From NCBI GenBank assembly GCA_011911785.1, contig GCA_011911785.1_4084.1: a stretch of DNA of 64,000 nucleotides; one strand, given 5' to 3'. The position numbers and the translations under genes are program-made. This DNA is from a phage. A model generated the notes under the pieces. That model was not told where the DNA came from and did no database searches. It saw nothing but the letters and a program-made list of their open reading frames with translations. This document shows positions 1 to 64,000 of this stretch, one piece after another (position 1 is the stretch's first letter; each line of letters opens with the position of its first letter).

Positions 1-86
1 CTGGAAATAAGTTTTTAAATGGAAGACATAAGTGTAGAATACAAAAGAATAATTTTTATCTTCCAAGTACAATAATCAGTGAAGAT

Positions 87-2126
87 GTGTATTATTTAAA
101 ACTACATTGTAAGCGTGATGGTACATTTAATAACGTGGAAAGTGTTGTTTTCAATTTACAGGCTATTAACGTCATGCATTTTGGGAACATTTCACCATCA
201 GGATTATTGCGTGCCAACAAAGCAACTGTTACATTTGATAGTAAAGAAATATGGGTAACACCTGGATTAACTGTTACCGATGATGAACAGTTATATTGTA
301 TTGGAGACATAGAGTATGGTTCAGATAGTACTTTATTCATTCAAGGCTTCGGTCGTAAACGTCCGTATCAACCAAATGTAGATAGTGCCGTTGACACCAG
401 TCCACGTGTATTCTTCCCCGCTTATCGCTTGCTTGATATAACAGAACAAGATTTACCGTCTCGACATATTACAGGTAAAGCAGCTTACTTACGACCAGAT
501 GACTTAGCGTTTCCGGTTGACGGAATTAATAAAGAAGTTAAAGTTAATATAGTTGATGATACTGGTAAGATTACAAAAAGTGGGCTTTCTTTTAACCCGA
601 ATGGACAATTCTTACAAACATTTTTACATGAATCAGAACCAACTGACGTTTACTTTAAGGTAGAAATCGTAGATATTCTCAAAACCTACAATACACTTTC
701 TGAACGTTTTGCTATTGATCAGCGTTTTAAAGCATATCAAATGTGGGTATGTCCAAACGATGTATCTACTATTGCTGCTACTGATGAAAAACCAAAACCT
801 AATCATTTATATCAATTAAGAGATAACGTTGTGTATCCATATGTTATTAGTGGTGAATATGATGAAGGTATGATCAAACCATTATTCAAAAGTTCTGATT
901 GGAATGATTTGGGTTATTATGATGTGTCATTGGGTAGTGGTATTATTGGTGAAAAGCGTATGTTCCGTTTCTTGGAAAACGCCGCTGAAGGTTCATCTAT
1001 ACAAATAATTACCGATCCTGACTTGGGAACTATACACGTTGGAGAATACTTCGGTCATACAGTATATCCTCAAATACTTACTAATAGTAAGAATCAAGTA
1101 TCTTGTGTATTAGTGGGCGGTGATGACATAACAAAATATGGATTGGATCTTACACCTGATGGGTATCTTGTAGGTACAGCATATGCATTAAGCACTGATT
1201 TTAGTGCCAATGATGATATAAAATTGAATTTCCAGGTTGAAGTTTATGACACTGAAGGTAGTAGTGTTATTGGTGATTTCAAATTAAAAATCGTTCGCGG
1301 GTTGGGGCAAAATCATTTGAGTTCACATATTGTTCCATCTGTTCAATTTGAACGTGAATGGTTTAAATGTATCAGTACTCAAACATTTGCTAATTATGGT
1401 TTCCATCGTCAATCTGATGACAGATATGGTTTACAGAAAGTTCCTAGGATTCTTCTAAAAGAAAACTTTGTTAGTCAAAACTATAATTACACTAACTTAA
1501 ATGATTTGAAAAAAGTTCTCCGTGAGAATATAATAGATCCATCAGGGGCGACAATCCCTAACGGTAAATTCAAGATGGTTATTGGTAATTACAAAATCAT
1601 GTCAGCACTTGACAACAAAGGAAACCTTCTGTATGATTTAGTGTTTAGAGAGTTACATCCAGAAGGAACACAAGTTGCTGTTTCTACCAATCCCAGAATC
1701 TACACAAACGTAGATAACGGACTACTTGCCGAATTATTTGGTTTACGCCAGAATATTTACAAGGCTGTTGGTGAAGACACAACCAACTTGGTAAAAGACC
1801 CAACAGACTTAGTTAACCGTGGGTTATATGTTGATGCTATACCAGGTATAAGTGATGAGATGATTGATACTGTTCCACGCTTCATGAATCATCCATATAT
1901 TGAAGATGGGATTGAGAAAAAATTTATGCCTATCATTCCAGTAGCATACTGCTTACCTGGTAAGGGTGAAGCGTTTTTCCAAATGTTATTACAAAACAAC
2001 GAACATAGTTCAATGGTTAGTACTGAATTTGAAGTAACAGCAGTTGAATTCGGATACTTTGCTCAAGATCATGAGCGTTATGTACATGATACATTTAGAA
2101 TTGCATTACAGAATGATATAATATAA
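87..2126 (+). CDS. hypothetical protein (679 aa)
   Basis: Long ORF with GTG start; in-frame stop at 36-38 upstream; no motif recognised. Confidence 0.6.
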   Translation: MYYLKLHCKRDGTFNNVESVVFNLQAINVMHFGNISPSGLLRANKATVTFDSKEIWVTPGLTVTDDEQLYCIGDIEYGSDSTLFIQGFGRKRPYQPNVDSAVDTSPRVFFPAYRLLDITEQDLPSRHITGKAAYLRPDDLAFPVDGINKEVKVNIVDDTGKITKSGLSFNPNGQFLQTFLHESEPTDVYFKVEIVDILKTYNTLSERFAIDQRFKAYQMWVCPNDVSTIAATDEKPKPNHLYQLRDNVVYPYVISGEYDEGMIKPLFKSSDWNDLGYYDVSLGSGIIGEKRMFRFLENAAEGSSIQIITDPDLGTIHVGEYFGHTVYPQILTNSKNQVSCVLVGGDDITKYGLDLTPDGYLVGTAYALSTDFSANDDIKLNFQVEVYDTEGSSVIGDFKLKIVRGLGQNHLSSHIVPSVQFEREWFKCISTQTFANYGFHRQSDDRYGLQKVPRILLKENFVSQNYNYTNLNDLKKVLRENIIDPSGATIPNGKFKMVIGNYKIMSALDNKGNLLYDLVFRELHPEGTQVAVSTNPRIYTNVDNGLLAELFGLRQNIYKAVGEDTTNLVKDPTDLVNRGLYVDAIPGISDEMIDTVPRFMNHPYIEDGIEKKFMPIIPVAYCLPGKGEAFFQMLLQNNEHSSMVSTEFEVTAVEFGYFAQDHERYVHDTFRIALQNDII

Positions 2127-2139
2127 TAGGAGAAAAAAT

Positions 2140-2448
2140 ATGTTCAATCCATTTTTTGACCCTTCTGGTATGAGTGATAAAGAACTCCAACAAAAGATTA
2201 ATGATCAAAGTTTACGTATTAGTTCCGCTCGTGCCGCTGGCTTGAGTGATTCTATCATTGGTAACATGCAAATAGTACTGAATCAGTGCTATGAAGAAAT
2301 GACTTTACGACAAGGTAGAAAAGAGAAAGACACATACGAAGATACTGATCCATGTATTTTTGATATGAATTCTTATCTATCAGATGAAGAGGATAGTAAA
2401 AAGAAAAATGAAAGTTCAAGGAAACAGATATATAAGTCCCAATGGTGA
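2140..2448 (+). CDS. hypothetical protein (102 aa)
   Basis: ORF preceded by AGGAG RBS (taggagaaaaaatATG). Confidence 0.6.
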   Translation: MFNPFFDPSGMSDKELQQKINDQSLRISSARAAGLSDSIIGNMQIVLNQCYEEMTLRQGRKEKDTYEDTDPCIFDMNSYLSDEEDSKKKNESSRKQIYKSQW

Positions 2449-2926
2449 TGTTAAATGTAATTTGAATGCTGTAGTTTATGCTATGAATTGTGGGTCTGAT
2501 ATACAGTACTTACAATTACAAGATATAGATGAACAAGAGCGTTTGAAGTTTAACGATAACTGTAAAAAATTTGGACTAGAGCAACGTATGTTGGATTATA
2601 CAATTGACCATGATAGTAATCATGAGTTATGGCGTTATGATCCAATGTATGACAATATCAATCTAAGAGAATTCTTTTTACAAAAGTGTTCCACACCTGA
2701 AGCAAGACAGCGTGTGGAATACGAAATTGATTTATACGAACAATATAATATGACAAAGCTATTGCGTTGTATGATATGGTTGGTAGATTATATGGAAGAG
2801 CACAACATCTTCTGGGGCTTAGGGCGTGGTAGTTCTGTAGCCTCATATTGTCTGTTTCTGATTGGTTTGCATATGGTTGACTCATTGAAGTATGATCTCG
2901 ATGTGAACGAATTTCTGAAATGGTAA
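2384..2926 (+). CDS. hypothetical protein (about 170-180 aa)
   Basis: ORF overlapping the previous stop; true start may be 2408 or 2483. Confidence 0.45.
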   Translation: MKRIVKRKMKVQGNRYISPNGDVKCNLNAVVYAMNCGSDIQYLQLQDIDEQERLKFNDNCKKFGLEQRMLDYTIDHDSNHELWRYDPMYDNINLREFFLQKCSTPEARQRVEYEIDLYEQYNMTKLLRCMIWLVDYMEEHNIFWGLGRGSSVASYCLFLIGLHMVDSLKYDLDVNEFLKW

Positions 2927-2984
2927 CGAAACATGTGATATAATGGTTGTTGTGACGTTATAGCACTTAGAAAAGGGATTTTAT

Positions 2985-3347
2985 ATGTCAAAACATACTA
3001 CTTATCGTGGCACTATCATTGATATGGATATGCTAAAATATCAGAACCAACATCAGGTTGCATTGGGTAATGCTAAACTAAATGCTCGTGGTGATAAAAT
3101 TGGTTCTGGTGGAACTGTAATTAAAACTCGTGAAGAACTACTTCAAGAGAAAGAACGTGAAATGCAAATTCCTGACTATATTCCAGAACATCAGGCACAA
3201 AGCACTGATTATTCTGATGATGGTTGGGATGATGCAAGCTTTGAAGTTGAGCATGTCGTTGTACAAAACGAAGAAACAGTTGATCCTTCAGTTGCACCTG
3301 AAGAGAAGAAAGCACCACGCAGAGCAAAAACTAAAGATCAGGAGTAA
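2985..3347 (+). CDS. hypothetical acidic protein (120 aa)
   Basis: ORF with upstream purine-rich RBS. Confidence 0.55.
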   Translation: MSKHTTYRGTIIDMDMLKYQNQHQVALGNAKLNARGDKIGSGGTVIKTREELLQEKEREMQIPDYIPEHQAQSTDYSDDGWDDASFEVEHVVVQNEETVDPSVAPEEKKAPRRAKTKDQE

Positions 3348-3352
3348 TACAA

Positions 3353-3676
3353 ATGTCTAAAGTTATGACAGCATGTAAGGGAAAAGTACTGGTTACTGAT
3401 TTAGAACATGGCGAACGAAAAACTGCTGGTGGAATTGTTTTAACAAATGATGACGGTAAAATTCGTGGTATTCGTTGTCGTTGGGCTAAAGTTTATTCAG
3501 TTGGTGAAGATATAACTGATATTAAAGAAGGTCAATGGATTCTTATTGACCACGGTCGCTGGTCCAGAACTATTGAGGTTGATGGTGTTCAATTAAACTT
3601 AGTTGATTACCCAGCCGCAGTATCTTTGGTTTCCGATGAAGACCCACGTACTTCAGTACAAACATTTGGACGTTAA
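3353..3676 (+). CDS. GroES-like co-chaperonin (Hsp10 family)
   Basis: 107 aa; KTAGGIVL motif as in GroES (KSAGGIVL); glycine-rich beta-hairpin pattern; RBS aggagtaatacaaATG. Confidence 0.65.
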   Translation: MSKVMTACKGKVLVTDLEHGERKTAGGIVLTNDDGKIRGIRCRWAKVYSVGEDITDIKEGQWILIDHGRWSRTIEVDGVQLNLVDYPAAVSLVSDEDPRTSVQTFGR

Positions 3677-3730
3677 TTATAAAAGTAAGCTCGGAATATA
3701 TATTCTGGGCTTTTTATTTGGTTATATAAT

Positions 3731-4000
3731 ATGATTACAGATAATGATAAGTTTAGCTTTTCGGATGTTCAACTTGTTTCAAAGAATAATAGGTTTTTGT
3801 TTGAAGATAGGAAGAATACCAAATATGTTTATGAAGTATCTCACGATGTATTTAAGCACTTACTTGTAGTTGCTGCAAATGCAAAAGCACGTGGCATTGA
3901 CAATAAAGTAAATTCTTTTGACTATCTCTTTAATCAGTTGGAGATGACAGAAGACCTATTCACCGCACTACTATACCATCTATCAGATTGGACTCACTAA
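3731..4000 (+). CDS. hypothetical protein (89 aa)
   Basis: ORF in gene-dense + strand context. Confidence 0.5.
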   Translation: MITDNDKFSFSDVQLVSKNNRFLFEDRKNTKYVYEVSHDVFKHLLVVAANAKARGIDNKVNSFDYLFNQLEMTEDLFTALLYHLSDWTH

Positions 4001-4019
4001 TTTACATGAGGAATAATAA

Positions 4020-4973
4020 ATGACTACACTATGGACTGAAAAATATCGCCCACAAACCCTAGAAGATTACGTTTTCAAAAATGATGCTCTTCGTAAAAAG
4101 ATGGAAGAATGGATTTGTACTGGCAATATTCCACATATTGGATTCTTTGGTCCCGCTGGTACAGGAAAAACTTCAGCGATTAAAGTACTACTAAATGGAC
4201 TTGAAGCTAATGGTCACCTGGACCCAAGTGATGTAACAACTCTAAACATGTCAGATGAGGGTATTGATGCTGTGCGTGATAAGATTGACGCAGCCGCAAA
4301 ACTATCATGTTTTGGACGTTATCGTGTATTTGTTCTGGAAGAAATGGAACAGATGAACCACAAAGCACAAGGTAGCCTGAAGCGTGTAATGGAAGATTAT
4401 CACGAGAATGCTCGTTTTATTCTAACCAGTAATGAGCCACATAAAATTTTGAAACCTATTATTTCTCGTGTGCAAGTAATTACAATCGAGAAGCATGATA
4501 TGGAACAGTTTATGACCCGTATCATCAACGTACTGTTAGCTGAGGGTGTAGATTTATCATCCGAAGAAAGTATTGATCAAGTGCAGCAATACATCAATGC
4601 ATCGTACCCTGACTTCCGCAAAACATTAAACGTATTGCAGAGTTCAGTAGTTGATGGTAAACTAGTAAAACTAGAAGACAGTATTGAGAATTCTGCTGGG
4701 TATCGCACGGCAATCGTTGATGCATTAAAGGCGGGAAACATTCGTCAGATGCGTGAGCAGATTGTTCAAAATATCCCTGATGACGAAATGGATGCATTTT
4801 TCTCGTATCTGTATCGTAATGCAGAAATGTTCAGTACTGATGAAATCACACTAATGAAAATCAAGGTTAAAATCCGTGATGCAGTTGTCAAACAATCAAC
4901 AGTTTCTGATCGTGAGATGAACCTGAGTGCATTACTATGTGAAATTGACTTGATTTGTTCAGGAAATATGTAA
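4020..4973 (+). CDS. sliding-clamp loader ATPase subunit (T4 gp44 / RFC small subunit-like)
   Basis: Walker A GPAGTGKT; EKYRP N-terminus; SRV(C)-like motif; YPDFRKT box resembling T4 gp44 FPDFRKT; 317 aa vs 319 aa for T4 gp44. Confidence 0.8.
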   Translation: MTTLWTEKYRPQTLEDYVFKNDALRKKMEEWICTGNIPHIGFFGPAGTGKTSAIKVLLNGLEANGHLDPSDVTTLNMSDEGIDAVRDKIDAAAKLSCFGRYRVFVLEEMEQMNHKAQGSLKRVMEDYHENARFILTSNEPHKILKPIISRVQVITIEKHDMEQFMTRIINVLLAEGVDLSSEESIDQVQQYINASYPDFRKTLNVLQSSVVDGKLVKLEDSIENSAGYRTAIVDALKAGNIRQMREQIVQNIPDDEMDAFFSYLYRNAEMFSTDEITLMKIKVKIRDAVVKQSTVSDREMNLSALLCEIDLICSGNM

Positions 4974-5593
4974 TGAAACAACGTTGTGTAGTATGGGATT
5001 GTGATGAAGTGCTATTGGACCACATTGGTGGTCTATATAATTTTGTTAAAGAACATTATGATATTCATCCAGAAACACCATATCCAGAAAAATATGATTT
5101 GTGTCAGTGGTTGGGTGGAATTACTCAACCTGAAGTTCAAGAGATTCTAAAACACTTCAACCATCGTTCTTATGAGTTTGGTCTACTTGACCCAGTAGAA
5201 CATAACACGGTTGGAATTATGCAAGAATTACGTGATAAGTTCCCATATGATAAATTTGTAGTACTGACTAAATCTGGTACATTCGGTCACGGGGAAGTTC
5301 TCCGTAAGGTGAATCTCATTAATGTATTTGGTGAAGGTATTTTTGATGATATCATTATCATTGAAATGTATGAATCCAAAAAATCAGCACTAATGAAATT
5401 AAAAGCTCAATATGACGTTAAATTTTTGATTGACGATTATATTAAAAATATAGAAACGGCTATAGAGTTGGATATACCTGCTGTTATGATGTGTGCGTGT
5501 CATAACCATGAATACAAGCATAACAACGGCTTTGATTATGTTAATAATTGGAGCGAACTTCGTCTAAAAATTTACGAACTAATGAAAAAATAA
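4973..5593 (+). CDS. HAD-superfamily 5'(3')-deoxyribonucleotidase-like protein
   Basis: N-terminal DxDxV-type motif (VVWDCDEVLLD); start refined to ATG 4973 overlapping the upstream stop. Confidence 0.5.
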   Translation: MKQRCVVWDCDEVLLDHIGGLYNFVKEHYDIHPETPYPEKYDLCQWLGGITQPEVQEILKHFNHRSYEFGLLDPVEHNTVGIMQELRDKFPYDKFVVLTKSGTFGHGEVLRKVNLINVFGEGIFDDIIIIEMYESKKSALMKLKAQYDVKFLIDDYIKNIETAIELDIPAVMMCACHNHEYKHNNGFDYVNNWSELRLKIYELMKK

Positions 5594-5597
5594 CAAT

Positions 5598-5628
5598 AGG
5601 GGAACTTGATTCCCCTTTCATTGTTTTC
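5598..5628 (+). terminator. putative intrinsic terminator
   Basis: GGGGAA-loop-TTCCCC hairpin followed by T-rich tract. Confidence 0.45.
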
Positions 5629-5676
5629 AAAGTAGTAAATAATATAAATGTTCAAGTTTTTAAGGGAATAAAAAAC

Positions 5677-6252
5677 ATGGAAGATATGAATACAACAGAC
5701 AATGCTATCCAGCAATTATATGATAATTCTGGAATGTTAGACATTCTTCTGGCGGTTGAAAAATATTTTGATGACAATGATTTATATGCCTATACTGGTG
5801 TAATTGAAGGTGAACTAGTTGAGGGACCAAATGTTACTAAGTACTGGTGTACTGTTACATTCAAATATTATAGAGAAAACTTTCCAGATCCAACAGCATT
5901 CACAGTTTTAGAAAAACATGGAACTAAAGTTCAAGTTAAAGCTGATTACGAAATACGACCAATTGCGAAGCCTCGTAGTCGTAATGATATGAAAACACAA
6001 GCAACTCAACATGGATCAGTGAATGTACCAAGAACCGAAAGAGTACCAGTACTACTAGTTCGTTTTCAAATACCGCGAAATCTAATTAATCCAGAAAGCT
6101 TTGATGAATACAAACTAATGGCATCTGAATTTAATAGTAATCCAATGAACTTAGATCAAAATTCACCTGATATGAGTATGGAAGATGAGCAGGATGTTCA
6201 AGAATTAGATGCAGAATTTGGTGCACCTGATGAACAGAAAGGAGGAATGTAA
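5677..6252 (+). CDS. hypothetical protein (191 aa)
   Basis: Start refined to in-frame ATG 5677 with RBS aagggaataaaaaacATG downstream of the hairpin. Confidence 0.55.
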   Translation: MEDMNTTDNAIQQLYDNSGMLDILLAVEKYFDDNDLYAYTGVIEGELVEGPNVTKYWCTVTFKYYRENFPDPTAFTVLEKHGTKVQVKADYEIRPIAKPRSRNDMKTQATQHGSVNVPRTERVPVLLVRFQIPRNLINPESFDEYKLMASEFNSNPMNLDQNSPDMSMEDEQDVQELDAEFGAPDEQKGGM

Positions 6253-6932
6253 TGTCTAAACAATTAAATGAACAGGGATTGCGTCCTGAAGTGCTTAAAG
6301 ACCTGATTTACCCTATTATCAGTGTTGATGAATATACGCCTAAAATTGAAGATGGTAATATCGTTGTTATGTTTCAGGTGTTGAATAATTTTGATGCTGC
6401 ATATGATTTGTCCTCTTTCATTGAGAAATCACCAATCACTGCGGTAGATACTGAAGCTGCTGAAACACCTAACCTAGATGGTAGATATCAAGTATTTGTT
6501 GAAATGGAACGTAATGCAGAGTTTCCAGAAAAATTACTAACTCTAATTAAGACTATTGAAAACATTTGTCCAAATCCAGGATGGAAAATACAGCTTTATG
6601 GTGTTAATGATCCAATTGATGTAGACTTTGATGAAGTTCAGCAACGTGTTGAATTGGGAACACCAGATGCACTAAGTGAGTTTTTGGATTATGCTGGCGT
6701 AACTGTACTCAAAGAGGGTAATAACCTAAAACTACAAACCGTGTATGGTGATTTATGTTATAGTACTGGTAGTGGTTTTGCATCTGAGGAATACATCAAA
6801 TCTATGCTGAAAACTGAAACCAAATTAGATACATCAAGACTTAGTTCTATATTAGGTGAAAACTATACAGTACTACGTAGTGGTAATCAGTATATAGTTG
6901 GTAGAGATGGGAAGTATCTGGTGCTAAGATGA
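6252..6932 (+). CDS. hypothetical protein (226 aa)
   Basis: RBS aaaggaggaatgtaATG; ATGA-type overlap with upstream stop. Confidence 0.6.
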   Translation: MSKQLNEQGLRPEVLKDLIYPIISVDEYTPKIEDGNIVVMFQVLNNFDAAYDLSSFIEKSPITAVDTEAAETPNLDGRYQVFVEMERNAEFPEKLLTLIKTIENICPNPGWKIQLYGVNDPIDVDFDEVQQRVELGTPDALSEFLDYAGVTVLKEGNNLKLQTVYGDLCYSTGSGFASEEYIKSMLKTETKLDTSRLSSILGENYTVLRSGNQYIVGRDGKYLVLR

Positions 6933-7747
6933 GAATTTTAAATATGTTGAAATCTCTACATGAAAGTACTAAATTGGTTCAGGATGAAAAGTATCGTCGC
7001 AGTACTACAAAAGATTTAGCTTGTAGAATGTATATGCGTAGATTTGAGATTTCAAGGATTGGTAAGGGATGGGATGACATTAAACGTGATGATATCGATC
7101 CCGATGCAATCTTTAAAGCATATATGGCACGAAAGGTTTTCATTAATGAAAAAACATTTTATATTGACAGTGATAGAGAACGTGAAGTACAATTCACAAA
7201 AGGATTGTGGAAAATCTGGTGCATTGAGACATTTGGTGAGTTGTTACCTGAACCACCAGTACCAGAGACGTACAAAGAACTAAAGAACATCTTTGATAAT
7301 GAACATATACATATGAATTTTTCATTATATGAGACTGTCAATGAGGCATTGTTCTATGGTGAACTACACGGTCATAATGAATATTTTAGTTCTATGGTAG
7401 AGTTTGATTTGTTTTGTCATTTACCTGGGGTACAAAGCTGGACATCTGATCAGTACAGAGCCAGTAAGGTTGACAAACGTAAATTTTCAGCACAGAGATT
7501 TGTACAAGCAGCAATGGGTATGTATAAACTGGACTATCTGAACTGTCCAGAACCATATAAACATTTTTGGAAAGAAAGAGCACAGAAATGTTTAAACTAT
7601 GCTATCATACGTCTTATGGAAGTTTACATTTTAAAATTTAGGAATGCAACGGTGTATGATATGCCGGAGCCACCTAAAGATGAGAAGTACCCACCAGTTA
7701 AGGGTTTCAACTGGTACAGAGAGAAGAACAACAAAGGGACGTGCTAA
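6929..7747 (+). CDS. hypothetical protein (272 aa)
   Basis: ORF overlapping upstream gene by 4 nt. Confidence 0.6.
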   Translation: MRILNMLKSLHESTKLVQDEKYRRSTTKDLACRMYMRRFEISRIGKGWDDIKRDDIDPDAIFKAYMARKVFINEKTFYIDSDREREVQFTKGLWKIWCIETFGELLPEPPVPETYKELKNIFDNEHIHMNFSLYETVNEALFYGELHGHNEYFSSMVEFDLFCHLPGVQSWTSDQYRASKVDKRKFSAQRFVQAAMGMYKLDYLNCPEPYKHFWKERAQKCLNYAIIRLMEVYILKFRNATVYDMPEPPKDEKYPPVKGFNWYREKNNKGTC

Positions 7748-7763
7748 GGTGCGTCCTTTTTTC
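7736..7763 (+). terminator. intrinsic terminator
   Basis: GGACG-loop-CGTCC hairpin followed by TTTTTTT. Confidence 0.6.
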
Positions 7764-7772
7764 ATTTAGGTG

Positions 7773-7801
7773 TTGACAATACTAATCAAGTTAGATAGAA
7801 T
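7773..7801 (+). promoter_or_regulatory. sigma70-like promoter
   Basis: TTGACA, 17-nt spacer, TAGAAT. Confidence 0.6.
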
Positions 7802-7837
7802 AGCATTATTGATTTACTATTAATTAAAAAGAGGCTG

Positions 7838-8959
7838 ATGATGAAAGGAAAATATTTTTTCATTGAGAACAAACAAGAAATTGAAATCCAAGAGTTTGAT
7901 TACCAGTTTGTGTTGAATTCATTACTGAAAAAGTATGATCGTCGCGACAATAAAAAGTACTTTTATAATGTAATCGTAAAACGTACTTATGATTCAATGG
8001 GAAATCCCGAATTTGATGTTCGTAATTTAGAACTATCAAAAATTTACTATTCAAACACACGTTTGAATATGTTAGATCTCATGAAAGATGAAATTCATTT
8101 TAAAAATATTCAGATTCGTGATTTACCAGTGCCCCCACTTGAGCGTGAATACGAAGCATGGAAAGAAGGTCGTCTTAAACCACGTCCAGAACTTGCAGTG
8201 GTTGAAGTGCCAGCACCAATTGTTCTGACTAAAACACCAATTGATCCAGAAGATGAACGCATTGCGGATATCGAACAATGGATGGAATTTCCTGAAACTA
8301 TTAAAAAGGATTCTGTAAAAGTACTGGATTGGTTCGTAAACTTACCAGTATGTGCACAGGAAGTTGGTGTGAAGATTCAAAAAATTTCAGAGCGTCAATT
8401 GGACCTTAATGATGCATTACATAAGCATAGTGATTATGTTAGAACATTAATGAATAACTTAACCACTGCACTTGAATCGTTATTCCCATTGAAACCAACA
8501 TTTACACAAAAACTGTTTGGTAAAGCTGATATAAAGGTTCAACAGGCCGATTTACCTAAAGTAATGAAAGCATTGAATGATGCAGTGAAATATGATACGA
8601 ATAAGTTTAGTGGTTTAACTTCATTGTTTAATGAAATTCGAACTGAAGTTCGTGATATTAAAGATGAATTAGAATACGGAAAAATTGGGTGTGAGTATGC
8701 TATTCGTCGTTTGGATGATGCATTTGAATATGAACTGACTCTTGAACGTATCATGAAAATGAGCATTACCGCCGCAATGACTGAAGCTAGTATCGTTAAT
8801 GTGAGTAAACAGTATCAGATTGATATGAATAGAATGGTAGATATCCAAACTATTACTATTCCGTTGATTATCAATCGTTTACAGACACAAGTTGGAAAAG
8901 CAGTAGACGCAGATACCGCCGCGATCATTCGCAACTTAGCTTACGGCGATAAAGAGTAA
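7838..8959 (+). CDS. hypothetical protein (373 aa)
   Basis: ORF with RBS aaaaagaggctgATG downstream of a promoter. Confidence 0.6.
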   Translation: MMKGKYFFIENKQEIEIQEFDYQFVLNSLLKKYDRRDNKKYFYNVIVKRTYDSMGNPEFDVRNLELSKIYYSNTRLNMLDLMKDEIHFKNIQIRDLPVPPLEREYEAWKEGRLKPRPELAVVEVPAPIVLTKTPIDPEDERIADIEQWMEFPETIKKDSVKVLDWFVNLPVCAQEVGVKIQKISERQLDLNDALHKHSDYVRTLMNNLTTALESLFPLKPTFTQKLFGKADIKVQQADLPKVMKALNDAVKYDTNKFSGLTSLFNEIRTEVRDIKDELEYGKIGCEYAIRRLDDAFEYELTLERIMKMSITAAMTEASIVNVSKQYQIDMNRMVDIQTITIPLIINRLQTQVGKAVDADTAAIIRNLAYGDKE

Positions 8960-8968
8960 AAATAGTTG

Positions 8969-8997
8969 TTGACATAACTGTGTGTTGCTCGTATAAT
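8969..8997 (+). promoter_or_regulatory. sigma70-like promoter with dyad symmetry around the -10
   Basis: TTGACA, 17 nt, TATAAT; inverted repeat GTGTTGCTC / GAGCAACAC brackets the -10. Confidence 0.6.
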
Positions 8998-9044
8998 GTT
9001 TATCACAGAGCAACACTATCTTAAATTAAATGAGGAATAACCTA

Positions 9045-10172
9045 ATGTCCGAGAAAGAAATCAATCCAAAAAAAGCAACTACCAAAACTTCTAAGCGTAC
9101 TACGACCAAAACCAAAGGTAATACTTTTGATGCGAGTGATATTTTCGACCAACAGTCTAAGACGTTACCAGTACTGAAAGATACAAAAGGTAACACTATG
9201 TCTTTAACTGTTCAGAACATTAACACCATTGGAACAACTGCTGGTGCAGGTGTCGGACGACTGGCTGATGAAATCATGTCAAAAGTGAACGTCACTGATG
9301 ACAATACTGAATTTGGTAAATCAATTACCACAATTTTATCACTAACCCGTGCTGTTGATATTGACAGTCTACAAGATGATAAATCAATTGTAGGTTGGGT
9401 CAAAAAACTCTTTGTCAATGCAAAACAGAAAGTTGGTGATCAGTACAAGAATAGTAAAGAGCAGATTGATGAAATCATGAACACACTCCAGGTTGGTATC
9501 AATCGCCAACATAGTGAATGTGAGTGGTTGGATACTGCTTACAATGAGAATAAAGCCTATCTATTTGAATTACGCGATACGCTGGTTGAATTGGAACAAG
9601 TTACAAAAACTCAAGATGCTAAACTGGAAGAAATGCAAGCGAACCCTGATGTGGATTCTTTCGCAATCCAAGAGCAGAAGATGATTTGTGAAGCATTGTC
9701 TAAACAGGAAGATAAGATTCGCCGTCTTATCATGATGTGTGAGCTTAGTGGCCCTCGTCTGATGAGTATGAAGAAAGTGAATCTAAACACTGTATCTAAA
9801 TTTGAAGATCTGAAATCTGTTGTCATCCCTGCATGGAAATCACAACTAGCAGAACAATTGATTTCTGAACGCCAACGCAAAGATAATGAGTTGGGTAATT
9901 TGATTGATAATGAAACTAACCGTTTACTTGAAGTGAACTCCAAAATGGTAGCAACTAATATGTTAGATGCTGCTAAAGCTAATAACCGTGGTATTGTGGA
10001 TATTAAAACATTGCGTAACGTACACAAAACAATGATCGATAGCATCGAAGCAGTACTGATTGAAGAGAAGAAAGGTAAGGAAGAACGTGAACGTGCTAAA
10101 CATGAAATTGCACAGTTGTCCTACGAACTTGAAGAAACTCTTCGCGAAATTGCTGACAAAGCTAACAAGTAA
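9045..10172 (+). CDS. hypothetical coiled-coil protein
   Basis: Start refined to ATG 9045 (RBS tgaggaataacctaATG); K/E-rich heptad-like C-terminal half. Confidence 0.55.
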   Translation: MSEKEINPKKATTKTSKRTTTKTKGNTFDASDIFDQQSKTLPVLKDTKGNTMSLTVQNINTIGTTAGAGVGRLADEIMSKVNVTDDNTEFGKSITTILSLTRAVDIDSLQDDKSIVGWVKKLFVNAKQKVGDQYKNSKEQIDEIMNTLQVGINRQHSECEWLDTAYNENKAYLFELRDTLVELEQVTKTQDAKLEEMQANPDVDSFAIQEQKMICEALSKQEDKIRRLIMMCELSGPRLMSMKKVNLNTVSKFEDLKSVVIPAWKSQLAEQLISERQRKDNELGNLIDNETNRLLEVNSKMVATNMLDAAKANNRGIVDIKTLRNVHKTMIDSIEAVLIEEKKGKEERERAKHEIAQLSYELEETLREIADKANK

Positions 10173-10175
10173 TAG

Positions 10176-10204
10176 TTGACATATAAATGTGCCCATTGTA
10201 TAAT
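10176..10204 (+). promoter_or_regulatory. sigma70-like promoter with hairpin-embedded -10
   Basis: TTGACA, 17 nt, TATAAT; inverted repeat ATGTGCCCATT / AATGGGCACAT flanks the -10, followed by T-rich tract. Confidence 0.6.
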
Positions 10205-10237
10205 GGGCACATATTTTATTAATTATCTAAGGATAAT

Positions 10238-10939
10238 ATGATGGCAGATAAAGTTACACACTATGCAGTTGATATTGAATCTTTCGGAACTCCAGAACGT
10301 AGTGGTTATGATATTACCATTCCAAATTACGCAATTGTTTTAGTTCCAACTAACCCAATGAAAGATATCTCACGTTATGCATATGTTAAACTACCATTCC
10401 AAAAACAAATTGATGCTGGTCTTAAAGTTGATGCAGGTTCAATGAACTTTTGGATGAATATGTGTCAAAATGATCATAAAGGTGCATATGAAGAAGTAGT
10501 TAGTACACTCACGTTGACAGAACCAGAAATTATTTCCGGTAGTCAAAACAATTTGTATAAAACAAAAAATGTACTTGATTTGTGGAATGCACTTCGTTAT
10601 GATCTTAATGGAAATGAGAACAATATTGAAATTTGGGGTAATGGCTGTCACTTCGATTGTAGTATTCTTCAAGCAAACCATCGTAAAATGTTTGGTGTGG
10701 GCGAATTGTGGAAATACAATGCACCACAGAATGCCCGAAGTGTTAAGAATCGCCTAACTGAAGATGAAAAATTTGACATGGATTCCATTGTTGATGTACA
10801 ATTGAAAAAGTTTGTGGAGATGGTTGCTGATCATGGTCTTTATGGTCTAGAACTTCACCACCCATTATTCGATGCAGCACGTGAAGCTATCCAGGTTTCA
10901 TATTGCTTAAATGCAATCAACGAACGCGGAAACTATTAA
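10238..10939 (+). CDS. DEDDh-type 3'-5' exonuclease (DnaQ/DexA-like)
   Basis: Exo I-like YAVDIESFG, Exo II-like WGNGCHFDCSIL, Exo III-like HHPLFDAAREA. Confidence 0.6.
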   Translation: MMADKVTHYAVDIESFGTPERSGYDITIPNYAIVLVPTNPMKDISRYAYVKLPFQKQIDAGLKVDAGSMNFWMNMCQNDHKGAYEEVVSTLTLTEPEIISGSQNNLYKTKNVLDLWNALRYDLNGNENNIEIWGNGCHFDCSILQANHRKMFGVGELWKYNAPQNARSVKNRLTEDEKFDMDSIVDVQLKKFVEMVADHGLYGLELHHPLFDAAREAIQVSYCLNAINERGNY

Positions 10940-10949
10940 AGGTAACACA

Positions 10950-12047
10950 ATGAACTTAGCAATTCTTCTAATACCAAGTTTGATAGTTGTTCTAATCATG
11001 AAGTTCAAATACCATACTGCCATAACAACAAAGGAATTGCTAATTCATACTGGAATTTGCTTTCTTGCAGCGGTGTTGGTATTGGGAACATCATACTTGA
11101 TAAACTACAGCCAACTTCGTGATGTTGAAATTCTAAATGGTCAGGTTACAGAGAAATACAGCCAACGTGAGAACTGCACATCACAATCAAGTTCTTGTAA
11201 ACACTATACTTGGCATGAGCGTTGCTGGACTACCTATGATTCTAAAGGTCGCTCACAACGTGAATGTGAATCTTATAAGGTATTCGACTATCCGTATGAG
11301 ATTGATTGGTACGTTAAAAGCACTGTTGGTAAGTTTGAGATTGAAAGGGTCAATAGACAAGGAACACAAACTCCACCACGCTGGCAAGAAGTGAAAATTG
11401 GTGATTATGCAGCAGCAGAAAACACATACATAAATTATCTATTTGCAGATAAACACTCATTATTCAGTACTGAAGATTTGATTTCTATGTATGATAAAGA
11501 ATATCTGGAATCTTTACCTGAATATCCAAGTATTAGTGATTATTATAAAACACACCACGTTATTAATAAAACTGATTACGATGTGAGTGGGTATGATGAA
11601 TATTTACGTGAAGTGTTAAAAACATTAGGTGCACAAAAGCAAGTAAACATTCAAGTACTAGTATATGATTATCATGACGTGAATTTTGTTGATGCAGTAA
11701 CCTCAATCTGGCGTGGTGGCAAGAAGAACGATGTGATTATGTTCTTTGGTATCAGTAATGATGGTGTCGTTAAATCATTCAATAGTACGTCATTCGCTAA
11801 AGGTATGAATAATGAAGAATTGCATTCTAAAATGCGAATGGATGCGTTAAATGAAGTATTAACACTTGACTTACTTAAAGTTCAGGTTCATAATATACAG
11901 ACTAAGTTTGAACGTCTGTCGAATAAAGAGTTTGAATACATGGCAGTTAAAATGGAACCACGAAAAGATGTTATGATTGCTGCATCTTTGATTCTCATTG
12001 TACTGTCGATTGTTGTTGGTCTTTATATGAAGGAAAATAATGTATGA
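10950..12047 (+). CDS. membrane protein (N- and C-terminal hydrophobic segments)
   Basis: Start refined to ATG 10950; hydrophobic stretches at both ends. Confidence 0.55.
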   Translation: MNLAILLIPSLIVVLIMKFKYHTAITTKELLIHTGICFLAAVLVLGTSYLINYSQLRDVEILNGQVTEKYSQRENCTSQSSSCKHYTWHERCWTTYDSKGRSQRECESYKVFDYPYEIDWYVKSTVGKFEIERVNRQGTQTPPRWQEVKIGDYAAAENTYINYLFADKHSLFSTEDLISMYDKEYLESLPEYPSISDYYKTHHVINKTDYDVSGYDEYLREVLKTLGAQKQVNIQVLVYDYHDVNFVDAVTSIWRGGKKNDVIMFFGISNDGVVKSFNSTSFAKGMNNEELHSKMRMDALNEVLTLDLLKVQVHNIQTKFERLSNKEFEYMAVKMEPRKDVMIAASLILIVLSIVVGLYMKENNV

Positions 12048-12598
12048 ATAAGCCTCTGATTTTGTTGGTTGGTGTGTTGGTGATTTTTGTTATTGGTGTG
12101 TTTGCAACTGTAAGTATGTATAGTTCAGCACATGATAGTGCAGTGAATTTTGAAGGTAATATTAAAAAGTACTACGATGCATCTGAAAGTCAACTGAGCA
12201 GTTATACACTAACTATTCAAGAAAAGGTTCAAGTATCGGACAAATATAAGGATGCATTGAAAGAGACAATCGAAGCGTACTTTAAGGGACGTGAAGGAGT
12301 TGATCAGAAATTTGTAATGTCACAGATTCAACAACAAGTTCCAAATCTTGATCCTAAGATTTATCAAGAGTTGATGGTTACAATTGATGCAGGGCGTGAG
12401 AAGTTCAATAACTTGCAGAAAATGAAAATTGAACAATGTACTGATTATGAGAAATTCCGTAAAGGTTTCTGGAACTCAAAAATCATCGATTCTAATACAT
12501 TCCCAAGTAAAGATATTGAACATTTGTGTACTGTTGTTTCTGATACTCGCACTAAGAAAGCAATGGAAACTGGTATTCAGGAAGTAATTAAATTGTAA
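12044..12598 (+). CDS. membrane-anchored protein (184 aa)
   Basis: Single N-terminal hydrophobic helix; ATGA overlap with upstream gene. Confidence 0.55.
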   Translation: MNKPLILLVGVLVIFVIGVFATVSMYSSAHDSAVNFEGNIKKYYDASESQLSSYTLTIQEKVQVSDKYKDALKETIEAYFKGREGVDQKFVMSQIQQQVPNLDPKIYQELMVTIDAGREKFNNLQKMKIEQCTDYEKFRKGFWNSKIIDSNTFPSKDIEHLCTVVSDTRTKKAMETGIQEVIKL

Positions 12599-12603
12599 GT
12601 ATT

Positions 12604-12633
12604 TGGGGAGTACATTATTGTACTCCCTTTTTA
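12604..12633 (+). terminator. intrinsic terminator
   Basis: GGGAGTACA-loop-TGTACTCCC hairpin followed by TTTTT. Confidence 0.65.
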
Positions 12634-12647
12634 ATAGGATATAAACT

Positions 12648-13229
12648 ATGTTTTATAATGAAACTCTTAAGTTGTTCGAGCGTATAGCAGAAATCAAAAA
12701 GCGTGCATATGATAATATAATTCTTCCTTATAGTTTTGAATCAGATACTATAATTTTTAAAATGAAACATCATGCTCGTCATTATGAATTTATTTTAGGG
12801 ATAAAAGAACCTAAAATTGAATCCAATGTTCCAAATATATCATCATCTATCGCAGTTCCAAGCGGTGTAAATATTGCCCACGGTCATCCAATGACAATTG
12901 CGGCAACTTCATCCAATACGATTATTGAGCGTTATATTAAAGTTTGTACAACAACAGCTATGCAAAATATCATATCAGTTGAGTGGAGTGAACTACCAAG
13001 TAACTTCATTTACTTCACCAATAGTAATGGTACAACATCTGAGAAAGAATCTATGGGTAATAAGATTATGTCAGCTATGATTCTACATGAAAAAACGCTT
13101 ATCAATGGTGAAATATATTCATTAGAAGACAATCCAGATGCATTTATTAAAGACATTGAGGGTTCCAATAAATTTAGTATTTTAGAAGTATTAAATCTTG
13201 AAAAGGATTATAAACATGCAATACGATAA
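12648..13229 (+). CDS. hypothetical protein (193 aa)
   Basis: ORF following a terminator. Confidence 0.55.
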   Translation: MFYNETLKLFERIAEIKKRAYDNIILPYSFESDTIIFKMKHHARHYEFILGIKEPKIESNVPNISSSIAVPSGVNIAHGHPMTIAATSSNTIIERYIKVCTTTAMQNIISVEWSELPSNFIYFTNSNGTTSEKESMGNKIMSAMILHEKTLINGEIYSLEDNPDAFIKDIEGSNKFSILEVLNLEKDYKHAIR

Positions 13230-13746
13230 TAAAGATCTACCATATCTCCCCGATCTGGAAAGAGGTGTTAATGAGTTCGTTCAGGTAATATCAGAGTGGG
13301 ATGTATCAGTATTTTCATATAATCGTAAGAAGGATTTCGAATATAAAGGCGTTCATTTTTTTATCACGGATAATTTAATAACCCTGCAATCTAAAATAGA
13401 AATGTTTGGATCTTTAGACCCCATATATCGTCAGCCATATTCTGATCCATACAAAGAAAATATTGCAAGAATGTTTGAAAATAGAACAAGACAATATACC
13501 CGAAATTATTTTGGTACTTTCGATTTCACTAAAAAAGGTACATTGGTTGGATATACCATATCAACAGAATCTTTCACATCTATACATAGTGTGATTCTTG
13601 GTGAGAAAAAAATGTTAGTTAATAATGAAGATTGGTTAGACCGTGAAAATTTTCATGAATATGCATTTCAGCATTCTGTAGCAAATCCAAAAGAACCATT
13701 TGATGTGTTCTTTATTTCTAATGTATTAAGAATGTTAGGAGAATAA
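13216..13746 (+). CDS. hypothetical protein (about 176 aa)
   Basis: Start refined to ATG 13216 with RBS aaaggattataaacATG. Confidence 0.5.
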   Translation: MQYDNKDLPYLPDLERGVNEFVQVISEWDVSVFSYNRKKDFEYKGVHFFITDNLITLQSKIEMFGSLDPIYRQPYSDPYKENIARMFENRTRQYTRNYFGTFDFTKKGTLVGYTISTESFTSIHSVILGEKKMLVNNEDWLDRENFHEYAFQHSVANPKEPFDVFFISNVLRMLGE

Positions 13747-13747
13747 T

Positions 13748-14101
13748 ATGTTGATTTACTTATGTGTGCTTTTGGTTTCATTGGTTGTAGCAGTATTAGT
13801 ACTGAAAACTATTTCAACTATTCGTTCTAAAATTGATAAACATCAAGAAAATTCTGTTATCGATTTAGTTATGGATTTTCCTAAAATCAGTGCAGCCGTT
13901 GTTTTTGTTGTTATGTTATTTGGAACATACTGCGTAAAAGGCTACCTCTATGGTATGTATGATTGTAGCGTTCGCTCATATTCACAAGGTGTCGAAACTG
14001 ACTATAGCTGGTACTATGGTAAGTGTCGTTTTAAAAATGAGCATGGTATTTGGGTAGATTTTGATAAACTACGCGGAACACCATCAGGTGATGAAGAATA
14101 A
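13748..14101 (+). CDS. small membrane protein (117 aa)
   Basis: RBS ttaggagaataatATG; two hydrophobic segments. Confidence 0.55.
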   Translation: MLIYLCVLLVSLVVAVLVLKTISTIRSKIDKHQENSVIDLVMDFPKISAAVVFVVMLFGTYCVKGYLYGMYDCSVRSYSQGVETDYSWYYGKCRFKNEHGIWVDFDKLRGTPSGDEE

Positions 14102-14595
14102 TGTTTGAATTTCCTGATGAACAACCAAAAAACTACATTGACTGTACTGAAGATGGATACACGCATATCAATATCTACAGTAAAGGGAAAACTAAGCTAG
14201 GGAGAGATTTATCTAATTTTTCTCCCCATAGCTTTACACTAGAACCATATGGATGGTTTCCTTCGGTTGAGTCTTTTTATTTCTGGTTCCTCACTGGACA
14301 ACAGCATGAAGAACTTAGAAAGGTATCAGGAGCCGCAGCGAAAGCCGCTGCAAACAAATATATGCATGACCGTATAGAGATGACACCTGAGCGATTAAAT
14401 GTAATCCAGGATGCGATATGTGCTAAAATAATGCAGAATCCTGAACTTGCTGAACGATTGCGTAAAAGTACTCTGAAGTTTGAGCATTATTATTTGTATG
14501 GTGGTAAGATTATTGATGTTAGTGATGACCACCGTTGGTTTGTTCAGACCTTTGAGGATATCAGAACAGTACTGAAGGAGATGAATAATGGATAA
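14101..14595 (+). CDS. NADAR-domain protein (YbiA-like)
   Basis: SNF...F...S.E..Y core and C-terminal KF..ELAERL..EHY pattern resembling E. coli YbiA. Confidence 0.55.
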   Translation: MFEFPDEQPKNYIDCTEDGYTHINIYSKGKTKLGRDLSNFSPHSFTLEPYGWFPSVESFYFWFLTGQQHEELRKVSGAAAKAAANKYMHDRIEMTPERLNVIQDAICAKIMQNPELAERLRKSTLKFEHYYLYGGKIIDVSDDHRWFVQTFEDIRTVLKEMNNG

Positions 14596-14863
14596 AGTGA
14601 AAATTTGTTGTCTTGAATGTGAGATGTTTGTCACTCCGTCTGATACAATGTTGACAATAGAGGAACAAGTCTTTCCATTAAGAGGTGGCTATATAAAATT
14701 ACCAACACCATTTTATAGTACATCTTGTTCAATATGTGGTAATGAACTTGTTCTTCATGAGTTGAATCACGTTAATATTATGGTTGTAAATGCAATTAGT
14801 TCGTATGCAAAAGAATTGGTTAGAAATGACAGTTCATTTGCACATTTATGGGGTTTCAACTGA
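14588..14863 (+). CDS. zinc-ribbon small protein
   Basis: Two CxxC pairs (CCLECEM / CSICGNE). Confidence 0.5.
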   Translation: MDKVKICCLECEMFVTPSDTMLTIEEQVFPLRGGYIKLPTPFYSTSCSICGNELVLHELNHVNIMVVNAISSYAKELVRNDSSFAHLWGFN

Positions 14864-14864
14864 T

Positions 14865-15137
14865 ATGAATCATTCAAGAACTTGTTGGATATGTTACAAT
14901 AAGGATGTAGATCATACTCTTGAACTTGAATATATGGAGATGAACTATGCAACAGACGTAAGATCATTTTCTGCTGGTCGTGTTATAATAAAAACACCAC
15001 AATATCAGTGTTTGTGTTCAGTGTGTGGTGGGAATGGTGTATATCGCAATGAGGTTCAAATGGTAAATGATGCTATTGAGCTTTATTTTGGACAATATGT
15101 TTTGGATTTATATAAAAATGAACAAACTAACATTTGA
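14865..15137 (+). CDS. zinc-ribbon small protein (paralog of 14588..14863)
   Basis: Start refined to ATG 14865; CWIC / CSVCGGN pairs. Confidence 0.5.
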   Translation: MNHSRTCWICYNKDVDHTLELEYMEMNYATDVRSFSAGRVIIKTPQYQCLCSVCGGNGVYRNEVQMVNDAIELYFGQYVLDLYKNEQTNI

Positions 15138-15348
15138 TGCAACCCCAATAAATGAACTTTTAGTGCCCAGTGAAGGAAGCACTGTTAAAATGAACATGTA
15201 CTGGATTGTCAAAGATGGAAATGTATTCAGACATAAAATAACAAAAGTATGGCAATGTAACAAAAATGAAAGTATTGTTAAGATGATAGCTAATACTGTA
15301 GATGGTGCTGAAGTTGTTTTTATGCCGTATGCATATATTAAGGAATAA
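15118..15348 (+). CDS. hypothetical protein (76 aa)
   Basis: Start refined to ATG 15118. Confidence 0.45.
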   Translation: MNKLTFDATPINELLVPSEGSTVKMNMYWIVKDGNVFRHKITKVWQCNKNESIVKMIANTVDGAEVVFMPYAYIKE

Positions 15349-15350
15349 AC

Positions 15351-15527
15351 ATGAAAAAAGAGTTGACAATATTCGTCATTCCAACTATAATGTTGATATT
15401 GGCTCTGGTGTTCCCACAATCACATGTGGTTATGCTTAACATCATAGAACTAATTTTATTGGTAATACACTGTATTGTCTGTTACTATTACATTAACAGT
15501 AATGAGGATCGTGATGAAGTATTATAA
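15351..15527 (+). CDS. possible small hydrophobic protein (58 aa)
   Basis: Untracked ORF with RBS aggaataaacATG; two predicted hydrophobic helices; overlaps a promoter-like motif. Confidence 0.3.
   Translation: MKKELTIFVIPTIMLILALVFPQSHVVMLNIIELILLVIHCIVCYYYINSNEDRDEVL
15363..15391 (+). promoter_or_regulatory. sigma70-like promoter (possibly internal)
   Basis: TTGACA, 17 nt, TATAAT. Confidence 0.45.
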
Positions 15528-15936
15528 AATTCGTATCATTACCAGTTCAGGGGCATCAGCGTGGATTTTTTATGATCTTCCAGATTCATATACCATCGAT
15601 GATGTAAAAGATTTATACTACGAAGATAACAATTGGGTTTTTGATTTAGAATCCAAAAGTGTAGAGATTGATGAGATTACTGAACAAGAATACAAGATTG
15701 GCACACAAGCTATGAAGTACTTTGAACGTAATCTTAAAATGTTACAGGAAAATGTGTTCCCTGTAAAAGAATGGGCAATTCTCCTTGCTAATTCCAATAA
15801 ACCTGTTAGAATTGGTTATCCAAACTTTCATATGGTATATCGTATGAATGAAAATCGTGAATTGAGTTATCAATTTGATTACGATGCTGCTAAGTTTGGT
15901 GTTCTGAAATCGTTTGAAAAGGCATATCCAGTATGA
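15514..15936 (+). CDS. hypothetical protein (140 aa)
   Basis: Start refined to ATG 15514 with RBS aatgaggatcgtgATG. Confidence 0.55.
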   Translation: MKYYKIRIITSSGASAWIFYDLPDSYTIDDVKDLYYEDNNWVFDLESKSVEIDEITEQEYKIGTQAMKYFERNLKMLQENVFPVKEWAILLANSNKPVRIGYPNFHMVYRMNENRELSYQFDYDAAKFGVLKSFEKAYPV

Positions 15937-16268
15937 GTAAAGATAGCAAAGAGTTTATGTTGCGTTGTACTTGTGGTGATAAAAATGAACATTGTGTTCA
16001 CATTGCACAATTTGACTTGACAGAAGAACACGGTGATGATAAACTTGGTCAATGTACAGTCAGTATGCGTTTGAATCCTTTTCTTAAATGGTACAAGCGT
16101 GTATGGGTTGCAGTGAAGTATGTTTTTGGTCGCAATGACTTTCATTACGTAGAAGCTGAAATTGATGTTGACATTCTTAAAGAAGTTGTGTTACAATTAG
16201 ATGATACACGAACTGATGAGGAAAAGAAAGACGCACGAAATAAACGTAGTGATGTGAAGGTTTTATGA
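15933..16268 (+). CDS. hypothetical Cys/His-rich protein (111 aa)
   Basis: CTCGDKNEHCVH motif; ATGA overlap. Confidence 0.5.
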   Translation: MSKDSKEFMLRCTCGDKNEHCVHIAQFDLTEEHGDDKLGQCTVSMRLNPFLKWYKRVWVAVKYVFGRNDFHYVEAEIDVDILKEVVLQLDDTRTDEEKKDARNKRSDVKVL

Positions 16269-16459
16269 ACGTCGAGTTGATTGAAAAAAAGTACTGTACA
16301 AATTGCAATACAGCGTATACAATACAAGGTATGTTAGTTTGTACAACATGTCAGGCAACAGAAACAGCAACATTTTTGGTTGATGACCGATTCAGTGATT
16401 TGAAACAATTCAAAGCTAATCGCAATCTCCGTAACTTTAGTGATATGAATAAGGAATGA
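16265..16459 (+). CDS. zinc-ribbon small protein (64 aa)
   Basis: CTNCNTAY...CTTCQ two CxxC pairs. Confidence 0.5.
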   Translation: MNVELIEKKYCTNCNTAYTIQGMLVCTTCQATETATFLVDDRFSDLKQFKANRNLRNFSDMNKE

Positions 16460-16893
16460 ATATGAATCTTGAACAAGTAATCCGTAACAACCCATTCTTC
16501 GCAGAAAACCCTTCTCGTGTAATTGAAGCGATTAAAGTTGAAGAGCTAATGATTACCGTCAAATATAAAGAAGAAGGTGATGAAATTAGTAGCGTAGTAT
16601 GTGCTCTTCGTGCACCTTTCCGTAAAGAAGCAGCTAAGAAACCAGCATATGTACTATCTATCTGCTTGGGTTGTGTAGTTAAACTGGTTGTTGATGAAAA
16701 TAGTTTCAACATCAAGGTTGCACCAACTAATGATGATGAGAATGTTGATCTCAACTTTGATGGTGGGTTGCCAGAAGAAGAATTCTTCCAACAGTCACTT
16801 GTTGTAGATTTCCGTTCAGTAACTTATGACCATATCAAACTAATCAATGAAATGGTTGATATCGTCGCTAAGTTCGAAGAAGAAACCGCATAA
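16456..16893 (+). CDS. EEYFQ-motif family protein (family A)
   Basis: C-terminal PEEEFFQQSLVVDF...YDHIKLINEMV. Confidence 0.65.
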   Translation: MNMNLEQVIRNNPFFAENPSRVIEAIKVEELMITVKYKEEGDEISSVVCALRAPFRKEAAKKPAYVLSICLGCVVKLVVDENSFNIKVAPTNDDENVDLNFDGGLPEEEFFQQSLVVDFRSVTYDHIKLINEMVDIVAKFEEETA

Positions 16894-16904
16894 TATAAAA
16901 AGAA

Positions 16905-16938
16905 ATAAGGCTCTCAATCGGGAGCCTTATATTCATTT
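16905..16938 (+). terminator. putative intrinsic terminator
   Basis: AGGCTCTC-loop-GGGAGCCT hairpin then T-rich. Confidence 0.5.
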
Positions 16939-16970
16939 GTTAAATAAGACAAAGTAAAGGAGTACTTAAT

Positions 16971-17522
16971 ATGATCGAACAAATTCAAAAATTCACGAAC
17001 CAAATTGTAAATTTCCTAGCAGATAAAGAAGGATTCAGTACTGAAGTTACACATCACGGTGTTAACCTTAACGTTACTGCACCAAGCGGTGATGTAACGT
17101 CATATGACATGTATGAGTTATTGCTTTATACAATGGCAGTACGCAAAATAGGTTCTGATATAGAGCTAAACATCAATACTGATGACAAAGGGAACAATAT
17201 TTTTGCTATTAATACGGATGCTAAACTTGATGTAATTGCAGAAATTCAAAAAATTAACGAGTCATTTATTAATTTCCAACATGATACGATACAATCCGTT
17301 TTTATTGGTCATCAAACATCTGAAAGTGTTTGCCCTTTTTGTGTAATGACTCTCTATAAGAATGGTAATTGGATGCGTCATGATTTGGCTAAAGCTGAAG
17401 TTCTTTATGCCATTACACATGGTATGAAACTTGAACTAGATGACAGTGCTTTTGTCTTTAAGAAACTAAGAAAATTAACACTAGATGTTCAGACTAAATT
17501 AAAAGAACTTAATGATAAATAA
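16971..17522 (+). CDS. hypothetical protein (183 aa)
   Basis: RBS aaaggagtacttaatATG. Confidence 0.6.
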   Translation: MIEQIQKFTNQIVNFLADKEGFSTEVTHHGVNLNVTAPSGDVTSYDMYELLLYTMAVRKIGSDIELNINTDDKGNNIFAINTDAKLDVIAEIQKINESFINFQHDTIQSVFIGHQTSESVCPFCVMTLYKNGNWMRHDLAKAEVLYAITHGMKLELDDSAFVFKKLRKLTLDVQTKLKELNDK

Positions 17523-17631
17523 TTATGCCAGTAATGGCTAACATATTATTATGTTATTTTTCCTCCCTTCTATAATAAAATTAATTTATTATATTTTCCA
17601 TTTCTTATTGTACATTTTATATCTTTTCGTA

Positions 17632-17655
17632 CTGCCCCTCCCAGGGGCATTTTTT
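17632..17655 (+). terminator. intrinsic terminator
   Basis: TGCCCC-loop-GGGGCA hairpin followed by TTTTTT. Confidence 0.6.
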
Positions 17656-17670
17656 ATATTAGGATAAAGT

Positions 17671-18066
17671 ATGTTAGGTAGTAGAATAGGCAGCATCGTC
17701 ACAATTAAACTTTCTTATTATCTAAATGATTTTTCAAAGATCGATTTATCAAAATATCAGCAATCATCATTCTATTATGAATCATCTGAGCATAAATTTT
17801 CTATCAGCAAAGAACCGGTAAAACTAAAGTATCAGGGGGTTGCAGAAAAGAATGAATTCGTGTATGATTATGGTATGGACAAAATTGTATTCACTGAATA
17901 TACTAAGGGTACAAGACCTACATGGAAAGCGGATTATCATAGAAAATCATTCATCAATATACATAAGTATCTTGACGAAGAGCATTACTTTCAACAGTTG
18001 CTTTTGGAGGATTTACCATTCACTATTGATGATCTAAAAACATTATTTAAGTACTATGCGATATAG
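17671..18066 (+). CDS. EEYFQ-motif family protein (family A)
   Basis: C-terminal DEEHYFQQLLLEDLPFTIDDLKTLF. Confidence 0.6.
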   Translation: MLGSRIGSIVTIKLSYYLNDFSKIDLSKYQQSSFYYESSEHKFSISKEPVKLKYQGVAEKNEFVYDYGMDKIVFTEYTKGTRPTWKADYHRKSFINIHKYLDEEHYFQQLLLEDLPFTIDDLKTLFKYYAI

Positions 18067-18083
18067 TACTAAAGGAGATACAT

Positions 18084-18518
18084 ATGATTATATCATTCAA
18101 AAAAGTACTAAAATATTTCCAAAATAATAAACTTAAAGATATGAAAGTACGTGTCAATTTCTTTGCTAAAAGTGTGTGGTTTTGTACAGAGGATGAAATT
18201 AAGGTTAATGTAAGATTAACTGATTCATATGAAATAATTCGCCTGTACGCAACCATTGATGGTGTGGATACCAAGATATCATACATTTCAACGAGTGGTA
18301 CGTTGATCATGAGTACGCGAGAAAATGAAACTGATACATTCAATGAAATTAAGATAGAAAACATCCATGAAATCACATCTGAAGAGATACTATTTCAACG
18401 TTCACTTGTTGACAATGTACTAGATTTAACATATGATAATATCATACTAATTCACAAACTGCATGATGAGGCAAAAGCGTTTGCTCTAACCAAATTCGGA
18501 GAATTGGATGATAAGTGA
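18084..18518 (+). CDS. EEYFQ-motif family protein (family A)
   Basis: C-terminal TSEEILFQRSLVDNVLDLTYDNIILI; RBS aaggagatacatATG. Confidence 0.65.
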   Translation: MIISFKKVLKYFQNNKLKDMKVRVNFFAKSVWFCTEDEIKVNVRLTDSYEIIRLYATIDGVDTKISYISTSGTLIMSTRENETDTFNEIKIENIHEITSEEILFQRSLVDNVLDLTYDNIILIHKLHDEAKAFALTKFGELDDK

Positions 18519-18933
18519 CCTGTTGAATATTGATATCACTAAACTAAAAATTACCGATTGTGGTATGTGTGTCAATGATAAACGTAAGATTGATTATGCT
18601 ATACTTACTGATGGCAATAAATCTCTTTGGTATGATAAATCTGTAGGAATTCAATTTAGACATAGTTCTAGTACTGAAAAGTATTCAGAGACATTAGATT
18701 ACATAAGTAATGGTAGTATTATCTATGTAAAATATTCAGAATCTGGAAAAATTACAAATACCATTACATTCAATGAAAAGAAGTACTCTGAAGAAGAATT
18801 CTTTATGGTTAGTACTTTGTATGATTTTGGGTGTATCAGGTACTGTGATTATGTTAAAACATTGGACATTTCCAATAAGATCTATTCAATACTTGAGCAA
18901 TATGAAAAGGAGATTGTAGATGACAGTAAGTAA
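18508..18933 (+). CDS. EEYFQ-motif family protein (divergent)
   Basis: C-terminal SEEEFFMVSTLYDF (Q replaced). Confidence 0.5.
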   Translation: MISDLLNIDITKLKITDCGMCVNDKRKIDYAILTDGNKSLWYDKSVGIQFRHSSSTEKYSETLDYISNGSIIYVKYSESGKITNTITFNEKKYSEEEFFMVSTLYDFGCIRYCDYVKTLDISNKIYSILEQYEKEIVDDSK

Positions 18934-19330
18934 ATGTTACATTATCATTCGTGAAGACTTAGATATGCCAGTTGGGAAGCTTGCTGCTCAGGCGGGTCAT
19001 GCGGTTGATTCTATCTGGTCCACGATTACCGTTGCTGGTACATCAATTCGTGGTTGTAATGCTGTTGGTGAGAACCCAAGAGATGAAGATGAAAAGATCC
19101 TGAACGATTTCAGTACTTGGGTACAGGACGGTCGTCGCAAGATTATCTTAAAGGCTAAATCTGAAGAACAGATGCTTAATCTATTCGATAAAGTGAAAGC
19201 TGAAGGATTCACTGCAACTAAGATTCATGATTATGGATTCAACCATTTTGATGGTCTAACATTAACTGGATTCGTTGTGTTCCCGTGCACTGACGAAGTT
19301 AAAGCATTGAAAAGGGTAAGATTATGGTAG
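18920..19330 (+). CDS. PTH2-family peptidyl-tRNA hydrolase
   Basis: IIIREDLDM-PVGKLAAQAGHA resembles the PTH2 signature (R.DL.M..GK.AAQ..HA). Confidence 0.7.
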   Translation: MTVSKCYIIIREDLDMPVGKLAAQAGHAVDSIWSTITVAGTSIRGCNAVGENPRDEDEKILNDFSTWVQDGRRKIILKAKSEEQMLNLFDKVKAEGFTATKIHDYGFNHFDGLTLTGFVVFPCTDEVKALKRVRLW

Positions 19331-19704
19331 ATGAATTGGATAGAAAAATTGATGCTTTGTATAAATCAATTGAAACCAATGAGGTTACTGTATATTATGG
19401 GAGACAGAGTGTACAACAATCAAATTCATGTTTACGTTTAACCATAACCTTAGATTCAAGAGATAATCCATATACTTGTGTTTTCAAAGAAAGAAACACA
19501 ATTGAATGGATTGGTTGGTATATAGATGACCGTCTTTCATACCTTTATGATTTTGAAAATTATGATGGTTCAGAAGTTTACTTGAATTCAACTGAAGAAG
19601 AATTATTTCAACTATCATTAATTGAAAAACATGTAATGTCATATGACAATTTACAAAAAATCAAGTCAATAATGAATTATGCTCTATCTAAGGTAAAGCA
19701 ATGA
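19324..19704 (+). CDS. EEYFQ-motif family protein (family A)
   Basis: C-terminal STEEELFQLSLIEKHVMSYDNLQKI. Confidence 0.65.
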   Translation: MVDELDRKIDALYKSIETNEVTVYYGRQSVQQSNSCLRLTITLDSRDNPYTCVFKERNTIEWIGWYIDDRLSYLYDFENYDGSEVYLNSTEEELFQLSLIEKHVMSYDNLQKIKSIMNYALSKVKQ

Positions 19705-20141
19705 ACATTAAATTAGTTAAAAAATATATCAGTACTTTTAATAAAATTAAATTTATCAACGATGGTTTGACTGATCCTGAAGAACAAATTAAAAATACCA
19801 CATACGTAGGTCAGAATTGCTTTAAGATTATTATTGAAAATAATGTATTATCATTATCAGTTAATAATCTGGTATATGGTGATCAGATGTATATCGTGCA
19901 CAATGTTAATAACAATAACTTAGAAATTATGCTTCGTGATGATAATGTTATCAAAATATATCAGGTACAAAATGTAAGTGAATGCACTACTGAAGAGGGG
20001 TATTTCCAGGAATCACTGGTTCAAACATTTAATATTGATTTCAAGGATTTAAAATATCTCATGAGTACGCTAACAAAAATGCGTTCAGCTATCTTTAACA
20101 TCTTTTTTATTGATGAACAGCGACAAATGGATGTAAAATGA
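19701..20141 (+). CDS. EEYFQ-motif family protein (family A)
   Basis: C-terminal TTEEGYFQESLVQTFNIDFKDLKYL. Confidence 0.65.
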   Translation: MNIKLVKKYISTFNKIKFINDGLTDPEEQIKNTTYVGQNCFKIIIENNVLSLSVNNLVYGDQMYIVHNVNNNNLEIMLRDDNVIKIYQVQNVSECTTEEGYFQESLVQTFNIDFKDLKYLMSTLTKMRSAIFNIFFIDEQRQMDVK

Positions 20142-20560
20142 ACCCAAGAGATTGTTTTGATTTGTTAAAGGGAATGCCTATAGATTCACTAGTACCTGAT
20201 AATAGGTTTGAGCACAATCTTGATTTTCATGGTGAAAATTACAATGTATATATAAGCTACAGTGATGATGAGAGTGAAGAACTAACATTTGTGTTCATTT
20301 ATAATGTTTTTGAAGGTGATAAGTTGTTGGATGTTGAAATTGCATCATATACTGTCACAAATCAATACGTTATCGAAGATGAACTTCGCAACAAATTTGA
20401 TATAACACTGTACAGTACTGAAGAAGAGTTGTTTCAGTTAAGTACTATCAGTGATGTGTGCACAACCGTCGAAGAGTTAGCAGACGTTAAGAAAATCATT
20501 GACACTGTGTACAACAAGATATACAATACATTCCATATTGAGAAACAATTGAAAGGGTAA
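20138..20560 (+). CDS. EEYFQ-motif family protein (family A)
   Basis: C-terminal STEEELFQLSTISDVCTTVEELADV. Confidence 0.65.
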   Translation: MNPRDCFDLLKGMPIDSLVPDNRFEHNLDFHGENYNVYISYSDDESEELTFVFIYNVFEGDKLLDVEIASYTVTNQYVIEDELRNKFDITLYSTEEELFQLSTISDVCTTVEELADVKKIIDTVYNKIYNTFHIEKQLKG

Positions 20561-20564
20561 CACA

Positions 20565-20825
20565 GTGACTACAGTAGTTCGTAAACGCCACATGATGAAC
20601 ATGGATGAATTCCGTACATTTGACAAATATCGCACTATGTTTCGTATGCTGACACAGGGGCGTCCAATTGTCATTGTAACAGAAAATTACATGTCACCTG
20701 AAATCATGTTTGGTAATTATGAAAAGGTTTTCATGTTGTATGTGAAGCGTGGATTATTAACTATCAAGACCTTAGCAGAAGCAACTGATGAAGACATGGA
20801 TGGTGATAACACGTTTACCATGTGA
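20565..20825 (+). CDS. hypothetical protein (86 aa)
   Basis: ORF with GTG start. Confidence 0.4.
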   Translation: MTTVVRKRHMMNMDEFRTFDKYRTMFRMLTQGRPIVIVTENYMSPEIMFGNYEKVFMLYVKRGLLTIKTLAEATDEDMDGDNTFTM

Positions 20826-20901
20826 GGAACTATGAGCGAAAAACCAAAAGAACCATTAGACCGTGATGATGATTACTACGACGAACGTTATGGTGATAAA
20901 G

Positions 20902-21153
20902 ATGAGTGAACATAGTGCAGTGCTAAAAAAGATTTTAAATGATCTGGGTAGTGAAATTGAAGTTTCAGACGAAGAATATGAATTTTGGAAAAAGGATTTT
21001 GAACAACTGTCCGAGAGTGATAAAGTGTTCAATATGATTGGTGTTGTCAGTCAGTACTTACTCGGTGGTGGTCGTGCTAGTGCTTCAATCCTTGCATCGG
21101 CAATCATCTGTACTGCCCGATGGTGTCAAGAAAAAAGTATTGACGATTTCTAA
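20902..21153 (+). CDS. hypothetical protein (83 aa)
   Basis: Start refined to ATG 20902. Confidence 0.45.
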   Translation: MSEHSAVLKKILNDLGSEIEVSDEEYEFWKKDFEQLSESDKVFNMIGVVSQYLLGGGRASASILASAIICTARWCQEKSIDDF

Positions 21154-21211
21154 ATTAGGAGATATAATGTTTGTATCAGAGAGAAAGAATGTATAAGGAA
21201 TTATATTTTGC

Positions 21212-21240
21212 TTGACAATGGAGCAATAATATTATACAAT
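21212..21240 (+). promoter_or_regulatory. sigma70-like promoter
   Basis: TTGACA, 17 nt, TACAAT. Confidence 0.5.
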
Positions 21241-21384
21241 TAATCAATCTTATACAACGAGGAAACTCCAATTGAAATATGTAATACTCCTTATTCCAGT
21301 GGGGTCATTCCGTGAAATTCTACCTACTGATGTACTGGATGGTCTTAAAAAGAGAAATCCACATAAGTTTTAAATAGTATTAAA

Positions 21385-21425
21385 AAGGACAATACTGGGC
21401 GAATATTCGTCCAGTATTTTATTTT
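21385..21425 (+). terminator. putative terminator (imperfect hairpin)
   Basis: ACTGGGCG-loop-CGTCCAGT then T-rich tract. Confidence 0.35.
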
Positions 21426-21439
21426 ATAAAGGATTATAG

Positions 21440-22300
21440 ATGGAACCGATACGTGTACTATCTTTGTTCAATGGGATGAGTGTAGGATATATTGCATTAC
21501 AAAATGCTGGTATAGCAGTTGATAAGTACTACTCATCTGAAATTGACAAATTTGCTATAGCTGAATCCCAGGCTAACTTTCCTGATATCATCCAATTGGG
21601 TGATGTAACCAAATGGAAGGAATGGGATATCGAATGGGACAAGATAGATCTACTGATGGGGGGTTTCCCTTGCCAAGCATGGTCAGTGGCGGGTAAACAA
21701 GGTGGATTAACTGATATCCGTGGTCAACTATTTCTGGTTATGGTTGATATATTCAATCATATTAAAAGTTTAAATCCTAACTTGAAATTCTTATTCGAGA
21801 ATGTTAAGATGAAGGAAGATTTCAAGGAATATATCAATGGTATATTGCAACTAACCCCAGTACTGATAAACTCCCAGCATTACACGCCTCACTTCAGGCA
21901 ACGTTACTACTGGTACAGTACTGATAAGTTATTCATACCACCTGCAATATCCAAAGCCCCAAAGCTTCAAGATATACTTGATGATGGTTGGTACACAGAC
22001 AGAACCGCTTCGTACTGTATTGATGCCAATTACTTCAAGGGTGGAGATCCGAATCAGTACTTCAATAAGTCAAGAAGACAAATCGTTTTCAAAGACCCTG
22101 ATATCAACAGGAACTTCCTGATTGAGAAGGGTAAACGAAATGTGGACTATCGACATTTGACAGTGCAAGAGTGTTGCATTTTACAGGGAGTTGATGTAAA
22201 CTATTTCAAAGTGTCAAGTAACACACAAGCGTACAAAATGCTTGGTAATGGCTGGACAGCACCTGTTATAGAACATTTACTTCGTGATATATTCTTTTAA
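21440..22300 (+). CDS. DNA (cytosine-5)-methyltransferase
   Basis: Motif IV GGFPCQAWSVAG, motif VI FENVKM, motif VIII-like RQRYYW, motif I-like LFNGMSVG; short (286 aa). Confidence 0.8.
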   Translation: MEPIRVLSLFNGMSVGYIALQNAGIAVDKYYSSEIDKFAIAESQANFPDIIQLGDVTKWKEWDIEWDKIDLLMGGFPCQAWSVAGKQGGLTDIRGQLFLVMVDIFNHIKSLNPNLKFLFENVKMKEDFKEYINGILQLTPVLINSQHYTPHFRQRYYWYSTDKLFIPPAISKAPKLQDILDDGWYTDRTASYCIDANYFKGGDPNQYFNKSRRQIVFKDPDINRNFLIEKGKRNVDYRHLTVQECCILQGVDVNYFKVSSNTQAYKMLGNGWTAPVIEHLLRDIFF

Positions 22301-22315
22301 CCATTAGAGGCACAA

Positions 22316-23700
<1,385 letters not shown>

Positions 23701-23704
<4 letters not shown>

Positions 23705-24144
23705 CAGTACTGCACCAATTAAAGAAAGTTAAACATCCGGTAGTTTATAATGATTGGCTACGCCAGAAGGAGATGGGGGACTTTTACTACCCAAAGTCTA
23801 AAGTACTGGCAACGTCAAAAACTATATACCTGAAATATAACGATGAAGATTGTTTGTGTATTCAAATGGGATTCCATCCTAAAGTTGGATTGTTTACATC
23901 AAATCAAACATTTTATAAATTTAGAATTCAAAAAGATACATTTAGTATTCACATTGAAAAGCATGACGTAGAAGATACAATATATCGTGTGGAAAGTGAG
24001 CCTTTGAATCTTGTTGGGATTCCGTACAATAATTTAGAAGAAATGTACTTTCAGCAGTTGACAATACAAGAAGACTTTGGTATGATAGGACTTCAAGAGT
24101 TAGAGATGATTAAACAAATTCGTGATATCTACTTTAAGGAGTAA
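23701..24144 (+). CDS. EEYFQ-motif family protein (family A)
   Basis: C-terminal NLEEMYFQQLTIQEDFGMIGLQELEMI; ATGA overlap. Confidence 0.6.
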
Positions 24145-24146
24145 TT

Positions 24147-24290
24147 ATGCCAGTGCGTAACAGTACATCACGCTTTACACTTCAACAGAAAGCAGATCTT
24201 CTGAATATGGCTAATAAAGATTCTAATTTTTACTATCTAGTACTTGGTGGTTCAGTTGAAAAGATTGATCTACGCGAGTGTATGAAATAA
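24147..24290 (+). CDS. small hypothetical protein (47 aa)
   Basis: Untracked small ORF with RBS taaggagtaattATG. Confidence 0.4.
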   Translation: MPVRNSTSRFTLQQKADLLNMANKDSNFYYLVLGGSVEKIDLRECMK

Positions 24291-24302
24291 TAAGGGGACA
24301 AC

Positions 24303-24473
24303 ATGAGTCTGAGTGAATCCTGGAAACAGTTCAAAGAAGAGATTGGTTATCGTGGTGTATCGATTGAACCAATCAATCGTACTGAAAGCATTAAGGCCAG
24401 TACTAACGGTACTACCTATGACCGATATGACCCACGATACGGGTTACATGAAGAAGTCAAAAAAGAAGATTGA
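24303..24473 (+). CDS. small hypothetical protein (56 aa)
   Basis: Untracked small ORF, RBS aaggggacaacATG. Confidence 0.4.
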   Translation: MSLSESWKQFKEEIGYRGVSIEPINRTESIKASTNGTTYDRYDPRYGLHEEVKKED

Positions 24474-24499
24474 CAATATATCGAGAGTGTGTGATAATA
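24471..24499 (+). promoter_or_regulatory. sigma70-like promoter
   Basis: TTGACA, 17 nt, GATAAT. Confidence 0.5.
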
Positions 24500-24536
24500 C
24501 TCTCGTCTTTTAATTAAACAAAAAGGTAAAATAAAA

Positions 24537-25103
24537 ATGGCTGGATGTGAAAAGATTTGTGAATACAGTGATGAATACATTGGACATGAAATGTATCACC
24601 ATAAACGTAACCATATTCAAGTACTATCTAAGCACAGAAAACATTTCCGTGGTAAAGAGGCAACTCTTTTTGTTTTTGAAAATGGTTTGAAAGAAGTTTG
24701 GAAATCAGGTGGTCAATCCGACGCATCATTGGAATGTGTGAATCCAAATCCAACAGAAGAGAATTGGGATAATTATGAATACTTCCGCATGTTTAAACGT
24801 ACACCGTGGGGTAAATCCGAATGCTATGCTGTGTTTTTTGAAAACCTCGATGAATACAAAGCTGCACTGAAACAGTTCCAGCAACGACTGGTAATGGAAT
24901 ATGCATATTACCTGTACGTACCAGATGTACCAGGTAAAGTCGGTGGTATGTATCTTAACTTCTCAACTGATCTGAGTGCAGTTAAGCGTCGTTTGCGTCG
25001 TCTGGTAGGCACACGCAATCTTAAAATCAAATACATGAAAGGTGATTTCTGCGATTTCTATAATGAACAGAAATTGGTTAGAATCGGTTCAGAGGACATG
25101 TAA
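24537..25103 (+). CDS. hypothetical protein (188 aa)
   Basis: ORF with RBS aaaaaggtaaaataaaaATG. Confidence 0.6.
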   Translation: MAGCEKICEYSDEYIGHEMYHHKRNHIQVLSKHRKHFRGKEATLFVFENGLKEVWKSGGQSDASLECVNPNPTEENWDNYEYFRMFKRTPWGKSECYAVFFENLDEYKAALKQFQQRLVMEYAYYLYVPDVPGKVGGMYLNFSTDLSAVKRRLRRLVGTRNLKIKYMKGDFCDFYNEQKLVRIGSEDM

Positions 25104-25357
25104 TGGAACATCTTAAAACTATATGGGAACAAGTGAAAATCATCGTTGAATGTGTGGTATTCGCTCTTATGTCCTTAATCACAATTGTAGTTGCTTTGAT
25201 TCCATCCATCATTTATCAATATAATGGTGGAACTAACACTGATATTGACTTAGCATTGCGTATATTAGGTTTTGTGATTTGGCTCCTATTTGTTGTTTGG
25301 GTGATGAACCGCAAAAGTCCATATGAGCAAGATGAGAAATCGGATAATGAGTATTGA
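25103..25357 (+). CDS. small membrane protein (84 aa)
   Basis: Two hydrophobic helices. Confidence 0.55.
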   Translation: MEHLKTIWEQVKIIVECVVFALMSLITIVVALIPSIIYQYNGGTNTDIDLALRILGFVIWLLFVVWVMNRKSPYEQDEKSDNEY

Positions 25358-26141
25358 AAAGATATTAAAAGATAACTTAACAAAGTACTTGATGAATTGC
25401 GACCGTGATGTACGCCGTAATTTTAACGGGTACTTAAAACGTTATCCTTACATCATGTTTTGTCCTATTAAAATTAATAACGAGGAAGAACACGATTGTC
25501 TTCACATTGGATTCACAAATCGTGTACTGAATAAAAGTGAATTGTCTGATTCGGACGTATGGATTGAAACAGATGCACATGAGACTAATGTTTTCTATCT
25601 GTATACTCCATATGCAGAGATTGTACATAACATATGTGATGCTGTATTCATTAGTACTGATGAGTTTCCAAAACTTTATATAAAGCCAGCACCACTTAAA
25701 GTTGCTATCAATGCACCATCTGTCGGGGAGGATGTATTTGGTACAATACAGTACTGTGTAGAAGAACATTTGGATCGTGAGATTTCAATTGAAATGGCAG
25801 ACATGCTTGCTGATGCTGTATCTGAATGTACGGCCCTTGAAAGTTACCTTATATATGATAAATCGTATTATAATTTTAATAACATTGTTGAAGGTGAAAT
25901 CACAGTATGTATCAAATACAACAGTGAAGTTATTGGGTTTGTTCATTGTAAAGGGCATGATTTGTACCGTAAGAACATATCAGTTGTTGATCTAGAGAAA
26001 TGGAATCAGGTGATGGATTTAATCATTGACAACAGCGGTGTAAATGATATACTCGTTAAACAATATAGAGTAATCAACCCTAAAGATGACTGTGATTTGT
26101 ACTTCCCAGTACAAGGTGTAACTGACGAGGATAAGCGATGA
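25323..26141 (+). CDS. hypothetical protein (272 aa)
   Basis: ORF; start uncertain (25323/25335/25350). Confidence 0.5.
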   Translation: MSKMRNRIMSIEKILKDNLTKYLMNCDRDVRRNFNGYLKRYPYIMFCPIKINNEEEHDCLHIGFTNRVLNKSELSDSDVWIETDAHETNVFYLYTPYAEIVHNICDAVFISTDEFPKLYIKPAPLKVAINAPSVGEDVFGTIQYCVEEHLDREISIEMADMLADAVSECTALESYLIYDKSYYNFNNIVEGEITVCIKYNSEVIGFVHCKGHDLYRKNISVVDLEKWNQVMDLIIDNSGVNDILVKQYRVINPKDDCDLYFPVQGVTDEDKR

Positions 26142-26401
26142 AAATTTTAGAATACGTATATGGCAGTGAACATCAAAGCACTCTTTATGTTGGTAATGAA
26201 TTCAGTCCAGACCCTCTGGATATGTTACAACGCATTCAAGGGTTGAAGAAAGATATCAGTACTAAGGAACCGTTTGTTAAGCGTGTTGACGTTCAATCAC
26301 GCAATCCAGAAGAATATATTACCACAGATGCTGATATTAAAAAACTTCTTGCAAAGAATGGTTATGTTGAGTATAATCCTCACATCGTCAATCTTCAATA
26401 A
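26138..26401 (+). CDS. hypothetical protein (87 aa)
   Basis: ATGA overlap with upstream gene. Confidence 0.55.
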   Translation: MKILEYVYGSEHQSTLYVGNEFSPDPLDMLQRIQGLKKDISTKEPFVKRVDVQSRNPEEYITTDADIKKLLAKNGYVEYNPHIVNLQ

Positions 26402-26411
26402 GGGAAAGCGA

Positions 26412-26687
26412 ATGACCGAATCAACAGAAGTACTGAAAGAACGCCTATCTAAACTCCGTGAAGAACGCCGCATTGTTCGTCTGGATTGGGATATTCTTAA
26501 CCGCAAGGATGAACAATCCTATGCCAACTGGAGTTCAGATAAAGTTCGTAACGAACGTTCTAAAGAAGATGCTAAACAATTTTCAGCACTGTCCAAGCGT
26601 CTATCATGTCTGAATAGTGAGATTACTGGAATTCAAAAAGAAATCACTGAGCGTTTACTATCTGAACTGAGATCAATGTATGAATAA
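26412..26687 (+). CDS. hypothetical coiled-coil protein (91 aa)
   Basis: Start refined to ATG 26412 with RBS agggaaagcgaATG. Confidence 0.5.
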   Translation: MTESTEVLKERLSKLREERRIVRLDWDILNRKDEQSYANWSSDKVRNERSKEDAKQFSALSKRLSCLNSEITGIQKEITERLLSELRSMYE

Positions 26688-26976
26688 ACATGAAGTTCTA
26701 GTTTTTGATAATAAGTTCTATGTACCAACATGTGGAAGTACTGAATCATATTATCTAATTAATAATATCATGTCAGCAACCCAAACGTGTTGCCGTCAAC
26801 GTCCAGGTGAGTACGAGTTCAGCCAGACTATCGGGTATTACCGTTATACTGAGTTGGAAAGTTTCACAATTGATTCTAAAAAAGTTATTGACGTTCTTAT
26901 CAGTAACGGTTACAATGAACAAGAATCAAATAACACTGATTTACCTGTAGTTGAGATTGTTCTAAAAAATTCTTAA
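26680..26976 (+). CDS. hypothetical protein (98 aa)
   Basis: ORF. Confidence 0.5.
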   Translation: MNKHEVLVFDNKFYVPTCGSTESYYLINNIMSATQTCCRQRPGEYEFSQTIGYYRYTELESFTIDSKKVIDVLISNGYNEQESNNTDLPVVEIVLKNS

Positions 26977-27095
26977 GAAGTTGTGGAACAATTTCGAATC
27001 CAATGATATAATGTTTTCATCGGCAGATGTTAAAATGCAAATCACTTCCTCAATGATTGAGGGTTCTATAAAAAAGAAATAAAAGGGTATTAACA

Positions 27096-27305
27096 ATGGC
27101 ACAAGAAATTAAAGCACAAGTACTAGACGTAACTGATTTTGACCGCACTGTAAACTACATTCAGTTCCAAATTCACCAAGCGGAAGAAGCACTTGCTCAA
27201 TTCCACGGTACTGGTGCTAAGCCAATCATGTTCGCTCATCTCATCACTTGGAAGAAAAATCTCCAAGAAGAACTACACGAACTGCGTAAAGCAAATCGTA
27301 AGTAA
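27096..27305 (+). CDS. hypothetical protein (69 aa)
   Basis: RBS aaaagggtattaacaATG. Confidence 0.55.
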   Translation: MAQEIKAQVLDVTDFDRTVNYIQFQIHQAEEALAQFHGTGAKPIMFAHLITWKKNLQEELHELRKANRK

Positions 27306-27315
27306 TTAGGGTTTA

Positions 27316-27345
27316 TGCCCTGTCCATATGGATGGGGCTTTTTAA
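27316..27345 (+). terminator. putative terminator
   Basis: Imperfect palindrome around CCATATGG followed by TTTTT. Confidence 0.45.
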
Positions 27346-27370
27346 TCAAAAGTATAGAGGAAAAAAGAAA

Positions 27371-27910
27371 ATGGGTGTAGAATATTATTTTTTATTTGGA
27401 TGCCTTAGTGTTCTGGTGTTGATAACAGTAGGATTAATTATTAATACATGCATAAGTGGTTCTAAATATTTTCGTTCTTTCCAGTTTCTTATGTCAGCTA
27501 TGTCATATAATAAAGAAGCTGATACAGCCATTAATCTATTACTAGATAAGACTGAAGCTGGAATACTTATTGCGAAATTATCACCATCTGATGACACGAT
27601 TATGTTTGTCAATCCTAACGATGAAGAAACAACACTTGTAGCAAATCAATATCGCACTAGTCATGCAGATCCACGTTATGTTAAAGTTCTTAATTCAGAA
27701 GGTGAAATCTGGATTGGTTCTAAATACTATGCTTATGGATACATCCATCGTTACTACGGTCAACGAAAGGAAGAATTTTATAAGAAACGTCCAAGTTTAA
27801 ATACATTTAAACGTATTCTAAAACTTGAACACGAGTTAAAGAAACCAAGTTCAGAAAACGCAGCACCAAATCATGTGCATAAGCGTGATAGTGATATCGT
27901 GGAGTTATAA
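27371..27910 (+). CDS. membrane-anchored protein (179 aa)
   Basis: Start refined to ATG 27371 (RBS agaggaaaaaagaaaATG); N-terminal hydrophobic helix. Confidence 0.55.
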   Translation: MGVEYYFLFGCLSVLVLITVGLIINTCISGSKYFRSFQFLMSAMSYNKEADTAINLLLDKTEAGILIAKLSPSDDTIMFVNPNDEETTLVANQYRTSHADPRYVKVLNSEGEIWIGSKYYAYGYIHRYYGQRKEEFYKKRPSLNTFKRILKLEHELKKPSSENAAPNHVHKRDSDIVEL

Positions 27911-28206
27911 TGTCACCAGATGAAGCAAGTAAAGTCCTCGTTGAAGTTCAAAATCGACTTCTACACGTAATGGACGCAGTAAAAGATTTACCACAAGGAT
28001 ATCAGTACAAGGTTCGCGAAATGCTTTCTTGTGCTGAAACCGTAGTCTCGATGTATTGTGATGTTCAACACGGAATTATCCCTGAAGTTCTGAAGAAAGA
28101 TGTAACAGAAGAACGAGAAATCCCTGAAGAAGTTCAGGTAACACAAGTTGTTAAACAAAAAACAATCCTTGATATTAGTGATATCAATCTAGACTTAGGA
28201 GATTAA
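27910..28206 (+). CDS. hypothetical protein (98 aa)
   Basis: ATGA overlap. Confidence 0.55.
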   Translation: MSPDEASKVLVEVQNRLLHVMDAVKDLPQGYQYKVREMLSCAETVVSMYCDVQHGIIPEVLKKDVTEEREIPEEVQVTQVVKQKTILDISDINLDLGD

Positions 28207-28208
28207 AA

Positions 28209-28352
28209 ATGAGTTCACAGAAAGTTGATTTGGTTTTAAAACTCCAAGAGATTCAAGCACTTGCAAAAAATCTCGATGAAAAAAGTACTAAAATGGTAGA
28301 CGACCTCTGTGCATCTATTTTAGTAGTGTTTGCTGAAGCAGAAAAGAAATAA
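28209..28352 (+). CDS. small hypothetical protein (47 aa)
   Basis: Untracked ORF, RBS aggagattaaaaATG. Confidence 0.4.
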   Translation: MSSQKVDLVLKLQEIQALAKNLDEKSTKMVDDLCASILVVFAEAEKK

Positions 28353-28360
28353 AATATATT

Positions 28361-28390
28361 ACCCAGTACTTAGATACTGGGTATTTTTTT
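28361..28390 (+). terminator. intrinsic terminator
   Basis: ACCCAGTA-loop-TACTGGGT hairpin followed by TTTTTTT. Confidence 0.65.
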
Positions 28391-28401
28391 AAGGAAAATT
28401 C

Positions 28402-28794
28402 ATGACTGATACTGACTTACAAAAACTCATTGATTACATCTATGAAATGGTTCAAGATAAAAACAATATAAATTACATAGCTTCCGGCTCAAAACCAATT
28501 GGAAATGTAATGACATATTCTTTGTCTTTGTGGTTACATCAGTACTATAAGGTTGATTGTGTGTATTATCGCCCAGATATCAATGCATTTTATTTTGTGA
28601 ACCCAGCAGTATTGTTTGACCGATCAAAGAAGCTTCCAGATGATGAATCATTTATACCTAGTCCATTCTATGTATCCGAATCAGACGAAGACGAGTTCCA
28701 AAAAAATACTTCTTTAGAACGTGGTGCGGGATGTATCCCTTATAAACTCAAAGATAAAATTGATTTCATTGTAGAAGTTATGAAAACATGTTGA
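28402..28794 (+). CDS. family A-related protein (DEDEFQK subgroup)
   Basis: C-terminal SESDEDEFQKNTSLERG, similar to SDAEDEFQKRTVYEN in 33029..33412. Confidence 0.5.
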   Translation: MTDTDLQKLIDYIYEMVQDKNNINYIASGSKPIGNVMTYSLSLWLHQYYKVDCVYYRPDINAFYFVNPAVLFDRSKKLPDDESFIPSPFYVSESDEDEFQKNTSLERGAGCIPYKLKDKIDFIVEVMKTC

Positions 28795-28843
28795 TAAGTA
28801 CAGTGAACTATGATATAATACTATGACTTACTAAGGAGAACAT

Positions 28844-29413
28844 ATGAACTTTATTAAATTCAACTCATCTGAGTCAGAATCATACTTTAATACAAATAAT
28901 AAATTTAATATTATTCTTAAAGACGGAACGGTTGTTATCGGAGTATCATTGCTTTCATTTGATGGCGAAAAACTCAAAACTGTTTATAAATTCACCAATC
29001 TTGATGGTGATTACTGGGATACGTCAGATGTATCTAAAATTTGCACACATTATGTATTTGAATCTATTGAAGTTGGTGATGGCTGGGCATTGACCTGTAA
29101 TGGTAATAAAGTATTTTCTGGTAACATATTTGGGGTAATTTCCAGTAAAGAAATCGTAGACCATCATCTTCATGTTCTCAATAATAACGCCAACACTTAT
29201 ACACCTGATAATATCAAAATTCACGATATTGTAACATATACTGATTATAATGGTTTCAGACATAAAGCAATTGTAACTGAAGTTAAAAAACCAAAAAATT
29301 ATTTCGACCACGGTTTAATTGAAGTATATATGGTAGGTGGCGAAAAACAATACTTTGATCATTTCACTTATACTGGTTGGGATAGATTCCTAACCGTTGT
29401 TGAGGAATACTAA
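28844..29413 (+). CDS. hypothetical protein (189 aa)
   Basis: RBS actaaggagaacatATG. Confidence 0.6.
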   Translation: MNFIKFNSSESESYFNTNNKFNIILKDGTVVIGVSLLSFDGEKLKTVYKFTNLDGDYWDTSDVSKICTHYVFESIEVGDGWALTCNGNKVFSGNIFGVISSKEIVDHHLHVLNNNANTYTPDNIKIHDIVTYTDYNGFRHKAIVTEVKKPKNYFDHGLIEVYMVGGEKQYFDHFTYTGWDRFLTVVEEY

Positions 29414-29414
29414 C

Positions 29415-29891
29415 ATGCCAATTCGTGGTATACCAGAACCATTAAGTGAAGTTCTTAAGAATGTCAATGTTGGAACACGAGAAGTTAATCAGCGACGTGG
29501 TAATATATATTACTTTAAAACTACAGGAATGAGTTCTATACAGGTTGTTATTGGCACATCTATTACGGTCACGCGTGTTCTTGATGGTAGTACTGACTTC
29601 GTTGGATACAATGTACTTACTAATAAAGTAACACATACATATAAATGGAGTGGTTATAAAACCATCACATATGAGTTTGACTTAGCTAGAACTGAAGAAG
29701 AACGATTTATGTTGAGTACTATTAATCCAGCAAACTATCCTGACCTTGATGCATTTTTGCTAATTTTAAAATTGTATAATGAAGCAAATGAGAAAGCTAA
29801 AGAGTATGATAGAATCATGTATGAACGTAGAAAAGAACGTTCTCAAAAAAGTTATGATCTGTATGAAAGTTACATTCATAGATCCAAATGA
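29415..29891 (+). CDS. EEYFQ-motif family protein (divergent)
   Basis: Start refined to ATG 29415; C-terminal RTEEERFMLSTINPANYPDLDAFL. Confidence 0.5.
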   Translation: MPIRGIPEPLSEVLKNVNVGTREVNQRRGNIYYFKTTGMSSIQVVIGTSITVTRVLDGSTDFVGYNVLTNKVTHTYKWSGYKTITYEFDLARTEEERFMLSTINPANYPDLDAFLLILKLYNEANEKAKEYDRIMYERRKERSQKSYDLYESYIHRSK

Positions 29892-29929
29892 AATAAATAG
29901 TTACCTATAGATTAATCTAAGGAGTAACT

Positions 29930-30280
29930 ATGTTTAAAAGTAATCTTAAAGTAGAATTAATTAATAACGAAGGTCAACGTTGGAAAGTTCTAGAAGATCT
30001 AGAATACGAGTATAACGGTATTAAAATTGTTGTTCCCGCAGGTTTCAAAACTGATTTTGCAAGCGTCCCACGTATTCGTGGTATATTTGAACTAGTCGGT
30101 AATATGGGTCACGCCGCAGCAACAATACATGACTACTTGTATAGTACTGGTATGCTATCCCGTAAAGATAGTGATAAGGTGCTACTACAGGCTCTACGTG
30201 CTACTGAAGTTGGTAAGCCACGTAGTATGATTATGTATGCTGGTGTTCGTGTATTCGGTTGGTTGTTTTACAAAAAATAA
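29930..30280 (+). CDS. hypothetical protein (116 aa)
   Basis: RBS ctaaggagtaactATG; FKTDFASVPR...HDYLY motif. Confidence 0.6.
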   Translation: MFKSNLKVELINNEGQRWKVLEDLEYEYNGIKIVVPAGFKTDFASVPRIRGIFELVGNMGHAAATIHDYLYSTGMLSRKDSDKVLLQALRATEVGKPRSMIMYAGVRVFGWLFYKK

Positions 30281-30288
30281 AACTATTT

Positions 30289-30320
30289 ATGAGTACTGCA
30301 AGCAGTACTCATTTTTTTTA
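30289..30320 (+). terminator. intrinsic terminator
   Basis: TGAGTACTGC-AA-GCAGTACTCA hairpin followed by TTTTTTTT. Confidence 0.7.
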
Positions 30321-30333
30321 CTCCGAGGTACAT

Positions 30334-30549
30334 ATGAAAGTTATTATTAATCCAGCATCAAACTTTTTTGGTGAGGTTTTCGGTGCAGACAGTATTGTGC
30401 ATAATTTTCCACGAATTGAAATCGACGGAATTGAAGTCCAACGATATGGCAACCTGTACTATGTAATAGATGAAAATGGTTCTATTGTACACGACAGTGC
30501 ATTCTTTACCGAAGAAGAGATGAAACACTTGATAGTACTGGACAAATAA
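30334..30549 (+). CDS. hypothetical protein (71 aa)
   Basis: Start refined to ATG 30334 downstream of terminator. Confidence 0.5.
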   Translation: MKVIINPASNFFGEVFGADSIVHNFPRIEIDGIEVQRYGNLYYVIDENGSIVHDSAFFTEEEMKHLIVLDK

Positions 30550-30550
30550 A

Positions 30551-30736
30551 ATGACACTAGATGAATGGCATAAAAGAAACGATAAGCTGTATGAAAATGA
30601 TATTTTCTTCTTCGCATTCGGTGGTCTTGGAAGTATTTTACGTGATAGTGATGATTACTTCAATTCGATCATTAGCTATTATGATTGCTATGGGACTATG
30701 TACGCCATAGCACGAACAACGGGATGTTACAAATGA
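30551..30736 (+). CDS. hypothetical protein (61 aa)
   Basis: ORF; N-terminus MTLDEWHKRND loosely resembles family B. Confidence 0.45.
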   Translation: MTLDEWHKRNDKLYENDIFFFAFGGLGSILRDSDDYFNSIISYYDCYGTMYAIARTTGCYK

Positions 30737-30915
30737 CACATCAAGAATGGTTAGATGAATTAAAATTCAAACATGATCATTTTGGCTTTGGTGTACGCCA
30801 GGGTCATTATGATATTTTAAAAGATAAGAACAAGTTTAAATCATTTATCTTGGATGATGATAGTAATCGCTGGTTCATCTATGAGCTTGCGGTTAGAGGT
30901 AAAAAAATTGACTAG
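30733..30915 (+). CDS. MTHEEWL mini-protein (family B)
   Basis: MTHQEWLDELKF...GHYDIL...WFIYELAVR; ATGA overlap. Confidence 0.55.
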   Translation: MTHQEWLDELKFKHDHFGFGVRQGHYDILKDKNKFKSFILDDDSNRWFIYELAVRGKKID

Positions 30916-30960
30916 TACTGATATATATGCTATTCTTTTGTTTTAATCAGGAGAACAATA

Positions 30961-31460
30961 ATGCTCATTACGCATGTACCGGAAAGTATTACTGAAATTT
31001 TAAGTAAAATTAATGTTAATGAGTTTGAACGAACCGTTCGAAAACAGGGTACTTATCACTATAAGCACAAAGATGGTGATCATCAAATAAGCTTAGATCA
31101 GAACTATCAAACTCTAACAATTAAAATGGTTACTCGCTGGAATTTCGTTCGTAAAGACACTATTATCTGTGATTTTGGTAAAAATCTACTTAGAAAATGT
31201 TTCTCTGAAACAAATGGCATCTATCCAAACCCGAATAGAATTTTTACATATCGATACATCACAGATGAAGATGTACATTTCCAAGAGAGTTTGGTATGCG
31301 ATAATAAGTACTTTCCCGCATTTTCTGATAATTTGAAGTTAAAAGAACTATATAACTATTTCTTAAACGACAATATCCTGTGGGATGAAGAATTAAAACA
31401 ACGACAAATAGAACGTGAAAAGAAAAAAGTCTGGACTGGCTCACATTGGATGCAACGTAA

Positions 31461-31464
<4 letters not shown>
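30961..31464 (+). CDS. EEYFQ-motif family protein (family A)
   Basis: C-terminal TDEDVHFQESLVCDNKYF; RBS tcaggagaacaataATG. Confidence 0.6.
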
Positions 31465-32464
<1,000 letters not shown>

Positions 32465-32474
32465 TTAAAAAAAG

Positions 32475-33412
<938 letters not shown>

Positions 33413-33429
33413 CTGTAGTATTCAGTACT

Positions 33430-33621
<192 letters not shown>

Positions 33622-33622
33622 A

Positions 33623-33680
<58 letters not shown>

Positions 33681-33685
33681 CAATC

Positions 33686-33841
<156 letters not shown>

Positions 33842-33870
33842 CAAAAACGAAATTACAATAGGAAATTAAA

Positions 33871-34056
33871 ATGCAACTTTTAATTCTTTCAATATTGTAT
33901 ATTATTATAATGGTTCCGATATCAATACGTTTAATTACAGTTGAACGATTTTTATCGAAACATGGAAATAGGTCTATGATCTTTGTACCAATCGGTCTGA
34001 TATTGTTTGGTATATTTGCATTTATAATGGGAATTAACGCTACATTCATTTCATAG
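33871..34056 (+). CDS. small membrane protein (61 aa)
   Basis: ORF with two hydrophobic segments downstream of tRNA-Asn. Confidence 0.45.
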   Translation: MQLLILSILYIIIMVPISIRLITVERFLSKHGNRSMIFVPIGLILFGIFAFIMGINATFIS

Positions 34057-34065
34057 GAAACAAAT

Positions 34066-34547
<482 letters not shown>

Positions 34548-34554
34548 AAGAACG

Positions 34555-34587
<33 letters not shown>

Positions 34588-34588
34588 C

Positions 34589-34644
<56 letters not shown>

Positions 34645-34645
34645 T

Positions 34646-34879
<234 letters not shown>

Positions 34880-34882
34880 TGT

Positions 34883-35227
<345 letters not shown>

Positions 35228-35228
35228 T

Positions 35229-35657
<429 letters not shown>

Positions 35658-35665
<8 letters not shown>

Positions 35666-36020
35666 TCTAATAGTACGTATAATGCAAGATGTTCGAAAGA
35701 ACCTTTATACAGGCAATTTTGACGATTCGAACATTAAACTATTATGTTATGATGGTTTTACCTTGGTACATCCATCTGAATCAAATAATATATACATATC
35801 ATATACTTCCAAAAATCAATTATATCAATTTGATATATATAGCACAATGGCTAAAATAACTTTGGACGTATCCAAGCAGCCTATTCTTATCGCTGTACCA
35901 GAATGCAATTACACTGAAGAATCACTGTTTCAGTACTCAATGATAAATGACATTGGCGACTTGACATTAGAAGAGATTAACGCTATACTAGATGTATCAC
36001 GTTTGATTAATGCCTACTAA
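35658..36020 (+). CDS. EEYFQ-motif family protein (family A)
   Basis: C-terminal YTEESLFQYSMINDIGDLTLEEINAIL. Confidence 0.6.
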
Positions 36021-36033
36021 TTTGGAGATTAAT

Positions 36034-36225
36034 ATGTTCTGGAATTTGTTATGTCTTTTTGGTCGTACCTTTGTTCTTGCAATTATTCATACACCAGGTA
36101 TTCGTAATTTTGTTTCTTATGAATTTAAGAAAAATTATCACAACAATACTGAAGTTCGTGCCACTAAAATGTGCAAAGACTTCAATGTAACAGTACCACC
36201 ATTTAAGAAGTACGAGGATGAATAA
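36034..36225 (+). CDS. small membrane protein (63 aa)
   Basis: Start refined to ATG 36034 (RBS tggagattaatATG); hydrophobic N-terminus. Confidence 0.5.
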   Translation: MFWNLLCLFGRTFVLAIIHTPGIRNFVSYEFKKNYHNNTEVRATKMCKDFNVTVPPFKKYEDE

Positions 36226-36503
36226 TGGAATTCATTGTAGCTCCTGAAGAACTCAAGACCTTTAAGTTCAAAGATAATTATACGTATTCAAATCATTCCT
36301 TGAATTCAATTCATGTAATTGCAATGGTTGCATCTGAATATAAAGATAACCCGTGTATTGATTTTAAAACCACTGATGGTGAATATACATGGGTGATCCC
36401 ACGAGATAAATATAGTTATCAAGGGGCAGTAGAAATTCGTGACTCGATTCTAAAACAAATCGAAGATGGACATACTCATCCTAAACTAAACATTCAGTAC
36501 TGA
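36225..36503 (+). CDS. hypothetical protein (92 aa)
   Basis: ATGA overlap. Confidence 0.55.
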   Translation: MEFIVAPEELKTFKFKDNYTYSNHSLNSIHVIAMVASEYKDNPCIDFKTTDGEYTWVIPRDKYSYQGAVEIRDSILKQIEDGHTHPKLNIQY

Positions 36504-36832
36504 AAATGTTATACCGATAGCTTCTGGAGCAGTACTGAATCCTCCTTTTTCTTTCAGAAGCTATCACATATTTTGTCGTAAAATGGTACTGTGAGTGGTT
36601 TGTCTTTCCATTCTCTCCAGGTCCAGTACCTATCATTGTAGTTCTGGAGAGATATAACATGTATAATGTTTTTTACCTCCTGTTTATCATTATATATGTC
36701 ACTAAACGAGTAATAACTACCCTCCCTCTAGGTTATTACTTTTGATTTTGGTATTGACTTTCAATGCCGCAAATGTTATACTTAAGGCTGATTCAAATTG
36801 AATCGGCCTTTTTTCTTTTTAAGGAGAACACC
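36504..36832 (+). ncRNA. ORF-free structured region (candidate leader or small RNA)
   Basis: About 330 bp with no tracked ORF; nested inverted repeats GATAGCTTCTG/CAGAAGCTATC (36516..36565) and TCTCTCCAG/CTGGAGAGA; two terminator-like hairpins with T-runs. Confidence 0.3.
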
Positions 36833-37228
36833 ATGAATTTGGTTGTAGAAGACGATATCTTTTCCGATGCTATTGAGTATATGTACAATCTTGTTAGACT
36901 TAATGAATTTGTACAACGTCATACATTGACACATAAGGATGGGATTATTACTGTTGGTGCATACATTAATGGATACTTAACCGAGTTTTACAATTGTGAT
37001 AACATTTTTATAACCATTGATAACATCACTACGACTAATGACATATCCATTGATTTATTCAAAGATCATATTGAAATTGATATAGACAAGATGATTGCCA
37101 TCGATATCGATCCTGTAATGTATGAGTTACAAGAAGAAATGTATGAGCAATTATGCTTTGTGTATGATTTGAGTAAAATTTCATTCTTTGACTTACGCAG
37201 AATCTGTTACGTAGTAGGTAAGTTATGA
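36833..37228 (+). CDS. EEYFQ-motif family protein (divergent)
   Basis: Start refined to ATG 36833 (RBS taaggagaacaccATG); C-terminal LQEEMYEQLCFVYDLSKISFFDLRRI. Confidence 0.5.
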   Translation: MNLVVEDDIFSDAIEYMYNLVRLNEFVQRHTLTHKDGIITVGAYINGYLTEFYNCDNIFITIDNITTTNDISIDLFKDHIEIDIDKMIAIDIDPVMYELQEEMYEQLCFVYDLSKISFFDLRRICYVVGKL

Positions 37229-37698
37229 CAAATATACGTGATGTATTAATGCAGTACGGTATCAGTGCTGAAATGCTTTCAGATGAAATTATTAAAAACT
37301 CTAAGATAGAATTTATGTTTAATAGACACCGTTATCCAGGTGTTTATATTAATCGATCCTGTTCATTAATTTACTTTGAATACATGGATGAATATGTTAT
37401 CATTGAAGAAATCAAACTCAATGGATGGCACTGTACAATTGAGTTAACGAAACCAAGAACCAAGAACAAAATAGTGATTAGTATTAATATCTATTACGAT
37501 ATTAGTACTGAAGATGGAGCCTCACACTTTGTTCGAGTTTTGTCATCTGATGATAATTTAAAGTTAGATTATAAATCAGAAGAAGAATACTTTCAGGAAA
37601 GTTTAATCAATGATTTAGTTTTTGATTATAACTTTTATAAAGAACTATCAAAAAACTTCGTTGAATGTATCAAACTATATGAGGAAGAGGACGAATGA
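37225..37698 (+). CDS. EEYFQ-motif family protein (family A)
   Basis: C-terminal KSEEEYFQESLINDLVFDYNFYKEL. Confidence 0.65.
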   Translation: MTNIRDVLMQYGISAEMLSDEIIKNSKIEFMFNRHRYPGVYINRSCSLIYFEYMDEYVIIEEIKLNGWHCTIELTKPRTKNKIVISINIYYDISTEDGASHFVRVLSSDDNLKLDYKSEEEYFQESLINDLVFDYNFYKELSKNFVECIKLYEEEDE

Positions 37699-38114
37699 AA
37701 AATTATAAGTTAAGTACAGAATACAATGAAATGATCATCAATGCACTTGATAATCATGGTGAGTTTCGTTATCCAGGTGAAGGATTGAACGTTTACTTCG
37801 GAGATGAAAACTGGTGCTATCTGAATAATGGTGTTCTGACTATCCATATTCAGGATATTAAAAGTGATGTATCATTTGGAATTCACCTAGTTCCCGGTAC
37901 ATTGGTTAATGACGCACGTATCAATGTTATTGTCAATGAGAACGAATTCTTTCATGATGATTTTGAAGATGTTAAAATGGCAGCTAGTAAGATGTATACT
38001 ACTGAAGAAGAGTACTTTCAGGATAGTACTGTGAAAGATATGCGAATCCCTTATGAGTTGATGGTTTCAGTACAGAAATTTATTGAGGATTTCAGATGCG
38101 ATTTGATCAAGTAG
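37695..38114 (+). CDS. EEYFQ-motif family protein (family A)
   Basis: C-terminal TTEEEYFQDSTVKDMRIPYELMVSV. Confidence 0.65.
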   Translation: MKNYKLSTEYNEMIINALDNHGEFRYPGEGLNVYFGDENWCYLNNGVLTIHIQDIKSDVSFGIHLVPGTLVNDARINVIVNENEFFHDDFEDVKMAASKMYTTEEEYFQDSTVKDMRIPYELMVSVQKFIEDFRCDLIK

Positions 38115-38563
38115 TTAATCGTGAGTACTTGGGTCGTATGGTGGGTGCTGCAATTGACATGATGGTAAAAAAGATGTGCCGTTATCATCCATCACAATGG
38201 AATGCTTCATATAGCATTGAGATATATGCATATAAACTTCATGGGGCTGCAACTTCATTTGAGAAAATTCACTCATTGAGGCTTCACATGTACAGGGGAA
38301 CCGAACGTACATACACTGTAATTGTGAATTCCGGTGGTGTTACATTACATTTAACACCATTTAATGCTGTTAATTTGGATTTAAGTTCAGTTATTGAGAG
38401 CACAGAAATCTGTCACATTGAAGTTGGTGCTAATTATCATCCATTAACCGAAGAACAGTACTTCCAGATTCAAACTCTACATGATATCCATGACTTGACA
38501 TATGAAGAAATTCGTGATTTAATAAGATTAAGTGCAATGATTCCAAATAAGGGTACAGTGTGA
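38096..38563 (+). CDS. EEYFQ-motif family protein (family A)
   Basis: C-terminal LTEEQYFQIQTLHDIHDLTYEEIRDLI. Confidence 0.65.
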   Translation: MRFDQVVNREYLGRMVGAAIDMMVKKMCRYHPSQWNASYSIEIYAYKLHGAATSFEKIHSLRLHMYRGTERTYTVIVNSGGVTLHLTPFNAVNLDLSSVIESTEICHIEVGANYHPLTEEQYFQIQTLHDIHDLTYEEIRDLIRLSAMIPNKGTV

Positions 38564-38666
38564 ACGACCACATAACTGTCTGATTTGAATGGGTTGACAT
38601 TTAACCAATGTAAAAGAATTGTTTCTATATGTAATCGAATTACATATGAGTACACGGAGATATAAA

Positions 38667-39113
38667 ATGGCATTTGGTAACATTGAAGAAGTACAACTAG
38701 TATTTGAAAACTGTGAAGTTCAAAACTTCAAGTTCACTGACATTCTGTACATGTATGTTGGTGATGAATCGCAACGTGCATATCGTTATGCTAATGGTTT
38801 GTCAATTGAATCAGTACTGAAGAAGTTTGCTATTGTCTTTAAGAAAGACACGGAGGCTGATTTTTACAACGGAACTTCATTGGTAGATCGCCTGTCAGAG
38901 CGTGATGTTACTCATGTTGTGTTCTTCGGTGCAAATGACAAAATGGCATCATATGTCATTGACTGGGGTGAATATGATTCATGTAATATGCAGTACTCAA
39001 TCAATCAGAGGTTGCAATTTACACCTGATGGACATATCATCTTCACAAGCAGTACAGAAGATATGATTAAGATTGATGCAGAAGAGATTGATTCTTTTGC
39101 GAGGTACATGTAA
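38667..39113 (+). CDS. hypothetical protein (148 aa)
   Basis: Start refined to ATG 38667 (RBS cggagatataaaATG). Confidence 0.55.
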   Translation: MAFGNIEEVQLVFENCEVQNFKFTDILYMYVGDESQRAYRYANGLSIESVLKKFAIVFKKDTEADFYNGTSLVDRLSERDVTHVVFFGANDKMASYVIDWGEYDSCNMQYSINQRLQFTPDGHIIFTSSTEDMIKIDAEEIDSFARYM

Positions 39114-39577
39114 TGCGTCCAGTACTGAAAGATATTAAATCCAGGAAATATTTTCCTGGGTTTATGGAGTACATCATTGGGTTAGCTGAATCCAAGACTG
39201 GAAATAAAATTGATATCCAACTAGGTAATGTACTTATTTGTGCAAGATCTTATCGTAATAATTTCATGGACATTTTTGAAAGATCCAATTCGATTCTTGC
39301 ATCTCTTGATTTAGAGGGCTATTTAAATGCTAAATTCGTATTGGATATATACAGTCATGGGTTTTCAATAAGACCTTATAATTCACATTACAATGATGAT
39401 CCCAAAAACTTCTTTGTGCATGTAGAAAATGTTGACCAATTCACTGACCTTAGTGATGAAAGTTACTTTCAGATGCAGGTGGCATATGACCTACAGGACT
39501 TGACACGTCAAGAAATCAATGCTATCCTCTATGTATGTTCTAAATTGAAAGAAAATGAGGTAAGCGGTCGTGTCTAA
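39113..39577 (+). CDS. EEYFQ-motif family protein (family A)
   Basis: C-terminal SDESYFQMQVAYDLQDLTRQEINAIL. Confidence 0.65.
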   Translation: MRPVLKDIKSRKYFPGFMEYIIGLAESKTGNKIDIQLGNVLICARSYRNNFMDIFERSNSILASLDLEGYLNAKFVLDIYSHGFSIRPYNSHYNDDPKNFFVHVENVDQFTDLSDESYFQMQVAYDLQDLTRQEINAILYVCSKLKENEVSGRV

Positions 39578-39998
39578 TACAGCAAAGATTAAAGTTCATT
39601 TTCGTGACACATGGAAAGACGTAGATACTGGTAACGTACTAAATGTAGAATACAGTACAGAAACAGTTCATGCCGATGATATGGGAACGGCTAAAGCTCA
39701 AGCACAGAAACTGAAAGAAACCGAAGGTGTTGCCATTTTTGAAGGGGTTGAGCATACTCGTGAATGTATCAATGTAGATGTGATTACTGAAAATGTCACA
39801 GTACTATCAAAGGAACAGATGTTTGATTTCATTTTAAATCACACTGTATCTATTACACCAGACAACACACTTTGGACCAAAACTGATGGCACAAAGGTAC
39901 GTAATAAGTACAAAGTTATAATTGATGGTATTAACTATCAGGGTTATGACCTGGTAGATGCAATAAATGAACATACTAGTAAGAGTAGAGGTTATTGA
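39570..39998 (+). CDS. hypothetical protein (142 aa)
   Basis: ORF. Confidence 0.5.
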   Translation: MSNTAKIKVHFRDTWKDVDTGNVLNVEYSTETVHADDMGTAKAQAQKLKETEGVAIFEGVEHTRECINVDVITENVTVLSKEQMFDFILNHTVSITPDNTLWTKTDGTKVRNKYKVIIDGINYQGYDLVDAINEHTSKSRGY

Positions 39999-40324
39999 AA
40001 ATGTATGCTATAATTATCACTGTAATATGTTGTGCTACTATAATCATCTGCCGTTGTATTGAAAAGAATGCACACATTCGTGGTATGGAAATTGAAAAAG
40101 AACTATATACTGAAAACATAGCAGAAAAGAAACCACAATCTCCATATAAACTTCAGAGAGATATGCATAATGAGTCAAAAACATGGGGTTATTGCATTAC
40201 TCAAAATGGCAGTCGTCTAACATCAAGTTCTGGACATTATCAAATCATCCATAACATTGATGAAGCAAAAGAACTTGTTTGGGAACTAGAGGATCTTGGT
40301 GGCTATGAAAGAACGAAATTTTGA
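39995..40324 (+). CDS. membrane-anchored protein (109 aa)
   Basis: N-terminal hydrophobic helix; ATGA overlap. Confidence 0.5.
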   Translation: MKMYAIIITVICCATIIICRCIEKNAHIRGMEIEKELYTENIAEKKPQSPYKLQRDMHNESKTWGYCITQNGSRLTSSSGHYQIIHNIDEAKELVWELEDLGGYERTKF

Positions 40325-40508
40325 AATTTACAAAACAATTCAGGAATTAAACGTAAAGCATGATATAATGCTAGATGTAGACAATAAGATTGCTTACATG
40401 AAAAAAGAAACTGTTTCAATGCTTCAGAGATTTTCACAAAAAGCATTTTTAATGAAGTTCTGTGCAGATGAGCATCTCACGGGACGAAAACTCTATAACG
40501 AGGCATAA
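40296..40508 (+). CDS. hypothetical protein (70 aa)
   Basis: ORF. Confidence 0.4.
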   Translation: MVAMKERNFEIYKTIQELNVKHDIMLDVDNKIAYMKKETVSMLQRFSQKAFLMKFCADEHLTGRKLYNEA

Positions 40509-40509
40509 T

Positions 40510-40851
40510 ATGGATTTAAGCTCAACAATTAATTTTTTGAGTGATAATTACGAAAAGGTCATATCAAGGGGTGGTATTATTATCCACCCTGTAACAAATG
40601 AAATGTTCATGGTTCGCTTTGATGCAAATTCATATGACCAAGTACTTGTAATATCACAATTTATCGATTATAATGAAGTTGTTCAATTTTGCTGTACTGA
40701 ATTCGGAATCTATCTTAAAGATGCGGAAACTAATGAGATTGGTCATTACTTATATCAAACTCTGATGGTTACTCTAGATTTTGGACTTACTTTCGAAAAT
40801 CTGGTACAATGTCACTATATGTTTAAAAACTTTCCCGCGTCTGGGAATTAA
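40510..40851 (+). CDS. hypothetical protein, possibly degenerate family A member
   Basis: Start refined to ATG 40510; C-terminal YLYQTLMVTLDFGLTFENLVQ loosely resembles the family tail. Confidence 0.4.
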   Translation: MDLSSTINFLSDNYEKVISRGGIIIHPVTNEMFMVRFDANSYDQVLVISQFIDYNEVVQFCCTEFGIYLKDAETNEIGHYLYQTLMVTLDFGLTFENLVQCHYMFKNFPASGN

Positions 40852-40861
40852 TGGAGTTCAA

Positions 40862-41704
40862 ATGTCAAACATTATCGTATTCAAAACTGTATCATTCAAT
40901 AAAGATCTTTATTCTCATTCTTATGTGTCTTCCAATAATCTCATCATTGAGTTGACAAATGGGGCAACGTTGGCGGTAGAATTCGATTCTAGTCTTGAAT
41001 CCAACGCTGCACTAAAAGAACTAGCAATGGTATTAAATGGTGAACCAGTAAACAAATCCAAACCAACTGATGGGTTGGATATGTTGGTCAATAAGATCCT
41101 AAATGGCAAATCTTCTGAAATTGTTGAACTTCTTAAAAATTGTACTGATAAAATCACTGAAACTGTTAGTACTGCAAAATCTAAGGCTGAAGATAAGCTT
41201 TATGAAGAAGCATTTAAAGTCGTTGGTGCAGCAGCAGAATCTAAGTTAAATGGTATGATTAATAATCTTGACCAAGTGCTGTCTCATATGTTCACAAAAG
41301 AATATGAAACTGAAGAACCTGAATCCCAAGAACAACCTTCCAAAAAAGAAGATGTAAAATCTAAAGTGAAATCCGCATTTACTGGTGCTAAAAAGAAATT
41401 TGGTCTATCTGAAGATATCTTTGGATATTCTGATACCACAGCACAAACCGACGATGATTCACAGTCAGATGATATTCTGATTGGTGATATGCTTGATCGT
41501 CAGTTGCGTGCTGAAATTTCAGCATTCGTTGACAGTGTTGTTAGTTCTGAACGTGCACAAGATATGTTCGAAAGTATCAGTAAGAATTTTGGTGAAGAAG
41601 AATCGAAAGCTGCTATTGATGGATTTAAAAATCTAATTTATTCCGTTGCAGTGCAGCACCAAGATAAAACATTAGAATATGTGATTCGCAATTACTTTAT
41701 GTAA
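40862..41704 (+). CDS. hypothetical protein (280 aa)
   Basis: Start refined to ATG 40862 (RBS ggagttcaaATG). Confidence 0.55.
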   Translation: MSNIIVFKTVSFNKDLYSHSYVSSNNLIIELTNGATLAVEFDSSLESNAALKELAMVLNGEPVNKSKPTDGLDMLVNKILNGKSSEIVELLKNCTDKITETVSTAKSKAEDKLYEEAFKVVGAAAESKLNGMINNLDQVLSHMFTKEYETEEPESQEQPSKKEDVKSKVKSAFTGAKKKFGLSEDIFGYSDTTAQTDDDSQSDDILIGDMLDRQLRAEISAFVDSVVSSERAQDMFESISKNFGEEESKAAIDGFKNLIYSVAVQHQDKTLEYVIRNYFM

Positions 41705-41712
41705 TGAGAACG

Positions 41713-41741
41713 AAAAAGCCTCCATATGGAGGCTTTTTTTA
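41713..41741. terminator. bidirectional intrinsic terminator
   Basis: Palindrome GCCTCCATATGGAGGC flanked by A-run and T-run, between convergent genes. Confidence 0.75.
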
Positions 41742-42896
41742 TTGTTTGTCATAACCAATCACTACAATCTTAGCATCAAATGCTTCGGCAGAAGTAATTG
41801 TAACATTCTCATCATCATCAAGCTGAATTTCACATTGAACTGCATCATTGTTATTATCATATACTTGAACAAAAACAAATTCTTTTAAGTGTCCAGTACT
41901 GGATATATTAATTTCATACATTTCACCATTGCGTGTCCATTCAGAAGAAGAGACATTTTGTACATATGGAGATGTTTGTAATGTACTACCCAATATACTT
42001 AGTTTTATAGGTGTATTATCATATATTGTTACTGTAATATCACCAGTGGAGCTAACATTAATGCCAGCAGATACCAAATTATTATGATTATCATATACCT
42101 GAATAGCTAAGTTATTACCACGCCCATGTACATCACCAGGGATTCTTGCACTATACACATCACCAGGCCCAGTACTGAATGTAGTTACTGATACAGTAGT
42201 GGTAAAGCCGTCATCATCACCAACATCTAATATATTAAAATTAACGCTTTTTGTATTATAAAAATCAGACGTAAGAGTTATAGTTGCAGTTCCGGTTGAC
42301 ATAATTTCCGGTACTGTTATAATGAATTCATCATTGACTATTGTACTCGTTGAATACTCGGACCCATCTGAAAATTTTACAGTAATTGTCATTCCTGTTG
42401 TGTTGATGGTTTGTCCAGCATTGAACAGTTTACCCGATATTTCAGTATCCCCAACATGAACTGGATTAACTAAAATATTATCTATATCACGATCAATAAT
42501 TGAACAAGTTGGTGTGTACATATCAAAAGTAACATCGGAGTTTCCAAATATCGTTTTGTGTAATTGGAATTTAGTTACAAACCCTGTTGGATCTGTAGGT
42601 TTCAATTGATTAGTGTATCCACGAACAAAGAAAGTATTCTTTGCAATAACATCCAATAATTCATCATCGGATTTTTTATAGTTAAGTAAATTTCCTACCT
42701 TATCATAAGAAGTAATTTGTACGCGTCTATATATTTTGTTTGTTACAGGATCTATAATATCAAATAGTTTATAACTACGCTGTCTGTAAATTCTTATATT
42801 TTTTAATTTGGTTCCATCGATTAGTAAAGCACCATCCACGATATAACCACATTCACCGAACTTGTATTCTCCGGCATCAGCTATGGTTCTAGACAT
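41739..42896 (-). CDS. beta-rich repeat-containing protein (possibly Ig-like / structural or adhesin-like)
   Basis: Only substantial minus-strand ORF (385 aa); S/T/N/V-rich with two C-terminal repeats (VQVYDN...ITVTI). Confidence 0.6.
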   Translation of the reverse strand: MSRTIADAGEYKFGECGYIVDGALLIDGTKLKNIRIYRQRSYKLFDIIDPVTNKIYRRVQITSYDKVGNLLNYKKSDDELLDVIAKNTFFVRGYTNQLKPTDPTGFVTKFQLHKTIFGNSDVTFDMYTPTCSIIDRDIDNILVNPVHVGDTEISGKLFNAGQTINTTGMTITVKFSDGSEYSTSTIVNDEFIITVPEIMSTGTATITLTSDFYNTKSVNFNILDVGDDDGFTTTVSVTTFSTGPGDVYSARIPGDVHGRGNNLAIQVYDNHNNLVSAGINVSSTGDITVTIYDNTPIKLSILGSTLQTSPYVQNVSSSEWTRNGEMYEINISSTGHLKEFVFVQVYDNNNDAVQCEIQLDDDENVTITSAEAFDAKIVVIGYDKQ

Positions 42897-42961
42897 AAAA
42901 CAAACCCCTCATTGTTGAAATGCTTATAAAATATTTATGATAAGGAGGGTGAAAATCGGCC

Positions 42962-42990
42962 TTGACAGACCTGTATTTTTGAGTATAATG
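42962..42990 (+). promoter_or_regulatory. sigma70-like promoter
   Basis: TTGACA, 17 nt, TATAAT. Confidence 0.6.
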
Positions 42991-43017
42991 TACATTAATA
43001 GTGAAAAGGAGTATTTT

Positions 43018-43602
43018 ATGAATGTATTAGAAAATCGTTTAATTGTTAAAAATGGCAAGATGACTGTGAAACTATACTCTGATGAAGCAGATTCTTTCAT
43101 GGCGAAGGCAATCGAAAAGTCTGAGCGATATCAAGTTCTTGCACCTGAAAACAAATCACCTTATGGGTTTAATCACGCTCATAGTCATTTTGTTGGAATG
43201 GTTTGTGAACACGCATCGTTTGTATTGTTCTCTGAAATTGAAGCCAGTACTGGTATTAAGTTAAACATTGATCCAGCATTCCAATGTGATGGACGTGATG
43301 GTGAATGTGACATTAAAGTAAATGGATTGCGTATAGAAGTAAAAGGTATTAAGTATAAATCATGGAAAGACTTTGGTCCATGTGTCAGTACTCGACAATT
43401 GAAAAACATTCAGAAAAAAGCTGATGTTATTCTGTGGGTCTTGTATAATGAGAAAAAACAAGAATTTACGTTTGAGGGATTCAATTATGTAAAAGACATT
43501 AGTTCGATTCCAGTAGTATTAACAGGTGTACCAGGTCGTCCATTAATTGAGAATCACCCAGTTATTAGTATTCTTAAGCCACTACAGGAGCTACCACTAT
43601 GA
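43018..43602 (+). CDS. hypothetical protein, possible PD-(D/E)xK-like nuclease fold
   Basis: Start refined to ATG 43018 (RBS aaaaggagtattttATG); D...ECDIKV...EVKG pattern; weak. Confidence 0.45.
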   Translation: MNVLENRLIVKNGKMTVKLYSDEADSFMAKAIEKSERYQVLAPENKSPYGFNHAHSHFVGMVCEHASFVLFSEIEASTGIKLNIDPAFQCDGRDGECDIKVNGLRIEVKGIKYKSWKDFGPCVSTRQLKNIQKKADVILWVLYNEKKQEFTFEGFNYVKDISSIPVVLTGVPGRPLIENHPVISILKPLQELPL

Positions 43603-43838
43603 TTAAATGTAATATTGAAGTAAATGAATACACTACTAATCAATATAACGGTGAGAAAGAGTTTTCATTTAGTACAGTACAACATGTATTGAATTTCCCA
43701 GTACTTCCATCTATTGGTTCAGTACTGACAATCACAAATACGTATGATACCCAGTACGAGATCCTTGATATTGAGTACAGAGCAAATCTTAGTTCCAGTG
43801 CAGATGTTGAAATCTATATCATCGTAGAAGAGGTATAA
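43599..43838 (+). CDS. hypothetical protein (79 aa)
   Basis: ATGA overlap. Confidence 0.5.
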   Translation: MIKCNIEVNEYTTNQYNGEKEFSFSTVQHVLNFPVLPSIGSVLTITNTYDTQYEILDIEYRANLSSSADVEIYIIVEEV

Positions 43839-44164
43839 TGATGTTCAAGAACTTCATTGCTATAGTAGCAGTACTATTCTTAACTACGTGCTTCATCAAT
43901 CCAGTTTATGCTGATAAAGTGCGATGGAAGGATGTTAAATCACCATCCTATTGTGCTGGTTATGCTAAGGTAAAGGATGAACAACACAATAAGCAGTACT
44001 ATAAGGATATGTTTTCATTTTACAATTCAATGATTTCAGAAACTGACTTGATGGCAAAGAGAGTTGATCGTGAAGATTTCCTTCAAGGCTATGACATGAA
44101 TGATGATGAAAAAACATTAGAATGCGTAGAAGTTTTTAATTACATACGAGGGTTTGATGAATGA
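43838..44164 (+). CDS. putative secreted protein (108 aa)
   Basis: N-terminal signal-peptide-like hydrophobic segment. Confidence 0.5.
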   Translation: MMFKNFIAIVAVLFLTTCFINPVYADKVRWKDVKSPSYCAGYAKVKDEQHNKQYYKDMFSFYNSMISETDLMAKRVDREDFLQGYDMNDDEKTLECVEVFNYIRGFDE

Positions 44165-44625
44165 CAGCACTGATATGTATTAGTCTATTTGTTATTGTAT
44201 ATCAATTGATTTTTTCTATCATTGATGATGTTGAACATATTGCATATAGTAAATCTATATCTAAGTTTGAGGGCAATCTTGCTTTTTTTAAATCATTATT
44301 TTGGACATATTTGTTACCCAAAGAATTTTTAGTTGTGTCTTCATATTATTCATCATATAATCTAAACTATAGTATTAGTGATTTAGCAAACATTGAACTG
44401 GTTTGTCGAAATGCTATTAACAATGTTAATGGATACAAAGTTGTGATGAAAAATCCAGGGGTGATCCATTTTATAGAACCAGGTAACAGCAGTTCTGAAC
44501 TAAAACTTAGTGATATGTATCTTTCATATAACTCAATGGAAAGATTCGTTTTACCACCGTACTATATTCGTTTGATCCTAAAAGCACTACAAAATAAAAC
44601 TACAGATGTTCTTGACAGGCTATAG
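44161..44625 (+). CDS. membrane protein (154 aa)
   Basis: N-terminal hydrophobic helix. Confidence 0.5.
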   Translation: MTALICISLFVIVYQLIFSIIDDVEHIAYSKSISKFEGNLAFFKSLFWTYLLPKEFLVVSSYYSSYNLNYSISDLANIELVCRNAINNVNGYKVVMKNPGVIHFIEPGNSSSELKLSDMYLSYNSMERFVLPPYYIRLILKALQNKTTDVLDRL

Positions 44626-44640
44626 GTGAAGTGATAAGAT
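44612..44640 (+). promoter_or_regulatory. sigma70-like promoter
   Basis: TTGACA, 17 nt, TAAGAT. Confidence 0.45.
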
Positions 44641-44689
44641 AGTACCAATGAAACACAACACTAATTTATAATCTAATGAGGAACCAATC

Positions 44690-45148
44690 ATGACAGTATT
44701 AGCTACCCAATTTAAACGAAATACAGAGCAACGTGAAGGTTACTTGAGTATCAGTGAAGTGGTTGAAGGAAACTTCAAACAATACATTTTCAATGCTTCT
44801 ATTAAATTAAAAGCGACAAAATCTGATAAAGATCGTGGCTTTACTAAGTGGGTGGCTTACTGGGAAGATTCACCTGTTGCAATTGAAATGACAGTAATGA
44901 CAACAGTACTGGAAACTGGATACATTAAAGCGACCATTGTAGATAAACAAGTACGAACCATTGATGAGATTGGTCCTTACCCAGCACGAAATTCTAAAGT
45001 ATTTGGTAACTTGATTGATGGTAAGTTTATGTTGGATAAAGATGCACAAGTTTATGTGATGGATAAGGTAGAAAAAGCGGCAGCTAAAAAAGAAGTTGTA
45101 AATCAAAGTCAAATTGACTTAATCAAACAAGCATGGGGTTTAAAATGA
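44690..45148 (+). CDS. hypothetical protein (152 aa)
   Basis: RBS aatgaggaaccaatcATG. Confidence 0.6.
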   Translation: MTVLATQFKRNTEQREGYLSISEVVEGNFKQYIFNASIKLKATKSDKDRGFTKWVAYWEDSPVAIEMTVMTTVLETGYIKATIVDKQVRTIDEIGPYPARNSKVFGNLIDGKFMLDKDAQVYVMDKVEKAAAKKEVVNQSQIDLIKQAWGLK

Positions 45149-45588
45149 TTTCTATCAAATCCGTAAAATACATTTATCTTCTTGGTATTTTGTCTTGGTT
45201 TGCATTACCAGTACTGGACTTCTTTCAAGTCACAGATGGTAACAAGTACCAAACAGTAGTTTCAGTGTTTTCACTTTTATTTTTTCTTGGTGTCTTTTTT
45301 TCTAGTGCTTTTATGATCTTTAGTGATGAAGACGATGCAAGACGTTTCTATGCAGTAGTTTTTGAATTTAAACACTATGGGTGGTATCTAACACTCCCGT
45401 TCATTCCATGTATCATTTATGCTTTCAACTATGAATACTATTCATATATGGGCATGGCAATGATTTTGTTTATTATCCTTGAACGTATGCGAACGGTTCA
45501 AAACAAGTTTGCACAGGAGTACGAAGACATGCAAACTGCGGAAGAGATACGTAGGAAGTCAATTCCAACAACAAAGGTAGATTTATAA
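45145..45588 (+). CDS. multi-pass membrane protein
   Basis: Several hydrophobic helices; ATGA overlap. Confidence 0.55.
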   Translation: MISIKSVKYIYLLGILSWFALPVLDFFQVTDGNKYQTVVSVFSLLFFLGVFFSSAFMIFSDEDDARRFYAVVFEFKHYGWYLTLPFIPCIIYAFNYEYYSYMGMAMILFIILERMRTVQNKFAQEYEDMQTAEEIRRKSIPTTKVDL

Positions 45589-46013
45589 TGAGAACATACT
45601 ATAAACTATTACTCGCTCCCTTTTCATTTGGTATTTTATGTCTAATCGACGTATTATGCACAAAGTATTCGATTAGTACAGTACTTAATCCAGCGTGGTT
45701 TACTATTGCTATTGTTGGATACTGTCTGTGTGCGGGTATGGCTGCTCTTATTACGTTACTAACAATTGCAATGGATAATGACGAGAAAGATAAAAACAGC
45801 TTTGCGAATGACTTTGGGTGGAAAACGATCAGTTCAGTAACTATTGTACCATTTGCATTACTGACAGTTTATTTCATTCAAATGGGTGAGATCATTCCTG
45901 GTGTTGCATCATCAATACTTTTGTTAATGACAATAGTTGTTCGTTCACGACAAAATTCAATAATCCAAGAGTTTCTTGAACGAGAGGCAAGGGAAGGAAC
46001 AAAAACATCTTGA
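45588..46013 (+). CDS. multi-pass membrane protein (141 aa)
   Basis: Several hydrophobic helices. Confidence 0.55.
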   Translation: MRTYYKLLLAPFSFGILCLIDVLCTKYSISTVLNPAWFTIAIVGYCLCAGMAALITLLTIAMDNDEKDKNSFANDFGWKTISSVTIVPFALLTVYFIQMGEIIPGVASSILLLMTIVVRSRQNSIIQEFLEREAREGTKTS

Positions 46014-46038
46014 CATAAAATGTGTTAAGGGATATAAT
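46010..46038 (+). promoter_or_regulatory. sigma70-like promoter
   Basis: TTGACA, 17 nt, TATAAT. Confidence 0.6.
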
Positions 46039-46067
46039 TATTTTATCAAAACAAAGGAGGGACACAT

Positions 46068-46319
46068 ATGAATCTCGATGTGGTGAAATCATTAACTGAA
46101 GCTTTACAGAAAAATGAAGTCCAATGTCAAGAACTACGTGACACTATTAAGGTTGAATACGCTCGACTTCAAGGTATGTTACAAGAATCAGAATGGGTAG
46201 TTACTAAAAGCATCGAAGGTATCTACAAAGATATCGAATCAATGTTCAATAAGAAAAGTAAGATTGAATCAGATTCTTTTAATAAACGTAAAGAACTAAA
46301 TGCAGTTTTAGGTATCTAA
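46068..46319 (+). CDS. hypothetical protein (83 aa)
   Basis: RBS aaaggagggacacatATG. Confidence 0.6.
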   Translation: MNLDVVKSLTEALQKNEVQCQELRDTIKVEYARLQGMLQESEWVVTKSIEGIYKDIESMFNKKSKIESDSFNKRKELNAVLGI

Positions 46320-46323
46320 GTAC

Positions 46324-46353
46324 TTGACAGTACTGAAAATATAGGAGTACAAT
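46324..46353 (+). promoter_or_regulatory. sigma70-like promoter
   Basis: TTGACA, 18 nt, TACAAT. Confidence 0.5.
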
Positions 46354-46393
46354 GTACTCCTACTTTAATTGAAAACCAAAAAGGAAAAACACA

Positions 46394-46669
46394 ATGAACT
46401 CTATTCTAGTAGCAGTAAACCTGGTTGCTTCTCCGTCTTTTGATTTTAAAAAAGTTATTTCTAATAATCTTAAAAACATTTGCCCTGATACTGAACTTAC
46501 TTTTTGTGTATTCGATTCTGAAAAAGTTACTAAAGTAGATCTTAATTATCTCATGAACGATGTTAAGAGTGTTCAAGGTAAAACTAATTTAGATGTAGTA
46601 CGTTCTGTTGCTGACGACTACGATGATGCTCTGATCATTTCTGAATCTTTTGAAGAGGGTGTACTGTGA
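46394..46669 (+). CDS. hypothetical protein (91 aa)
   Basis: RBS aaaaggaaaaacacaATG. Confidence 0.55.
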   Translation: MNSILVAVNLVASPSFDFKKVISNNLKNICPDTELTFCVFDSEKVTKVDLNYLMNDVKSVQGKTNLDVVRSVADDYDDALIISESFEEGVL

Positions 46670-47133
46670 ATAAATTAGTTCAATGGGTAGAAAAAACTAA
46701 GGTCTATCCACCGTCTGAATTGTTTTTCCAAGCTGACTCTAAGCAAGCAAAGGCAGAAAAACGCGTTGTAGCCATTTGTGAAGACCTTTATAAACTTGAA
46801 GTACATACTCTTAGTGATATGCATACTGCGTTCACAGTGCTTGCAAACGCTGCTAAACGCGATATTCATAACATGAAGATGAAGTACATTGAAGAACTAT
46901 GCGGTGTGCTTGCATTCCATGTTGAATATTCGGTTAATGCATTAGATGCTATGCATAAGAAAGATCCCATCCTCCAAGCTTATTACAAAGGATGGTCAGT
47001 AAAAGCTAAAGAGCTAAAGGATGAAATCAAAGCATTACTTATTGAATCATTCCCTGATATTGATAAGGCAATGTTACTTTCGGAGATGCAGTACTATTAT
47101 GATTCTGAAAAAGATAAGGTACTTTCTAAGTAA
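46666..47133 (+). CDS. hypothetical protein (155 aa)
   Basis: ATGA overlap. Confidence 0.55.
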   Translation: MNKLVQWVEKTKVYPPSELFFQADSKQAKAEKRVVAICEDLYKLEVHTLSDMHTAFTVLANAAKRDIHNMKMKYIEELCGVLAFHVEYSVNALDAMHKKDPILQAYYKGWSVKAKELKDEIKALLIESFPDIDKAMLLSEMQYYYDSEKDKVLSK

Positions 47134-47530
47134 ACTAATTCTAAGTAAGCCCAAAGTACAAATACAAGCTCAAGAGGCTTTTGATATATACGAGGCATTG
47201 AATAATTGTAATTATGATTTACTCAATAAGCATTGTAGATCCAAAGTAGCTCTTGATTTGATTTGTGAACAAATGACAGTTAGTAACTTTTCAAAAAATT
47301 ACAACATTCACTATTTTGGATTTGATGGTTCACCTACAAAATTTGATTATAATTCTGCTTATGCAGAATTGGTTAATAGTAAGAAAAACATCAAAATAAC
47401 TGAATTCATTGCCTTGTATTTTTTCACAAAACTTGGTATAGTAACTGGATGTAAAGATCCCTTCCCATTTGATAAGGTATTGAAAGGAAGAGAACTTGAT
47501 ATATATTCCGCATTCTTAGATAAGGTGTAG
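47099..47530 (+). CDS. hypothetical protein (start uncertain)
   Basis: Tracked ORF 47021..47530 overlaps upstream gene; first plausible ATG 47099. Confidence 0.35.
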   Translation: MILKKIRYFLSKLILSKPKVQIQAQEAFDIYEALNNCNYDLLNKHCRSKVALDLICEQMTVSNFSKNYNIHYFGFDGSPTKFDYNSAYAELVNSKKNIKITEFIALYFFTKLGIVTGCKDPFPFDKVLKGRELDIYSAFLDKV

Positions 47531-47531
47531 A

Positions 47532-48029
47532 ATGACTACAGTATATGTTGACAAGCGTGTTGGATTATTGCTCACTGATTCACGAGTAACAACCACTACT
47601 GAGAGGTACTTTCTCGGATTATTCCCGTTAAAACCAAAAAAACAATATGGTGTAGTTACTCAAAAATCATTATACATTCATGATCGTCTGTTTAGTGCCG
47701 CAGGTTCAGTGAATGAAATCAATAAAGTATTGATGTATCTGATATATGGTGATATAGTACTACCCAGTAGAAAAGAGAACTGCCATTGTGTCTTGTTGTC
47801 CAAAGATTATTGTATTCACTTAGGAACAAAGAACGGGAAGTTTTTTAAGTACCTTGAGTTCATGCATGAGGAATATGTGTTCTTCATGGGAAGTGGTGGA
47901 GAGTACATGGTTGATGCTGCTGTGCATGAGAACCAAGACACACTACTTCAAAAAATATTCAGTACTTTCAAAGAGGTAAAAAACCACGATGAATATACTG
48001 ACGACAATATTAATGTATACCAATTTTGA
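47532..48029 (+). CDS. hypothetical protein (165 aa)
   Basis: ORF. Confidence 0.55.
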   Translation: MTTVYVDKRVGLLLTDSRVTTTTERYFLGLFPLKPKKQYGVVTQKSLYIHDRLFSAAGSVNEINKVLMYLIYGDIVLPSRKENCHCVLLSKDYCIHLGTKNGKFFKYLEFMHEEYVFFMGSGGEYMVDAAVHENQDTLLQKIFSTFKEVKNHDEYTDDNINVYQF

Positions 48030-48050
48030 TTTTTTCATTAGGAGAAGTAA

Positions 48051-49013
48051 GTGAAGAAACTAGACTTAAACGCAATTTCCGAAGAAGTACTGGATGAATG
48101 TTTTGCGAATGAAGAAGTCAATCCATTGGAAGCAATTGAACCATCAGAAGTTATTGAAGATGATATTCCACATAAAGTTCGTAGTAAAAGTAACATTAGT
48201 CTCAAGCGTCCAGTAGGTGTGACTAATGAATCCATCATCGAAGAGATTCGTGCTGGAATTAATGTAAAAAAGAACACTGACCTATTACTTCGTTATAACT
48301 ATGGTATGATCGTTGATGTTGCTTCAAAGTGTACATGTTATATTCCGTTTGAAGATAAAATTGCATATGGTGTAGAAGGTTTTATGCGAGCACTTAAAAC
48401 CTTTGATCTTAGTAAGAATGTCAAATTCATTACATATGCAACAACGTCCGTTTATATGACTATGTATAATGAAAGTTCAGATGCAAATTACATGGTGTAC
48501 TTACCACGTTATATGAGCGTTCATAACATCCAAGTACGTCGATTTAATGAATCATATCAACGTGAACACGGTAAGCGACCTACACCAGAATTAATCTCTG
48601 AGAGTACTGGTATCGAGCTTCAGCACGTTAAGAACTGTTTGTTATACCAGAATGCATATACGACTCTTGATGCACAACTGGGTTCAGATTCAGACGGAAC
48701 CCTTGGGGATATTCTGAGTTCATCTGCTCGTGATTATAACCTTAATGTTGATAGCATTTGTAATCCATTACGTTATGCAATCACAGAAATCATTGACGAA
48801 TTGAGTACTAAAGAACGAGAAATTATCATGCGTGTTCATGGTCTGGGGGATTACAAAGCAGAAACCCTTCGTGAAATTTCTGATAATGGATATGTTGATG
48901 ATAAAGGAAACATTGTTAAGTCCCGTTCATCTGTGCACCGAAAATATAGTGAAGCTATTCAAAAGCTTAAAAAAATAGTACTTGAAAAAGGGTACGAATA
49001 CGAAGATTTCTAA
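48051..49013 (+). CDS. RNA polymerase sigma factor, sigma70 family
   Basis: Region 2-like GFMRALKTFDLSKNVKFITYATTSVYMTM (cf. GLMRAVEKFD...FSTYATWWIRQ); region 4-like HTH STKEREIIMRVHGLGDYKAETLREIS. Confidence 0.8.
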   Translation: MKKLDLNAISEEVLDECFANEEVNPLEAIEPSEVIEDDIPHKVRSKSNISLKRPVGVTNESIIEEIRAGINVKKNTDLLLRYNYGMIVDVASKCTCYIPFEDKIAYGVEGFMRALKTFDLSKNVKFITYATTSVYMTMYNESSDANYMVYLPRYMSVHNIQVRRFNESYQREHGKRPTPELISESTGIELQHVKNCLLYQNAYTTLDAQLGSDSDGTLGDILSSSARDYNLNVDSICNPLRYAITEIIDELSTKEREIIMRVHGLGDYKAETLREISDNGYVDDKGNIVKSRSSVHRKYSEAIQKLKKIVLEKGYEYEDF

Positions 49014-49020
49014 AGAAAAA

Positions 49021-49047
49021 GGGTTGACTTAGGTCAGCCCTTTTTTT
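49021..49047 (+). terminator. intrinsic terminator (composite module type)
   Basis: GGGTTGAC-TTAG-GTCAGCCC hairpin followed by TTTTTTT; TTGACT hexamer in 5' arm. Confidence 0.7.
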
Positions 49048-49571
49048 ATGGGACAAAATGGATGTTCATGATACAATGATATTGTACAATTCTGTTGGCA
49101 TGGATGACATGAACCTGATCCACTCGAAAATGTAGAGGGCAGTTGAGCAGTCCAGCAGTGCGAAGTGCAGAAGAAACCCGTCAGATGTGGGCATATTATG
49201 AACCCCTCACGGCAATGCGGCACTATAAAGAACCACGTTAGGATGGCTGGTGGTTCCTCGATAGACATATAAGGATAACACCTTACGAATTATCTAAGGG
49301 AGAGTTATCAAATTTTGTACAGGAAAGTTGCGTCCAAAATTTGAGTACTCACATTAAGTATTTGATTGCATAGATACTTAATGAAGATACACTATGTTTA
49401 AAAGTGTAGACCGTCATATGAAACTGAAGTAGAGAGAAACAGGATGACCCGCTTTCGTACTCATTAAGAGTAATCTTCAATGCAATAGCTCTGATACCAT
49501 CAGCGTCAAATTCCCCTCCCAGCGGGGGGAAGAAAAATCCCTTCCTCAAATCCCGTCAATATTAAAAGTCC
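49048..49571 (+). ncRNA. GC-richer ORF-free island (candidate structured RNA or foreign insert)
   Basis: About 520 bp with no convincing ORF, visibly higher GC than surroundings, several G/C-rich potential stems. Confidence 0.3.
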
Positions 49572-49600
49572 TTGACAGTTATTAATCATTCGCGTAGAAT
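49572..49600 (+). promoter_or_regulatory. sigma70-like promoter
   Basis: TTGACA, 17 nt, TAGAAT. Confidence 0.6.
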
Positions 49601-49664
49601 ACGTAGTATTAGAAGCGAACAGACATCTCGAAGAGATGGATGACTAACTATTAAGGAACATTCA

Positions 49665-49874
49665 ATGAATACTACAATCTTTTTAATTGTTGCTCTTTCA
49701 ATGCAATCCGGTGTACAAATTACCCCTATGAATTCATTAAACCAATGTTTTTCTGTACGTGATAGTACATACGAACAAGTAAACAAAAATTCTTGGATGA
49801 CAGTTAGTGAAGAACAAATGTGGTGTTACAAAAGTGATATTAAAGCGAAATTTATTGTAGGACAAACTCAATGA
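49665..49874 (+). CDS. putative small secreted protein (69 aa)
   Basis: N-terminal signal-peptide-like segment. Confidence 0.45.
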   Translation: MNTTIFLIVALSMQSGVQITPMNSLNQCFSVRDSTYEQVNKNSWMTVSEEQMWCYKSDIKAKFIVGQTQ

Positions 49875-50065
49875 TTTATCGAGTGAGGTTTGAAGTTTGT
49901 AAAATTGTTTTCAATAGCAAAGGTGAAGCCTCACTCGATGAAACTCTGCACATATATAATCTCCAATTTAGGGCAAAAACAGAAGCTGATGCATTAGTAA
50001 ACATGTTTAATTTCAACCATAGGTGCGGGTATCATTTAGTAAGAGTTATAGAGGTTAAAAAGTAA
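49871..50065 (+). CDS. hypothetical protein (64 aa)
   Basis: ATGA overlap. Confidence 0.45.
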   Translation: MIYRVRFEVCKIVFNSKGEASLDETLHIYNLQFRAKTEADALVNMFNFNHRCGYHLVRVIEVKK

Positions 50066-50095
50066 TTACCGAATGCAGTGAAGAGGAAATCTAAA

Positions 50096-50890
50096 ATGAG
50101 TACTATCGATGAATTGATTCGACGGAATTCAAAATATTACCAACCATCAGAAATTGTGGATAATATTACTAAATCTGAGTTTGGACCTAATACTCGCAAA
50201 CTCATTCATGTAATGTCTCGTGACGGCTTTAAATGTGATTGTTGTGGTGAATCCAATGTAGTATTCACTTTACATAAGCACAGTACTAAAGAACGTTATA
50301 AATTCAGACCTTATGTACTTAAAGGGAAACGTCTTGTACGCATGACGTTAGACCATAATGTACTGGACTGTCTCCAGGGTGGTAATGATAAAGAAAACAT
50401 GACTGCACTGTGTGAGGATTGTAATGCCTTACGCCAGCATAAGTTCGCAGAGTACAGCGAGTTTAAGTACTGGTATCATAATGCAGACCGTTCAATTGAG
50501 CCTAATGTAAACTACTGCTTCATTGAGTACATCAAGAATGCAAAAGATACATACATTCTTAAATCCATGTCTCCGATTACAGTGTTTCCTGAGAATCTAT
50601 TCAGTACTATGGAGCGTGATTTTAAGCGTGGTATCATCAATGCATTCAAGCACTTAGACAAAGGTATCAAACACTTTGATGTTGAATGTTTAAATTCAGG
50701 TATGAATCGTTTAGTACAAATTTACATGAAATCGTTTATAGGTATTGACAGTGCACGACTACCAGTATATAATTACTTTATTGAAAGCGTAGAAGGTGAA
50801 TCACTTCGTGATTATGGTGAAAGATTTAATAAGAAAGTCTTCACTGCAATAGCAAATGAGATTCATTACTATAAACCATATGTAATTTAA
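50096..50890 (+). CDS. HNH endonuclease (possible homing endonuclease)
   Basis: Start refined to ATG 50096 (RBS gaggaaatctaaaATG); CDCCGE...LDHNVLD...GGND...N...LCEDCNALR. Confidence 0.6.
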   Translation: MSTIDELIRRNSKYYQPSEIVDNITKSEFGPNTRKLIHVMSRDGFKCDCCGESNVVFTLHKHSTKERYKFRPYVLKGKRLVRMTLDHNVLDCLQGGNDKENMTALCEDCNALRQHKFAEYSEFKYWYHNADRSIEPNVNYCFIEYIKNAKDTYILKSMSPITVFPENLFSTMERDFKRGIINAFKHLDKGIKHFDVECLNSGMNRLVQIYMKSFIGIDSARLPVYNYFIESVEGESLRDYGERFNKKVFTAIANEIHYYKPYVI

Positions 50891-50905
50891 TTAGAGGAAC
50901 TATCA

Positions 50906-51073
50906 TGCAAATCATTATCTTAATCGTTGGTATCGGTTTGGGCATCTATGGACATTCATGGGTAACTGAGAAGTTTCCTGACACCCGTCCAGATTACTGT
51001 ACAACTAAAACTGAAAGTACTGAAAGTATTGGAACTAAGATCGATAAAGTAATCGAGGTGATTAAACAATGAT
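50906..51073 (+). CDS. small membrane protein (55 aa)
   Basis: Untracked ORF, RBS ttagaggaactatcATG; hydrophobic N-terminus. Confidence 0.4.
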
Positions 51074-51150
51074 GAAACTTAATATATTTCTGGTTGTATT
51101 CACTGTCGTTGTTATCGGTATTGGTGCACTGGCATATATCCAACCTTAAA
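51070..51150 (+). CDS. possible hydrophobic micro-protein (26 aa)
   Basis: Untracked ORF MMKLNIFLVVFTVVVIGIGALAYIQP with ATGA overlap; speculative. Confidence 0.25.
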
Positions 51151-51160
51151 GGAAAAATAA

Positions 51161-51361
51161 ATGTTTAAATCGAATACAAATGTTGGTAAGCAGGTTCAAT
51201 TACTTGAAGACGTATCCACTATGAGTGGAACCTTCACTAAAGGTCACATCATGACTATTATTGCCGAAACATCCCGTGGCTGGGACTTGGAAGATGCTGA
51301 TGGTAATCGCATCCTTGAGGCTGGCTTCTATGGTCATCGTGAATATAAAATCATTGATTAA
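51161..51361 (+). CDS. hypothetical protein (66 aa)
   Basis: RBS aaaggaaaaataaATG. Confidence 0.5.
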   Translation: MFKSNTNVGKQVQLLEDVSTMSGTFTKGHIMTIIAETSRGWDLEDADGNRILEAGFYGHREYKIID

Positions 51362-51459
51362 GGATGCAAACGTGACTTTAGAGATTATCGTTGGTATTGT
51401 TAGTTTTATTCATCTGTGTTGGTTGGTTTGGGTATATGATGATTTTTAGTGATTAACAC

Positions 51460-51487
51460 TTGACAGAAGATATCAGTACTGTATAAT
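51460..51487 (+). promoter_or_regulatory. sigma70-like promoter (GTATAATGTTTAT class)
   Basis: TTGACA, 16 nt, TG-TATAAT; downstream GTTTATATCAAA box shared with 51808 and 62687. Confidence 0.65.
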
Positions 51488-51532
51488 GTTTATATCAAAC
51501 GAAATCCACTTTAACAAATGATAGGAAATATT

Positions 51533-51811
51533 ATGTCTTTTACCAAAGAAGAACGTGACCTTATTAAAAAAGCAATCTGGTTTTATGCTAATGAAGGGGA
51601 GTGCGATGAAGAAAAAGCACGTGAACTGTGTAATATCCTTGAGCAGAAACAAGAACTGAAAGTGTATCGTATCCGTGTTTTGGATGATGGGGATCGTATT
51701 GTCCTAGCTGAAACAAAAGAAGAAGCAGAACAAATCTTCACTGATAAAAACGAAAATCCACATTGGATGGAAGAAGTCTGTGAAGTAAAAAAAGGTACTT
51801 ATATCGATTGA
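51533..51811 (+). CDS. hypothetical protein (92 aa)
   Basis: Start refined to ATG 51533. Confidence 0.55.
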   Translation: MSFTKEERDLIKKAIWFYANEGECDEEKARELCNILEQKQELKVYRIRVLDDGDRIVLAETKEEAEQIFTDKNENPHWMEEVCEVKKGTYID

Positions 51812-51836
51812 CTGTACTGAATAATAGCAGTATAAT
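51808..51836 (+). promoter_or_regulatory. sigma70-like promoter (GTATAATGTTTAT class)
   Basis: TTGACT, 17 nt, TATAAT; followed by long hairpin GGGAATGCAGTGA...TCACTGCGTTCCC in the leader. Confidence 0.6.
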
Positions 51837-51929
51837 GTTTATATCAAAGGGAATGCAGTGAAAGGAAAGACAGCATAATCGTACTCGTCACTGCGTTCCC
51901 GCCCTTTTAAATTAAATGAGGAATTAACT

Positions 51930-52238
51930 ATGTTTCAAACTAACACTCAAGGTTTTGTAATCATCGATTTGAATCAAAACAGCGGTTATTGGATGAAACC
52001 TACTGACGCATGTATGCAGTTTGATTTTTTAGGTTACAGGATTAGTGTAAGTACTGGTGCTTCTGTACTGCGTGGTGGTTGTATCGTTGAACATCTGGTA
52101 ACTGATCCAGAAGGTCGTGAGTATGAAATCGCAGGTTCAGTACAAGATGCCATTATGTTTGTATGTCAGCGTGAAATGAATGGTTCGAATTCAAATGCAC
52201 TGACTCATGCTCTTTCTCAAGAAGTGGAGGTTCGTTAA
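51930..52238 (+). CDS. hypothetical protein (102 aa)
   Basis: RBS aaatgaggaattaactATG. Confidence 0.6.
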   Translation: MFQTNTQGFVIIDLNQNSGYWMKPTDACMQFDFLGYRISVSTGASVLRGGCIVEHLVTDPEGREYEIAGSVQDAIMFVCQREMNGSNSNALTHALSQEVEVR

Positions 52239-52483
52239 TGAAATATATTGTAGCAGTACTCGTCGCATTTTTACTCACTGCATGTGATGCTTCAACCAAA
52301 GAACGAACTAGTGAGTTTGTTTTACCAACTGAACTCAAAGAAGCAGGGTGTAAGATTTATCGTATGCAACAAGACGGTGCTGGTGCATCTTTGTACACTG
52401 TGTACTGTCGTAATGCAAACACTACTACGTCTTATATGAGTGGTAAAGTTCGCGTGGATACATCTGTGGTTCATGGAGAATAA
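52238..52483 (+). CDS. putative lipoprotein (81 aa)
   Basis: Signal peptide with lipobox-like LLTAC. Confidence 0.55.
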   Translation: MKYIVAVLVAFLLTACDASTKERTSEFVLPTELKEAGCKIYRMQQDGAGASLYTVYCRNANTTTSYMSGKVRVDTSVVHGE

Positions 52484-52485
52484 CA

Positions 52486-52854
52486 ATGAGTCTTGATACT
52501 ACTCGTTCGGCAAATATCTTAAAACGTTTGAATGACGAAGAATATCTAGCTAATACACGATATCAGCTTGAAAAACTCAGTCGAAATGTAAAATATATTG
52601 ATATCACTACACAGCTTCCACTGGATGAATATCACAAGTTAAACGAAGATATTGTATATCACCCAAATGAAATTTGGATTGAGTGGGAATCATGGACCCA
52701 CTCGGTTCTCCGTATCGAGGGCTATTGTGTGAAATATGAAAGTTCACTAGGTGATTTTACAAAAAAACTGTCGATATTGTGCACTGACACACATGAAATA
52801 GTTGAGGTGAATTTGAATCATATGAAGGGTTGCCGTTGGGGAGATCTTAAATGA
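52486..52854 (+). CDS. hypothetical protein (122 aa)
   Basis: ORF. Confidence 0.5.
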   Translation: MSLDTTRSANILKRLNDEEYLANTRYQLEKLSRNVKYIDITTQLPLDEYHKLNEDIVYHPNEIWIEWESWTHSVLRIEGYCVKYESSLGDFTKKLSILCTDTHEIVEVNLNHMKGCRWGDLK

Positions 52855-53126
52855 TTAAAAAACTATTGACTGTGTTTGTTGTATTCTGTACAATGTTTCT
52901 TACAGCATGTAATGATGACGGCAGGTTAAGTGCAAAAGACTTAGCTCGATATGATTGTACATTCACAGGTAAGTCTTTTATTAACGAGTATGAGGTATGC
53001 ACACAATCAGGTCGTATCTGTGGTGGTTGGGAGAAACGTCAGGAGCGATTGTATGTATATGAATGTCCTGGGCAACTCAACAAAGTAATAAGTACTCACA
53101 AACTTGTTTATGATAAGGTTGAATAA
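52851..53126 (+). CDS. putative lipoprotein (91 aa)
   Basis: Signal peptide with lipobox-like FLTAC. Confidence 0.55.
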   Translation: MIKKLLTVFVVFCTMFLTACNDDGRLSAKDLARYDCTFTGKSFINEYEVCTQSGRICGGWEKRQERLYVYECPGQLNKVISTHKLVYDKVE

Positions 53127-53335
53127 TGACTACCAATGAAATGATGCAGGTTATCTGGAATAAAGGTTGTGATCTTAAAATCACTAGTACTGATGTTCGT
53201 GTATTCAAAACTGAATACATGGAATACTTGGACCTTGATACTTATAATAATATTGTATCAATTGAACACAAAGGTGCAGTACTGGAAACAATTGACGTTG
53301 TTCTCAAGAAAGCAACGGATTTATTGGGAGCATAA
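53126..53335 (+). CDS. hypothetical protein (69 aa)
   Basis: ATGA overlap. Confidence 0.5.
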   Translation: MTTNEMMQVIWNKGCDLKITSTDVRVFKTEYMEYLDLDTYNNIVSIEHKGAVLETIDVVLKKATDLLGA

Positions 53336-53336
53336 G

Positions 53337-53483
53337 GTGAACAATAAAGAATGGGAAGAGTACCGCAAGAAGTGCCGAGAGTTTGATAAAGAACTCACTG
53401 GTACTGTGAACGCAGTAATGTGGGTATCTGCAATAATTGCAGTACTGGGACTGTTTGCAGTTATCATTAATAAGTTTTTTTGA
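53337..53483 (+). CDS. small membrane-anchored protein (48 aa)
   Basis: GTG start; C-terminal hydrophobic helix; replaces tracked 53169..53483 extension. Confidence 0.4.
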   Translation: MNNKEWEEYRKKCREFDKELTGTVNAVMWVSAIIAVLGLFAVIINKFF

Positions 53484-53492
53484 GGAATACAC

Positions 53493-53693
53493 ATGTTTAC
53501 TTTATATCTAGCCGTAGTACTAACAAATGGTGAAATCACACGTACATTAGGTGACGGTGTATATAAAACACCTGAGCAGTGTTATTCTGCGACACACTGG
53601 CCTCGTGATGCTGGTGAAGAAACTCGTACCGAATACAAATGTATGAAGGTCAAAGGTGACTTTGTTAACCTTAAGGTCATTGAGGTGAAGTAG
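53493..53693 (+). CDS. putative small secreted protein (66 aa)
   Basis: N-terminal hydrophobic segment. Confidence 0.5.
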   Translation: MFTLYLAVVLTNGEITRTLGDGVYKTPEQCYSATHWPRDAGEETRTEYKCMKVKGDFVNLKVIEVK

Positions 53694-54199
53694 TGAATCT
53701 TAGTACTGATAAGTTTGTAAAGTTCATAGAGTTTATCAACTTCAATGAGAGCTACAATGGTACGTACAATACTATGAATATTGTATCTGATAAAGTATTT
53801 GATAGTACAATGTTCTATTTGTATGATACAAACGGTGATAAGCTGTGTGATGTTACATTCGGTATTGGTGATCTTTTTGAATCTGCGGTTTATCTATCTA
53901 AACCAACGGTGCGTGATACATATGAAATTCACTTTCATAATAGACCGAATCACAAAAACATTGTAGAATATGATATACCATCATCACACGAACTGTTCAT
54001 TGTAGATTACAGTACTGAAGAGGGTGTATTTCAAAGTTCATTGCTATACAACTTTGAACTACACGATCCTGATATTCCTAAAGTACTGGCAATTTCCAAT
54101 AAGGTATGTGAATTGCCATATAACATATACATGTCAGTTCCTGGTAAAAGAGTAGGTAATTTCTGTAAAGCCTTTGACATACAAGCGGATGATAAATGA
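53693..54199 (+). CDS. EEYFQ-motif family protein (family A)
   Basis: GTG start; C-terminal STEEGVFQSSLLYNFELHDPDIPKVL. Confidence 0.55.
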   Translation: MNLSTDKFVKFIEFINFNESYNGTYNTMNIVSDKVFDSTMFYLYDTNGDKLCDVTFGIGDLFESAVYLSKPTVRDTYEIHFHNRPNHKNIVEYDIPSSHELFIVDYSTEEGVFQSSLLYNFELHDPDIPKVLAISNKVCELPYNIYMSVPGKRVGNFCKAFDIQADDK

Positions 54200-54420
54200 A
54201 CAGATACGTGATTGAATACGTGGGTATATCTGAATTTGATAACATTCGTGGCTATGAAAAGGTCATGAGTGAACGCACGATATATGTTAGGGGTCGCGAT
54301 GAAGCCCATGTTCTCTCTTTACTGTTAAATGACCTGACAAAGTTCAATACAACAAAGACACAACGTTATATTGAAACAATTAAATCTATTAAACTTTTAG
54401 ACGAGGATGATGAAGAATGA
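54196..54420 (+). CDS. hypothetical protein (74 aa)
   Basis: ATGA overlap. Confidence 0.5.
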   Translation: MNRYVIEYVGISEFDNIRGYEKVMSERTIYVRGRDEAHVLSLLLNDLTKFNTTKTQRYIETIKSIKLLDEDDEE

Positions 54421-54629
54421 ATTTATATCTAGTAGAAGGTACAGTGCAGGTTTTCCGTTTTGATGGTGATCGTGGTATGCGTTTCTCACATGTTGAAGAA
54501 TTTAAATTTGTCGTACATGCAGAAGGTGAGTACGAAGCAGAGATTAAAGTATCTGAATCCTTTGATAAGAAAGAAACAGTAGATGTACAGTATCAGCAAC
54601 TACAATTTAAAGTGTGGCCTACGCTTTAA
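54417..54629 (+). CDS. hypothetical protein (70 aa)
   Basis: ATGA overlap. Confidence 0.5.
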   Translation: MNLYLVEGTVQVFRFDGDRGMRFSHVEEFKFVVHAEGEYEAEIKVSESFDKKETVDVQYQQLQFKVWPTL

Positions 54630-54633
54630 AAAC

Positions 54634-54662
54634 TTGACACGCATGTAAAAAGCGAGTATTAT
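54634..54662 (+). promoter_or_regulatory. sigma70-like promoter
   Basis: TTGACA, 17 nt, TATTAT. Confidence 0.55.
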
Positions 54663-54693
54663 ATCTGTATTATGAATTAACTGAGGAATACGT

Positions 54694-55359
54694 ATGCTCG
54701 CCAATTTAAGTTACATTATTAGTGATGATATGGTACAAAGTCGTGGTATGTATCTTGAGAAAGTTCCATACGATAGCGATGGTATCAAAGGAACTTTATA
54801 CGAAAGTCGTTTTGACAGAAAGCATCCATTCTGGGAAAAGGCTAATCTAACGGAAGAAGATAGTAATCGTTTATTTTGTGCTGTGCAGACGCCTACACCT
54901 GGTATATTAGCGGGTTATGGTATAGATAAAGTCATTAACTTTATGACAGACTATGAAGTTATTAAAAGTCTGCAATATATTAATACGAACAATGGTGAGT
55001 TCTATAATTCTGATGATTTTCTTGCTATGTGTAGTGCTTCATATGAGAGTGAATTATTGCCAAGTGGTAGACCATTCCCATTGTCAACACATTGTAATTC
55101 CCCTTACGGTGTAGCTGACAACTTACAGCAGATCCTTAAGAAACATAAGAATGTTCTTACATCTGAAATGGAAGTTGTTATTGGATTTCATCCAGTGTAC
55201 AAGGAAGATCAACCTGAACATGGTGGGTGGCGTTGGCATAAGCACGGCACATACATTGGTACTCATAAGAAAAAGCATGAGTACTTGTATGATGAAGAAG
55301 GTATTGATGTTGTTTATTGTTACGAACTAATCCCAGTAAAGAAAAAGGAAACACTATAA
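54694..55359 (+). CDS. hypothetical protein (221 aa)
   Basis: RBS aactgaggaatacgtATG. Confidence 0.6.
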   Translation: MLANLSYIISDDMVQSRGMYLEKVPYDSDGIKGTLYESRFDRKHPFWEKANLTEEDSNRLFCAVQTPTPGILAGYGIDKVINFMTDYEVIKSLQYINTNNGEFYNSDDFLAMCSASYESELLPSGRPFPLSTHCNSPYGVADNLQQILKKHKNVLTSEMEVVIGFHPVYKEDQPEHGGWRWHKHGTYIGTHKKKHEYLYDEEGIDVVYCYELIPVKKKETL

Positions 55360-55601
55360 TGTTAATTTTATACGTTGTACTGATTTTATTAGTTAACTTT
55401 TCTCCAACTATTTTAACTTTAGTATGGGGTAAATTTTATGATGCTGTAAAAGTATTTCTCTTGAATACTGCATGGGTATTGGTAAGTCTGACTCTTTATT
55501 GGTCTACTGATTGGATGATGATTGTGAGTCATATACTACTATATATTTCATTCCTAATGTTGTTCCAAGAAAAAGAAGTACTTGACAAACTTGAAGGTTA
55601 G
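55359..55601 (+). CDS. small membrane protein (80 aa)
   Basis: Start refined to ATG 55359; multiple hydrophobic helices. Confidence 0.5.
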   Translation: MLILYVVLILLVNFSPTILTLVWGKFYDAVKVFLLNTAWVLVSLTLYWSTDWMMIVSHILLYISFLMLFQEKEVLDKLEG

Positions 55602-55610
55602 ACCTATAAT
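55582..55610 (+). promoter_or_regulatory. sigma70-like promoter
   Basis: TTGACA, 17 nt, TATAAT. Confidence 0.6.
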
Positions 55611-55633
55611 ATCCTTCTACTAAGGGGGATATT

Positions 55634-55894
55634 ATGGCAGTAGGGTTTGGTTCACCAGATAACCACCAAGAAACGATACAAGCAACTATTGATAATGCTA
55701 TTGACTTTGCTCGCTCAAATCTGTATAGTGGTGAGTCTGAAGAGTACTGCATCGACTGTGACTGTGAGATACCAGAGAAGCGGAGGTTAGTACTGAAGGG
55801 TGTAAAACGATGTGTTCAGTGTCAATCAAAGGTTGACAAGGTATATCAAGAGCGTTATAATAGACGTGGAAGTAAAGACAGCCAACTCCGTTAA
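55634..55894 (+). CDS. TraR/DksA-family C4 zinc-finger protein
   Basis: CIDCDCEIPEKRRLVLKGVKRCVQCQ matches the C4 finger pattern of TraR/DksA proteins. Confidence 0.55.
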   Translation: MAVGFGSPDNHQETIQATIDNAIDFARSNLYSGESEEYCIDCDCEIPEKRRLVLKGVKRCVQCQSKVDKVYQERYNRRGSKDSQLR

Positions 55895-55914
55895 ATTAAT
55901 ATGAGGAACTACTA

Positions 55915-56247
55915 ATGTTATCATTTATTCTTTCTATCCCTTGTTTTGTTCTTCTTTTTGTATTACTTTTTGAAGCATTCCAGAAAGATGAAGAAGTTAA
56001 AAATGACCTACGTAAACTATTCAATCTGGATAGTCCAGTAGTTGGGATCTTTTATGTTTTAGTATGTGTGTATGCTGTTGTGTGGCTATTGGGCTTTTTA
56101 TTACCACTATCTACTGTACTTGCATGGATTTCCGTTGTTGAAAATTTAGTAGCTATTGTATGGTTTATTCAATGTTTGTTTAGTGGTTTGGTTTCTGATT
56201 GGATTTTCTTACTTAAAGTGAAGTTTAAATCAAAATCTGATAAGTAA
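55915..56247 (+). CDS. multi-pass membrane protein (110 aa)
   Basis: RBS atgaggaactactaATG; hydrophobic helices. Confidence 0.55.
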   Translation: MLSFILSIPCFVLLFVLLFEAFQKDEEVKNDLRKLFNLDSPVVGIFYVLVCVYAVVWLLGFLLPLSTVLAWISVVENLVAIVWFIQCLFSGLVSDWIFLLKVKFKSKSDK

Positions 56248-56293
56248 TAACCAAGTACTCATATAAAATACAGAATAGTATTAAATACTTGTG

Positions 56294-56331
56294 TACTAGT
56301 TAAGTACGCAAGTATTTTTTTATTATTTTGA
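56294..56331 (+). terminator. intrinsic terminator
   Basis: AATACTTG...CAAGTATT hairpin followed by TTTTTTT. Confidence 0.6.
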
Positions 56332-56338
56332 GGTTAAT

Positions 56339-56704
56339 ATGGGAAAGCTTACAATTATAATAGCCATGATAATGGCACTTAATGTTATGCCAGTTGAAGC
56401 TAACGAGGACGTTGCGTGGTTCGATTGCATAGGAAATGATGGACAGTGGCATACGTTTTCCAGTGATCCATATAATGGTACTGATATACTAATAGATGGT
56501 GAAAATTATCGTTTTGTTAGTGAAAGTAAAATTGGCAACAAAAAGGTATCGACATTTAGAACTGATTCTGGTATAATTGCTAATGTCATACTGATAGTTG
56601 ATCCTGAAAATAATACAGGGGATATATATGTAGTGGTTTACCGTGATCATTCCAATAAAAGAAGTCTGGATCTTGATAAACTTCATTTACATTGTCAAAT
56701 ATAA
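56339..56704 (+). CDS. putative secreted protein (121 aa)
   Basis: N-terminal signal-peptide-like segment. Confidence 0.55.
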   Translation: MGKLTIIIAMIMALNVMPVEANEDVAWFDCIGNDGQWHTFSSDPYNGTDILIDGENYRFVSESKIGNKKVSTFRTDSGIIANVILIVDPENNTGDIYVVVYRDHSNKRSLDLDKLHLHCQI

Positions 56705-56718
56705 TTTAAGGTAAATCT

Positions 56719-57093
56719 ATGTTCAATAGTATCATTGGGTTCTCATTAGTACTTCCACAAATCATTTTTGGTATTTGTTTTGTAACTTTTATGATGGGGT
56801 CAATCTATGGTATATGGTATTACATTTTAAAACAATCAGATGGAATCATTTTAAAAATAACAATGCATTTTGATGTGGATTCACCAGCATGGAATTCATC
56901 TATTATTACCAATACATTGTATTTTATGATGATCATTTTGGAACAATTGGGATTTGTATCTAATAGTAATGTTTCTATGACCGCAGGTATGGCAAGTATT
57001 TGTTGTTTGTGGTATATTGTTTATAAGATTGATGTGTTGTATAATATGTATCGTGAAATGGTATTGAACAGAGATATGCAGAGGAAAAAATGA
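56719..57093 (+). CDS. multi-pass membrane protein (124 aa)
   Basis: Hydrophobic helices. Confidence 0.55.
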   Translation: MFNSIIGFSLVLPQIIFGICFVTFMMGSIYGIWYYILKQSDGIILKITMHFDVDSPAWNSSIITNTLYFMMIILEQLGFVSNSNVSMTAGMASICCLWYIVYKIDVLYNMYREMVLNRDMQRKK

Positions 57094-57443
57094 TGAAAGT
57101 TATATTATTTTTTATGTGTATTATTATGTGTGGTGTCTCTTATGCTGCACCCTTAGCCGGATTGCTTTGTAAAGAGAATTCTGAACAACACATATTCCAA
57201 GGGGATTCAGATGACCTTGATATCATTTACATCGATGGTACTGAATATACATACGTTAAAGACCATACTGTTGGTGATATCAGTTTCACTGAATATGCAA
57301 AAACAGGTGACACTGATTATAGAGCCTACCTTCAAGTGAATATGATAGAGGGTGAAGACGGAACACAAGAAGTCAAACTCGTACTTAAACGTATTGGAGA
57401 TAAGGAGGCTGATTTTGGAGGTGAGTGTACATATGATGATTGA
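57090..57443 (+). CDS. putative secreted protein (117 aa)
   Basis: N-terminal signal-peptide-like segment; ATGA overlap. Confidence 0.55.
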   Translation: MMKVILFFMCIIMCGVSYAAPLAGLLCKENSEQHIFQGDSDDLDIIYIDGTEYTYVKDHTVGDISFTEYAKTGDTDYRAYLQVNMIEGEDGTQEVKLVLKRIGDKEADFGGECTYDD

Positions 57444-57450
57444 TTAAAAA

Positions 57451-57476
57451 AGGTTGACTAACGTCAGCCTTTTTTG
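57451..57476 (+). terminator. intrinsic terminator (composite module type)
   Basis: AGGTTGAC-TAAC-GTCAGCCT hairpin then TTTTT; TTGACT in 5' arm; weak -10-like TTATAC 17 nt downstream. Confidence 0.7.
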
Positions 57477-57513
57477 TTATACTTATTCCATATTAATTGA
57501 ATAGGTGCACATC

Positions 57514-57954
57514 ATGATTGTATATCGTTTTGAACTGAAATTCAGCTATATTGAACCAAATCTGGAACCAGCCAAAACGGTAGGTCCATTCGCACGATAT
57601 TCATCACGATACAGTACTGCCAATGGTTTCGACCGTCTGCGTATGACCACACCTACACAATTTCAACCAGAACCCACCGACGATGGAATTTATTCTATAA
57701 AGCGTGGCTGGGCATTTGGATGCCAAAGTTTAAACGACCTGTTCAGATTCTTTACAATGGACTTAGGTAAACTTCATCGTTCAGGATTTTCTGTTTTTGT
57801 GTATGAAGTTCCTGATAACCATGTAGACATTGGACATAACCAAGTGCAGTACTATTGTGGTAGTGCAAAACTACTTCGTATTATGTCAGTAAAGGAAGCT
57901 AAAGAAGAATTTCGTGCCACAAGATTTAATAAGGAAGAGATGGTATATGGATAA
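57514..57954 (+). CDS. hypothetical protein (146 aa)
   Basis: Start refined to ATG 57514 (RBS aggtgcacatcATG). Confidence 0.55.
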   Translation: MIVYRFELKFSYIEPNLEPAKTVGPFARYSSRYSTANGFDRLRMTTPTQFQPEPTDDGIYSIKRGWAFGCQSLNDLFRFFTMDLGKLHRSGFSVFVYEVPDNHVDIGHNQVQYYCGSAKLLRIMSVKEAKEEFRATRFNKEEMVYG

Positions 57955-58303
57955 AACATCAACACGATTTGCAAAGTTCTTGAGTTATGAGATACCACAA
58001 GATCCGTATTTCGACCAACGTGACGATGAAGATTACATAAAGTTAACTCGTGAACTACGAAACAAGTTCCAACAGATTTTAAGTTCATACACTAATACAC
58101 ATCCACATTTAAAGTACTTCATTAAGGCAGATATAGATTCAGATGATTCTGAACTATCATTCCTTGAATACACAGTGGAGTGTGTTGGGTATGTACCCGA
58201 TAATAGTGTAATTAATCACAACAAAATAAAGTTCGACTTGTACGCTATTTGTGTTATAATGAATATAATTGCACAAATGAACAACTATTCAATAGGGGAT
58301 TAA
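57947..58303 (+). CDS. hypothetical protein (118 aa)
   Basis: Start refined to ATG 57947. Confidence 0.5.
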   Translation: MDKTSTRFAKFLSYEIPQDPYFDQRDDEDYIKLTRELRNKFQQILSSYTNTHPHLKYFIKADIDSDDSELSFLEYTVECVGYVPDNSVINHNKIKFDLYAICVIMNIIAQMNNYSIGD

Positions 58304-58567
58304 ATGAAACTGAAATTGAACTATCATGGTTTTCGTCTGCGTGATGATGTGGAGTTCCTTCGTCGCACACCAGGTGCTGAGATGTTTTTAACTGAAATGG
58401 GTGTCCCATTTAAAGTCGAGCACATTGGTGACAATGACTGCCTGGTATATGATAATCAACCGGATATCAACGTTCCGTGGTATTCTGAACATATGTACAT
58501 TGATATGGCGGCTCGCTACAACTGTACGTTCGAAATTACATCTAAAGGTATTGCTATTCAATTCTAA
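58304..58567 (+). CDS. hypothetical protein (87 aa)
   Basis: ORF. Confidence 0.5.
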   Translation: MKLKLNYHGFRLRDDVEFLRRTPGAEMFLTEMGVPFKVEHIGDNDCLVYDNQPDINVPWYSEHMYIDMAARYNCTFEITSKGIAIQF

Positions 58568-58588
58568 TAGTCTGATGGACACGAGTAA

Positions 58589-58813
58589 ATGAAATACATG
58601 CTGGTGGCATTAATGTTTGTGAGCACGATAGTACAAGCCAGAATCAAGTACTTTGTGAAGTGTACAAACGTTAGCGGTGGCTACACAGAGACATATCAGG
58701 GTAAGTCGGTTAAGATGGCAATACACAATGATAGAGGAACAGTGATTTTCCTTGTGAATGATATAATCATTTTGTACAAACCAGATGTACCATGTGAAGT
58801 AAAAAGATATTAA
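58589..58813 (+). CDS. putative small secreted protein (74 aa)
   Basis: N-terminal signal-peptide-like segment. Confidence 0.5.
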   Translation: MKYMLVALMFVSTIVQARIKYFVKCTNVSGGYTETYQGKSVKMAIHNDRGTVIFLVNDIIILYKPDVPCEVKRY

Positions 58814-58818
58814 ACTAC

Positions 58819-58850
58819 GGGGTTGGCATAAGTCAGCCCTTTTGTATAAT
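58819..58850 (+). promoter_or_regulatory. composite terminator-promoter module
   Basis: Hairpin GGGGTTGGC-ATAA-GTCAGCCC then TTTTG; TTGGCA in 5' arm, 16 nt, TATAAT. Confidence 0.6.
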
Positions 58851-58858
58851 GGTGACTT

Positions 58859-59437
58859 ATGAACCGTAAAGGTAAGTTTAAAGTATCAAAGAAGAATAAA
58901 AGTGGAAGGTTCAATGATATATGCTTAGGTTTTATCAAAGCACACAATAAACTTTCTGCCCTGAGTAGAAAGATAGTATCTAACAAGATTGATATTAGAT
59001 ATATAAGTACTAACAATAGTACAGGGAAAGATGCACATCCAACTGAAAATATTATTTCAGTATCCTTCGTATACGATGGTCTGGACATTACGATAGATGA
59101 TTACAGACGATACGGTACTGGGTTTATACGTATCTATTGCAGAGATGCATCTGATAAGCCGGAACGTATTCGTATTATCGGTACATTGAGTGCTGGTATA
59201 TTTGAGTGGGAGATTGTTCAACTTAAAACTATCGATGAGTACACCACAAGTTCTAATATTATTGAGTTGAATTGTAATGTGAAAGACCTCCCAAACTTGA
59301 GCGAAGAAGAATATTTTCAAGAAAGCTTGCTAACGCCAAATTTGGATGATATAATTAAACAATATAAGACAATGGTGTACTTCTTCAAATGTATCAAACC
59401 TAAGACTTGTTTGATGAATATTGTCCGTGATCTATAA
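58859..59437 (+). CDS. EEYFQ-motif family protein (family A)
   Basis: C-terminal SEEEYFQESLLTPNLDDIIKQYKTM. Confidence 0.6.
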   Translation: MNRKGKFKVSKKNKSGRFNDICLGFIKAHNKLSALSRKIVSNKIDIRYISTNNSTGKDAHPTENIISVSFVYDGLDITIDDYRRYGTGFIRIYCRDASDKPERIRIIGTLSAGIFEWEIVQLKTIDEYTTSSNIIELNCNVKDLPNLSEEEYFQESLLTPNLDDIIKQYKTMVYFFKCIKPKTCLMNIVRDL

Positions 59438-59448
59438 CAGGAAAAACT

Positions 59449-59880
59449 ATGTGGGTTAACGTTAATAGTACTGAACTTAATGAAATTGATATCTTTGCAT
59501 TTGTTAATCTGGAAACTGATACCTTTGTTCGTGGACGTTTGTTCATGAGTTCTGCCTGTGTTCGCAGTATTGCAGTTATGGATGAACTCGGTCAGGTAAT
59601 TGAGTGCCTACCATTACCTGCATGGGCATATAGCAGTACTGAAGAAGATGTAATGCATAAGATCTTTGAAGGGATCAATAAGCTACCAGGTGCAGATGTG
59701 AAGAATAAGATATTCAACATTGAGAATAAGAACTACAGTGCAGATGTACTGCGTCCTTTAGTTGATTCAGTACTGCAAGCTGCATTAGCTAAACCTAAGT
59801 GCATTATTTTAAAGTACATTCCAGAACTTTCCCTAACTAAAGAGGATATGAAAGGATTTATATTCTCATCGGAGTTGTGA
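59449..59880 (+). CDS. hypothetical protein (143 aa)
   Basis: ORF. Confidence 0.55.
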   Translation: MWVNVNSTELNEIDIFAFVNLETDTFVRGRLFMSSACVRSIAVMDELGQVIECLPLPAWAYSSTEEDVMHKIFEGINKLPGADVKNKIFNIENKNYSADVLRPLVDSVLQAALAKPKCIILKYIPELSLTKEDMKGFIFSSEL

Positions 59881-60104
59881 TGAAAAGGTATAAAATTGAA
59901 TACCTACTTAAAGTAAGAGAGAAAAGTATTAGTAGTGAGAAATACACCAGTGAGATATTCGTCAGAGATGAGTATTACATTGGTGAAAATGAAGTTGAAG
60001 TACTGTTACAATGCATAGAAAATGAATTTCGAGATATGACACGTTATATGTCATTTGAGATATCGTGTGCAAAAGTTACATTCTTGAACAATACTTCATA
60101 TTAA
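59877..60104 (+). CDS. hypothetical protein (75 aa)
   Basis: ATGA overlap. Confidence 0.5.
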   Translation: MMKRYKIEYLLKVREKSISSEKYTSEIFVRDEYYIGENEVEVLLQCIENEFRDMTRYMSFEISCAKVTFLNNTSY

Positions 60105-60108
60105 AAAA

Positions 60109-60140
60109 GGGTTGACTTTTGTTGACCCTTTTTGCTATTC
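60109..60140 (+). promoter_or_regulatory. composite terminator-promoter module
   Basis: Hairpin GGGTTGAC-TTTT-GTTGACCC then TTTTT; TTGACT in 5' arm; TATTCT/TATAAA -10 candidates. Confidence 0.6.
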
Positions 60141-60187
60141 TATAAATATGACATAGAGGTAACATTTAATAATCTATGGAGAAAAAA

Positions 60188-61726
60188 ATGCCAGATAATT
60201 TTAAATCAAAAAGTGGGGCAACACTTTCTGGACATTCGGAGAAATGGGCTGAAAAAAATCGTCGCCAATCAAGTCATGACGCAGGTCAAGGTTCCCGTGG
60301 CTCTCGCAACCAAGGAACGGGAGAAGCGGGGAAAGCAAACACAGTTGCATCACAGGGTCTTGATACTTCAAACATGTCCCAGCATGAAAAATTGAAGTAC
60401 TTCAATAGTCTTGGTCTTTTAAATCCGCAGCAGAAGCAACAACTTGCTGCTCTGGATAAAGCACAAGAACAACCTAAAGCAGCACCTGAAGCACCTGCAC
60501 AGCCTAAAGCGGCTAATCCGGTAAAAGAACTAAGTGATAAACTTGGGAAGATCTTTGCTAACAAACCACAACTAATTCAAGGTATCGTAAAAGCACTTCA
60601 AGCGGTTCCTAAAGAACAACTCAAGGATAAAGCACAAGCTGTTCTTGATAGTATGAAAGGGAATACCAGTACTGAACCAACTGAAGTATTCAGTACTATC
60701 ATGCGTGCACTTGAAGGTAAGCCACAGGCTGATGATGATATTGAGTTTGATGAACCTGCACAAGAAGTAGCAAATCTTGACTCAATCGTTTCTACATTTG
60801 GAAAAATTGGTGCAGAAGATAAGACTAATGCACAACAAGTTAAGAATGTACAAGCTAAGTTACAAAATCGTCTTGAAGGTAAAGATGAAAAGATTAAACT
60901 TGCAGCAGATGCGTTGAAGAAAGCATTAGAATCATATAAACCTGGTGAGAAATCTCGCTTCATTACTGCAATGAATGCAGTATTCGGTGCAATGAAGAAG
61001 TATGAAGCTGAACACGGTGAGAAAGTAACTCCTGATGGATATCTCCTTCGCAAAGATGAAGAAGGTGCTGTTGACCAGAAGAACGCTGAACCAGACTATA
61101 GTGATTTACCGGATACAGTTGATATGGATGGATACATTCATCGTCCTGATATGCAAGAATTTGGTTCAGACAAAGAAGGTTTTGAACATGCTATGGCTGT
61201 GTACAAAGCATTAGTCGATAATCCACAATATGCAAATAGTTTTGTAGATGAGTTTGATAGTGCATGGAACAACTACCAAGACAAAGGATATGATTTCCCA
61301 GCAGAAGCAGCATTCTTTGAACTAGGTAAACTTCTTGCTAAAAATGGTATTAATGTTGGTTCTAATGGTGAAGCAAACACTTCGGAAATGGACGCTGAAT
61401 TGGCTAAAGATCGTAAAATGACTGATAAGTCAATTCATGAACTACAAAAGCTAATGATGTGGATTGCTGAAATTGGCAAGAAAGCTGGTGCAGATCCTAA
61501 GAGCATTAACAGCAATATTAGTTGGATTAAACATAAGGTTGATAACAATGCCCGTAAATTACAAAAGGCATGGACCGACCTAGTGAATGGTGCAGACGAT
61601 GTTGATATCGATTCACCAGAAGCATACGAGTACGCATTGAACACACTTGATAACTCTTTCCAGGATTACGAAAATGGTAACGTAACTGATTGGGAAAAGG
61701 ATATCATGCATAAGTACGGTAAATGA
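60188..61726 (+). CDS. large low-complexity K/E/A/Q-rich protein (about 512 aa)
   Basis: Start taken as ATG 60188 (RBS ggagaaaaaaATG); Gly/Ser/Gln-rich N-terminus, PKAAPEAPAQPKAANP repeat-like stretch; locally higher GC. Confidence 0.6.
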   Translation: MPDNFKSKSGATLSGHSEKWAEKNRRQSSHDAGQGSRGSRNQGTGEAGKANTVASQGLDTSNMSQHEKLKYFNSLGLLNPQQKQQLAALDKAQEQPKAAPEAPAQPKAANPVKELSDKLGKIFANKPQLIQGIVKALQAVPKEQLKDKAQAVLDSMKGNTSTEPTEVFSTIMRALEGKPQADDDIEFDEPAQEVANLDSIVSTFGKIGAEDKTNAQQVKNVQAKLQNRLEGKDEKIKLAADALKKALESYKPGEKSRFITAMNAVFGAMKKYEAEHGEKVTPDGYLLRKDEEGAVDQKNAEPDYSDLPDTVDMDGYIHRPDMQEFGSDKEGFEHAMAVYKALVDNPQYANSFVDEFDSAWNNYQDKGYDFPAEAAFFELGKLLAKNGINVGSNGEANTSEMDAELAKDRKMTDKSIHELQKLMMWIAEIGKKAGADPKSINSNISWIKHKVDNNARKLQKAWTDLVNGADDVDIDSPEAYEYALNTLDNSFQDYENGNVTDWEKDIMHKYGK

Positions 61727-61735
61727 TAAAAAAAG

Positions 61736-61769
61736 AGGTTGACTTCGGTCAGCCTTTTTTGCTATAATA
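61736..61769 (+). promoter_or_regulatory. composite terminator-promoter module
   Basis: Hairpin AGGTTGAC-TTCG-GTCAGCCT then TTTTTT; TTGACT in 5' arm; TATAAT at 61764..61769. Confidence 0.65.
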
Positions 61770-61795
61770 CTCACATAACCTAAAGGAGAAACTCT

Positions 61796-62071
61796 ATGAA
61801 CACCTACGAACGTTTAGTTGGCTCAATGCGTTATGAAGAAATTTTAAGTGATATTGAAGAACTGAAAGACTCTAAAAGTTACATCCACTTAGATGAACTT
61901 ATCGTGAAGTATGGGGAGGTTGGTGCAAAAGAATTAATTTGCTTTATGGTTCATGTTCGAAATTTAAATTACTTTGATCTTTCATCGAAGAACGGTGAAC
62001 CGAATCTTTATTATCTATATTATTTGAAACATAAAGATGCATGTAATAAATTATTCTTAGAACTTTTATAA
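61796..62071 (+). CDS. hypothetical protein (91 aa)
   Basis: RBS aaaggagaaactctATG. Confidence 0.6.
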   Translation: MNTYERLVGSMRYEEILSDIEELKDSKSYIHLDELIVKYGEVGAKELICFMVHVRNLNYFDLSSKNGEPNLYYLYYLKHKDACNKLFLELL

Positions 62072-62084
62072 CTGGAGATATCTA

Positions 62085-62345
62085 ATGCAAAACCCTGAAT
62101 TGAAAATGTTTACACAAATCCGTCTTGCTCGTGTTGAACATGACACTAACTATGTACTGAACGATGGTCCTCCACAACGCGTTGAAGTTGGTTATATTGA
62201 CGTTGATAATTCACAATCTCTTCTGATTACCATTGGATCTAACTCTTACAGTGTTGCTACACTGGAGAGTGTATTGTCCCTGGCACAATCCGCAAGGATT
62301 GCCCGTAACGCTCTTATGAACTGTGATGAACCTGATAATGAATGA
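62085..62345 (+). CDS. hypothetical protein (86 aa)
   Basis: RBS ctggagatatctaATG. Confidence 0.55.
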   Translation: MQNPELKMFTQIRLARVEHDTNYVLNDGPPQRVEVGYIDVDNSQSLLITIGSNSYSVATLESVLSLAQSARIARNALMNCDEPDNE

Positions 62346-62676
62346 TTATATGTATGAATTAAACCTGGTATCGTTTATCGTATCAGGACTAGGATGGATG
62401 TACTATATGCTTGGGTATATTTTATTATTCTTCCGATACAATACATTCTACAAACGCTATTGGGATGATGCACCAATTCACTTCTTCGCATTTGTATTCT
62501 TAACTATGGCAGTGGGTGAAGTACTGCTAACTGGTATCCAAAGTACTGGTGGAATGATGTGCACACTAACAACATTCTTTGTTGTTTTTGGGACTGTAGT
62601 TTGGTTTTTCGCGTGGGGACTCTTCTCTTTGATTATGAAACTTGAGAAACTCCGAGACAAATTACCAGAGCGTTGA
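62338..62676 (+). CDS. multi-pass membrane protein
   Basis: Hydrophobic helices; start uncertain (62323/62326/62338). Confidence 0.5.
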   Translation: MNDYMYELNLVSFIVSGLGWMYYMLGYILLFFRYNTFYKRYWDDAPIHFFAFVFLTMAVGEVLLTGIQSTGGMMCTLTTFFVVFGTVVWFFAWGLFSLIMKLEKLRDKLPER

Positions 62677-62686
62677 TGAAAAGTAT

Positions 62687-62714
62687 TTGACAAACTCAAC
62701 TAGTACTGTATAAT
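62687..62714 (+). promoter_or_regulatory. sigma70-like promoter (GTATAATGTTTAT class)
   Basis: TTGACA, 16 nt, TG-TATAAT, then GTTTATCAAG. Confidence 0.65.
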
Positions 62715-62761
62715 GTTTATCAAGGGGATGAACTTCTCATCCCTTCAATCGAGGAACTACC

Positions 62762-63316
62762 ATGATTACTTTTAAGAAAACTGCCAACCACATCCATGAA
62801 ATCTACATTAACGGTCACAAAGCTGGCCTTCTTCGTTTACTCGCCCATCATCCTGATGCTACCGTATCTGATAATGAACCTAAAGATTGGCGTGTCTTTT
62901 TCTTTGGGAAGTACAGTGATTTTCAAGTATCAAACCTGAAGAACATTCGTTCAGTGTGTACGTTAACTGAAATTAAAGAAAAATTAGCAGAAGCATTGAA
63001 AACTAATCTAGATGGAGTTCTTCCACCTGATAACTTTGTAGAGAAAGGTTATGCCTTAGCTCATTTCAAAGATGGAACTATTCAATCTATCTATACTGCA
63101 TATGAATATCAATGGACTGAGTACTTCACTTATGGCTCCCGTGATACTTTGATGGCTTCACGTAGTAAATTGGAAGAAGTATTAACTATTATAAATGAAC
63201 GTGAACGTCATTTATATGATAAACCTGAAATGTGGAGTTCAACTTACATTGACCGTATTGACTATGTTATGATGACTCCAATCTTTGACACTGCTTACTA
63301 TGATTCTATGAAATAA
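62762..63316 (+). CDS. hypothetical protein (184 aa)
   Basis: RBS aatcgaggaactaccATG. Confidence 0.6.
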   Translation: MITFKKTANHIHEIYINGHKAGLLRLLAHHPDATVSDNEPKDWRVFFFGKYSDFQVSNLKNIRSVCTLTEIKEKLAEALKTNLDGVLPPDNFVEKGYALAHFKDGTIQSIYTAYEYQWTEYFTYGSRDTLMASRSKLEEVLTIINERERHLYDKPEMWSSTYIDRIDYVMMTPIFDTAYYDSMK

Positions 63317-63327
63317 GGATAACTTAT

Positions 63328-63504
63328 ATGAAACTACGTACTCGCAATCGTTTGATGGATGAACTGTACCACGAACGCTATACATTGAATGAAGTAAAGC
63401 GTCAGTTAATGCATACCTATCAGTTACCAGCCCGTGCAGCGAAACAACGTGCTAACGAATTGCTGAAAGAAGCAATCGAGTACTGGGAATCTGATTCGTA
63501 CTAA
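63328..63504 (+). CDS. small hypothetical protein (58 aa)
   Basis: Untracked ORF, RBS taaggataacttatATG. Confidence 0.45.
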   Translation: MKLRTRNRLMDELYHERYTLNEVKRQLMHTYQLPARAAKQRANELLKEAIEYWESDSY

Positions 63505-63543
63505 TATTACGTGATATGTCACGTTAATTAAGTGAGGCGATAA

Positions 63544-63795
63544 ATGAAAATTTTATTAGTTCTAATACTACTAATTGTTTTACCATTTACTTTAGTATCC
63601 CCTGAACTTGCATGGAATGTGTTTGTGTACTTAGTATGTACTATTGTAGTAAATGGTATCTTGTTCTTAGTTCTATTCATAAATGGAATAGGACACGGTG
63701 GAGGATGGACCAGTACTGCTGATATTGTACATAAAACCACTATGTCTTTATTTGTAGTGTGGAATTTATTCTGGACTTGGTTTGTGTTCTTCTAA
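63544..63795 (+). CDS. multi-pass membrane protein (83 aa)
   Basis: RBS taagtgaggcgataaATG; hydrophobic helices. Confidence 0.55.
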   Translation: MKILLVLILLIVLPFTLVSPELAWNVFVYLVCTIVVNGILFLVLFINGIGHGGGWTSTADIVHKTTMSLFVVWNLFWTWFVFF

Positions 63796-63803
63796 TTAAA
63801 AAT

Positions 63804-64000
63804 ATGAATATAGATTTGAAAGGTGCAACCAGAACTGTTATCCTTATTGGGGATTATGCTATCAAGATTCCAACCTTCAAAAGCTGGAAGTTATTCCTAA
63901 CTGGAATGATAGCTAACCTCAATGAACGCTCATGGATGCAGTACTCCAAGCGTAGTGACAGTGGGATATGTCCTACTCTGTGGTCATCGCGAACTGGCTT
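63804..64000 (+). CDS. hypothetical protein (3' end beyond window)
   Basis: ORF from ATG 63804 runs off the window end. Confidence 0.4.
   Translation, partial: MNIDLKGATRTVILIGDYAIKIPTFKSWKLFLTGMIANLNERSWMQYSKRSDSGICPTLWSSRTG

What the first reader, a model, noticed from the sequence alone, without database searches (positions are those of the whole stretch)
14588..16459. Array of small zinc-ribbon proteins
Three or four adjacent small ORFs carry two CxxC pairs each (14588, 14865, 16265; 15933 is Cys/His-rich). Two are clear paralogs. Such proteins in phages often bind nucleic acid or host proteins.
Basis: seen in the sequence. Interest (0 to 1): 0.35.

Follow-up and report, generated by a model that had tools for sequence, protein, structure and literature searches.

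The report
Small zinc-binding proteins in jumbo phage
Four small cysteine-rich genes in an early-looking gene block of the E. coli jumbo phage A4 belong to three unrelated, uncharacterised families of likely zinc-binding proteins, which is real but ordinary for a large phage.

Summary
The window is Escherichia phage A4, a 355-kb Asteriusvirus.

It is not one array. There are three unrelated families, in two pairs separated by three other genes.

- **A (14588-14863) and B (14865-15137)** are old paralogs (20-28% identity) of a tiny family found only in jumbo phages. The AlphaFold model is confident (pLDDT 86): zinc knuckle, long beta-hairpin, zinc knuckle, long helix. This slot is hypervariable (26-33% identity between A4 and 121Q, against 62-84% for most neighbours). 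Both genes are still under purifying selection (dN/dS about 0.25).
- **C (15933-16268)** has invariant C12, C14, H20 and C41. Its homolog in phage CBB was detected in virions by mass spectrometry.
- **D (16265-16459)** has the cysteine pattern of a zinc ribbon (CxxC-11-CxxC) and a conserved tail. It follows C, overlapping its stop codon, in every relative that has it.

None reaches threshold for any Pfam or NCBIfam family. A weak, unconfirmed lead links A/B to the toxin-binding zinc domain of the antitoxin MqsA.

My best guess is early-expressed protein-binding modules aimed at host factors. Function is untested. Interest is low to moderate.

The parts
14101..14595 (+). Upstream neighbour (A4_101, 164 aa). 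It is probably a divergent NADAR-like protein. Its stop codon overlaps the start of ORF A by 8 nt.
   Evidence: PHROG 652, E=5e-43. TIGR02464, E=0.01 only. Annotated 'NADAR domain-containing protein' in phage Turkey5. No Pfam or PDB sequence hit. 79% identical to 121Q gp73.
14588..14863 (+). ORF A (A4_102, 91 aa). Divergent member of the A/B zinc-ribbon family, with C8xxC11 and C47xxC50.
   Evidence: Family profile E=3.6e-24. Orthologs in L006-L009 keep all four Cys, while C7 is not conserved. dN/dS 0.25 against L006. No tblastn hit outside A4 among 50,697 phage records.
14865..15137 (+). ORF B (A4_103, 90 aa). Paralog of A, with C7xxC10 and C51xxC54. It starts 1 nt after the stop codon of A.
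   Evidence: Family profile E=4.9e-32. AlphaFold2 pLDDT 85.8, pTM 0.72, strands 17-29 and 39-51, helix 62-88. PHROG 35738, E=6.6e-4. dN/dS 0.27.
15118..15348 (+). Intervening conserved small gene (A4_104, 76 aa). Not cysteine-rich. It overlaps the end of B by 20 nt.
   Evidence: PHROG 13902, E=2.6e-30. 64% identical to 121Q gp75.
15351..15527 (+). Intervening small hydrophobic ORF (A4_105, 58 aa).
   Evidence: Annotated CDS. Only weak hits to membrane-protein models.
15363..15391 (+). Perfect sigma-70 consensus promoter (TTGACA-17-TATAAT), upstream of the block that holds C and D.
   Evidence: 12 of 12 matches. One of 7 perfect sites on the + strand of the window, against 0.03 expected. Present at the same relative position in Turkey5, JNE01 and L006-L009.
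15514..15936 (+). Conserved gene upstream of C (A4_106, 140 aa). Function unknown.
   Evidence: PHROG 15599, E=6.5e-58. 72% identical to 121Q gp77.
15933..16268 (+). ORF C (A4_107, 111 aa). Cys/His-rich N-terminus with invariant C12, C14, H20 and C41. Its homolog in phage CBB is virion-associated.
   Evidence: PHROG 12660 'virion structural protein', E=2e-50. Found in 66 phage records across Rak2-like jumbo phages. CBB_370 is marked as detected by virion ESI-MS/MS (PMC5259590). Invariant residues. The AlphaFold2 model is poor, pLDDT 45.
16265..16459 (+). ORF D (A4_108, 64 aa). Cys4 pattern of a zinc ribbon (C11xxC14-11-C26xxC29) plus a strongly conserved C-terminal segment, TFLVDDRF..L.Q.KANR. 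Its ATG overlaps the stop codon of C.
   Evidence: PHROG 27170, E=4e-37. Found in 47 phage records. Directly downstream of C in every fetched locus that holds it. Invariant Cys. Sub-threshold hits to generic zinc-ribbon models.
16462..16893 (+). Conserved downstream gene (A4_109, 143 aa). It completes the conserved C-D-109 trio.
   Evidence: PHROG 23322, E=3e-66. The same gene order is seen in the distant contig L011.
16905..16930 (+). Terminator-like hairpin that closes the gene block.
   Evidence: 11-bp stem followed by a T-rich tail.
12605..12628 (+). Terminator-like hairpin that opens the block. A promoter-like site follows at 12631-12659.

Best explanation
The region holds four real genes for small proteins held together by metal, from three unrelated families. 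They sit in a block of a Rak2-like jumbo phage (Escherichia phage A4) that is probably transcribed early.

**A and B.** They are ancient paralogs of a tiny phage-only family. Two CxxC knuckles, presumably binding one structural zinc, staple the ends of a long beta-hairpin, which is followed by a long C-terminal helix. This slot evolves about four times faster at the protein level than its neighbours and differs in copy number between relatives. I infer that these are small protein-binding modules made early in infection and aimed at a variable host target, either for host takeover or for countering defence.

**C.** It is a CxC-x5-H...C protein that is packaged in the virion in at least one relative.

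**D.** It has the cysteine pattern of a small four-cysteine zinc ribbon, with a conserved C-terminal peptide, and is translationally coupled to C. It probably works with C or its neighbours.

**Shown:** the genes, conserved Cys/His ligands, paralogy, the fold of B, the fast evolution, the promoter context, and virion detection of the CBB homolog of C.

**Inferred:** zinc binding, early timing, and every function.
For: - **Identity and gene models:**
- **Invariant ligands:**
- **Paralogy of A and B:**
- **Families unrelated to each other:**
- **Fold of B:** pLDDT 85.8, pTM 0.72.
- **Narrow distribution of A/B:** about a dozen clusters in 5.8 billion proteins and in 1.84 billion representatives, all short proteins. 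Every contig examined is from a jumbo phage or a syntenic relative.
- **Hypervariable slot:** 26-33% identity between A4 and 121Q, against 62-84% for most neighbours.
- **Still functional genes:** dN/dS 0.25-0.27, with dN 3-4 times that of the adjacent genes.
- **Variable copy number:** two copies in A4 and L006-L009, probably two in L011-L013 (the second only at E=4.7e-4), one in 121Q, Turkey5, JNE01, EcMJ and L014, and none within 5 kb of the NADAR-like gene or C in RaK2.
- **Early context:** 7 perfect sigma-70 promoters against 0.03 expected. The T4-late-like motif TATAAATA occurs once against 10 expected. The CBB paper reads regions of short ORFs with RpoD-like promoters as early host-takeover genes (PMC5259590).
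- **C in virions:**
- **C-D coupling and co-occurrence:**
Against: - No zinc measurement exists, and no binding partner is known.
- No significant match to any characterised family: Pfam, NCBIfam and PADLOC, PDB by sequence, PDB by fold.
- Fast evolution with dN/dS below 1 also fits relaxed constraint on a dispensable gene.
- Promoter and terminator calls are consensus matches only. No expression data were found.
- A virion protein (C) behind an early-type promoter is an awkward fit.
- Its virion status rests on one mass-spectrometry study of a 44%-identical homolog, and the peptide count for that protein was not retrieved.
- The model of C is unreliable (pLDDT 45).
Confidence: 0.55

Rival explanations
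1. A and B are orphan copies of the toxin-binding zinc domain of MqsA-type antitoxins (the YgiT-type zinc finger), without the DNA-binding HTH domain. The phage would use them to neutralise MqsR/RelE-like toxins of host toxin-antitoxin defence systems. They lie next to another possible orphan antitoxin, the NADAR-like protein.
For: - The published MqsA N-domain is two long twisted beta-strands buttressed by a five-turn helix, with loops held by zinc on C3, C6, C37 and C40. It is highly divergent apart from the Cys (12% identity), and it alone neutralises MqsR (PMC2791442).
- The model of B has the same order of elements.
- A 78-aa family member in contig L011, sitting in tandem with the clear member P0037, hits the MqsA family model TIGR03830 at E=2.7e-5.
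- The same protein scores 18.4 bits on the YgiT finger model TIGR03831, against a cutoff of 20.2.
- Its four best PDB hits are all MqsA.
- It joins the A/B profile at hhalign probability 69%, E=4e-5.
- The ortholog of A (P0035) hits TIGR03830 at E=0.03.
- Phage NADAR proteins are published orphan-antitoxin counter-defences against DarTG1 (title and abstract of PMC11825919).
Against: - A, B, 121Q gp74 and four other members give no YgiT or MqsA hit at E up to 1-5.
- The family profile does not find MqsA in the PDB.
- hhalign against MqsA-N puts the Cys in register, but at only 1-2.5% probability.
- Foldseek with the model of B returns no MqsA chain among the 50 of 53 PDB matches listed.
- The Cys-pair spacing is 35-40 residues, against 30 in MqsA.
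- There is no toxin gene nearby.
- The NADAR neighbourhood is not obligatory. L011 has the family with no NADAR-like gene in the 7.7 kb fetched, and RaK2 has a NADAR-like gene with no A/B gene nearby.
Confidence: 0.12
2. The zinc ribbons (D above all, possibly A and B) are nucleic-acid-binding regulators. They would bind DNA, RNA or RNA polymerase to redirect transcription or translation early in infection.
For: - Zinc ribbons are common in transcription and translation factors (general knowledge).
- D gives sub-threshold hits to the DZR, A2L and SprT-type ribbon models.
- The tail of D is conserved and basic (K50, R53).
- The same window encodes a genuine DksA/TraR-type zinc finger at 55634-55894, so this phage does use small zinc proteins that act on RNA polymerase.
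Against: - No hit reaches any family threshold.
- A and B are not notably basic, and their surfaces change rapidly. That is unusual for proteins that recognise conserved nucleic-acid or polymerase targets.
- No HTH or other DNA-binding module is present.
Confidence: 0.18
3. C and D, and perhaps the neighbouring conserved genes, are structural or packaged virion components or their assembly helpers. The zinc sites would simply stabilise small particle proteins. On this reading the pair has nothing to do with A and B.
For: - The C homolog CBB_370 was detected in purified virions by ESI-MS/MS.
- The family is annotated 'virion structural protein' in many records.
- The order C, D, PHROG 23322 is conserved even in the distant contig L011.
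- Another annotated virion protein (A4_97, 12044-12598) lies in the same block.
Against: - C lies far from any late-type promoter motif. TATAAATA is almost absent from the window, and C sits behind a consensus sigma-70 promoter.
- The text of the phAPEC6 virion proteomics paper does not mention the corresponding gene products. Its tables were not checked.
- CBB and Serratia phage BF have C but no D within 2.5-5 kb of it.
Confidence: 0.25
4. The CxxC pairs are chance features of spurious or decaying ORFs.
For: None beyond the small size of the ORFs.
Against: - Every ORF has orthologs in which the Cys are invariant.
- dN/dS is 0.10-0.27.
- Starts and stops are tightly coupled.
- The fold prediction for B is confident.
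Confidence: 0.01

Closest known systems
[quoted passage not shown]
   Same: - Cys4 site made of two CxxC pairs that flank a long two-stranded beta-sheet, followed by a long helix.
- Extreme sequence divergence, with only the Cys conserved.
- A small domain that stands alone and binds protein (PMC2791442).
- One distant family member nearly reaches the YgiT model threshold.
   Different: - No HTH-XRE domain and no partner toxin gene.
- Cys-pair spacing of 35-40 residues against 30.
- ORFs A and B themselves, the family profile, and the Foldseek search all fail to detect MqsA.
Generic zinc ribbons (Pfam DZR PF12773, A2L_zn_ribbon PF08792, Zn_ribbon_4 PF13717)
   Same: D has CxxC-11-CxxC, the classic short zinc-ribbon spacing. 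It scores 11-16 bits against these models.
   Different: All scores are below the gathering thresholds (23-30 bits). The most conserved part of D is its non-ribbon C-terminal segment.
PHROG 12660 'virion structural protein' (121Q gp78, RaK2 ORF182, CBB_370)
   Same: C is a full-length member, E=2e-50. The CBB member was detected in virions.
   Different: The family has no known fold or role. The putative CxC-H-C metal site does not seem to have been noted before.
DksA/TraR C4-type zinc finger (PF01258)
   Same: A small phage-encoded Cys4 protein from an early region. A true member is present elsewhere in this window, at 55634-55894.
   Different: A, B, C and D do not match this model.
Small phage zinc-ribbon proteins such as Lar (restriction alleviation) and YokU-like proteins
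   Same: Proteins of these kinds appear among the weak BFVD structural neighbours of the model of B (ranks 3 and 9).
   Different: Foldseek probabilities are only 0.12-0.15 and TM scores 0.28. No sequence-model hit.

Membership tests
Zinc ribbon (generic fold class), applied to A, B and D | Two CxxC (or similar) knuckles whose four ligands are conserved across homologs | tested here: met
   All four Cys are invariant in 15 A/B-family sequences and 8 D-family sequences. They are also kept in the more distant D homologs of L011 and phage Hallingskeid.
Zinc ribbon (generic fold class), applied to A, B and D | The knuckles sit at the ends of beta-hairpins | tested here: met
   For B, the AlphaFold2 model (pLDDT 85.8) has CxxC at 7-10 before strand 17-29, and C51xxC54 at the end of strand 39-51. 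D and A were not modelled.
Zinc ribbon (generic fold class), applied to A, B and D | Stoichiometric zinc bound by the four Cys | not testable with these tools
   Needs purified protein (ICP-MS or a PAR assay).
YgiT-type zinc finger / MqsA family (TIGR03831, TIGR03830) | Score at or above the curated cutoff of the family model | tested here: not met
   A, B, 121Q gp74, Turkey5 and P0034/37/39/40 give no hit at E up to 1-5. P0035 hits TIGR03830 at E=0.03. The L011 78-aa member scores 18.4 bits against a cutoff of 20.2 (TIGR03831) and 24 bits against 61.8 (TIGR03830).
YgiT-type zinc finger / MqsA family (TIGR03831, TIGR03830) | [quoted passage not shown] | tested here: inconclusive
   The order of elements in the model of B matches the published description. 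Foldseek against the PDB listed no MqsA chain, and I could not superpose coordinates.
YgiT-type zinc finger / MqsA family (TIGR03831, TIGR03830) | C-terminal HTH-XRE DNA-binding domain (full-length MqsA) | tested here: not met
   The proteins are 73-97 aa (up to 110 with over-long start calls) and end after the single helix.
YgiT-type zinc finger / MqsA family (TIGR03831, TIGR03830) | Adjacent MqsR/RelE-like toxin gene | tested here: not met
   The neighbours are the NADAR-like gene and PHROG 13902. Neither they nor A and B hit any PADLOC model.
PHROG 12660 (virion structural protein), applied to C | Full-length profile match | tested here: met
   E=2.1e-50, covering residues 1-111 of 112 profile positions.
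PHROG 12660 (virion structural protein), applied to C | Presence in purified virions | not testable with these tools
   Shown only for the CBB homolog, by ESI-MS/MS. Not known for A4.
CSL zinc finger (PF05207), applied to C | Pfam gathering score | tested here: not met
   10.6 bits against a cutoff of 29.2. Only 3 of 14 members show any hit.
DksA/TraR C4 zinc finger (PF01258), applied to A, B and D | Pfam gathering score | tested here: not met
   No hit. By contrast, window 55634-55894 scores 31.7 bits against a cutoff of 24.9.
Known anti-phage defence proteins (PADLOC-DB) | Any model hit | tested here: not met
   No hits at E up to 0.1 for A, B, C, D and four neighbours.

The most novel reading that the evidence does not exclude
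A and B are hypervariable orphan 'antitoxin heads': stand-alone MqsA-N/YgiT-type zinc domains that the phage makes early to capture RelE/MqsR-type toxins released by host toxin-antitoxin defence. Together with the adjacent NADAR-like protein, a possible orphan DarG-type antitoxin, they would form a small island of borrowed antitoxins. The variants and copy number in that island would be swapped between related jumbo phages as host defences change.
Probability: 0.1. Interest if true: 0.6.

Novelty: new member of a known kind. Interest (0 to 1): 0.25.

Why it matters
Jumbo phages carry hundreds of unannotated small genes, and sorting them into families with a predicted fold is a useful first step.

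The result that can be acted on is the A/B slot. It is a fast-evolving zinc-stapled hairpin-helix protein whose copy number varies, sitting next to a NADAR-like gene in an early region. That profile is typical of counter-defence or host-takeover factors, and the protein is small enough to test quickly.

If the MqsA-N resemblance proved real, it would add a new class to the short list of phage 'orphan antitoxin' counter-defences. Otherwise these are ordinary small zinc-binding phage proteins of unknown function.

Tried and rejected
1. **One homologous array.** Rejected. Profile-profile comparison of the A/B family against the D and C families gives probability below 3%.
2. **Membership of a curated family.** Pfam, NCBIfam, PHROGs and PADLOC scans of single proteins and of all aligned members gave only uncharacterised PHROGs at significance.
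3. **Sequence relatives with solved structures.** None for the A/B, C, D or NADAR-like profiles.
4. **Fold search with the model of B.**
   - PDB: nothing better than E=1.3.
   - BFVD: one unnamed viral protein at E=3e-4 (TM 0.77, 24% identity), which I could not identify. All other hits were weak.
5. **Structure of C.** The model was too poor to use (pLDDT 45), so no fold search was run on it.
6. **Obligate partnership between NADAR and A/B.** Weakened. L011 has the family with no NADAR-like gene in the fetched stretch, and RaK2 has a NADAR-like gene with no A/B gene nearby.
7. **Recent tandem duplication.** Rejected. A and B are 20% identical and do not group together in a neighbour-joining tree. 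The outer gene junctions do match those of the single-copy gene in 121Q.
8. **Positive selection.** Not shown. Gene-wide dN/dS is 0.25-0.27.
9. **More family members from IMG/VR.** The alignment was too divergent for the search for related loci, and a degenerate motif scan found nothing.
10. **tblastn against the phage collection.** The L011 78-aa protein and MqsA-N both gave no match.
11. **Other features in the region.** No RNA family, tRNA or meaningful DNA repeat lies in 14000-17000.
12. **More paralogs.** None of the A/B, C or D families elsewhere in the window.
13. **Long-protein hits.** Three long repetitive Cys-rich proteins in the representative search (P0036, P0038, P0041) match only a short part of the profile around the second CxxC motif. 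I treated them as spurious.
Full report
**Where we are.** The stretch 13700-17000 is 99.6% identical to Escherichia phage A4 (ON286972.1). A4 is a 355-kb Asteriusvirus jumbo phage of the Rak2-like group.
- A4_102 = A, 14588-14863
- A4_103 = B, 14865-15137
- A4_107 = C, 15933-16268
- A4_108 = D, 16265-16459

**Checking the observation.**
- A has C8xxC11 and C47xxC50.
- B has C7xxC10 and C51xxC54.
- D has C11xxC14 and C26xxC29.
- C has 4 Cys and 4 His, 7 of them in the first 41 residues.
- Cys makes up 1.7% of the window's proteins. Only five proteins in the 64 kb carry two or more CxxC motifs.
- The genes are not one adjacent array. A-B and C-D are two pairs separated by three unrelated genes (15118-15936).
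- If A and B count as one duplication event, having two of the four independent double-CxxC loci within eight genes is not surprising. My estimate is p about 0.4-0.5.

- A/B family: I collected the syntenic genes of 121Q, Turkey5, JNE01 and vB_Ec-M-J. I added 10 clusters from the 5.8-billion-protein search and five more short proteins from the exhaustive 1.84-billion-representative search.
- In the 15-sequence alignment the mean column identity is 37%, yet all four Cys and one Tyr are invariant and one Asn nearly so.
- In A, C8 is the conserved ligand and C7 is not.
- D family: the four Cys are invariant in 8 clusters and in distant homologs.
- C family: C12, C14, H20 and C41 are invariant across 14 clusters. 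C21 and H23 are not.

**Three families, not one.**
- A and B are paralogs. BLASTP gives 28% identity over 57 aa, E=1e-6. Both match the family profile strongly.
- They are only 20% identical on the trimmed family alignment and do not group together in a neighbour-joining tree. The duplication is therefore old, or one copy was acquired separately.
- The A/B family is not detectably related to D or C.
- No further paralogs of any of the three families exist in the window.

**The A/B family.**
- AlphaFold2 on B with a 10-sequence alignment gave a confident model (pLDDT 85.8, pTM 0.72).
- The order of elements is: N-terminal CxxC, strands 17-29 and 39-51, the second CxxC at 51-54, then a helix at 62-88.
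- Foldseek found nothing significant in the PDB. In BFVD it found one unnamed viral protein at E=3e-4.
- Curated libraries gave nothing at threshold.

The family's evolutionary behaviour stands out:

| Comparison | A/B slot | Neighbouring genes |
|---|---|---|
| A4 vs 121Q, protein identity | 26-33%, partial alignment | 62-84% (most neighbours) |
| A4 vs contig L006, dN | 0.17-0.20 | 0.03-0.06 (adjacent genes) |
| A4 vs contig L006, dN/dS | 0.25-0.27 | 0.03-0.10 (most neighbours) |

- Both genes are therefore functional but fast-evolving.
- Copy number varies. There are two copies in A4 and L006-L009, and probably two in the distant contigs L011-L013, where the second copy is only a weak profile match.
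- There is one copy in 121Q, Turkey5, JNE01, EcMJ, phAPEC6 and L014. RaK2 has none near its NADAR-like gene or its C gene.
- The outer junctions of the A-B pair match those of the single 121Q gene. Both have an 8-nt overlap with the upstream gene and a 20-nt overlap with the downstream gene.

**A lead towards MqsA.**
- The published N-terminal domain of the antitoxin MqsA has two long twisted beta-strands buttressed by a five-turn helix. Zinc on C3, C6, C37 and C40 holds the loops.
- Its sequence is very divergent apart from the Cys, and the domain alone neutralises the toxin MqsR (PMC2791442). That is the same order of elements as in the model of B.
- In contig L011, the 78-aa gene directly upstream of the clear family member P0037 joins the A/B profile (hmmsearch E=4.7e-4; hhalign probability 69%).
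- That protein hits the MqsA model TIGR03830 at E=2.7e-5. It scores 18.4 bits on the YgiT-finger model TIGR03831, against a cutoff of 20.2.
- Its four best PDB sequence hits are all MqsA, at E 0.18-0.8.
- The ortholog of A in L006 (P0035) hits TIGR03830 at E=0.03.

Against this lead:
- A, B and most members give no such hit.
- The family profile does not retrieve MqsA.
- hhalign puts the Cys in register, but at only 2.5% probability.
- Foldseek did not list MqsA.

I therefore report the resemblance as 'may work like' and do not claim membership.

**C and D.**
- C is a full-length member of PHROG 12660. It occurs in 66 phage records across Asteriusvirus, Alcyoneusvirus, Eneladusvirus, Mimasvirus and others.
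- Its CBB homolog, CBB_370, is listed as detected in purified virions by ESI-MS/MS.
- The model of C was unusable (pLDDT 45). A weak CSL-zinc-finger signal lies far below threshold.
- D occurs in 47 phage records. In every fetched locus that holds it, it lies directly downstream of C. In A4 its ATG overlaps the stop codon of C.
- The order C, D, PHROG 23322 persists in the distant contig L011.
- The C-terminal segment of D (TFLVDDRF..L.Q.KANR) is as strongly conserved as its ribbon.
- CBB and Serratia phage BF have C but no D within the stretches fetched.

**Context.**
- All genes are on the + strand.
- Terminator-like hairpins at 12605-12628 and 16905-16930 bracket a 12-gene block.
- The window has seven perfect TTGACA-N17-TATAAT sites on the + strand, against 0.03 expected.
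- One of them (15363-15391) lies upstream of the block that holds C and D. It is present at the same relative position in relatives.
- The T4-late-like motif TATAAATA occurs once, against 10 expected.
- The CBB paper interprets regions of short ORFs with RpoD-like promoters as early host-takeover genes.
- The gene upstream of A is probably a divergent NADAR. It scores TIGR02464 E=0.01, carries that annotation in Turkey5, and has an LSNF motif, which I recall as typical of NADAR proteins and did not check here.
- Phage NADAR proteins are published counter-defences against DarTG1 (PMC11825919).
- The NADAR-A/B adjacency is not universal.

**Verdict.**
- The 'array' is a coincidence of three unrelated families.
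- My best mechanistic reading is inferred, not shown. A and B would be early, rapidly diversifying, zinc-stapled protein-binding modules aimed at host factors. C would be a packaged virion protein, with D as its coupled partner.
- All four belong to uncharacterised families of a familiar kind, so interest is low to moderate.
- The one reading that would raise interest is that A and B are orphan MqsA-type antitoxin heads. It has thin support, and I put it at about 10%.

Noticed in passing
window 55634-55894 (+), with a promoter at 55582-55610: An 86-aa protein with two CxxC pairs is a genuine DksA/TraR C4-type zinc finger (PF01258, 31.7 bits against a cutoff of 24.9). It sits directly behind a perfect sigma-70 consensus promoter. 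It is the only small zinc protein in the window that can be classified, and it lies outside the finding.
   Followed up: partly
window 8969, 10176, 15363, 46010, 50745, 55582, 55833 (+ strand): There are seven perfect TTGACA-N17-TATAAT promoters, all on the + strand, against 0.03 expected by chance. This suggests strong early transcription of this part of the genome by the host polymerase.
   Followed up: partly
whole window; the only site is 60141-60148: The T4-late-promoter-like octamer TATAAATA occurs once, against about 10 expected. All 100 shuffles had at least one. This strong depletion fits avoidance of a functional late-promoter motif in a non-late region.
   Followed up: no
window 14101-14595: The gene upstream of ORF A is probably a divergent NADAR-domain protein. 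It matches PHROG 652 and TIGR02464 (E=0.01) and has an LSNF motif, but has no Pfam or PDB sequence hit. It is 79-80% conserved between Asteriusvirus phages. Phage NADARs are known anti-DarTG1 factors (PMC11825919).
   Followed up: partly
window 12648-13229, 13216-13746, 17671-18066, 18084-18518: Four more genes in the same conserved neighbourhood are hypervariable between A4 and 121Q (25-30% identity, against 62-84% for most neighbours). The region is a mosaic of conserved genes and fast-evolving slots.
   Followed up: no
L011 3216-3452 and 3449-3670 (Logan SRR28368733 contig); the same in L012 and L013: A distantly related phage contig also seems to carry a tandem pair of A/B-family genes. 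The upstream 78-aa copy is only a weak profile match. It is the member that most resembles the YgiT/MqsA zinc finger (TIGR03830 E=2.7e-5; best PDB hits all MqsA).
   Followed up: partly
window 16462-16893 and 18084-18518: These two proteins share a similar C-terminal segment and hit overlapping PHROGs (23322, 17453, 13866 and others). They are probably distant paralogs.
   Followed up: no
L006 4459-4662, L014 4761-4946, L008 2130-2300: Gene D is present in these metagenomic contigs but was not called by the source gene finder. In L014 it starts with GTG. Small zinc-ribbon genes like this are easily missed in automatic annotation. phAPEC6 also lacks an annotated CDS for it.
   Followed up: yes
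window 31777-35217: A cluster of six tRNA genes: Ser-TGA, Gly-TCC, Ser-GCT, Met-CAT, Asn-GTT and Thr-TGT.
   Followed up: no
window 14790-15137: Some gene callers extend ORF B upstream to the ATG at 14790 (115 aa here; 109-110 aa in clusters P0008 and P0009). That start overlaps ORF A by 74 nt in another frame. The extension is absent from all other family members, so 14865 is the likely true start.
   Followed up: yes

What the first reader, a model, noticed from the sequence alone, without database searches (positions are those of the whole stretch)
18920..19330. PTH2-type peptidyl-tRNA hydrolase embedded in the family A array
The GK-AAQ-HA signature matches the archaeal/eukaryotic-type Pth2 rather than bacterial Pth. 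Together with the tRNA cluster it suggests the phage manipulates or rescues translation, for example by recycling peptidyl-tRNA during stalling or countering a translation-targeting defence. Its position inside the paralog array suggests co-expression.
Basis: partly seen in the sequence, partly recalled or inferred. Interest (0 to 1): 0.6.

Follow-up and report, generated by a model that had tools for sequence, protein, structure and literature searches.

The report
Jumbo-phage Pth2 peptidyl-tRNA hydrolase gene
The ORF is a real archaeal/eukaryotic-type (PTH2) peptidyl-tRNA hydrolase gene of an A4-like E. coli jumbo phage with the catalytic residues kept, but it is already annotated in GenBank and noted in the jumbo-phage literature, so it is ordinary.

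Summary
Window 18920-19330 (+) is a 136-aa ORF with a Shine-Dalgarno site. It matches Pfam PTH2 (E 2.5e-18, 66.8 bits, cut-off 23) and solved archaeal Pth2 structures (2zv3, E 3e-13). The AlphaFold model is confident (pLDDT 90.2), and its 14 best PDB matches are all Pth2 chains. The family-invariant residues are kept, including K20 and D104, which align with catalytic K18 and D86 of S. solfataricus Pth2.

It differs from canonical Pth2 in three ways:
- About 20 extra residues lengthen helices 1 and 2.
- The conserved Thr of the D-x-G-x-T motif is Asn.
- It scores below NCBIfam's equivalog cut-offs.

It lies inside a real, very divergent paralog array: 7 flanking members and 19 in the window. 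The same arrangement occurs in RaK2-like phages and EJP2, while phAPEC6 has the array without Pth2.

Across 52 viral PTH2 loci, 28 have a tRNA or tmRNA within 10 kb and 15 within 600 nt.

The window is 96-99% identical to Escherichia phage A4, where this gene (A4_114) is already annotated as peptidyl-tRNA hydrolase. RaK2, CBB and XacN1 genome papers and a 2021 jumbo-phage review already discuss it. Its role in infection is untested.

Verdict: already known, low interest.

The parts
18920..19330 (+). Pth2 (PTH2-family peptidyl-tRNA hydrolase) CDS, 136 aa. Identical in protein sequence to Escherichia phage A4 A4_114 / USL83781.1.
   Evidence: ORF; Pfam PF01981 E 2.5e-18; PDB 2zv3 E 3.4e-13; model pLDDT 90.2 and Foldseek matches to Pth2 structures; 100% identity to the A4 protein annotated 'peptidyl-tRNA hydrolase'.
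18908..18912 (+). Shine-Dalgarno-like AGGAG, 7 nt upstream of the ATG. It lies inside the 3' end of the upstream gene.
   Evidence: Read directly from the sequence.
18977..18979 (+). Codon for Lys20 of the G-K motif, equivalent to catalytic Lys18 of S. solfataricus Pth2.
   Evidence: Alignment A3 with the verified 1xty sequence. K at this column in 160 of 161 family sequences.
19229..19231 (+). Codon for Asp104 of the D-x-G motif, equivalent to catalytic Asp86 of S. solfataricus Pth2.
   Evidence: Alignment A3. D in 161 of 161 sequences.
19241..19243 (+). Codon for Asn108, where most PTH2 proteins have Thr (S. solfataricus T90). A substitution typical of this phage clade.
   Evidence: T in 138, N in 18 and S in 2 of 161 sequences; alignments A1 and A3.
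19031..19099 (+). Clade-specific insertion (about aa 38-60) that lengthens helices alpha1 and alpha2 into a protruding hairpin with an acidic tip (ENPRDEDEK).
   Evidence: Gap against 2zv3 in the HMMER alignment. Columns gapped in 40-78% of 161 homologues. Model helices at 18-48 and 55-69.
16456..18933 (+). Upstream part of the paralog array: members at 16456-16893, 17671-18066, 18084-18518 and 18508-18933. The ORF at 16971-17522 is not a member.
   Evidence: Iterative HMM and an independent model built from distal members only; BLASTP pairs.
19324..20560 (+). Downstream part of the paralog array: members at 19324-19704, 19701-20141 and 20138-20560, with overlapping start and stop codons.
17633..17649 (+). 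Terminator-like GC hairpin plus T-run upstream of the block. Possible 5' boundary of the transcription unit.
   Evidence: a consensus scan only; 4 sites found against 2.6 expected.
21391..21418 (+). Terminator-like hairpin downstream of the block, before the DNA cytosine methyltransferase gene.
31777..35217 (+). Phage tRNA cluster: Ser-tga, Gly-tcc, Ser-gct, Met-cat, Asn-gtt, Thr-tgt. It starts 12.4 kb downstream and is interspersed with further members of the same paralog family.

Best explanation
The gene encodes an active PTH2-type peptidyl-tRNA hydrolase of an A4-like Asteriusvirus jumbo phage. Using the conserved Lys20/Asp104 site, it cleaves the ester bond between a peptide (or an N-blocked amino acid) and tRNA. 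That returns tRNA from dropped-off peptidyl-tRNA to the free pool. It is made together with a block of small, fast-evolving paralogous genes, probably as one transcript with translational coupling. It supplements the host's single essential Pth1 during infection. Demand may be high then, because the AT-rich phage genome carries hundreds of short ORFs and a codon usage that also calls for phage tRNAs; this last point is my own reasoning. What is shown: family membership, fold, conserved active-site residues, position in the array, conservation of that position in related phages, and linkage of viral PTH2 genes to tRNA/tmRNA genes. What is inferred: enzymatic activity, co-transcription, and the physiological role.
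For: Family and fold: Pfam PTH2 66.8 bits against a cut-off of 23. PDB Pth2 hits. Model pLDDT 90.2, and its top 14 PDB matches are all Pth2.
Active site: R11, D13, K20, Q24, H27, W67, K74, D104, G106, T114, T116 and P122 are each the majority residue in at least 144 of 161 family sequences, and all are kept here. K20 and D104 align with K18 and D86 of 1xty.
Expression signals: good SD; overlapping neighbours; bracketing terminator-like sites.
Conservation: 59% identity to RaK2-like phages, 38-44% to GAP32, BF, CBB, Munch and EJP2. Klebsiella phage Muenster and EJP2 have the gene in the same place inside the array.
Translation context: 28 of 52 viral PTH2 loci have a tRNA or tmRNA within 10 kb, 19 within 1.5 kb and 15 within 600 nt, in several unrelated contig lineages. 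Cluster C mycobacteriophage tRNA arrays carry a PTH2-like gene.
Established knowledge (my own): archaeal Pth2 complements E. coli pth(ts) (Rosas-Sandoval et al. 2002), so the fold works on E. coli substrates. Pth-limited E. coli is sensitive to phage lambda bar minigenes.
Against: There is no experimental evidence for any phage Pth2 in the literature I could search. The protein scores below both NCBIfam Pth2 equivalog cut-offs (64.9 against 126; 63 against 82), so it is not a canonical orthologue. It has a roughly 20-aa insertion and a Thr-to-Asn change in the D-x-G-x-T motif, both of unknown effect. Its pI is 6.3 against 8.8 for S. solfataricus Pth2, and the tip of the insertion is acidic. 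phAPEC6 has the same array without Pth2, and only 2 Escherichia phage records (A4 and EJP2) match the protein by tblastn, against 31 Escherichia phage records that share DNA with this stretch. The gene is therefore dispensable for this kind of phage on E. coli. In this window the nearest tRNA is 12.4 kb away.
Confidence: 0.6

Rival explanations
1. Counter-defence enzyme. The phage Pth2 exists mainly to undo host immunity or toxins that act on charged tRNA. One route is hydrolysing N-acetyl-aminoacyl-tRNA made by GNAT toxins (TacT/AtaT/ItaT type). Another is freeing peptidyl-tRNA fragments and jammed ribosomes after anticodon-nuclease attack, as Iyer et al. 2021 proposed.
For: Iyer et al. 2021 propose exactly this for jumbo-phage PTH2. 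Pth reverses TacT acetylation of aminoacyl-tRNA. The gene is accessory and patchily distributed among close relatives, as anti-defence genes often are. It sits in an array of hypervariable small genes. Viral PTH2 genes lie next to tRNAs, which are themselves known to replace tRNAs that the host has cleaved (the tRNA replacement point is my own knowledge).
Against: No RNA-repair genes (RNA ligase, PNK) are annotated among the A4 genes corresponding to this window. There is no PADLOC or anti-defence profile match. No experiment links any phage Pth2 to a defence system. Host Pth1 already carries out the TacT detoxification.
Confidence: 0.25
2. A PTH2 fold with changed specificity. The insertion and the Thr-to-Asn change retarget the enzyme, for example to particular aminoacyl-tRNAs, to ribosome-bound peptidyl-tRNA, or to a non-tRNA ester. 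Alternatively the protein acts by binding rather than catalysis, for instance in host shut-off.
For: It scores below the equivalog cut-offs. The clade-specific insertion is conserved among close relatives (FTVAGTS.RGANA). N108 is typical of the clade. The protein is more acidic than archaeal Pth2. Only 12 of 1.84 billion representative proteins match at E<=1e-10, so this is a small, distinct clade.
Against: All residues invariant across the wider family, including both catalytic ones, are kept. Thr and Asn interchange within the clade: P0003 has Thr. The core superposes well on true Pth2 enzymes.
Confidence: 0.1
3. A chance ORF or a decaying relic with no function.
For: The gene is absent from phAPEC6 and, by tblastn, from most other Escherichia jumbo-phage records.
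Against: E 2.5e-18 to Pfam. An intact full-length domain. 34 invariant columns across clade members down to 42% identity. A proper SD. Both nucleotide differences from A4 are synonymous (too few to carry weight).
Confidence: 0.02

Closest known systems
Escherichia phage A4 gene A4_114 (USL83781.1), annotated 'peptidyl-tRNA hydrolase' (GenBank ON286972.1)
   Same: 100% identical protein. The surrounding 4 kb is 98.8% identical in DNA, with the same neighbours.
   Different: Nothing of substance. The window comes from a close relative of A4 (96-99% identity with a few indels), not from a different kind of phage.
PTH2 genes of RaK2-like jumbo phages: RaK2 ORF188, Muenster gp429, K64-1, GAP32, Serratia BF, CBB_392, Yersinia fHe-Yen9-04, Salmonella Munch
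   Same: Same long-form PTH2 clade (38-59% identity, 96-99% coverage). In Muenster the gene occupies the same position, inside the same paralog array and upstream of a DNA methyltransferase. These genes are described in the literature.
   Different: In GAP32-, BF- and CBB-like phages a tRNA-Leu(tag) gene lies 51-578 nt downstream of Pth2. Here the nearest tRNA is 12.4 kb away. The phAPEC6 locus has the array without the gene.
Archaeal/eukaryotic Pth2 (M. jannaschii MJ0051 2zv3; S. solfataricus 1xty; P. horikoshii 1wn2; human PTRH2/Bit1 1q7s)
   Same: Same fold (target-normalised TM 0.72-0.85). Same G-K...A-Q...H and D-x-G motifs, including the catalytic Lys and Asp.
   Different: Only 20-28% identity. 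About 20 extra residues extend helices 1 and 2. Asn replaces the conserved Thr. Below the NCBIfam equivalog cut-offs. More acidic. Encoded by a bacteriophage whose host uses Pth1.
PTH2-like genes in tRNA arrays of cluster C mycobacteriophages and other large phages
   Same: A viral PTH2 gene physically linked to tRNA or tmRNA genes.
   Different: Distant sequence relatives (about 30% identity). Those genes lie inside the tRNA array itself.
Bacterial Pth1 (E. coli Pth, PF01195)
   Same: The presumed reaction and substrate are the same, so this is a functional analogue (established knowledge).
   Different: Unrelated fold and catalytic residues (His20, Asn10, Asp93 in Pth1). The phage protein gives no Pth1 match.

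Membership tests
PTH2 family (Pfam PF01981) | Profile match above Pfam's gathering score over most of the domain | tested here: met
   66.8 bits against 23, E 2.5e-18, residues 5-126 on profile positions 2-103 of 115.
PTH2 family | Pth2 alpha/beta fold (four-stranded sheet packed by helices) | tested here: met
   AlphaFold model pLDDT 90.2, pTM 0.83, with strands at 5-11, 73-79, 99-104 and 114-123. The top 14 Foldseek PDB matches are all Pth2 chains, E 1.5e-8 to 2e-4, TMt 0.72-0.85 for crystal structures; the next match is at E 0.5. This is a prediction, not a solved structure.
PTH2 family | Catalytic Lys (S. solfataricus K18) and Asp (D86); their role is from Fromant et al. 2005, cited from my own knowledge | tested here: met
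   K20 and D104 align with K18 and D86 of the verified 1xty sequence. These columns hold K in 160/161 and D in 161/161 homologues.
PTH2 family | Conserved Thr of the D-x-G-x-T motif (S. solfataricus T90) | tested here: not met
   Asn108 here. T in 138, N in 18 and S in 2 of 161 sequences. Asn is typical of this phage clade, and one clade member has Thr. I do not know that this residue is essential, so this is a variant feature and not a disqualification.
Canonical archaeal Pth2 orthologue (NCBIfam equivalogs NF003314, TIGR00283) | Score above the curated equivalog cut-off | tested here: not met
   64.9 against 126, and 63 against 82. It should be filed as a divergent viral subfamily of PTH2, not as the archaeal equivalog.
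PTH2 family | Hydrolysis of peptidyl- or N-acyl-aminoacyl-tRNA; complementation of E. coli pth(ts) | not testable with these tools
   Needs a biochemical assay or genetics. I found no published test for any phage Pth2.
Bacterial Pth1 (PF01195) | Profile match and the His/Asn/Asp active site | tested here: not met
   A Pfam scan at E<=1 returned only PTH2. No Pth1 chains appear among the PDB hits.
Known anti-phage defence or anti-defence proteins (PADLOC-DB) | Profile match | tested here: not met
   No family at E<=0.1 for Pth2 or for three of the array paralogs.

The most novel reading that the evidence does not exclude
The long-form viral PTH2 clade (helical-hairpin insertion, Asn in place of the conserved Thr) is not a simple booster of tRNA recycling. 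It would be a specialised part of a phage translation-rescue module that works with phage tRNAs, suppressor tRNAs and tmRNAs to keep ribosomes running when the host attacks charged tRNAs or when the phage recodes stop codons. The insertion would direct it to a particular substrate or to the ribosome. My evidence does not exclude this. The tight linkage to tRNA, tmRNA and suppressor-tRNA genes across unrelated viral contigs and the patchy, accessory distribution fit it, but nothing here tests it.
Probability: 0.15. Interest if true: 0.55.

Novelty: already known. Interest (0 to 1): 0.15.

Why it matters
As an annotation, it matters little. The gene is correctly named in the near-identical GenBank record, and the presence of archaeal-type Pth2 in jumbo phages has been remarked on since 2013.

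What remains open is experimental. No phage Pth2 appears to have been assayed. It is unknown whether it simply relieves a tRNA-recycling bottleneck or counters tRNA-targeting immunity. A4-like phages and phAPEC6-type relatives offer a natural with/without comparison on E. coli, where pth(ts) strains and defined defence systems are available, so the question is easy to test.

Tried and rejected
1. Structure of the flanking paralog family, to learn what the array does. The AlphaFold model of 19324-19704 built with the 19 window paralogs reached only pLDDT 63.7, so I ran no fold search on it. Pfam gave nothing above threshold. PHROGs gave only 'unknown function' families. PADLOC gave nothing.
2. 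Recent horizontal transfer. The gene has the highest G+C of 86 ORFs of at least 100 aa in the window (40.6% against a mean of 34.2, sd 3.0). However, GC3 is only 34%, and synteny with RaK2-like phages argues for old residence. I read the G+C as amino-acid constraint, not as a foreign origin.
3. Purifying selection from the window/A4 comparison. There are only two differences, both synonymous, which is too few to use.
4. A hidden, diverged Pth2 in phAPEC6 (its gp131c is also 136 aa). The PTH2 HMM finds nothing in that locus; gp131c is a member of the paralog family.
5. Provenance in complete E. coli genomes: no match.
6. Cellular relatives of the long-form clade. A pattern scan of 185,579 species-representative genomes confirmed one weak relative (32% identity, in a MAG). 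The patterns were strict, so this is only a lower bound.
7. Literature on Pth2 catalytic residues. Powers et al. 2005 (PMC2253226) is not held, and the open reviews do not list the residues. The roles of K18 and D86 therefore rest on my own knowledge of Fromant et al. 2005, though the numbering was checked on the 1xty sequence.
8. The literature search was too broad and gave nothing useful.
9. The promoter scan found no more sites than in shuffled sequence (36 against 37.1), so I claim no promoter.

Full report
**Observation.** The window has an ORF at exactly 18920..19330 on the + strand: ATG start, 136 aa. An AGGAG sits 7 nt before the start codon. The ORF overlaps the upstream gene (18508..18933) by 14 nt and the downstream gene (19324..19704) by 7 nt. 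The small ORFs on the opposite strand and in other frames have no support.

**Identity.**
- Pfam returns a single family, PF01981 PTH2: E 2.5e-18, 66.8 bits against a gathering score of 23, covering residues 5-126. Bacterial Pth1 is not matched.
- PHROGs places the protein in phrog_1866, function 'unknown', at E 8.5e-30.
- NCBIfam's two Pth2 equivalog models are the best hits but fall well below their cut-offs: 64.9 against 126, and 63 against 82. The protein is therefore a divergent member and not a canonical archaeal orthologue.
- Against PDB sequences, seven Pth2 entries match, the best being M. jannaschii 2zv3 at E 3.4e-13. That alignment shows about 20 extra residues in the query between the first and second helices.
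- An AlphaFold model built on ten clade members is confident (pLDDT 90.2, pTM 0.83). It has the expected four strands and long helices at 18-48 and 55-69.
- Its 14 best Foldseek matches in the PDB are all Pth2 chains (2zv3, 1rlk, 3erj, 1wn2, 1q7s, 1xty, 1rzw). Target-normalised TM is 0.72-0.85 for the crystal structures. The next match has E 0.5.

**Active site.**
- I aligned the protein with 160 homologues from the two protein searches. The majority residue is R11 in 156 of 161 sequences, D13 in 155, K20 in 160, Q24 in 160, H27 in 161, W67 in 158, K74 in 157, D104 in 161, G106 in 153, T114 in 144, T116 in 158 and P122 in 154. The phage protein keeps every one of them.
- I checked that the S. 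solfataricus Pth2 sequence I recalled is exactly chain 1xty_A and aligned it with the phage protein. Phage K20 pairs with K18 and D104 with D86. That K18 and D86 are the catalytic residues is my own knowledge (Fromant et al. 2005); I could not read that paper here.
- The one departure in a conserved column is N108, where 138 of 161 sequences have Thr and 18 have Asn. Asn is typical of this phage clade, and one close relative has Thr.

**Provenance and prior knowledge.**
- The window is a close relative of Escherichia phage A4 (ON286972.1, Asteriusvirus, 355.5 kb, host E. coli LF82). It is 98.8% identical over 17500-21500 and 96-99% identical over the rest, with a few indels.
- The protein is 100% identical to A4_114, which the record already calls 'peptidyl-tRNA hydrolase'.
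- tblastn finds homologues in 40 phage records. Nearly all are RaK2-like jumbo phages: RaK2, K64-1 and Muenster at 59%; GAP32, BF and CBB at 40-44%; Munch at 44%; EJP2 at 38%. Several of these genes carry the same annotation.
- The literature already covers it. The RaK2 genome paper pointed out ORF188 as a type 2 Pth in 2013. The CBB paper lists CBB_392 with homologues in GAP32 and RaK2. XacN1 ORF295 is described. [quoted passage not shown]
- Cluster C mycobacteriophage tRNA arrays also carry a PTH2-like gene.
- I found no experimental test of any phage Pth2.

**How distinct the clade is.**
- In a library of 1.84 billion representative proteins, 566 match at E<=1e-3 but only 12 at E<=1e-10.
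- The word-indexed search gave ten close relatives, mostly unnamed metagenome proteins. The named ones among the representatives are phage proteins.
- A pattern scan of one genome per bacterial and archaeal species confirmed only one weak relative, in a MAG. The long form thus looks essentially viral, with the caveat that the patterns used were strict.

**The array.**
- The flanking ORFs are only weakly similar in pairwise BLASTP. An iterated HMM nonetheless collects 19 + strand ORFs of 117-192 aa in the window. They share a C-terminal (S/T)-E-E-x-x-F-Q-x-S motif and little else, with mean column identity of 17%.
- To avoid circularity I built a model from the 12 members that lie far from Pth2. 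It recovers all seven flanking ORFs at E 1e-9 to 6e-6. 'Embedded in the array' is therefore correct.
- The same family flanks Pth2 in Klebsiella phage Muenster and in Escherichia phage EJP2. In the typical Asteriusvirus phAPEC6 the syntenic array is present, upstream of the same conserved small gene and DNA methyltransferase, but has no Pth2.
- Only 2 Escherichia phage records (A4 and EJP2) match the protein by tblastn, against 31 Escherichia phage records that share DNA with this stretch. The gene is thus an accessory, dispensable member of a conserved neighbourhood.
- Terminator-like hairpins at 17633-17649 and 21391-21418 bracket the block. The promoter scan was no better than shuffled sequence. 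Co-transcription and translational coupling are reasonable inferences but are not shown.
- The array family has no Pfam or PADLOC match, and its predicted structure was too uncertain to use.

**Link to tRNAs.**
- In the window the six tRNA genes lie at 31777-35217, 12.4 kb downstream, so adjacency is not an argument here.
- Across viruses the link is strong. Of 52 IMG/VR loci encoding a PTH2 relative, 28 have a tRNA or tmRNA within 10 kb, 19 within 1.5 kb and 15 within 600 nt.
- In GAP32-, BF- and CBB-like contigs a tRNA-Leu(tag) gene follows Pth2 by 51-578 nt. In unrelated large contigs the nearest neighbour is often an amber-suppressor-type tRNA or a tmRNA.
- The loci are not independent and I had no whole-genome control, so I give no P value. 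For a genome of about 350 kb whose tRNAs span about 20 kb, a random gene would be within 1.5 kb of a tRNA roughly 5-10% of the time (my estimate).

**Mechanism.** The best-supported reading is an active peptidyl-tRNA hydrolase that supplements host Pth1 and keeps tRNA available during infection (confidence 0.6). This rests on four things:
- the intact active site;
- the fold;
- the translation-related genomic company of viral PTH2 genes;
- the established fact that archaeal Pth2 works in E. coli (my own knowledge).

The main rival is a counter-defence role against tRNA-acetylating toxins or anticodon nucleases (0.25). It fits the accessory distribution and the published hypothesis but has no direct support. 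A change of specificity driven by the insertion and the Thr-to-Asn change is possible (0.1). A non-functional ORF is essentially excluded.

**Other checks.**
- The gene's G+C (40.6%) is the highest among 86 ORFs in the window, but GC3 is ordinary. I attribute this to amino-acid constraint.
- The two nucleotide differences from A4 are synonymous.
- The protein is mildly acidic, pI 6.3 against 8.8 for S. solfataricus Pth2, and the tip of the insertion is acidic.

**Verdict.** The finding is an already annotated, already discussed gene of a known phage lineage, so it scores low for interest. The remaining value lies in the untested biology.

Noticed in passing
window 16456-20560, 22861-24144, 29397-29891, 32535-32888, 35234-36020, 37225-39577, 53693-54199, 58859-59437 (+ strand): A hyper-divergent paralog family of 19 small ORFs (117-192 aa). 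They share only a C-terminal (S/T)-E-E-x-x-F-Q-x-S motif, with mean column identity of 17%. They are interleaved with the tRNA genes and are conserved as a family in RaK2-like phages, EJP2 and phAPEC6. There is no Pfam or PADLOC match, PHROGs families are 'unknown function', and the AlphaFold model is poor (pLDDT 63.7). The function is unknown.
   Followed up: partly
window 21440-22300, compared with L001 11521-13419 (phage A4 gene A4_120): The C-5 cytosine DNA methyltransferase is 286 aa in the window but 632 aa in phage A4. The difference is an exactly in-frame 1035-bp (345-codon) insertion with Hint and LAGLIDADG domains, i.e. an intein with a homing endonuclease, starting about residue 77 of A4_120 (first Hint match). 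The window carries the intein-free allele.
   Followed up: partly
window 32922-32997; L003 5500-5575: A tRNA-Gly(tcc) gene is found by ARAGORN in the window and in the phage A4 sequence, but it is not annotated in the A4 GenBank record, which lists five tRNAs in this region.
   Followed up: yes
loci L008-L010, L013, L015, L016, L024, L025, L034, L039, L048, L052 (anticodon cta); L021, L036, L041, L054 (anticodon tca); tmRNA in L034, L036, L039, L041, L056: Many viral contigs that encode a PTH2 relative also carry suppressor-type tRNAs (amber CTA or opal TCA anticodons) or a tmRNA within a few kb of it, sometimes as its nearest neighbour. This may point to a link between viral Pth2 and stop-codon recoding or ribosome rescue. 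I did not test it against a background.
   Followed up: no
protein P0001 (99% identical to the window protein): NCBI labels this protein 'aminoacyl-tRNA hydrolase [Escherichia coli]', and it lies on a 357,761-bp contig, i.e. a whole A4-like jumbo phage genome inside a bacterial assembly. That fits the preprint reporting Asteriusvirus genomes as 'persistent virulent phages' in E. coli assemblies. There was no match among complete RefSeq E. coli genomes.
   Followed up: partly
window 32006-32138, 33534-33680, 34852-34942, 50115-50636, 57446-57493: The megablast alignment between the window and phage A4 breaks here, so there are small indels or replaced segments. They are concentrated in the tRNA region and near the A4 genes annotated as sigma-70-family sigma factors.
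   Followed up: no

What the first reader, a model, noticed from the sequence alone, without database searches (positions are those of the whole stretch)
21154..21439. Promoter-to-terminator unit without a tracked ORF (candidate small RNA)
A sigma70-like promoter (21212..21240) and a terminator-like hairpin (21385..21425) bracket about 150 nt that contain only very short ORFs, immediately upstream of the methyltransferase gene. It could be a small RNA or a regulatory leader.
Basis: seen in the sequence. Interest (0 to 1): 0.4.

Follow-up and report, generated by a model that had tools for sequence, protein, structure and literature searches.

The report
Inserted mini-gene cassette before phage methyltransferase
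The promoter-to-terminator unit is real, but it is best read as a 234-base extra gene module (own promoter, ribosome site, 33-codon orphan reading frame, own terminator) that one sub-lineage of giant E. coli phages gained just in front of its DNA methyltransferase gene; this is an ordinary kind of phage genome variation, not a demonstrated small RNA.

Summary
P2 (TTGACA-17-TACAAT, 21212-21240) and a strong hairpin plus T-run (21391-21428) sit in a 286-nt gap upstream of a C5-methyltransferase gene in an Asteriusvirus-like jumbo phage. Both signal classes are far above chance here. Matches of at least 11/12 to the sigma-70 consensus number 39 on the + strand and 0 on the - strand, against 2.4 in shuffles. 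The hairpin has z = -6.65.

The unit is not ORF-free. P2 lies 32 nt upstream of a TTG-start, 33-codon ORF (21272-21373) with a GAGGAA Shine-Dalgarno 7 nt upstream. Its codon usage is typical of this phage's genes, and its stop lies 17 nt before the hairpin, which is the phage's standard gene layout.

About 34 other Asteriusvirus genomes lack about 234 nt here and keep only a roughly 50-nt promoter/RBS spacer. Phage A4 and five assemblies carry the near-identical cassette. So this is a lineage-specific moron/PeSL-style insertion into the methyltransferase 5' UTR.

The RNA body shows no structure beyond the terminator, no Rfam match and no antiterminator alternative. The peptide has no homologue anywhere. 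Coding versus non-coding is not settled by comparison, because only four substitutions exist. I favour a small-protein gene (about 0.65). Interest is low to moderate.

The parts
21140..21168 (+). P1: sigma-70-like promoter (TTGACG-17-TATAAT) overlapping the stop codon of the upstream gene. Its -10 box is homologous to the single methyltransferase promoter (TGCTATAAT) of related phages.
   Evidence: 11/12 match; alignment A1
21192..21206 (+). Left copy of the imperfect direct repeat TATAAGGAATTATAT. It resembles the ancestral methyltransferase RBS region and marks the left edge of the insertion.
   Evidence: 12/15 match to the right copy; reached by 71 of 2000 shuffles
21207..21439 (+). Lineage-specific insertion of about 233-234 nt, absent from about 34 other Asteriusvirus genomes. 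The exact junction is ambiguous within the repeat.
   Evidence: query span 871 nt against record span 637 nt
21212..21240 (+). P2: sigma-70-like promoter (TTGACA-17-TACAAT) with AT-rich upstream DNA. The transcription start is inferred near 21247.
21259..21264 (+). Shine-Dalgarno GAGGAA, 7 nt upstream of the TTG start codon.
21272..21373 (+). 33-codon ORFan, TTG start: MKYVILLIPVGSFREILPTDVLDGLKKRNPHKF. It is not annotated in any record or assembly.
   Evidence: codon usage; intact in 7 copies; no homologue
21391..21428 (+). Intrinsic-terminator-like hairpin (21391-21418; 12 bp, 5 G-C, loop ATAT) followed by a T-run.
   Evidence: (z = -6.65)
21425..21439 (+). Right copy of the repeat, TATAAAGGATTATAG. 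It is the working RBS region of the methyltransferase gene.
21440..22300 (+). C5 cytosine DNA methyltransferase gene (286 aa, intein-free allele). It now lies downstream of the cassette terminator.

Best explanation
The window comes from an Asteriusvirus-like jumbo E. coli phage. A sub-lineage of these phages (this phage, phage A4 and five assemblies) gained a 234-nt gene module inside the 5' untranslated region of the methyltransferase gene.

The module is a complete early transcription unit. Host sigma-70 RNA polymerase would start at P2, near 21247. The roughly 180-nt transcript carries a Shine-Dalgarno sequence and a TTG-start 33-codon ORF encoding a basic orphan peptide. Transcription would stop at the hairpin and T-run 17 nt after the stop codon.

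It therefore works like a 'moron', or like the ORFan cassettes that shuffle between promoter/stem-loop motifs in T4-type phages. The insertion is bounded by an imperfect 15-nt duplication of the methyltransferase RBS region, which suggests recombination at short regulatory homology.

One side effect follows. The ancestral promoter P1 and the new P2 are now both separated from the methyltransferase gene by a terminator. That gene must then be expressed by read-through, as many genes in this phage appear to be.

Shown here: presence/absence polarity, the signal classes and their statistics, ORF features and the lack of homologues. Inferred: actual transcription, translation, terminator efficiency, insertion mechanism and peptide function. 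My guess for the peptide is an accessory early or host-interaction role.
For: Insertion:
- 36 records (about 34 phages) span 637-648 nt where the query spans 871-878 nt.
- Alignment A1 shows that the relatives have only TATAAT...AAAAAGGATTTTAT-ATG (sequences).
- The cassette is 98.7% identical in A4 and present in L009, L012, L013, L014 and L015.

Promoter class is real:
- 39 sites on the + strand, 0 on the - strand, 2.4 in shuffles.
- Intergenic promoters end 24-65 nt before a start codon. The distance from P2 to the TTG is 32 nt.

Terminator:
- z = -6.65.
- The layout of stop, hairpin, T-run, then about 20 nt to the next ATG recurs at 3687, 17633, 28360, 30289, 36784 and 56283.

Coding:
- The codon score is 0.254 bits/codon, which is the 39th percentile of true in-frame 32-codon pieces.
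- That score is reached by 0.2% of off-frame pieces and by 2-3% of 144 small + strand ORFs. The other five frames are all negative.
- Among intergenic small ORFs it groups with the gene-like set that has SD sequences.
- The ORF is intact in all 7 copies, and the amino-acid changes are conservative: I5M, L6I, R14H.

No RNA-structure signal exists outside the terminator.
Against: - The start codon is TTG. Only 6 of 98 long ORFs here lack an ATG near their start.
- The SD core is only 4 nt.
- No gene caller or annotator called the ORF.
- Nothing was found by tblastn against 50,697 phages beyond A4. Pfam and PHROGs gave nothing. phmmer against 1.84 billion proteins gave 0 hits.
- Comparative data do not show purifying selection. 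There are four variable sites, 3 non-synonymous and 1 synonymous, all inside the ORF, while promoter and terminator are invariant.
- G+C of the cassette (31%) is not distinct from the genome (35%), so a foreign origin is not shown.
- The flanking repeat is weak evidence (12/15, p about 0.04).
- No transcript or protein data exist.
Confidence: 0.65

Rival explanations
1. The P2-to-terminator transcript (about 180 nt) acts as a phage-encoded small regulatory RNA, either non-coding or dual-function. The 33-codon ORF would be fortuitous or secondary.
For: The transcription unit has a discrete, sRNA-like size and a strong terminator hairpin. All four substitutions among the copies fall in the ORF, at a 3:1 non-synonymous to synonymous ratio, so protein-level constraint is not shown. 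The start is TTG and the SD is modest. RNA-seq found ncRNAs in a distantly related jumbo phage, PA5oct (PMC7318152).
Against: There is no Rfam match even at E <= 10. The RNA body is no more structured than shuffles (z -0.85, -0.46), and the 5' hairpin is not kept in A4. Codon usage, SD spacing, promoter-to-start distance and stop-to-hairpin distance all fit a gene. No target was identified.
Confidence: 0.2
2. The unit is a leader-peptide or terminator attenuator that regulates the methyltransferase gene. Translation of the short ORF would decide whether transcription stops at the hairpin.
For: The order promoter, short ORF, terminator, then 21 nt to the methyltransferase ATG is formally that of an attenuator. 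With no promoter after the hairpin, the methyltransferase gene depends on read-through.
Against: No competing antiterminator was found. Before the 3' arm is made, the 5' arm pairs only in a weak A-U stem. Forcing either arm open costs 11-12.6 kcal/mol. There is no run of regulatory codons. The element is absent upstream of the same gene in about 34 relatives. The same layout of hairpin followed by the next gene is generic in this phage.
Confidence: 0.07
3. The insert is a decaying remnant, for example the 5' end of a once longer gene left with its promoter and a terminator, and has no present function.
For: It is an ORFan with no homologues. The substitution pattern is neutral-looking. The N-terminus (MKYVILLIPVGS...) loosely recalls the start of larger enzymes. 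That resemblance comes from memory and was not supported by Pfam.
Against: The promoter, SD, ORF, stop and terminator are all intact, correctly spaced and identical across 7 independent copies. No similarity to any longer protein was found in 1.84 billion representatives.
Confidence: 0.08

Closest known systems
Morons of tailed phages (Hendrix/Juhala concept; definition as quoted in PMC4378225)
   Same: It is extra DNA between two genes that are adjacent in related phages. It consists of a single short coding region with its own promoter and its own terminator.
   Different: The host is a virulent jumbo phage, not a prophage. Nucleotide composition is not distinct from the flanks (31% against 35% G+C). 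The ORF has only 33 codons and is unverified. The insertion sits inside a 5' UTR, so its terminator also insulates the downstream gene.
PeSL (promoter-early stem-loop) ORFan cassettes of T4-type phages (Arbiol et al. 2010, PMC2839356; Comeau et al. 2014, PMC4122927)
   Same: It lies in an early, ORFan-rich region densely populated by consensus sigma-70 promoters and stem-loops. The indel is a single small ORFan that brings its own promoter and terminator. The relative has a single regulatory motif at the same place. Short regulatory homology lies at the junctions. Composite hairpin/promoter motifs occur elsewhere in the window (10187, 24482, 49016, 57446, 58815, 60104, 61731).
   Different: At this locus the hairpin is about 150 nt downstream of P2 and is not fused to a promoter. 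The flanking homology is only about 15 nt of RBS region, not an approximately 100-bp PeSL. The phage is an Asteriusvirus, not a T4-like virus. Mini-circle intermediates were not tested.
Phage-encoded small RNAs and ncRNAs (for example the four RNA-seq-defined ncRNAs of jumbo phage PA5oct, PMC7318152)
   Same: It is a short promoter-to-terminator unit in a jumbo phage that automated annotation leaves empty.
   Different: The PA5oct ncRNAs were called where plausible ORFs were lacking. Here a plausible ORF fills most of the unit, and no structure or family match supports an RNA function.

Membership tests
Moron | Extra DNA inserted between two genes that are adjacent in related phages | tested here: met
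   About 34 Asteriusvirus genomes lack about 234 nt between the same two genes.
Moron | Own promoter upstream of the inserted ORF | tested here: met
   P2 is an 11/12 match, 32 nt before the start codon. The site class is 16-fold above shuffles and strand-specific. This is sequence-level evidence only.
Moron | Own terminator downstream of the inserted ORF | tested here: met
   A hairpin with a T-run lies 17 nt after the stop codon, z = -6.65. This is sequence-level evidence only.
Moron | A (usually single) protein-coding region | tested here: inconclusive
   The 33-codon ORF has an SD and gene-like codon usage. It has a TTG start, no homologues and no selection signal.
Moron | Nucleotide composition different from the neighbouring genes | tested here: not met
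   G+C is 30.9% for the cassette, 34.3% for the ORF and 34.7% for the window.
PeSL-mediated ORFan cassette | Composite motif: sigma-70 early promoter with AT-rich upstream region and a stem-loop within or abutting the promoter | tested here: not met
   At this locus the hairpin (21391-21418) is about 150 nt downstream of P2 and no promoter follows it. Composite motifs do exist elsewhere in the window.
PeSL-mediated ORFan cassette | ORFan flanked by two homologous regulatory motifs where the related phage has one | tested here: inconclusive
   The relatives have one promoter/RBS unit. Here the insert is flanked by a 12/15 repeat of the RBS region, reached by 71 of 2000 shuffles.
PeSL-mediated ORFan cassette | Location in a hyperplastic region rich in small ORFans and early promoters | tested here: met
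   The window has 118 of 127 ORFs on the + strand, mostly small hypothetical proteins, and 39 near-consensus promoters. Annotations of the relatives agree.
PeSL-mediated ORFan cassette | Circular excision intermediates (mini-circles) | not testable with these tools
   This needs PCR across the junction on phage or infected-cell DNA.
Known RNA family / structured sRNA | Match to a curated covariance model | tested here: not met
   There was no Rfam hit in 21154-21439 at E <= 10. Only tRNAs reached the gathering score in the whole window.
Known RNA family / structured sRNA | Stable or conserved secondary structure beyond the terminator | tested here: not met
   z = -0.85 (21247-21320) and -0.46 (21320-21385). 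A4 folds differently. Too little variation exists for a covariation test.
Leader-peptide transcription attenuator | Mutually exclusive antiterminator and terminator structures coupled to leader translation | tested here: not met
   The only alternative partner of the 5' arm is a weak A-U stem. The terminator is favoured by 11-12.6 kcal/mol.
Leader-peptide transcription attenuator | Conserved association with the regulated gene across relatives | tested here: not met
   It is absent upstream of the orthologous methyltransferase gene in about 34 phages.

The most novel reading that the evidence does not exclude
The cassette is a recently mobilised mini-gene caught at its integration site in a non-T4 jumbo phage. 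It would have entered through RBS-level microhomology, a PeSL-like modular shuffling mechanism operating outside the T4-like viruses. It would then do two things. It would add a 33-residue early peptide, possibly an anti-defence or host-takeover effector sitting next to the anti-restriction methyltransferase. Its terminator would also uncouple the methyltransferase from its early promoters and re-time or lower DNA methylation.
Probability: 0.15. Interest if true: 0.45.

Novelty: new member of a known kind. Interest (0 to 1): 0.25.

Why it matters
If the 33-codon ORF is translated, it adds one more unannotated micro-protein to a jumbo-phage early region. It would also show that annotation pipelines miss such genes: none of seven records or assemblies called it.

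The clean presence/absence polymorphism, with junctions in the RBS region, gives a small and tractable example of how early-region gene modules move in Asteriusvirus genomes. It also sets up a natural experiment on a terminator placed between a methyltransferase gene and its promoters. It does not open a new class of element or mechanism.

Tried and rejected
- **Rfam** on 20000-23000 at E <= 10, and on the whole window at gathering score: nothing at the locus.
- **Peptide homology:** phmmer against 1.84 billion representatives gave 0 hits. Pfam and PHROGs at E <= 10 gave 0 hits. tblastn against 50,697 phage genomes found only A4.
- **Cassette DNA:** blastn against phages, E. coli genomes and plasmids found only A4 plus sub-significant 32-nt matches.
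- **Collection scans:** two exact patterns and one degenerate pattern in viral contigs gave 0 hits. The degenerate PTDVLDGLKK pattern in metagenome and genome contigs gave 0 hits. A second pattern gave one hit in each collection, both inside unrelated ORFs with no similarity outside the pattern, so they are chance matches.
- **Exact-product look-up** of the peptide: not on record.
- **Paralogues inside the window:** none by blastn-short or tblastn. The best tblastn hit had E = 0.058 and lies inside a longer unrelated ORF.
- **Minus-strand ORF 21176-21271:** rejected. Its codon scores are negative and the window has no minus-strand promoters.
- **Attenuator model:** no antiterminator found.
- **dN/dS-type test:** not possible, with only four variable sites among seven copies.
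- **Structure prediction** of the peptide was not run. A single-sequence model of 33 residues would not discriminate between the hypotheses.

Full report
**Context.** The window is from a jumbo E. coli myovirus of the Asteriusvirus type. The segment 20800-22400 matches Escherichia phage A4 (355 kb) at 90% identity and matches other Asteriusvirus genomes more distantly. Nearly all ORFs are on the + strand (118 of 127 with at least 50 aa). Most are small hypothetical proteins, and a tRNA cluster lies at 31.8-35.2 kb.

**The observation.**
- The gap between a 96-aa ORF (phrog_27090, ends 21153) and a 286-aa C5 cytosine methyltransferase gene (21440-22300, PF00145) is 286 nt. It is the sixth largest gap in the window.
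- It contains a 12-bp hairpin (21391-21418) followed by TTATTTTATA.

**Are these signals more than chance?**
- The local scan at a threshold of at least 9/12 is not enriched (27 found against 26 expected).
- At a threshold of at least 11/12, the window has 39 sites on the + strand and none on the - strand. Dinucleotide shuffles give 2.4 +/- 1.6. Near-consensus host-type promoters are therefore a real, strand-specific feature of this region.
- This agrees with what was inferred for the early region of the related phage CBB (PMC5259590).
- The hairpin is very unlikely by chance (z = -6.65).
- It belongs to a + strand-biased set of terminator-like hairpins, 11 against 3 on the - strand.

**What lies between the signals.**
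- The roughly 150 nt are not empty. A 33-codon ORF (21272-21373, TTG start) begins 32 nt after the P2 -10 box.
- That is the usual distance in this phage. Intergenic promoters end 24-65 nt before a start codon.
- GAGGAA lies 7 nt upstream of the TTG.
- The stop codon lies 17 nt before the hairpin. The hairpin ends 21 nt before the next ATG.
- The same layout of stop, hairpin, T-run and next gene, with no promoter in between, recurs at 3687, 17633, 28360, 30289, 36784 and 56283.

**Codon usage of the ORF.**
- With a codon table trained on 79 long + strand ORFs, the small ORF scores 0.254 bits per codon. True in-frame 32-codon pieces average 0.290 +/- 0.137.
- The score is reached by 0.2% of off-frame pieces and by 2-3% of 144 other small + strand ORFs.
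- The five other frames of the same DNA all score negative.
- Intergenic small ORFs split into two groups. A gene-like group has SD sequences and scores of at least 0.25. A noise group scores around -0.1. This ORF falls in the gene-like group.

**RNA properties.**
- Apart from the terminator, the RNA is no more structured than shuffled sequence: z = -0.85 for 21247-21320 and z = -0.46 for 21320-21385.
- A4's version of the 5' part folds differently.
- No Rfam family matches even at E <= 10.
- No antiterminator alternative exists. Forcing either terminator arm open costs 11-12.6 kcal/mol.

**Comparative evidence.**
- A distant blastn of 20863-21740 finds 36 Asteriusvirus records (about 34 phages). 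In them a query span of 871-878 nt corresponds to only 637-648 nt.
- The alignment (A1; sequences) shows that 121Q, EC.P1, CMSTMSU, JNE01, Turkey5, UE-S1 and ph0011 have a spacer of about 50 nt. It reads stop codon, TGCTATAAT, about 39 nt, then ATG.
- P1's -10 box is homologous to that TATAAT. P1 is therefore the ancestral methyltransferase promoter.
- About 233-234 nt (roughly 21207-21439) are extra. The most divergent relatives (Turkey5 and JNE01, 76% identity) also lack it, so it is an insertion and not a loss elsewhere.
- The insert is bounded by an imperfect direct repeat: TATAAGGAATTATAT at 21192-21206 and TATAAAGGATTATAG at 21425-21439. Both copies resemble the ancestral RBS region ATATAAAAAGGATTTTAT. 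The repeat is only modestly beyond chance (12/15; 71 of 2000 shuffles).

**Distribution of the cassette.**
- Besides A4 (98.7% identity), it is present in five assemblies from different samples.
- These are Logan ERR7425836, SRR9693738 and SRR5371465, ENA ERZ27302919, and a 352-kb contig of GCA_036253495.1.
- In the 7-way alignment (A2) only four columns within the spacer vary. All four are in codons 5, 6, 8 and 14 of the small ORF (I5M, L6I, one synonymous change, R14H).
- The ORF is intact in all seven copies, but this divergence is far too small to test selection. Identity in the spacer (98.6%) equals that of the upstream flank (97-99%).
- No annotator or gene caller called the ORF.

**Origin.** No source was found. 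The evidence:
- No other phage among 50,697.
- No E. coli genome or plasmid.
- No match in viral, metagenome or genome contig collections, apart from two chance hits.
- No Pfam or PHROG family.
- No protein among 1.84 billion representatives.
- No paralogue in the window.
- G+C (31%) is like the rest of the phage (35%).

**Interpretation.** The element is a self-contained early gene module: promoter, SD, 33-codon ORFan and intrinsic terminator. It was inserted into the 5' UTR of the methyltransferase gene in one Asteriusvirus sub-lineage.
- It meets the structural definition of a moron (PMC4378225), except that its composition is not distinct and its host is a virulent phage.
- It also resembles the ORFan cassettes exchanged between promoter/stem-loop (PeSL) motifs in T4-type phages (PMC2839356). 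However, no composite promoter-hairpin motif occurs at this locus, and the junction homology is short.
- I put the protein-coding reading at about 0.65, an sRNA or dual-function RNA at about 0.2, an attenuator at about 0.07 and a functionless remnant at about 0.08.
- One consequence is inferred, not shown. Both P1 and P2 are now separated from the methyltransferase gene by a terminator. That gene must then be expressed by read-through, which appears to be the norm for genes following hairpins in this genome.

**Verdict.** This is a new member of a known kind of phage genome variation, of low to moderate interest. Transcript end mapping and a translation test would settle it.

Noticed in passing
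window 21440-22300; L001 3141-5039 (phage A4); L013 587-2485: The methyltransferase gene exists as an intein-free 286-aa allele (window, 121Q, EC.P1, Turkey5). It also exists as a 626-632-aa allele that carries a Hint + LAGLIDADG intein, starting at about residue 77 next to the catalytic FPCQ motif (A4, L013; probably also UE-S1, ph0011 and JNE01, judged by length). The upstream cassette occurs with both alleles.
   Followed up: partly
window 49016-49045, 57446-57492, 58815-58844, 60104-60150, 61731-61777; also 10187-10212 and 24482-24505: Composite hairpin-plus-promoter motifs occur here. In one repeated family the stem-loop contains the -35 box (AAAAAGGGTTGACTTAGGTCAGCCCTTTTT, then GCTATAAT). 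In two other sites the stem-loop spans the -10 box. They look like the PeSL motifs described for T4-type phages, here in an Asteriusvirus-like genome.
   Followed up: partly
window 32475-32507, 32884-32916, 51459-51491, 62686-62718: A conserved promoter family, CTTGAC(T/A)...CAGTACTGTATAATGTTT, is present. Two copies are identical, and two lie just upstream of tRNA genes or small ORFs.
   Followed up: no
whole window: Near-consensus sigma-70 sites show extreme strand asymmetry: 39 on the + strand and 0 on the - strand, against 2.4 expected from shuffles. About half of them lie inside ORFs, shortly before the next gene.
   Followed up: yes
window 13612-13746, 24147-24290, 28209-28352, 51069-51149, 51372-51449, 63328-63504: Other small ORFs (25-58 aa) lie in intergenic gaps with Shine-Dalgarno sequences and gene-like codon usage. 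Two of them are short hydrophobic peptides. Some may be unannotated micro-protein genes.
   Followed up: partly
window 16774-20458, 29683-29732, 35540-38042, 54008-54033, 59303-59328: A short coding motif, roughly (T/S)EEE(L/Y/F)FQ(Q/L/E)S, recurs near the C-terminal part of many small ORFs. This points to a large paralogous family of early proteins.
   Followed up: no
window 4974-5547 and 13230-13747: These are the two largest stretches without an ORF of at least 50 aa (574 and 518 nt). Apart from the small-ORF listing, they were not examined.
   Followed up: no
window 21189-21215: An 8-codon ATG ORF (MYKELYFA) lies between P1 and P2 and ends inside the P2 -35 box. It is probably meaningless, but it would be present on P1 transcripts.
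   Followed up: no

What the first reader, a model, noticed from the sequence alone, without database searches (positions are those of the whole stretch)
21440..22300. Compact orphan cytosine-C5 DNA methyltransferase
Clear PCQ and ENV catalytic motifs sit in only 286 aa, leaving little room for a target-recognition domain, and no cognate restriction gene is adjacent. It is a likely anti-restriction or epigenetic-marking enzyme. Its target could be tested against the enriched AGTACT motif.
Basis: partly seen in the sequence, partly recalled or inferred. Interest (0 to 1): 0.45.

Follow-up and report, generated by a model that had tools for sequence, protein, structure and literature searches.

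The report
Orphan phage cytosine methyltransferase, already annotated
This is a real, intact, stand-alone DNA cytosine-C5 methyltransferase gene that all RaK2/121Q-type giant phages carry and that databases already annotate; its target sequence is untested, and published data on a close relative argue against the enriched AGTACT motif.

Summary
The ORF at 21440-22300 (+, 286 aa) is real and is a complete C5 DNA methyltransferase. It matches Pfam PF00145 (E=4.5e-36) and passes the TIGR00675 cut-off. Motifs I-X are intact, including catalytic Cys78 in GGFPCQ and ENV at 120-122.

The window is an Asteriusvirus (121Q/PBECO4-like jumbo coliphage). The identical protein is already in NCBI as "DNA cytosine methyltransferase". 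Orthologs at 64-87% identity occur in 121Q, PBECO4, GAP32, CBB, XbC2, Hallingskeid and a 347-kb Klebsiella phage.

The gene is under strong purifying selection (dN/dS 0.05). It has no conserved neighbour and no recognisable nuclease partner, so "orphan" holds.

"Compact" is true but common: 53 of the best 120 homologs are 260-305 aa. The fold is closest to the DNMT3A/B catalytic domain (TM about 0.79).

The AGTACT enrichment is real and striking (141 in genes against 31.6±5.4 under codon shuffling; it extends to CAGTACTG). The link to this enzyme is not supported. Erwinia phage Hallingskeid has a 77% ortholog and the same enrichment, yet published nanopore data found only GATC and CCWGG modified.

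CCWGG is the best candidate target (about 0.4), but host Dcm is not excluded.

Verdict: ordinary and already known, with specificity untested.

The parts
21440..22300 (+). CDS of the 286-aa DNA (cytosine-5) methyltransferase, stop codon included
   Evidence: ORF list. PF00145 E=4.5e-36. TIGR00675 above its cut-off. Identical protein P0001 in NCBI. dN/dS 0.048 against 121Q.
21430..21433 (+). Shine-Dalgarno-like AGGA, 6 nt before the ATG
   Evidence: Read from the sequence.
21467..21487 (+). Motif I, F10-N-G-M-S-V-G16 (FxGxG, AdoMet binding)
   Evidence: Aligns to LSLFDGIATGY of DNMT3B. F10 and G12 are invariant in the family.
21668..21676 (+). Motif IV, P77-C78-Q79. Cys78 (21671-21673) is the catalytic nucleophile. 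The junction 21670|21671 is the empty insertion site of the intein found in phage A4.
   Evidence: Sequence. P77 and C78 invariant. A4 ortholog has 346 aa inserted between GGFP and CQAWS.
21797..21805 (+). Motif VI, E120-N121-V122
   Evidence: Sequence. Invariant in the family. Aligns to the ENV of DNMT3B.
21896..21904 (+). Motif VIII, R153-Q154-R155
   Evidence: R153 and R155 invariant. Aligns to RAR of DNMT3B.
21917..22150 (+). Variable / target-recognition region, aa 160-237 (about 78 aa). It holds the family-conserved SYCIDANYxKGG...KSRRQ. Relative to 330-aa homologs, about 45-50 aa are missing between K232 and R233 (22135|22136).
   Evidence: Alignment with the ICP1 and W22 homologs. Conserved columns C193, A196, Y198, K200, K210, R212. 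High pLDDT.
22151..22189 (+). Motif IX, R238-HLTVQECCILQ-G250
   Evidence: R238, L240 and E244 invariant.
22232..22279 (+). Motif X, Y265-KMLGNGWTAPVIEH-L280
   Evidence: Y265, G269 and N270 invariant. Aligns to KLLGRSWSVPVIRHL of DNMT3B.
21391..21428 (+). Intrinsic-terminator-like hairpin (12-bp stem) plus T-run, ending just before the ribosome-binding site. Transcription of the gene from upstream promoters would need read-through (inference).
   Evidence: Terminator scan.
21140..21240 (+). Two near-consensus sigma-70-type promoter-like sites (TTGACG-17-TATAAT and TTGACA-17-TACAAT, 11 of 12 each) upstream of the terminator
   Evidence: Promoter scan. The total number of promoter-like sites in the region does not exceed chance, so this is a consensus match only.

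Best explanation
The gene encodes an active, stand-alone (orphan) AdoMet-dependent DNA cytosine-C5 methyltransferase that belongs to the conserved gene set of RaK2/121Q-type jumbo phages. Mechanism, from the established chemistry of the PF00145 family: motifs I-III bind AdoMet; the target cytosine is flipped out; Cys78 of PCQ attacks C6; Glu120 of ENV protonates N3; the methyl group goes to C5. A small DNMT3-sized variable domain (aa 160-237) reads a short site. Biological role (inferred): it methylates newly replicated phage DNA so that progeny are protected from host type II restriction. The most probable target is the inner C of CCWGG, or CCNGG, which would look the same because CCSGG is nearly absent from these genomes. 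In that case it duplicates host Dcm, much as T4 Dam duplicates host Dam. The enzyme identity and orphan status are shown here. Activity, role and target are inferred. My probability is about 0.9 for 'active orphan DNA C5-methyltransferase', about 0.4 for 'target is CCWGG/CCNGG', and no more than 0.05 for 'target is AGTACT'.
For: Identity: PF00145 E=4.5e-36; TIGR00675 116 bits against a cut-off of 100.65; all catalytic residues invariant; AlphaFold model with pLDDT 94; the top 50 PDB matches are all DNMT3A/B/C catalytic domains at TM 0.73-0.80.
Functional constraint: dN/dS 0.048 against 121Q; orthologs at 64-87% identity across several genera and hosts.
Orphan status: no nuclease domain in the ten neighbours or in 28 larger window proteins; the downstream ORF is not syntenic in GAP32 or Hallingskeid; compact homologs P0041 and P0045 sit alone in unrelated phage contexts.
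Target: in Hallingskeid the ortholog CDS0275 is one of only two predicted methyltransferases, and the virion DNA shows exactly two motifs, GATC (6mA) and CCWGG (5mC). Kaldavass has three methyltransferases and three motifs (PMC11780129).
CCWGG is not selected against in the window: 41 observed against 40.4 under codon shuffling. All CpG tetramers and GCGC, GGCC and AGCT are purged, which argues against a broad CpG or GpC specificity.
C-5mC-WGG is the one C5 pattern that K-12 methyl-dependent restriction tolerates (established knowledge), and Sharanji is recorded on MG1655.
Against: No activity or specificity has been measured for this protein or any ortholog.
The CCWGG signal in the Erwinia phages may come entirely from the host. 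Full-length Dcm orthologs (68-73% identity) occur in many Erwinia species, including E. rhapontici, and the paper's authors raise the same caveat.
The protein is not a Dcm/EcoRII-family member. It scores 26.6 bits against a cut-off of 710 for NF007772, and shares 24% identity confined to the catalytic motifs, with no similarity in the variable region. A CCWGG specificity would therefore be an independent invention on a very small recognition domain.
Neutrality of CCWGG is not diagnostic, because GGWCC, TGCA and CATG are equally neutral.
A terminator lies directly in front of the gene, so timing and level of expression are unknown.
Confidence: 0.6

Rival explanations
1. The enzyme methylates some other short site on phage DNA (neither CCWGG nor AGTACT) that the published nanopore analysis of the relatives missed, and protects against a different restriction system.
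For: The variable region has no similarity to any enzyme of known specificity. Host Dcm can explain the CCWGG signal. Several C-containing palindromes are not selected against and so could be protected: TGCA, CATG, GGWCC, TGSCA.
Against: In Hallingskeid and Kaldavass, comparison of native and amplified DNA recovered 5mC at CCWGG, so 5mC was detectable there. Any frequent extra motif should have appeared as well. Most R-5mC-creating patterns would expose the phage to McrBC in K-12 hosts (established knowledge; host metadata).
Confidence: 0.22
2. One reading: the target is the hyper-enriched AGTACT (or GTAC / CAGTACTG), and the enrichment exists to carry this mark.
For: AGTACT is the most over-represented of all 4096 hexamers in the window, A4, 121Q and GAP32, and is equally enriched in Hallingskeid. 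All of these phages have the ortholog. The enrichment is independent of reading frame and of codon usage.
Against: Hallingskeid has 112 AGTACT sites in 30 kb, which extrapolates to about 1,300-1,400 per genome, yet no AGTACT or GTAC modification was reported. The methylated product would be A-5mC, a McrBC substrate, at roughly 900 sites per genome. There is no depletion of the deamination product AGTATT (57 against 44 expected). The phi92-like phage W22 and ICP1 carry 46-50% identical homologs yet avoid AGTACT (0 against 8.4; 4 against 13.3). That last comparison is weak, because their recognition regions carry an extra 45-50 aa.
Confidence: 0.05
3. The enzyme does not protect phage DNA. Its site is one the phage has purged from its own genome (for example GCGC), and it marks host DNA only.
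For: GCGC is the only absent tetranucleotide: 0 against 34 under codon shuffling in the window, and 0 in A4, 121Q, GAP32 and Hallingskeid. This would explain why virion methylomes show nothing beyond host-type motifs, even though the gene is under strong purifying selection.
Against: There is no positive evidence. The variable region is unrelated to that of M.HhaI: the PDB match covers only aa 4-151. No methyl-dependent nuclease was identified in the window. Site avoidance is more simply explained by restriction pressure.
Confidence: 0.06
4. It is a DNMT2-like RNA (tRNA C38) methyltransferase that serves the phage's many tRNAs. One relative's record labels it DNMT2.
For: The Turkey5 record calls the ortholog 'DNMT2'. 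The phage carries tRNA genes, six of them in this window. DNMT2 structures are matched at E=2e-8 to 1e-7.
Against: DNMT3 (E=5e-24) and M.HhaI (E=2e-16) match far better than DNMT2. [quoted passage not shown]
Confidence: 0.03
5. It is half of a cryptic restriction-modification pair whose nuclease is one of the unannotated small neighbours, for example ORF 22316-22813.
For: Type II nucleases are often unrecognisable by sequence. The 165-aa ORF starts 16 nt after the methyltransferase stop codon.
Against: That ORF has a homolog next to the gene only within Asteriusvirus (46% to 121Q gp92), and none in GAP32 or Hallingskeid. There are no Pfam, PADLOC or NCBIfam nuclease hits. Its fold was not modelled.
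Confidence: 0.03

Closest known systems
Orthologs in RaK2/121Q-type jumbo phages (121Q gp91 AIT13988, PBECO4, GAP32_390, CBB, XbC2 ORF400, Hallingskeid CDS0275)
   Same: 73-87% amino-acid identity over the full length for the named phages, the same 285-288 aa size, and the same genomic neighbourhood within Asteriusvirus. All are annotated as DNA cytosine methyltransferase.
   Different: Nothing of substance. The window's allele is 100% identical to an NCBI protein (P0001). The phage A4 allele differs by carrying an intein.
Catalytic domain of mammalian DNMT3A/3B/3C
   Same: This is the best sequence match in the PDB (E about 5e-24, aligned over aa 2-281) and the best structural match (TM 0.73-0.80, 24-28% identity). 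It has the same roughly 285-aa size and an unusually small variable domain.
   Different: The phage protein has no PWWP or ADD regulatory domains and no DNMT3L partner. Motif X is GNGW rather than GRSW. A CpG-wide specificity is unlikely here, because every CpG tetramer palindrome is selected against in the genome.
E. coli Dcm / M.EcoRII (CCWGG)
   Same: Same chemistry, and possibly the same target.
   Different: Dcm is 472 aa against 286 aa here. The two share 24% identity restricted to the catalytic motifs, with no similarity in the variable region. The protein fails the NF007772 subfamily model (26.6 bits against 710). No adjacent vsr gene was found.
M.HhaI / M.HaeIII (prototype type II C5 methyltransferases)
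   Same: Same motif order I-X and the same fold. The N-terminal halves align at E=1e-14 to 2e-16.
   Different: Those enzymes are 327-331 aa, have a larger recognition domain and have a cognate nuclease. Here the domain is about 78 aa and there is no partner.
T4 Dam and other phage orphan methyltransferases
   Same: A stand-alone phage-encoded methyltransferase that may duplicate a host 'housekeeping' specificity to keep fast-replicating DNA fully modified (an analogy from established knowledge).
   Different: T4 Dam is an N6-adenine enzyme of an unrelated family.
330-aa homologs in Vibrio phage ICP1 and phi92-like coliphages (W22)
   Same: 46-50% identity, and they share the SYCIDANYxKGG...KSRRQ block in the variable region.
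   Different: They carry an extra 45-50 aa segment (with TxxLTT) before motif IX. Their genomes avoid AGTACT, and ICP1 has no CCWGG at all in 40 kb, so their specificity probably differs.

Membership tests
DNA (cytosine-5) methyltransferase, Pfam PF00145 / TIGR00675 | Profile score above the curated cut-off | tested here: met
   PF00145 scores 125.3 bits against a cut-off of 22. TIGR00675 scores 116.2 bits against 100.65.
DNA (cytosine-5) methyltransferase, Pfam PF00145 / TIGR00675 | Catalytic Pro-Cys dipeptide (motif IV) and ENV (motif VI) | tested here: met
   GGFPC78QAWS and FE120NV. The residues are invariant in 54 homologs.
DNA (cytosine-5) methyltransferase, Pfam PF00145 / TIGR00675 | AdoMet-binding motif I (FxGxG), motif VIII (RxR) and motifs IX and X, in canonical order | tested here: met
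   F10-G16, R153/R155, R238...G250 and G269-N270.
DNA (cytosine-5) methyltransferase, Pfam PF00145 / TIGR00675 | Two-domain methyltransferase fold | tested here: met
   The model has pLDDT 94 and pTM 0.91. TM to DNMT3 catalytic domains is 0.73-0.80.
DNA (cytosine-5) methyltransferase, Pfam PF00145 / TIGR00675 | Methyl transfer to C5 of cytosine in DNA | not testable with these tools
   Needs expression and a methylome or an in vitro assay.
Orphan (solitary) methyltransferase | No cognate restriction endonuclease in the locus | tested here: met
   No nuclease family was found in the ten neighbours. There is no conserved neighbour across genera. Caveat: type II nucleases can escape profile searches.
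Dcm / M.EcoRII subfamily (CCWGG) | Match to the subfamily model and a shared recognition domain | tested here: not met
   NF007772 scores 26.6 bits against a cut-off of 710. BLASTP and hhalign align only the catalytic motifs.
Dcm / M.EcoRII subfamily (CCWGG) | Methylates the inner C of CCWGG | not testable with these tools
   The only evidence is indirect: CCWGG 5mC in virions of two phages that carry orthologs, with host Dcm not excluded.
DNMT3 family | Catalytic domain together with N-terminal PWWP/ADD chromatin-reading domains, of eukaryotic origin | tested here: not met
   The protein is the catalytic domain only (286 aa), with no other Pfam domain. The resemblance is in fold and sequence, not in architecture.
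DNMT2 / TRDMT1 tRNA methyltransferases | [quoted passage not shown] | tested here: not met
   The sequence before and around motif IX is NVDYRHLTVQECCILQG, with no CFT. DNMT2 structures match 16 orders of magnitude worse than DNMT3.

The most novel reading that the evidence does not exclude
The enzyme is not a shield for phage DNA. It marks host DNA at a site the phage has eliminated from its own genome; GCGC is the only tetranucleotide missing from every RaK2-type locus read. Such marking could direct methyl-dependent nucleases (host McrBC/Mrr or a phage enzyme) to the host chromosome, or could reprogramme the host. This would reconcile strong purifying selection on the gene with virion methylomes that show only host-type motifs.
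Probability: 0.06. Interest if true: 0.7.

Novelty: already known. Interest (0 to 1): 0.2.

Why it matters
As a gene call it adds nothing. The identical protein and dozens of orthologs are already annotated as DNA cytosine methyltransferase.

What remains open is the specificity of a very large family of minimal, DNMT3-sized phage methyltransferases. More than 7,900 relatives were found at E<=1e-10, and about half of the closest ones are under 305 aa.

If the enzyme does read CCWGG with a 78-aa recognition domain unrelated to Dcm, that would be a neat case of convergent specificity, and a small enzyme of some practical interest.

The family's closeness to the DNMT3 catalytic domain also bears on the prokaryotic or viral origin of DNMT3. 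That is a comparative point, not a discovery made here.

Tried and rejected
1. Homology to enzymes of known specificity. The PDB sequence and fold searches return only DNMT3, HhaI, HaeIII, DNMT2 and Dcm-like chains, with no similarity in the variable region. The viral structure library gave only generic 'cytosine methyltransferase' names. The afdb50 library was unavailable.

2. Using the ICP1 and phi92-like homologs to infer specificity from their genomes' k-mer content. I rejected this because their recognition region carries an extra 45-50 aa.

3. K-mer 'non-avoidance' as a pointer to the protected site. CCWGG is neutral, but so are GGWCC, TGCA and CATG, so the test is not diagnostic. It only argues against CpG-wide or GpC-wide specificity.

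4. A Vsr-type repair signature as the cause of the AGTACT excess. The deamination product AGTATT is not depleted, and no Vsr was found among the window proteins searched.

5. AGTACT as a SlmA-binding-site core. GAGTACTC occurs only once.

6. Checking whether the Erwinia host has Dcm. The single genome scan did not return E. aphidicola itself, only several other Erwinia species including E. rhapontici. Host Dcm is therefore likely but not shown.

7. Literature searches found no methylome or specificity data for Asteriusvirus or ICP1 enzymes, and nothing on the motif. The searches covered AGTACT plus phage, ICP1 plus cytosine methyltransferase, jumbo phage plus CCWGG, and CAGTACTG.

8. Rfam and tRNA scans of the 286-bp upstream spacer gave nothing.

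9. I did not model the downstream 165-aa ORF. Its lack of synteny already argues against a cognate nuclease.

Full report
**1. Is it there?**

Yes. A single ORF runs from an ATG at 21440 to a TAA ending at 22300 on the + strand and encodes 286 aa. AGGA lies 6 nt upstream of the ATG.

- GGFP-C78-QAWS, with PCQ at nt 21668-21676.
- F-E120-N-V, with ENV at nt 21797-21805.

The remaining canonical motifs are present in the canonical order:
- Motif I, F10-NGMSV-G16.
- Motif II, E34.
- Motif VIII, R153-Q-R155.
- Motif IX, R238-HLTVQECCILQG.
- Motif X, LG269-N270-GW.

The match is far beyond chance. Pfam PF00145 gives E=4.5e-36. NCBIfam TIGR00675 gives 116 bits against a cut-off of 100.65. PHROG 116 gives E=3e-59. 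The catalytic residues are invariant across 54 homologs.

**2. Where does the window come from, and is the gene known?**

The region is 94% identical to Escherichia phage A4 and belongs to Asteriusvirus, the 121Q/PBECO4-like jumbo coliphages of about 350 kb.

tblastn finds full-length orthologs:
- 86-87% identity in 121Q, PBECO4, Sharanji, G17 and phAPEC6.
- 73-78% in EJP2, Hallingskeid, XbC2, Kaldavass, GAP32 and CBB.
- 64% in a 347-kb Klebsiella phage.

Nearly all are annotated as DNA (cytosine) methyltransferase. The identical protein is in NCBI on a 359-kb contig under that name (P0001). Published genome papers on phAPEC6, Sharanji and XbC2 list the gene as a putative protective methylase, with no experiment.

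The gene is clearly maintained. dN/dS against 121Q is 0.048, with synonymous sites saturated.

**3. Compactness and fold**

An AlphaFold2 model built on 54 homologs is confident (pLDDT 94, pTM 0.91).

The 50 best PDB fold matches are all DNMT3A/3B/3C catalytic domains, at TM 0.73-0.80 and 24-28% identity over the whole chain. By sequence, DNMT3B (E=5e-24) also beats M.HhaI (2e-16), M.HaeIII (1e-14), DNMT2 (2e-8) and Dcm-like chains (1e-3).

The variable region between motifs VIII and IX is about 78 aa and well folded. Compared with the nearest 330-aa homologs in Vibrio phage ICP1 and phi92-like coliphages, about 45-50 aa are missing just before motif IX. The missing segment contains a TxxLTT element.

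However, the compact form is common: 53 of the 120 closest database homologs are 260-305 aa.

**4. Orphan status**

The ten flanking ORFs are 86-165 aa phage hypotheticals plus a PTH2 peptidyl-tRNA hydrolase. None hits a nuclease family in Pfam, PHROGs or PADLOC. None of 28 larger proteins elsewhere in the window is a restriction enzyme, Vsr or TET.

The ORF 16 nt downstream (22316-22813) has a homolog beside the methyltransferase only within Asteriusvirus, and not in GAP32 or Hallingskeid. Two compact homologs from metagenomes sit alone in unrelated phage contexts, one next to terminase and portal genes and one next to NinG and DnaB.

'Orphan' is therefore supported, with the usual caveat that type II nucleases can be invisible to profile searches.

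**5. The AGTACT question**

The enrichment is real and remarkable:
- AGTACT occurs 162 times in 64 kb against 21 expected from base composition. It is the most over-represented of all 4096 hexamers.
- It lies in all three reading frames (54, 45 and 37 sites on + strand genes, plus 4 on - strand genes) and in intergenic DNA (22).
- Within genes it occurs 141 times against 31.6±5.4 after synonymous-codon shuffling.
- It extends to the 8-bp palindrome CAGTACTG, at 38 observed against 0.6 expected.
- The same holds in A4, 121Q, GAP32 and Hallingskeid.

The link to this enzyme is not supported. Hallingskeid has a 77% ortholog, CDS0275. It is one of only two methyltransferases its authors list. That phage has 112 AGTACT sites in 30 kb. 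Even so, native-versus-amplified nanopore sequencing found only GATC (6mA) and CCWGG (5mC). Kaldavass showed those two plus TGCAT (PMC11780129).

Two further points count against the link. Methylating AGTA-C-T would create a dense array of R-5mC McrBC sites, while the relative Sharanji is recorded on K-12 MG1655 (McrBC specificity is established knowledge). The deamination product AGTATT is not depleted.

**6. What the target most likely is**

In the two Erwinia phages the number of predicted methyltransferases equals the number of modified motifs: two and two in Hallingskeid, three and three in Kaldavass. The only 5mC motif is CCWGG. CCWGG is therefore the best candidate for the C5 enzyme. 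CCNGG would look identical, because CCSGG is nearly absent from these genomes.

Three observations limit this:
- Dcm orthologs exist in many Erwinia species, so the host may be responsible.
- The protein is unrelated to Dcm outside the catalytic motifs.
- Under a codon-shuffle null CCWGG is neutral (41 against 40.4), but so are several other sites.

The same analysis shows strong selection against TCGA, GCGC, CGCG, CCGG, GGCC and AGCT. A DNMT3-like CpG-wide or an M.CviPI-like GpC-wide specificity is therefore unlikely despite the fold resemblance.

I put CCWGG/CCNGG at about 0.4, another undetected site at about 0.2, and AGTACT at no more than 0.05.

**7. Mechanism**

The chemistry follows from the established PF00145 mechanism: AdoMet binding by motifs I-III, base flipping, Cys78 attack on C6, Glu120 protonation of N3, and methyl transfer to C5.

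The biological role is inferred, not shown. I read it as post-replicative self-methylation that protects progeny DNA from type II restriction, possibly by duplicating the host Dcm pattern as T4 Dam duplicates host Dam.

Upstream of the gene are two near-consensus sigma-70-type sites and then a strong terminator that ends just before the ribosome-binding site. This suggests expression by read-through from early promoters, which is inference only.

**8. Comparison and verdict**

The protein is a member of the C5 DNA methyltransferase family; all sequence and fold criteria were met. It is an ortholog of already annotated jumbo-phage genes.

It resembles the DNMT3 catalytic domain but is not a DNMT3, because it has no regulatory domains. 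It is not a member of the Dcm/EcoRII subfamily. It is not DNMT2-like, because it lacks the CFT motif defined in PMC3227630.

Novelty: already known. Interest is low, because the only open question is the specificity, which a single cloning and methylome experiment would settle.

Noticed in passing
whole window (for example 21525-21530, 21859-21864, 21917-21922 and 22056-22061 inside the gene); also L001, L002, L004, L007: AGTACT is the most over-represented hexamer: 162 against 21 expected, and 141 against 31.6±5.4 under codon shuffling. It extends to the palindrome CAGTACTG (38 against 0.6). It occurs in all reading frames and in intergenic DNA, with near-Poisson spacing of about 395 bp. The excess is conserved in A4, 121Q, GAP32 and Hallingskeid but absent from ICP1 and phi92-like phages. 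It appears unmodified in the published Hallingskeid data. No mechanism is known.
   Followed up: partly
whole window; L001, L002, L004, L007: GCGC is the only tetranucleotide absent from the window (0 against 34 under codon shuffling), and it is also absent from every RaK2-type locus read. TCGA, GATC, CTAG, CGCG, CCSGG, CTGCAG, CAGCTG, GGATCC and others are also strongly purged. GATC is depleted even though a Dam-like adenine methyltransferase is reported in related phage genomes (Sharanji, phAPEC6).
   Followed up: partly
window 21670|21671; L001:6232-7269 (phage A4 A4_120): In phage A4 the ortholog is a 632-aa ORF with a 346-aa intein (Hint_2 plus LAGLIDADG_3) inserted exactly between Pro77 and the catalytic Cys78, which then also serves as the +1 extein residue. 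The window carries the empty allele. On the C-extein side, aa 78-190 are only 62-78% identical in DNA between A4 and the window, against 88-95% in the flanks. That pattern looks like a co-conversion tract from homing. The intein DNA contains no AGTACT.
   Followed up: yes
window 21140-21439: The 286-bp spacer before the gene holds two promoter-like sites that match 11 of 12 consensus positions, then a 12-bp-stem terminator. This could be a short leader or small-RNA unit. 121Q has only a 52-bp spacer at this position. There was no Rfam or tRNA hit.
   Followed up: partly
window 19324-19704, 20138-20560, 22861-23337, 23689-24144: Several small ORFs flanking the methyltransferase share a '...EE(E)LFQLS...' element, and two of them hit the same PHROG (36084). 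They look like a tandem family of paralogous hypothetical proteins.
   Followed up: no
L003 (Vibrio phage ICP1_2006_C, 84000-124497): ICP1 has no CCWGG (0 against 27.8 expected), no CCSGG or GGSCC, and almost no GGWCC (1 against 27.8) in 40 kb, although it encodes a 330-aa homolog of this methyltransferase and a Dam-like enzyme.
   Followed up: no
window 21440-22300 against L002:6001-6858: The gene is mosaic within the genus. Against 121Q the 3' third (aa 191-286) is only 70-75% identical in DNA, while the middle is 82-87%. Against A4 the pattern is reversed.
   Followed up: partly
window 31777-35217; 4020-4973; 9030-10172; 48306-49013: The window also contains a cluster of six tRNA genes (Ser, Gly, Ser, Met, Asn, Thr), a clamp-loader AAA+ subunit, a TelA-like protein and a sigma-70-like factor.
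   Followed up: no
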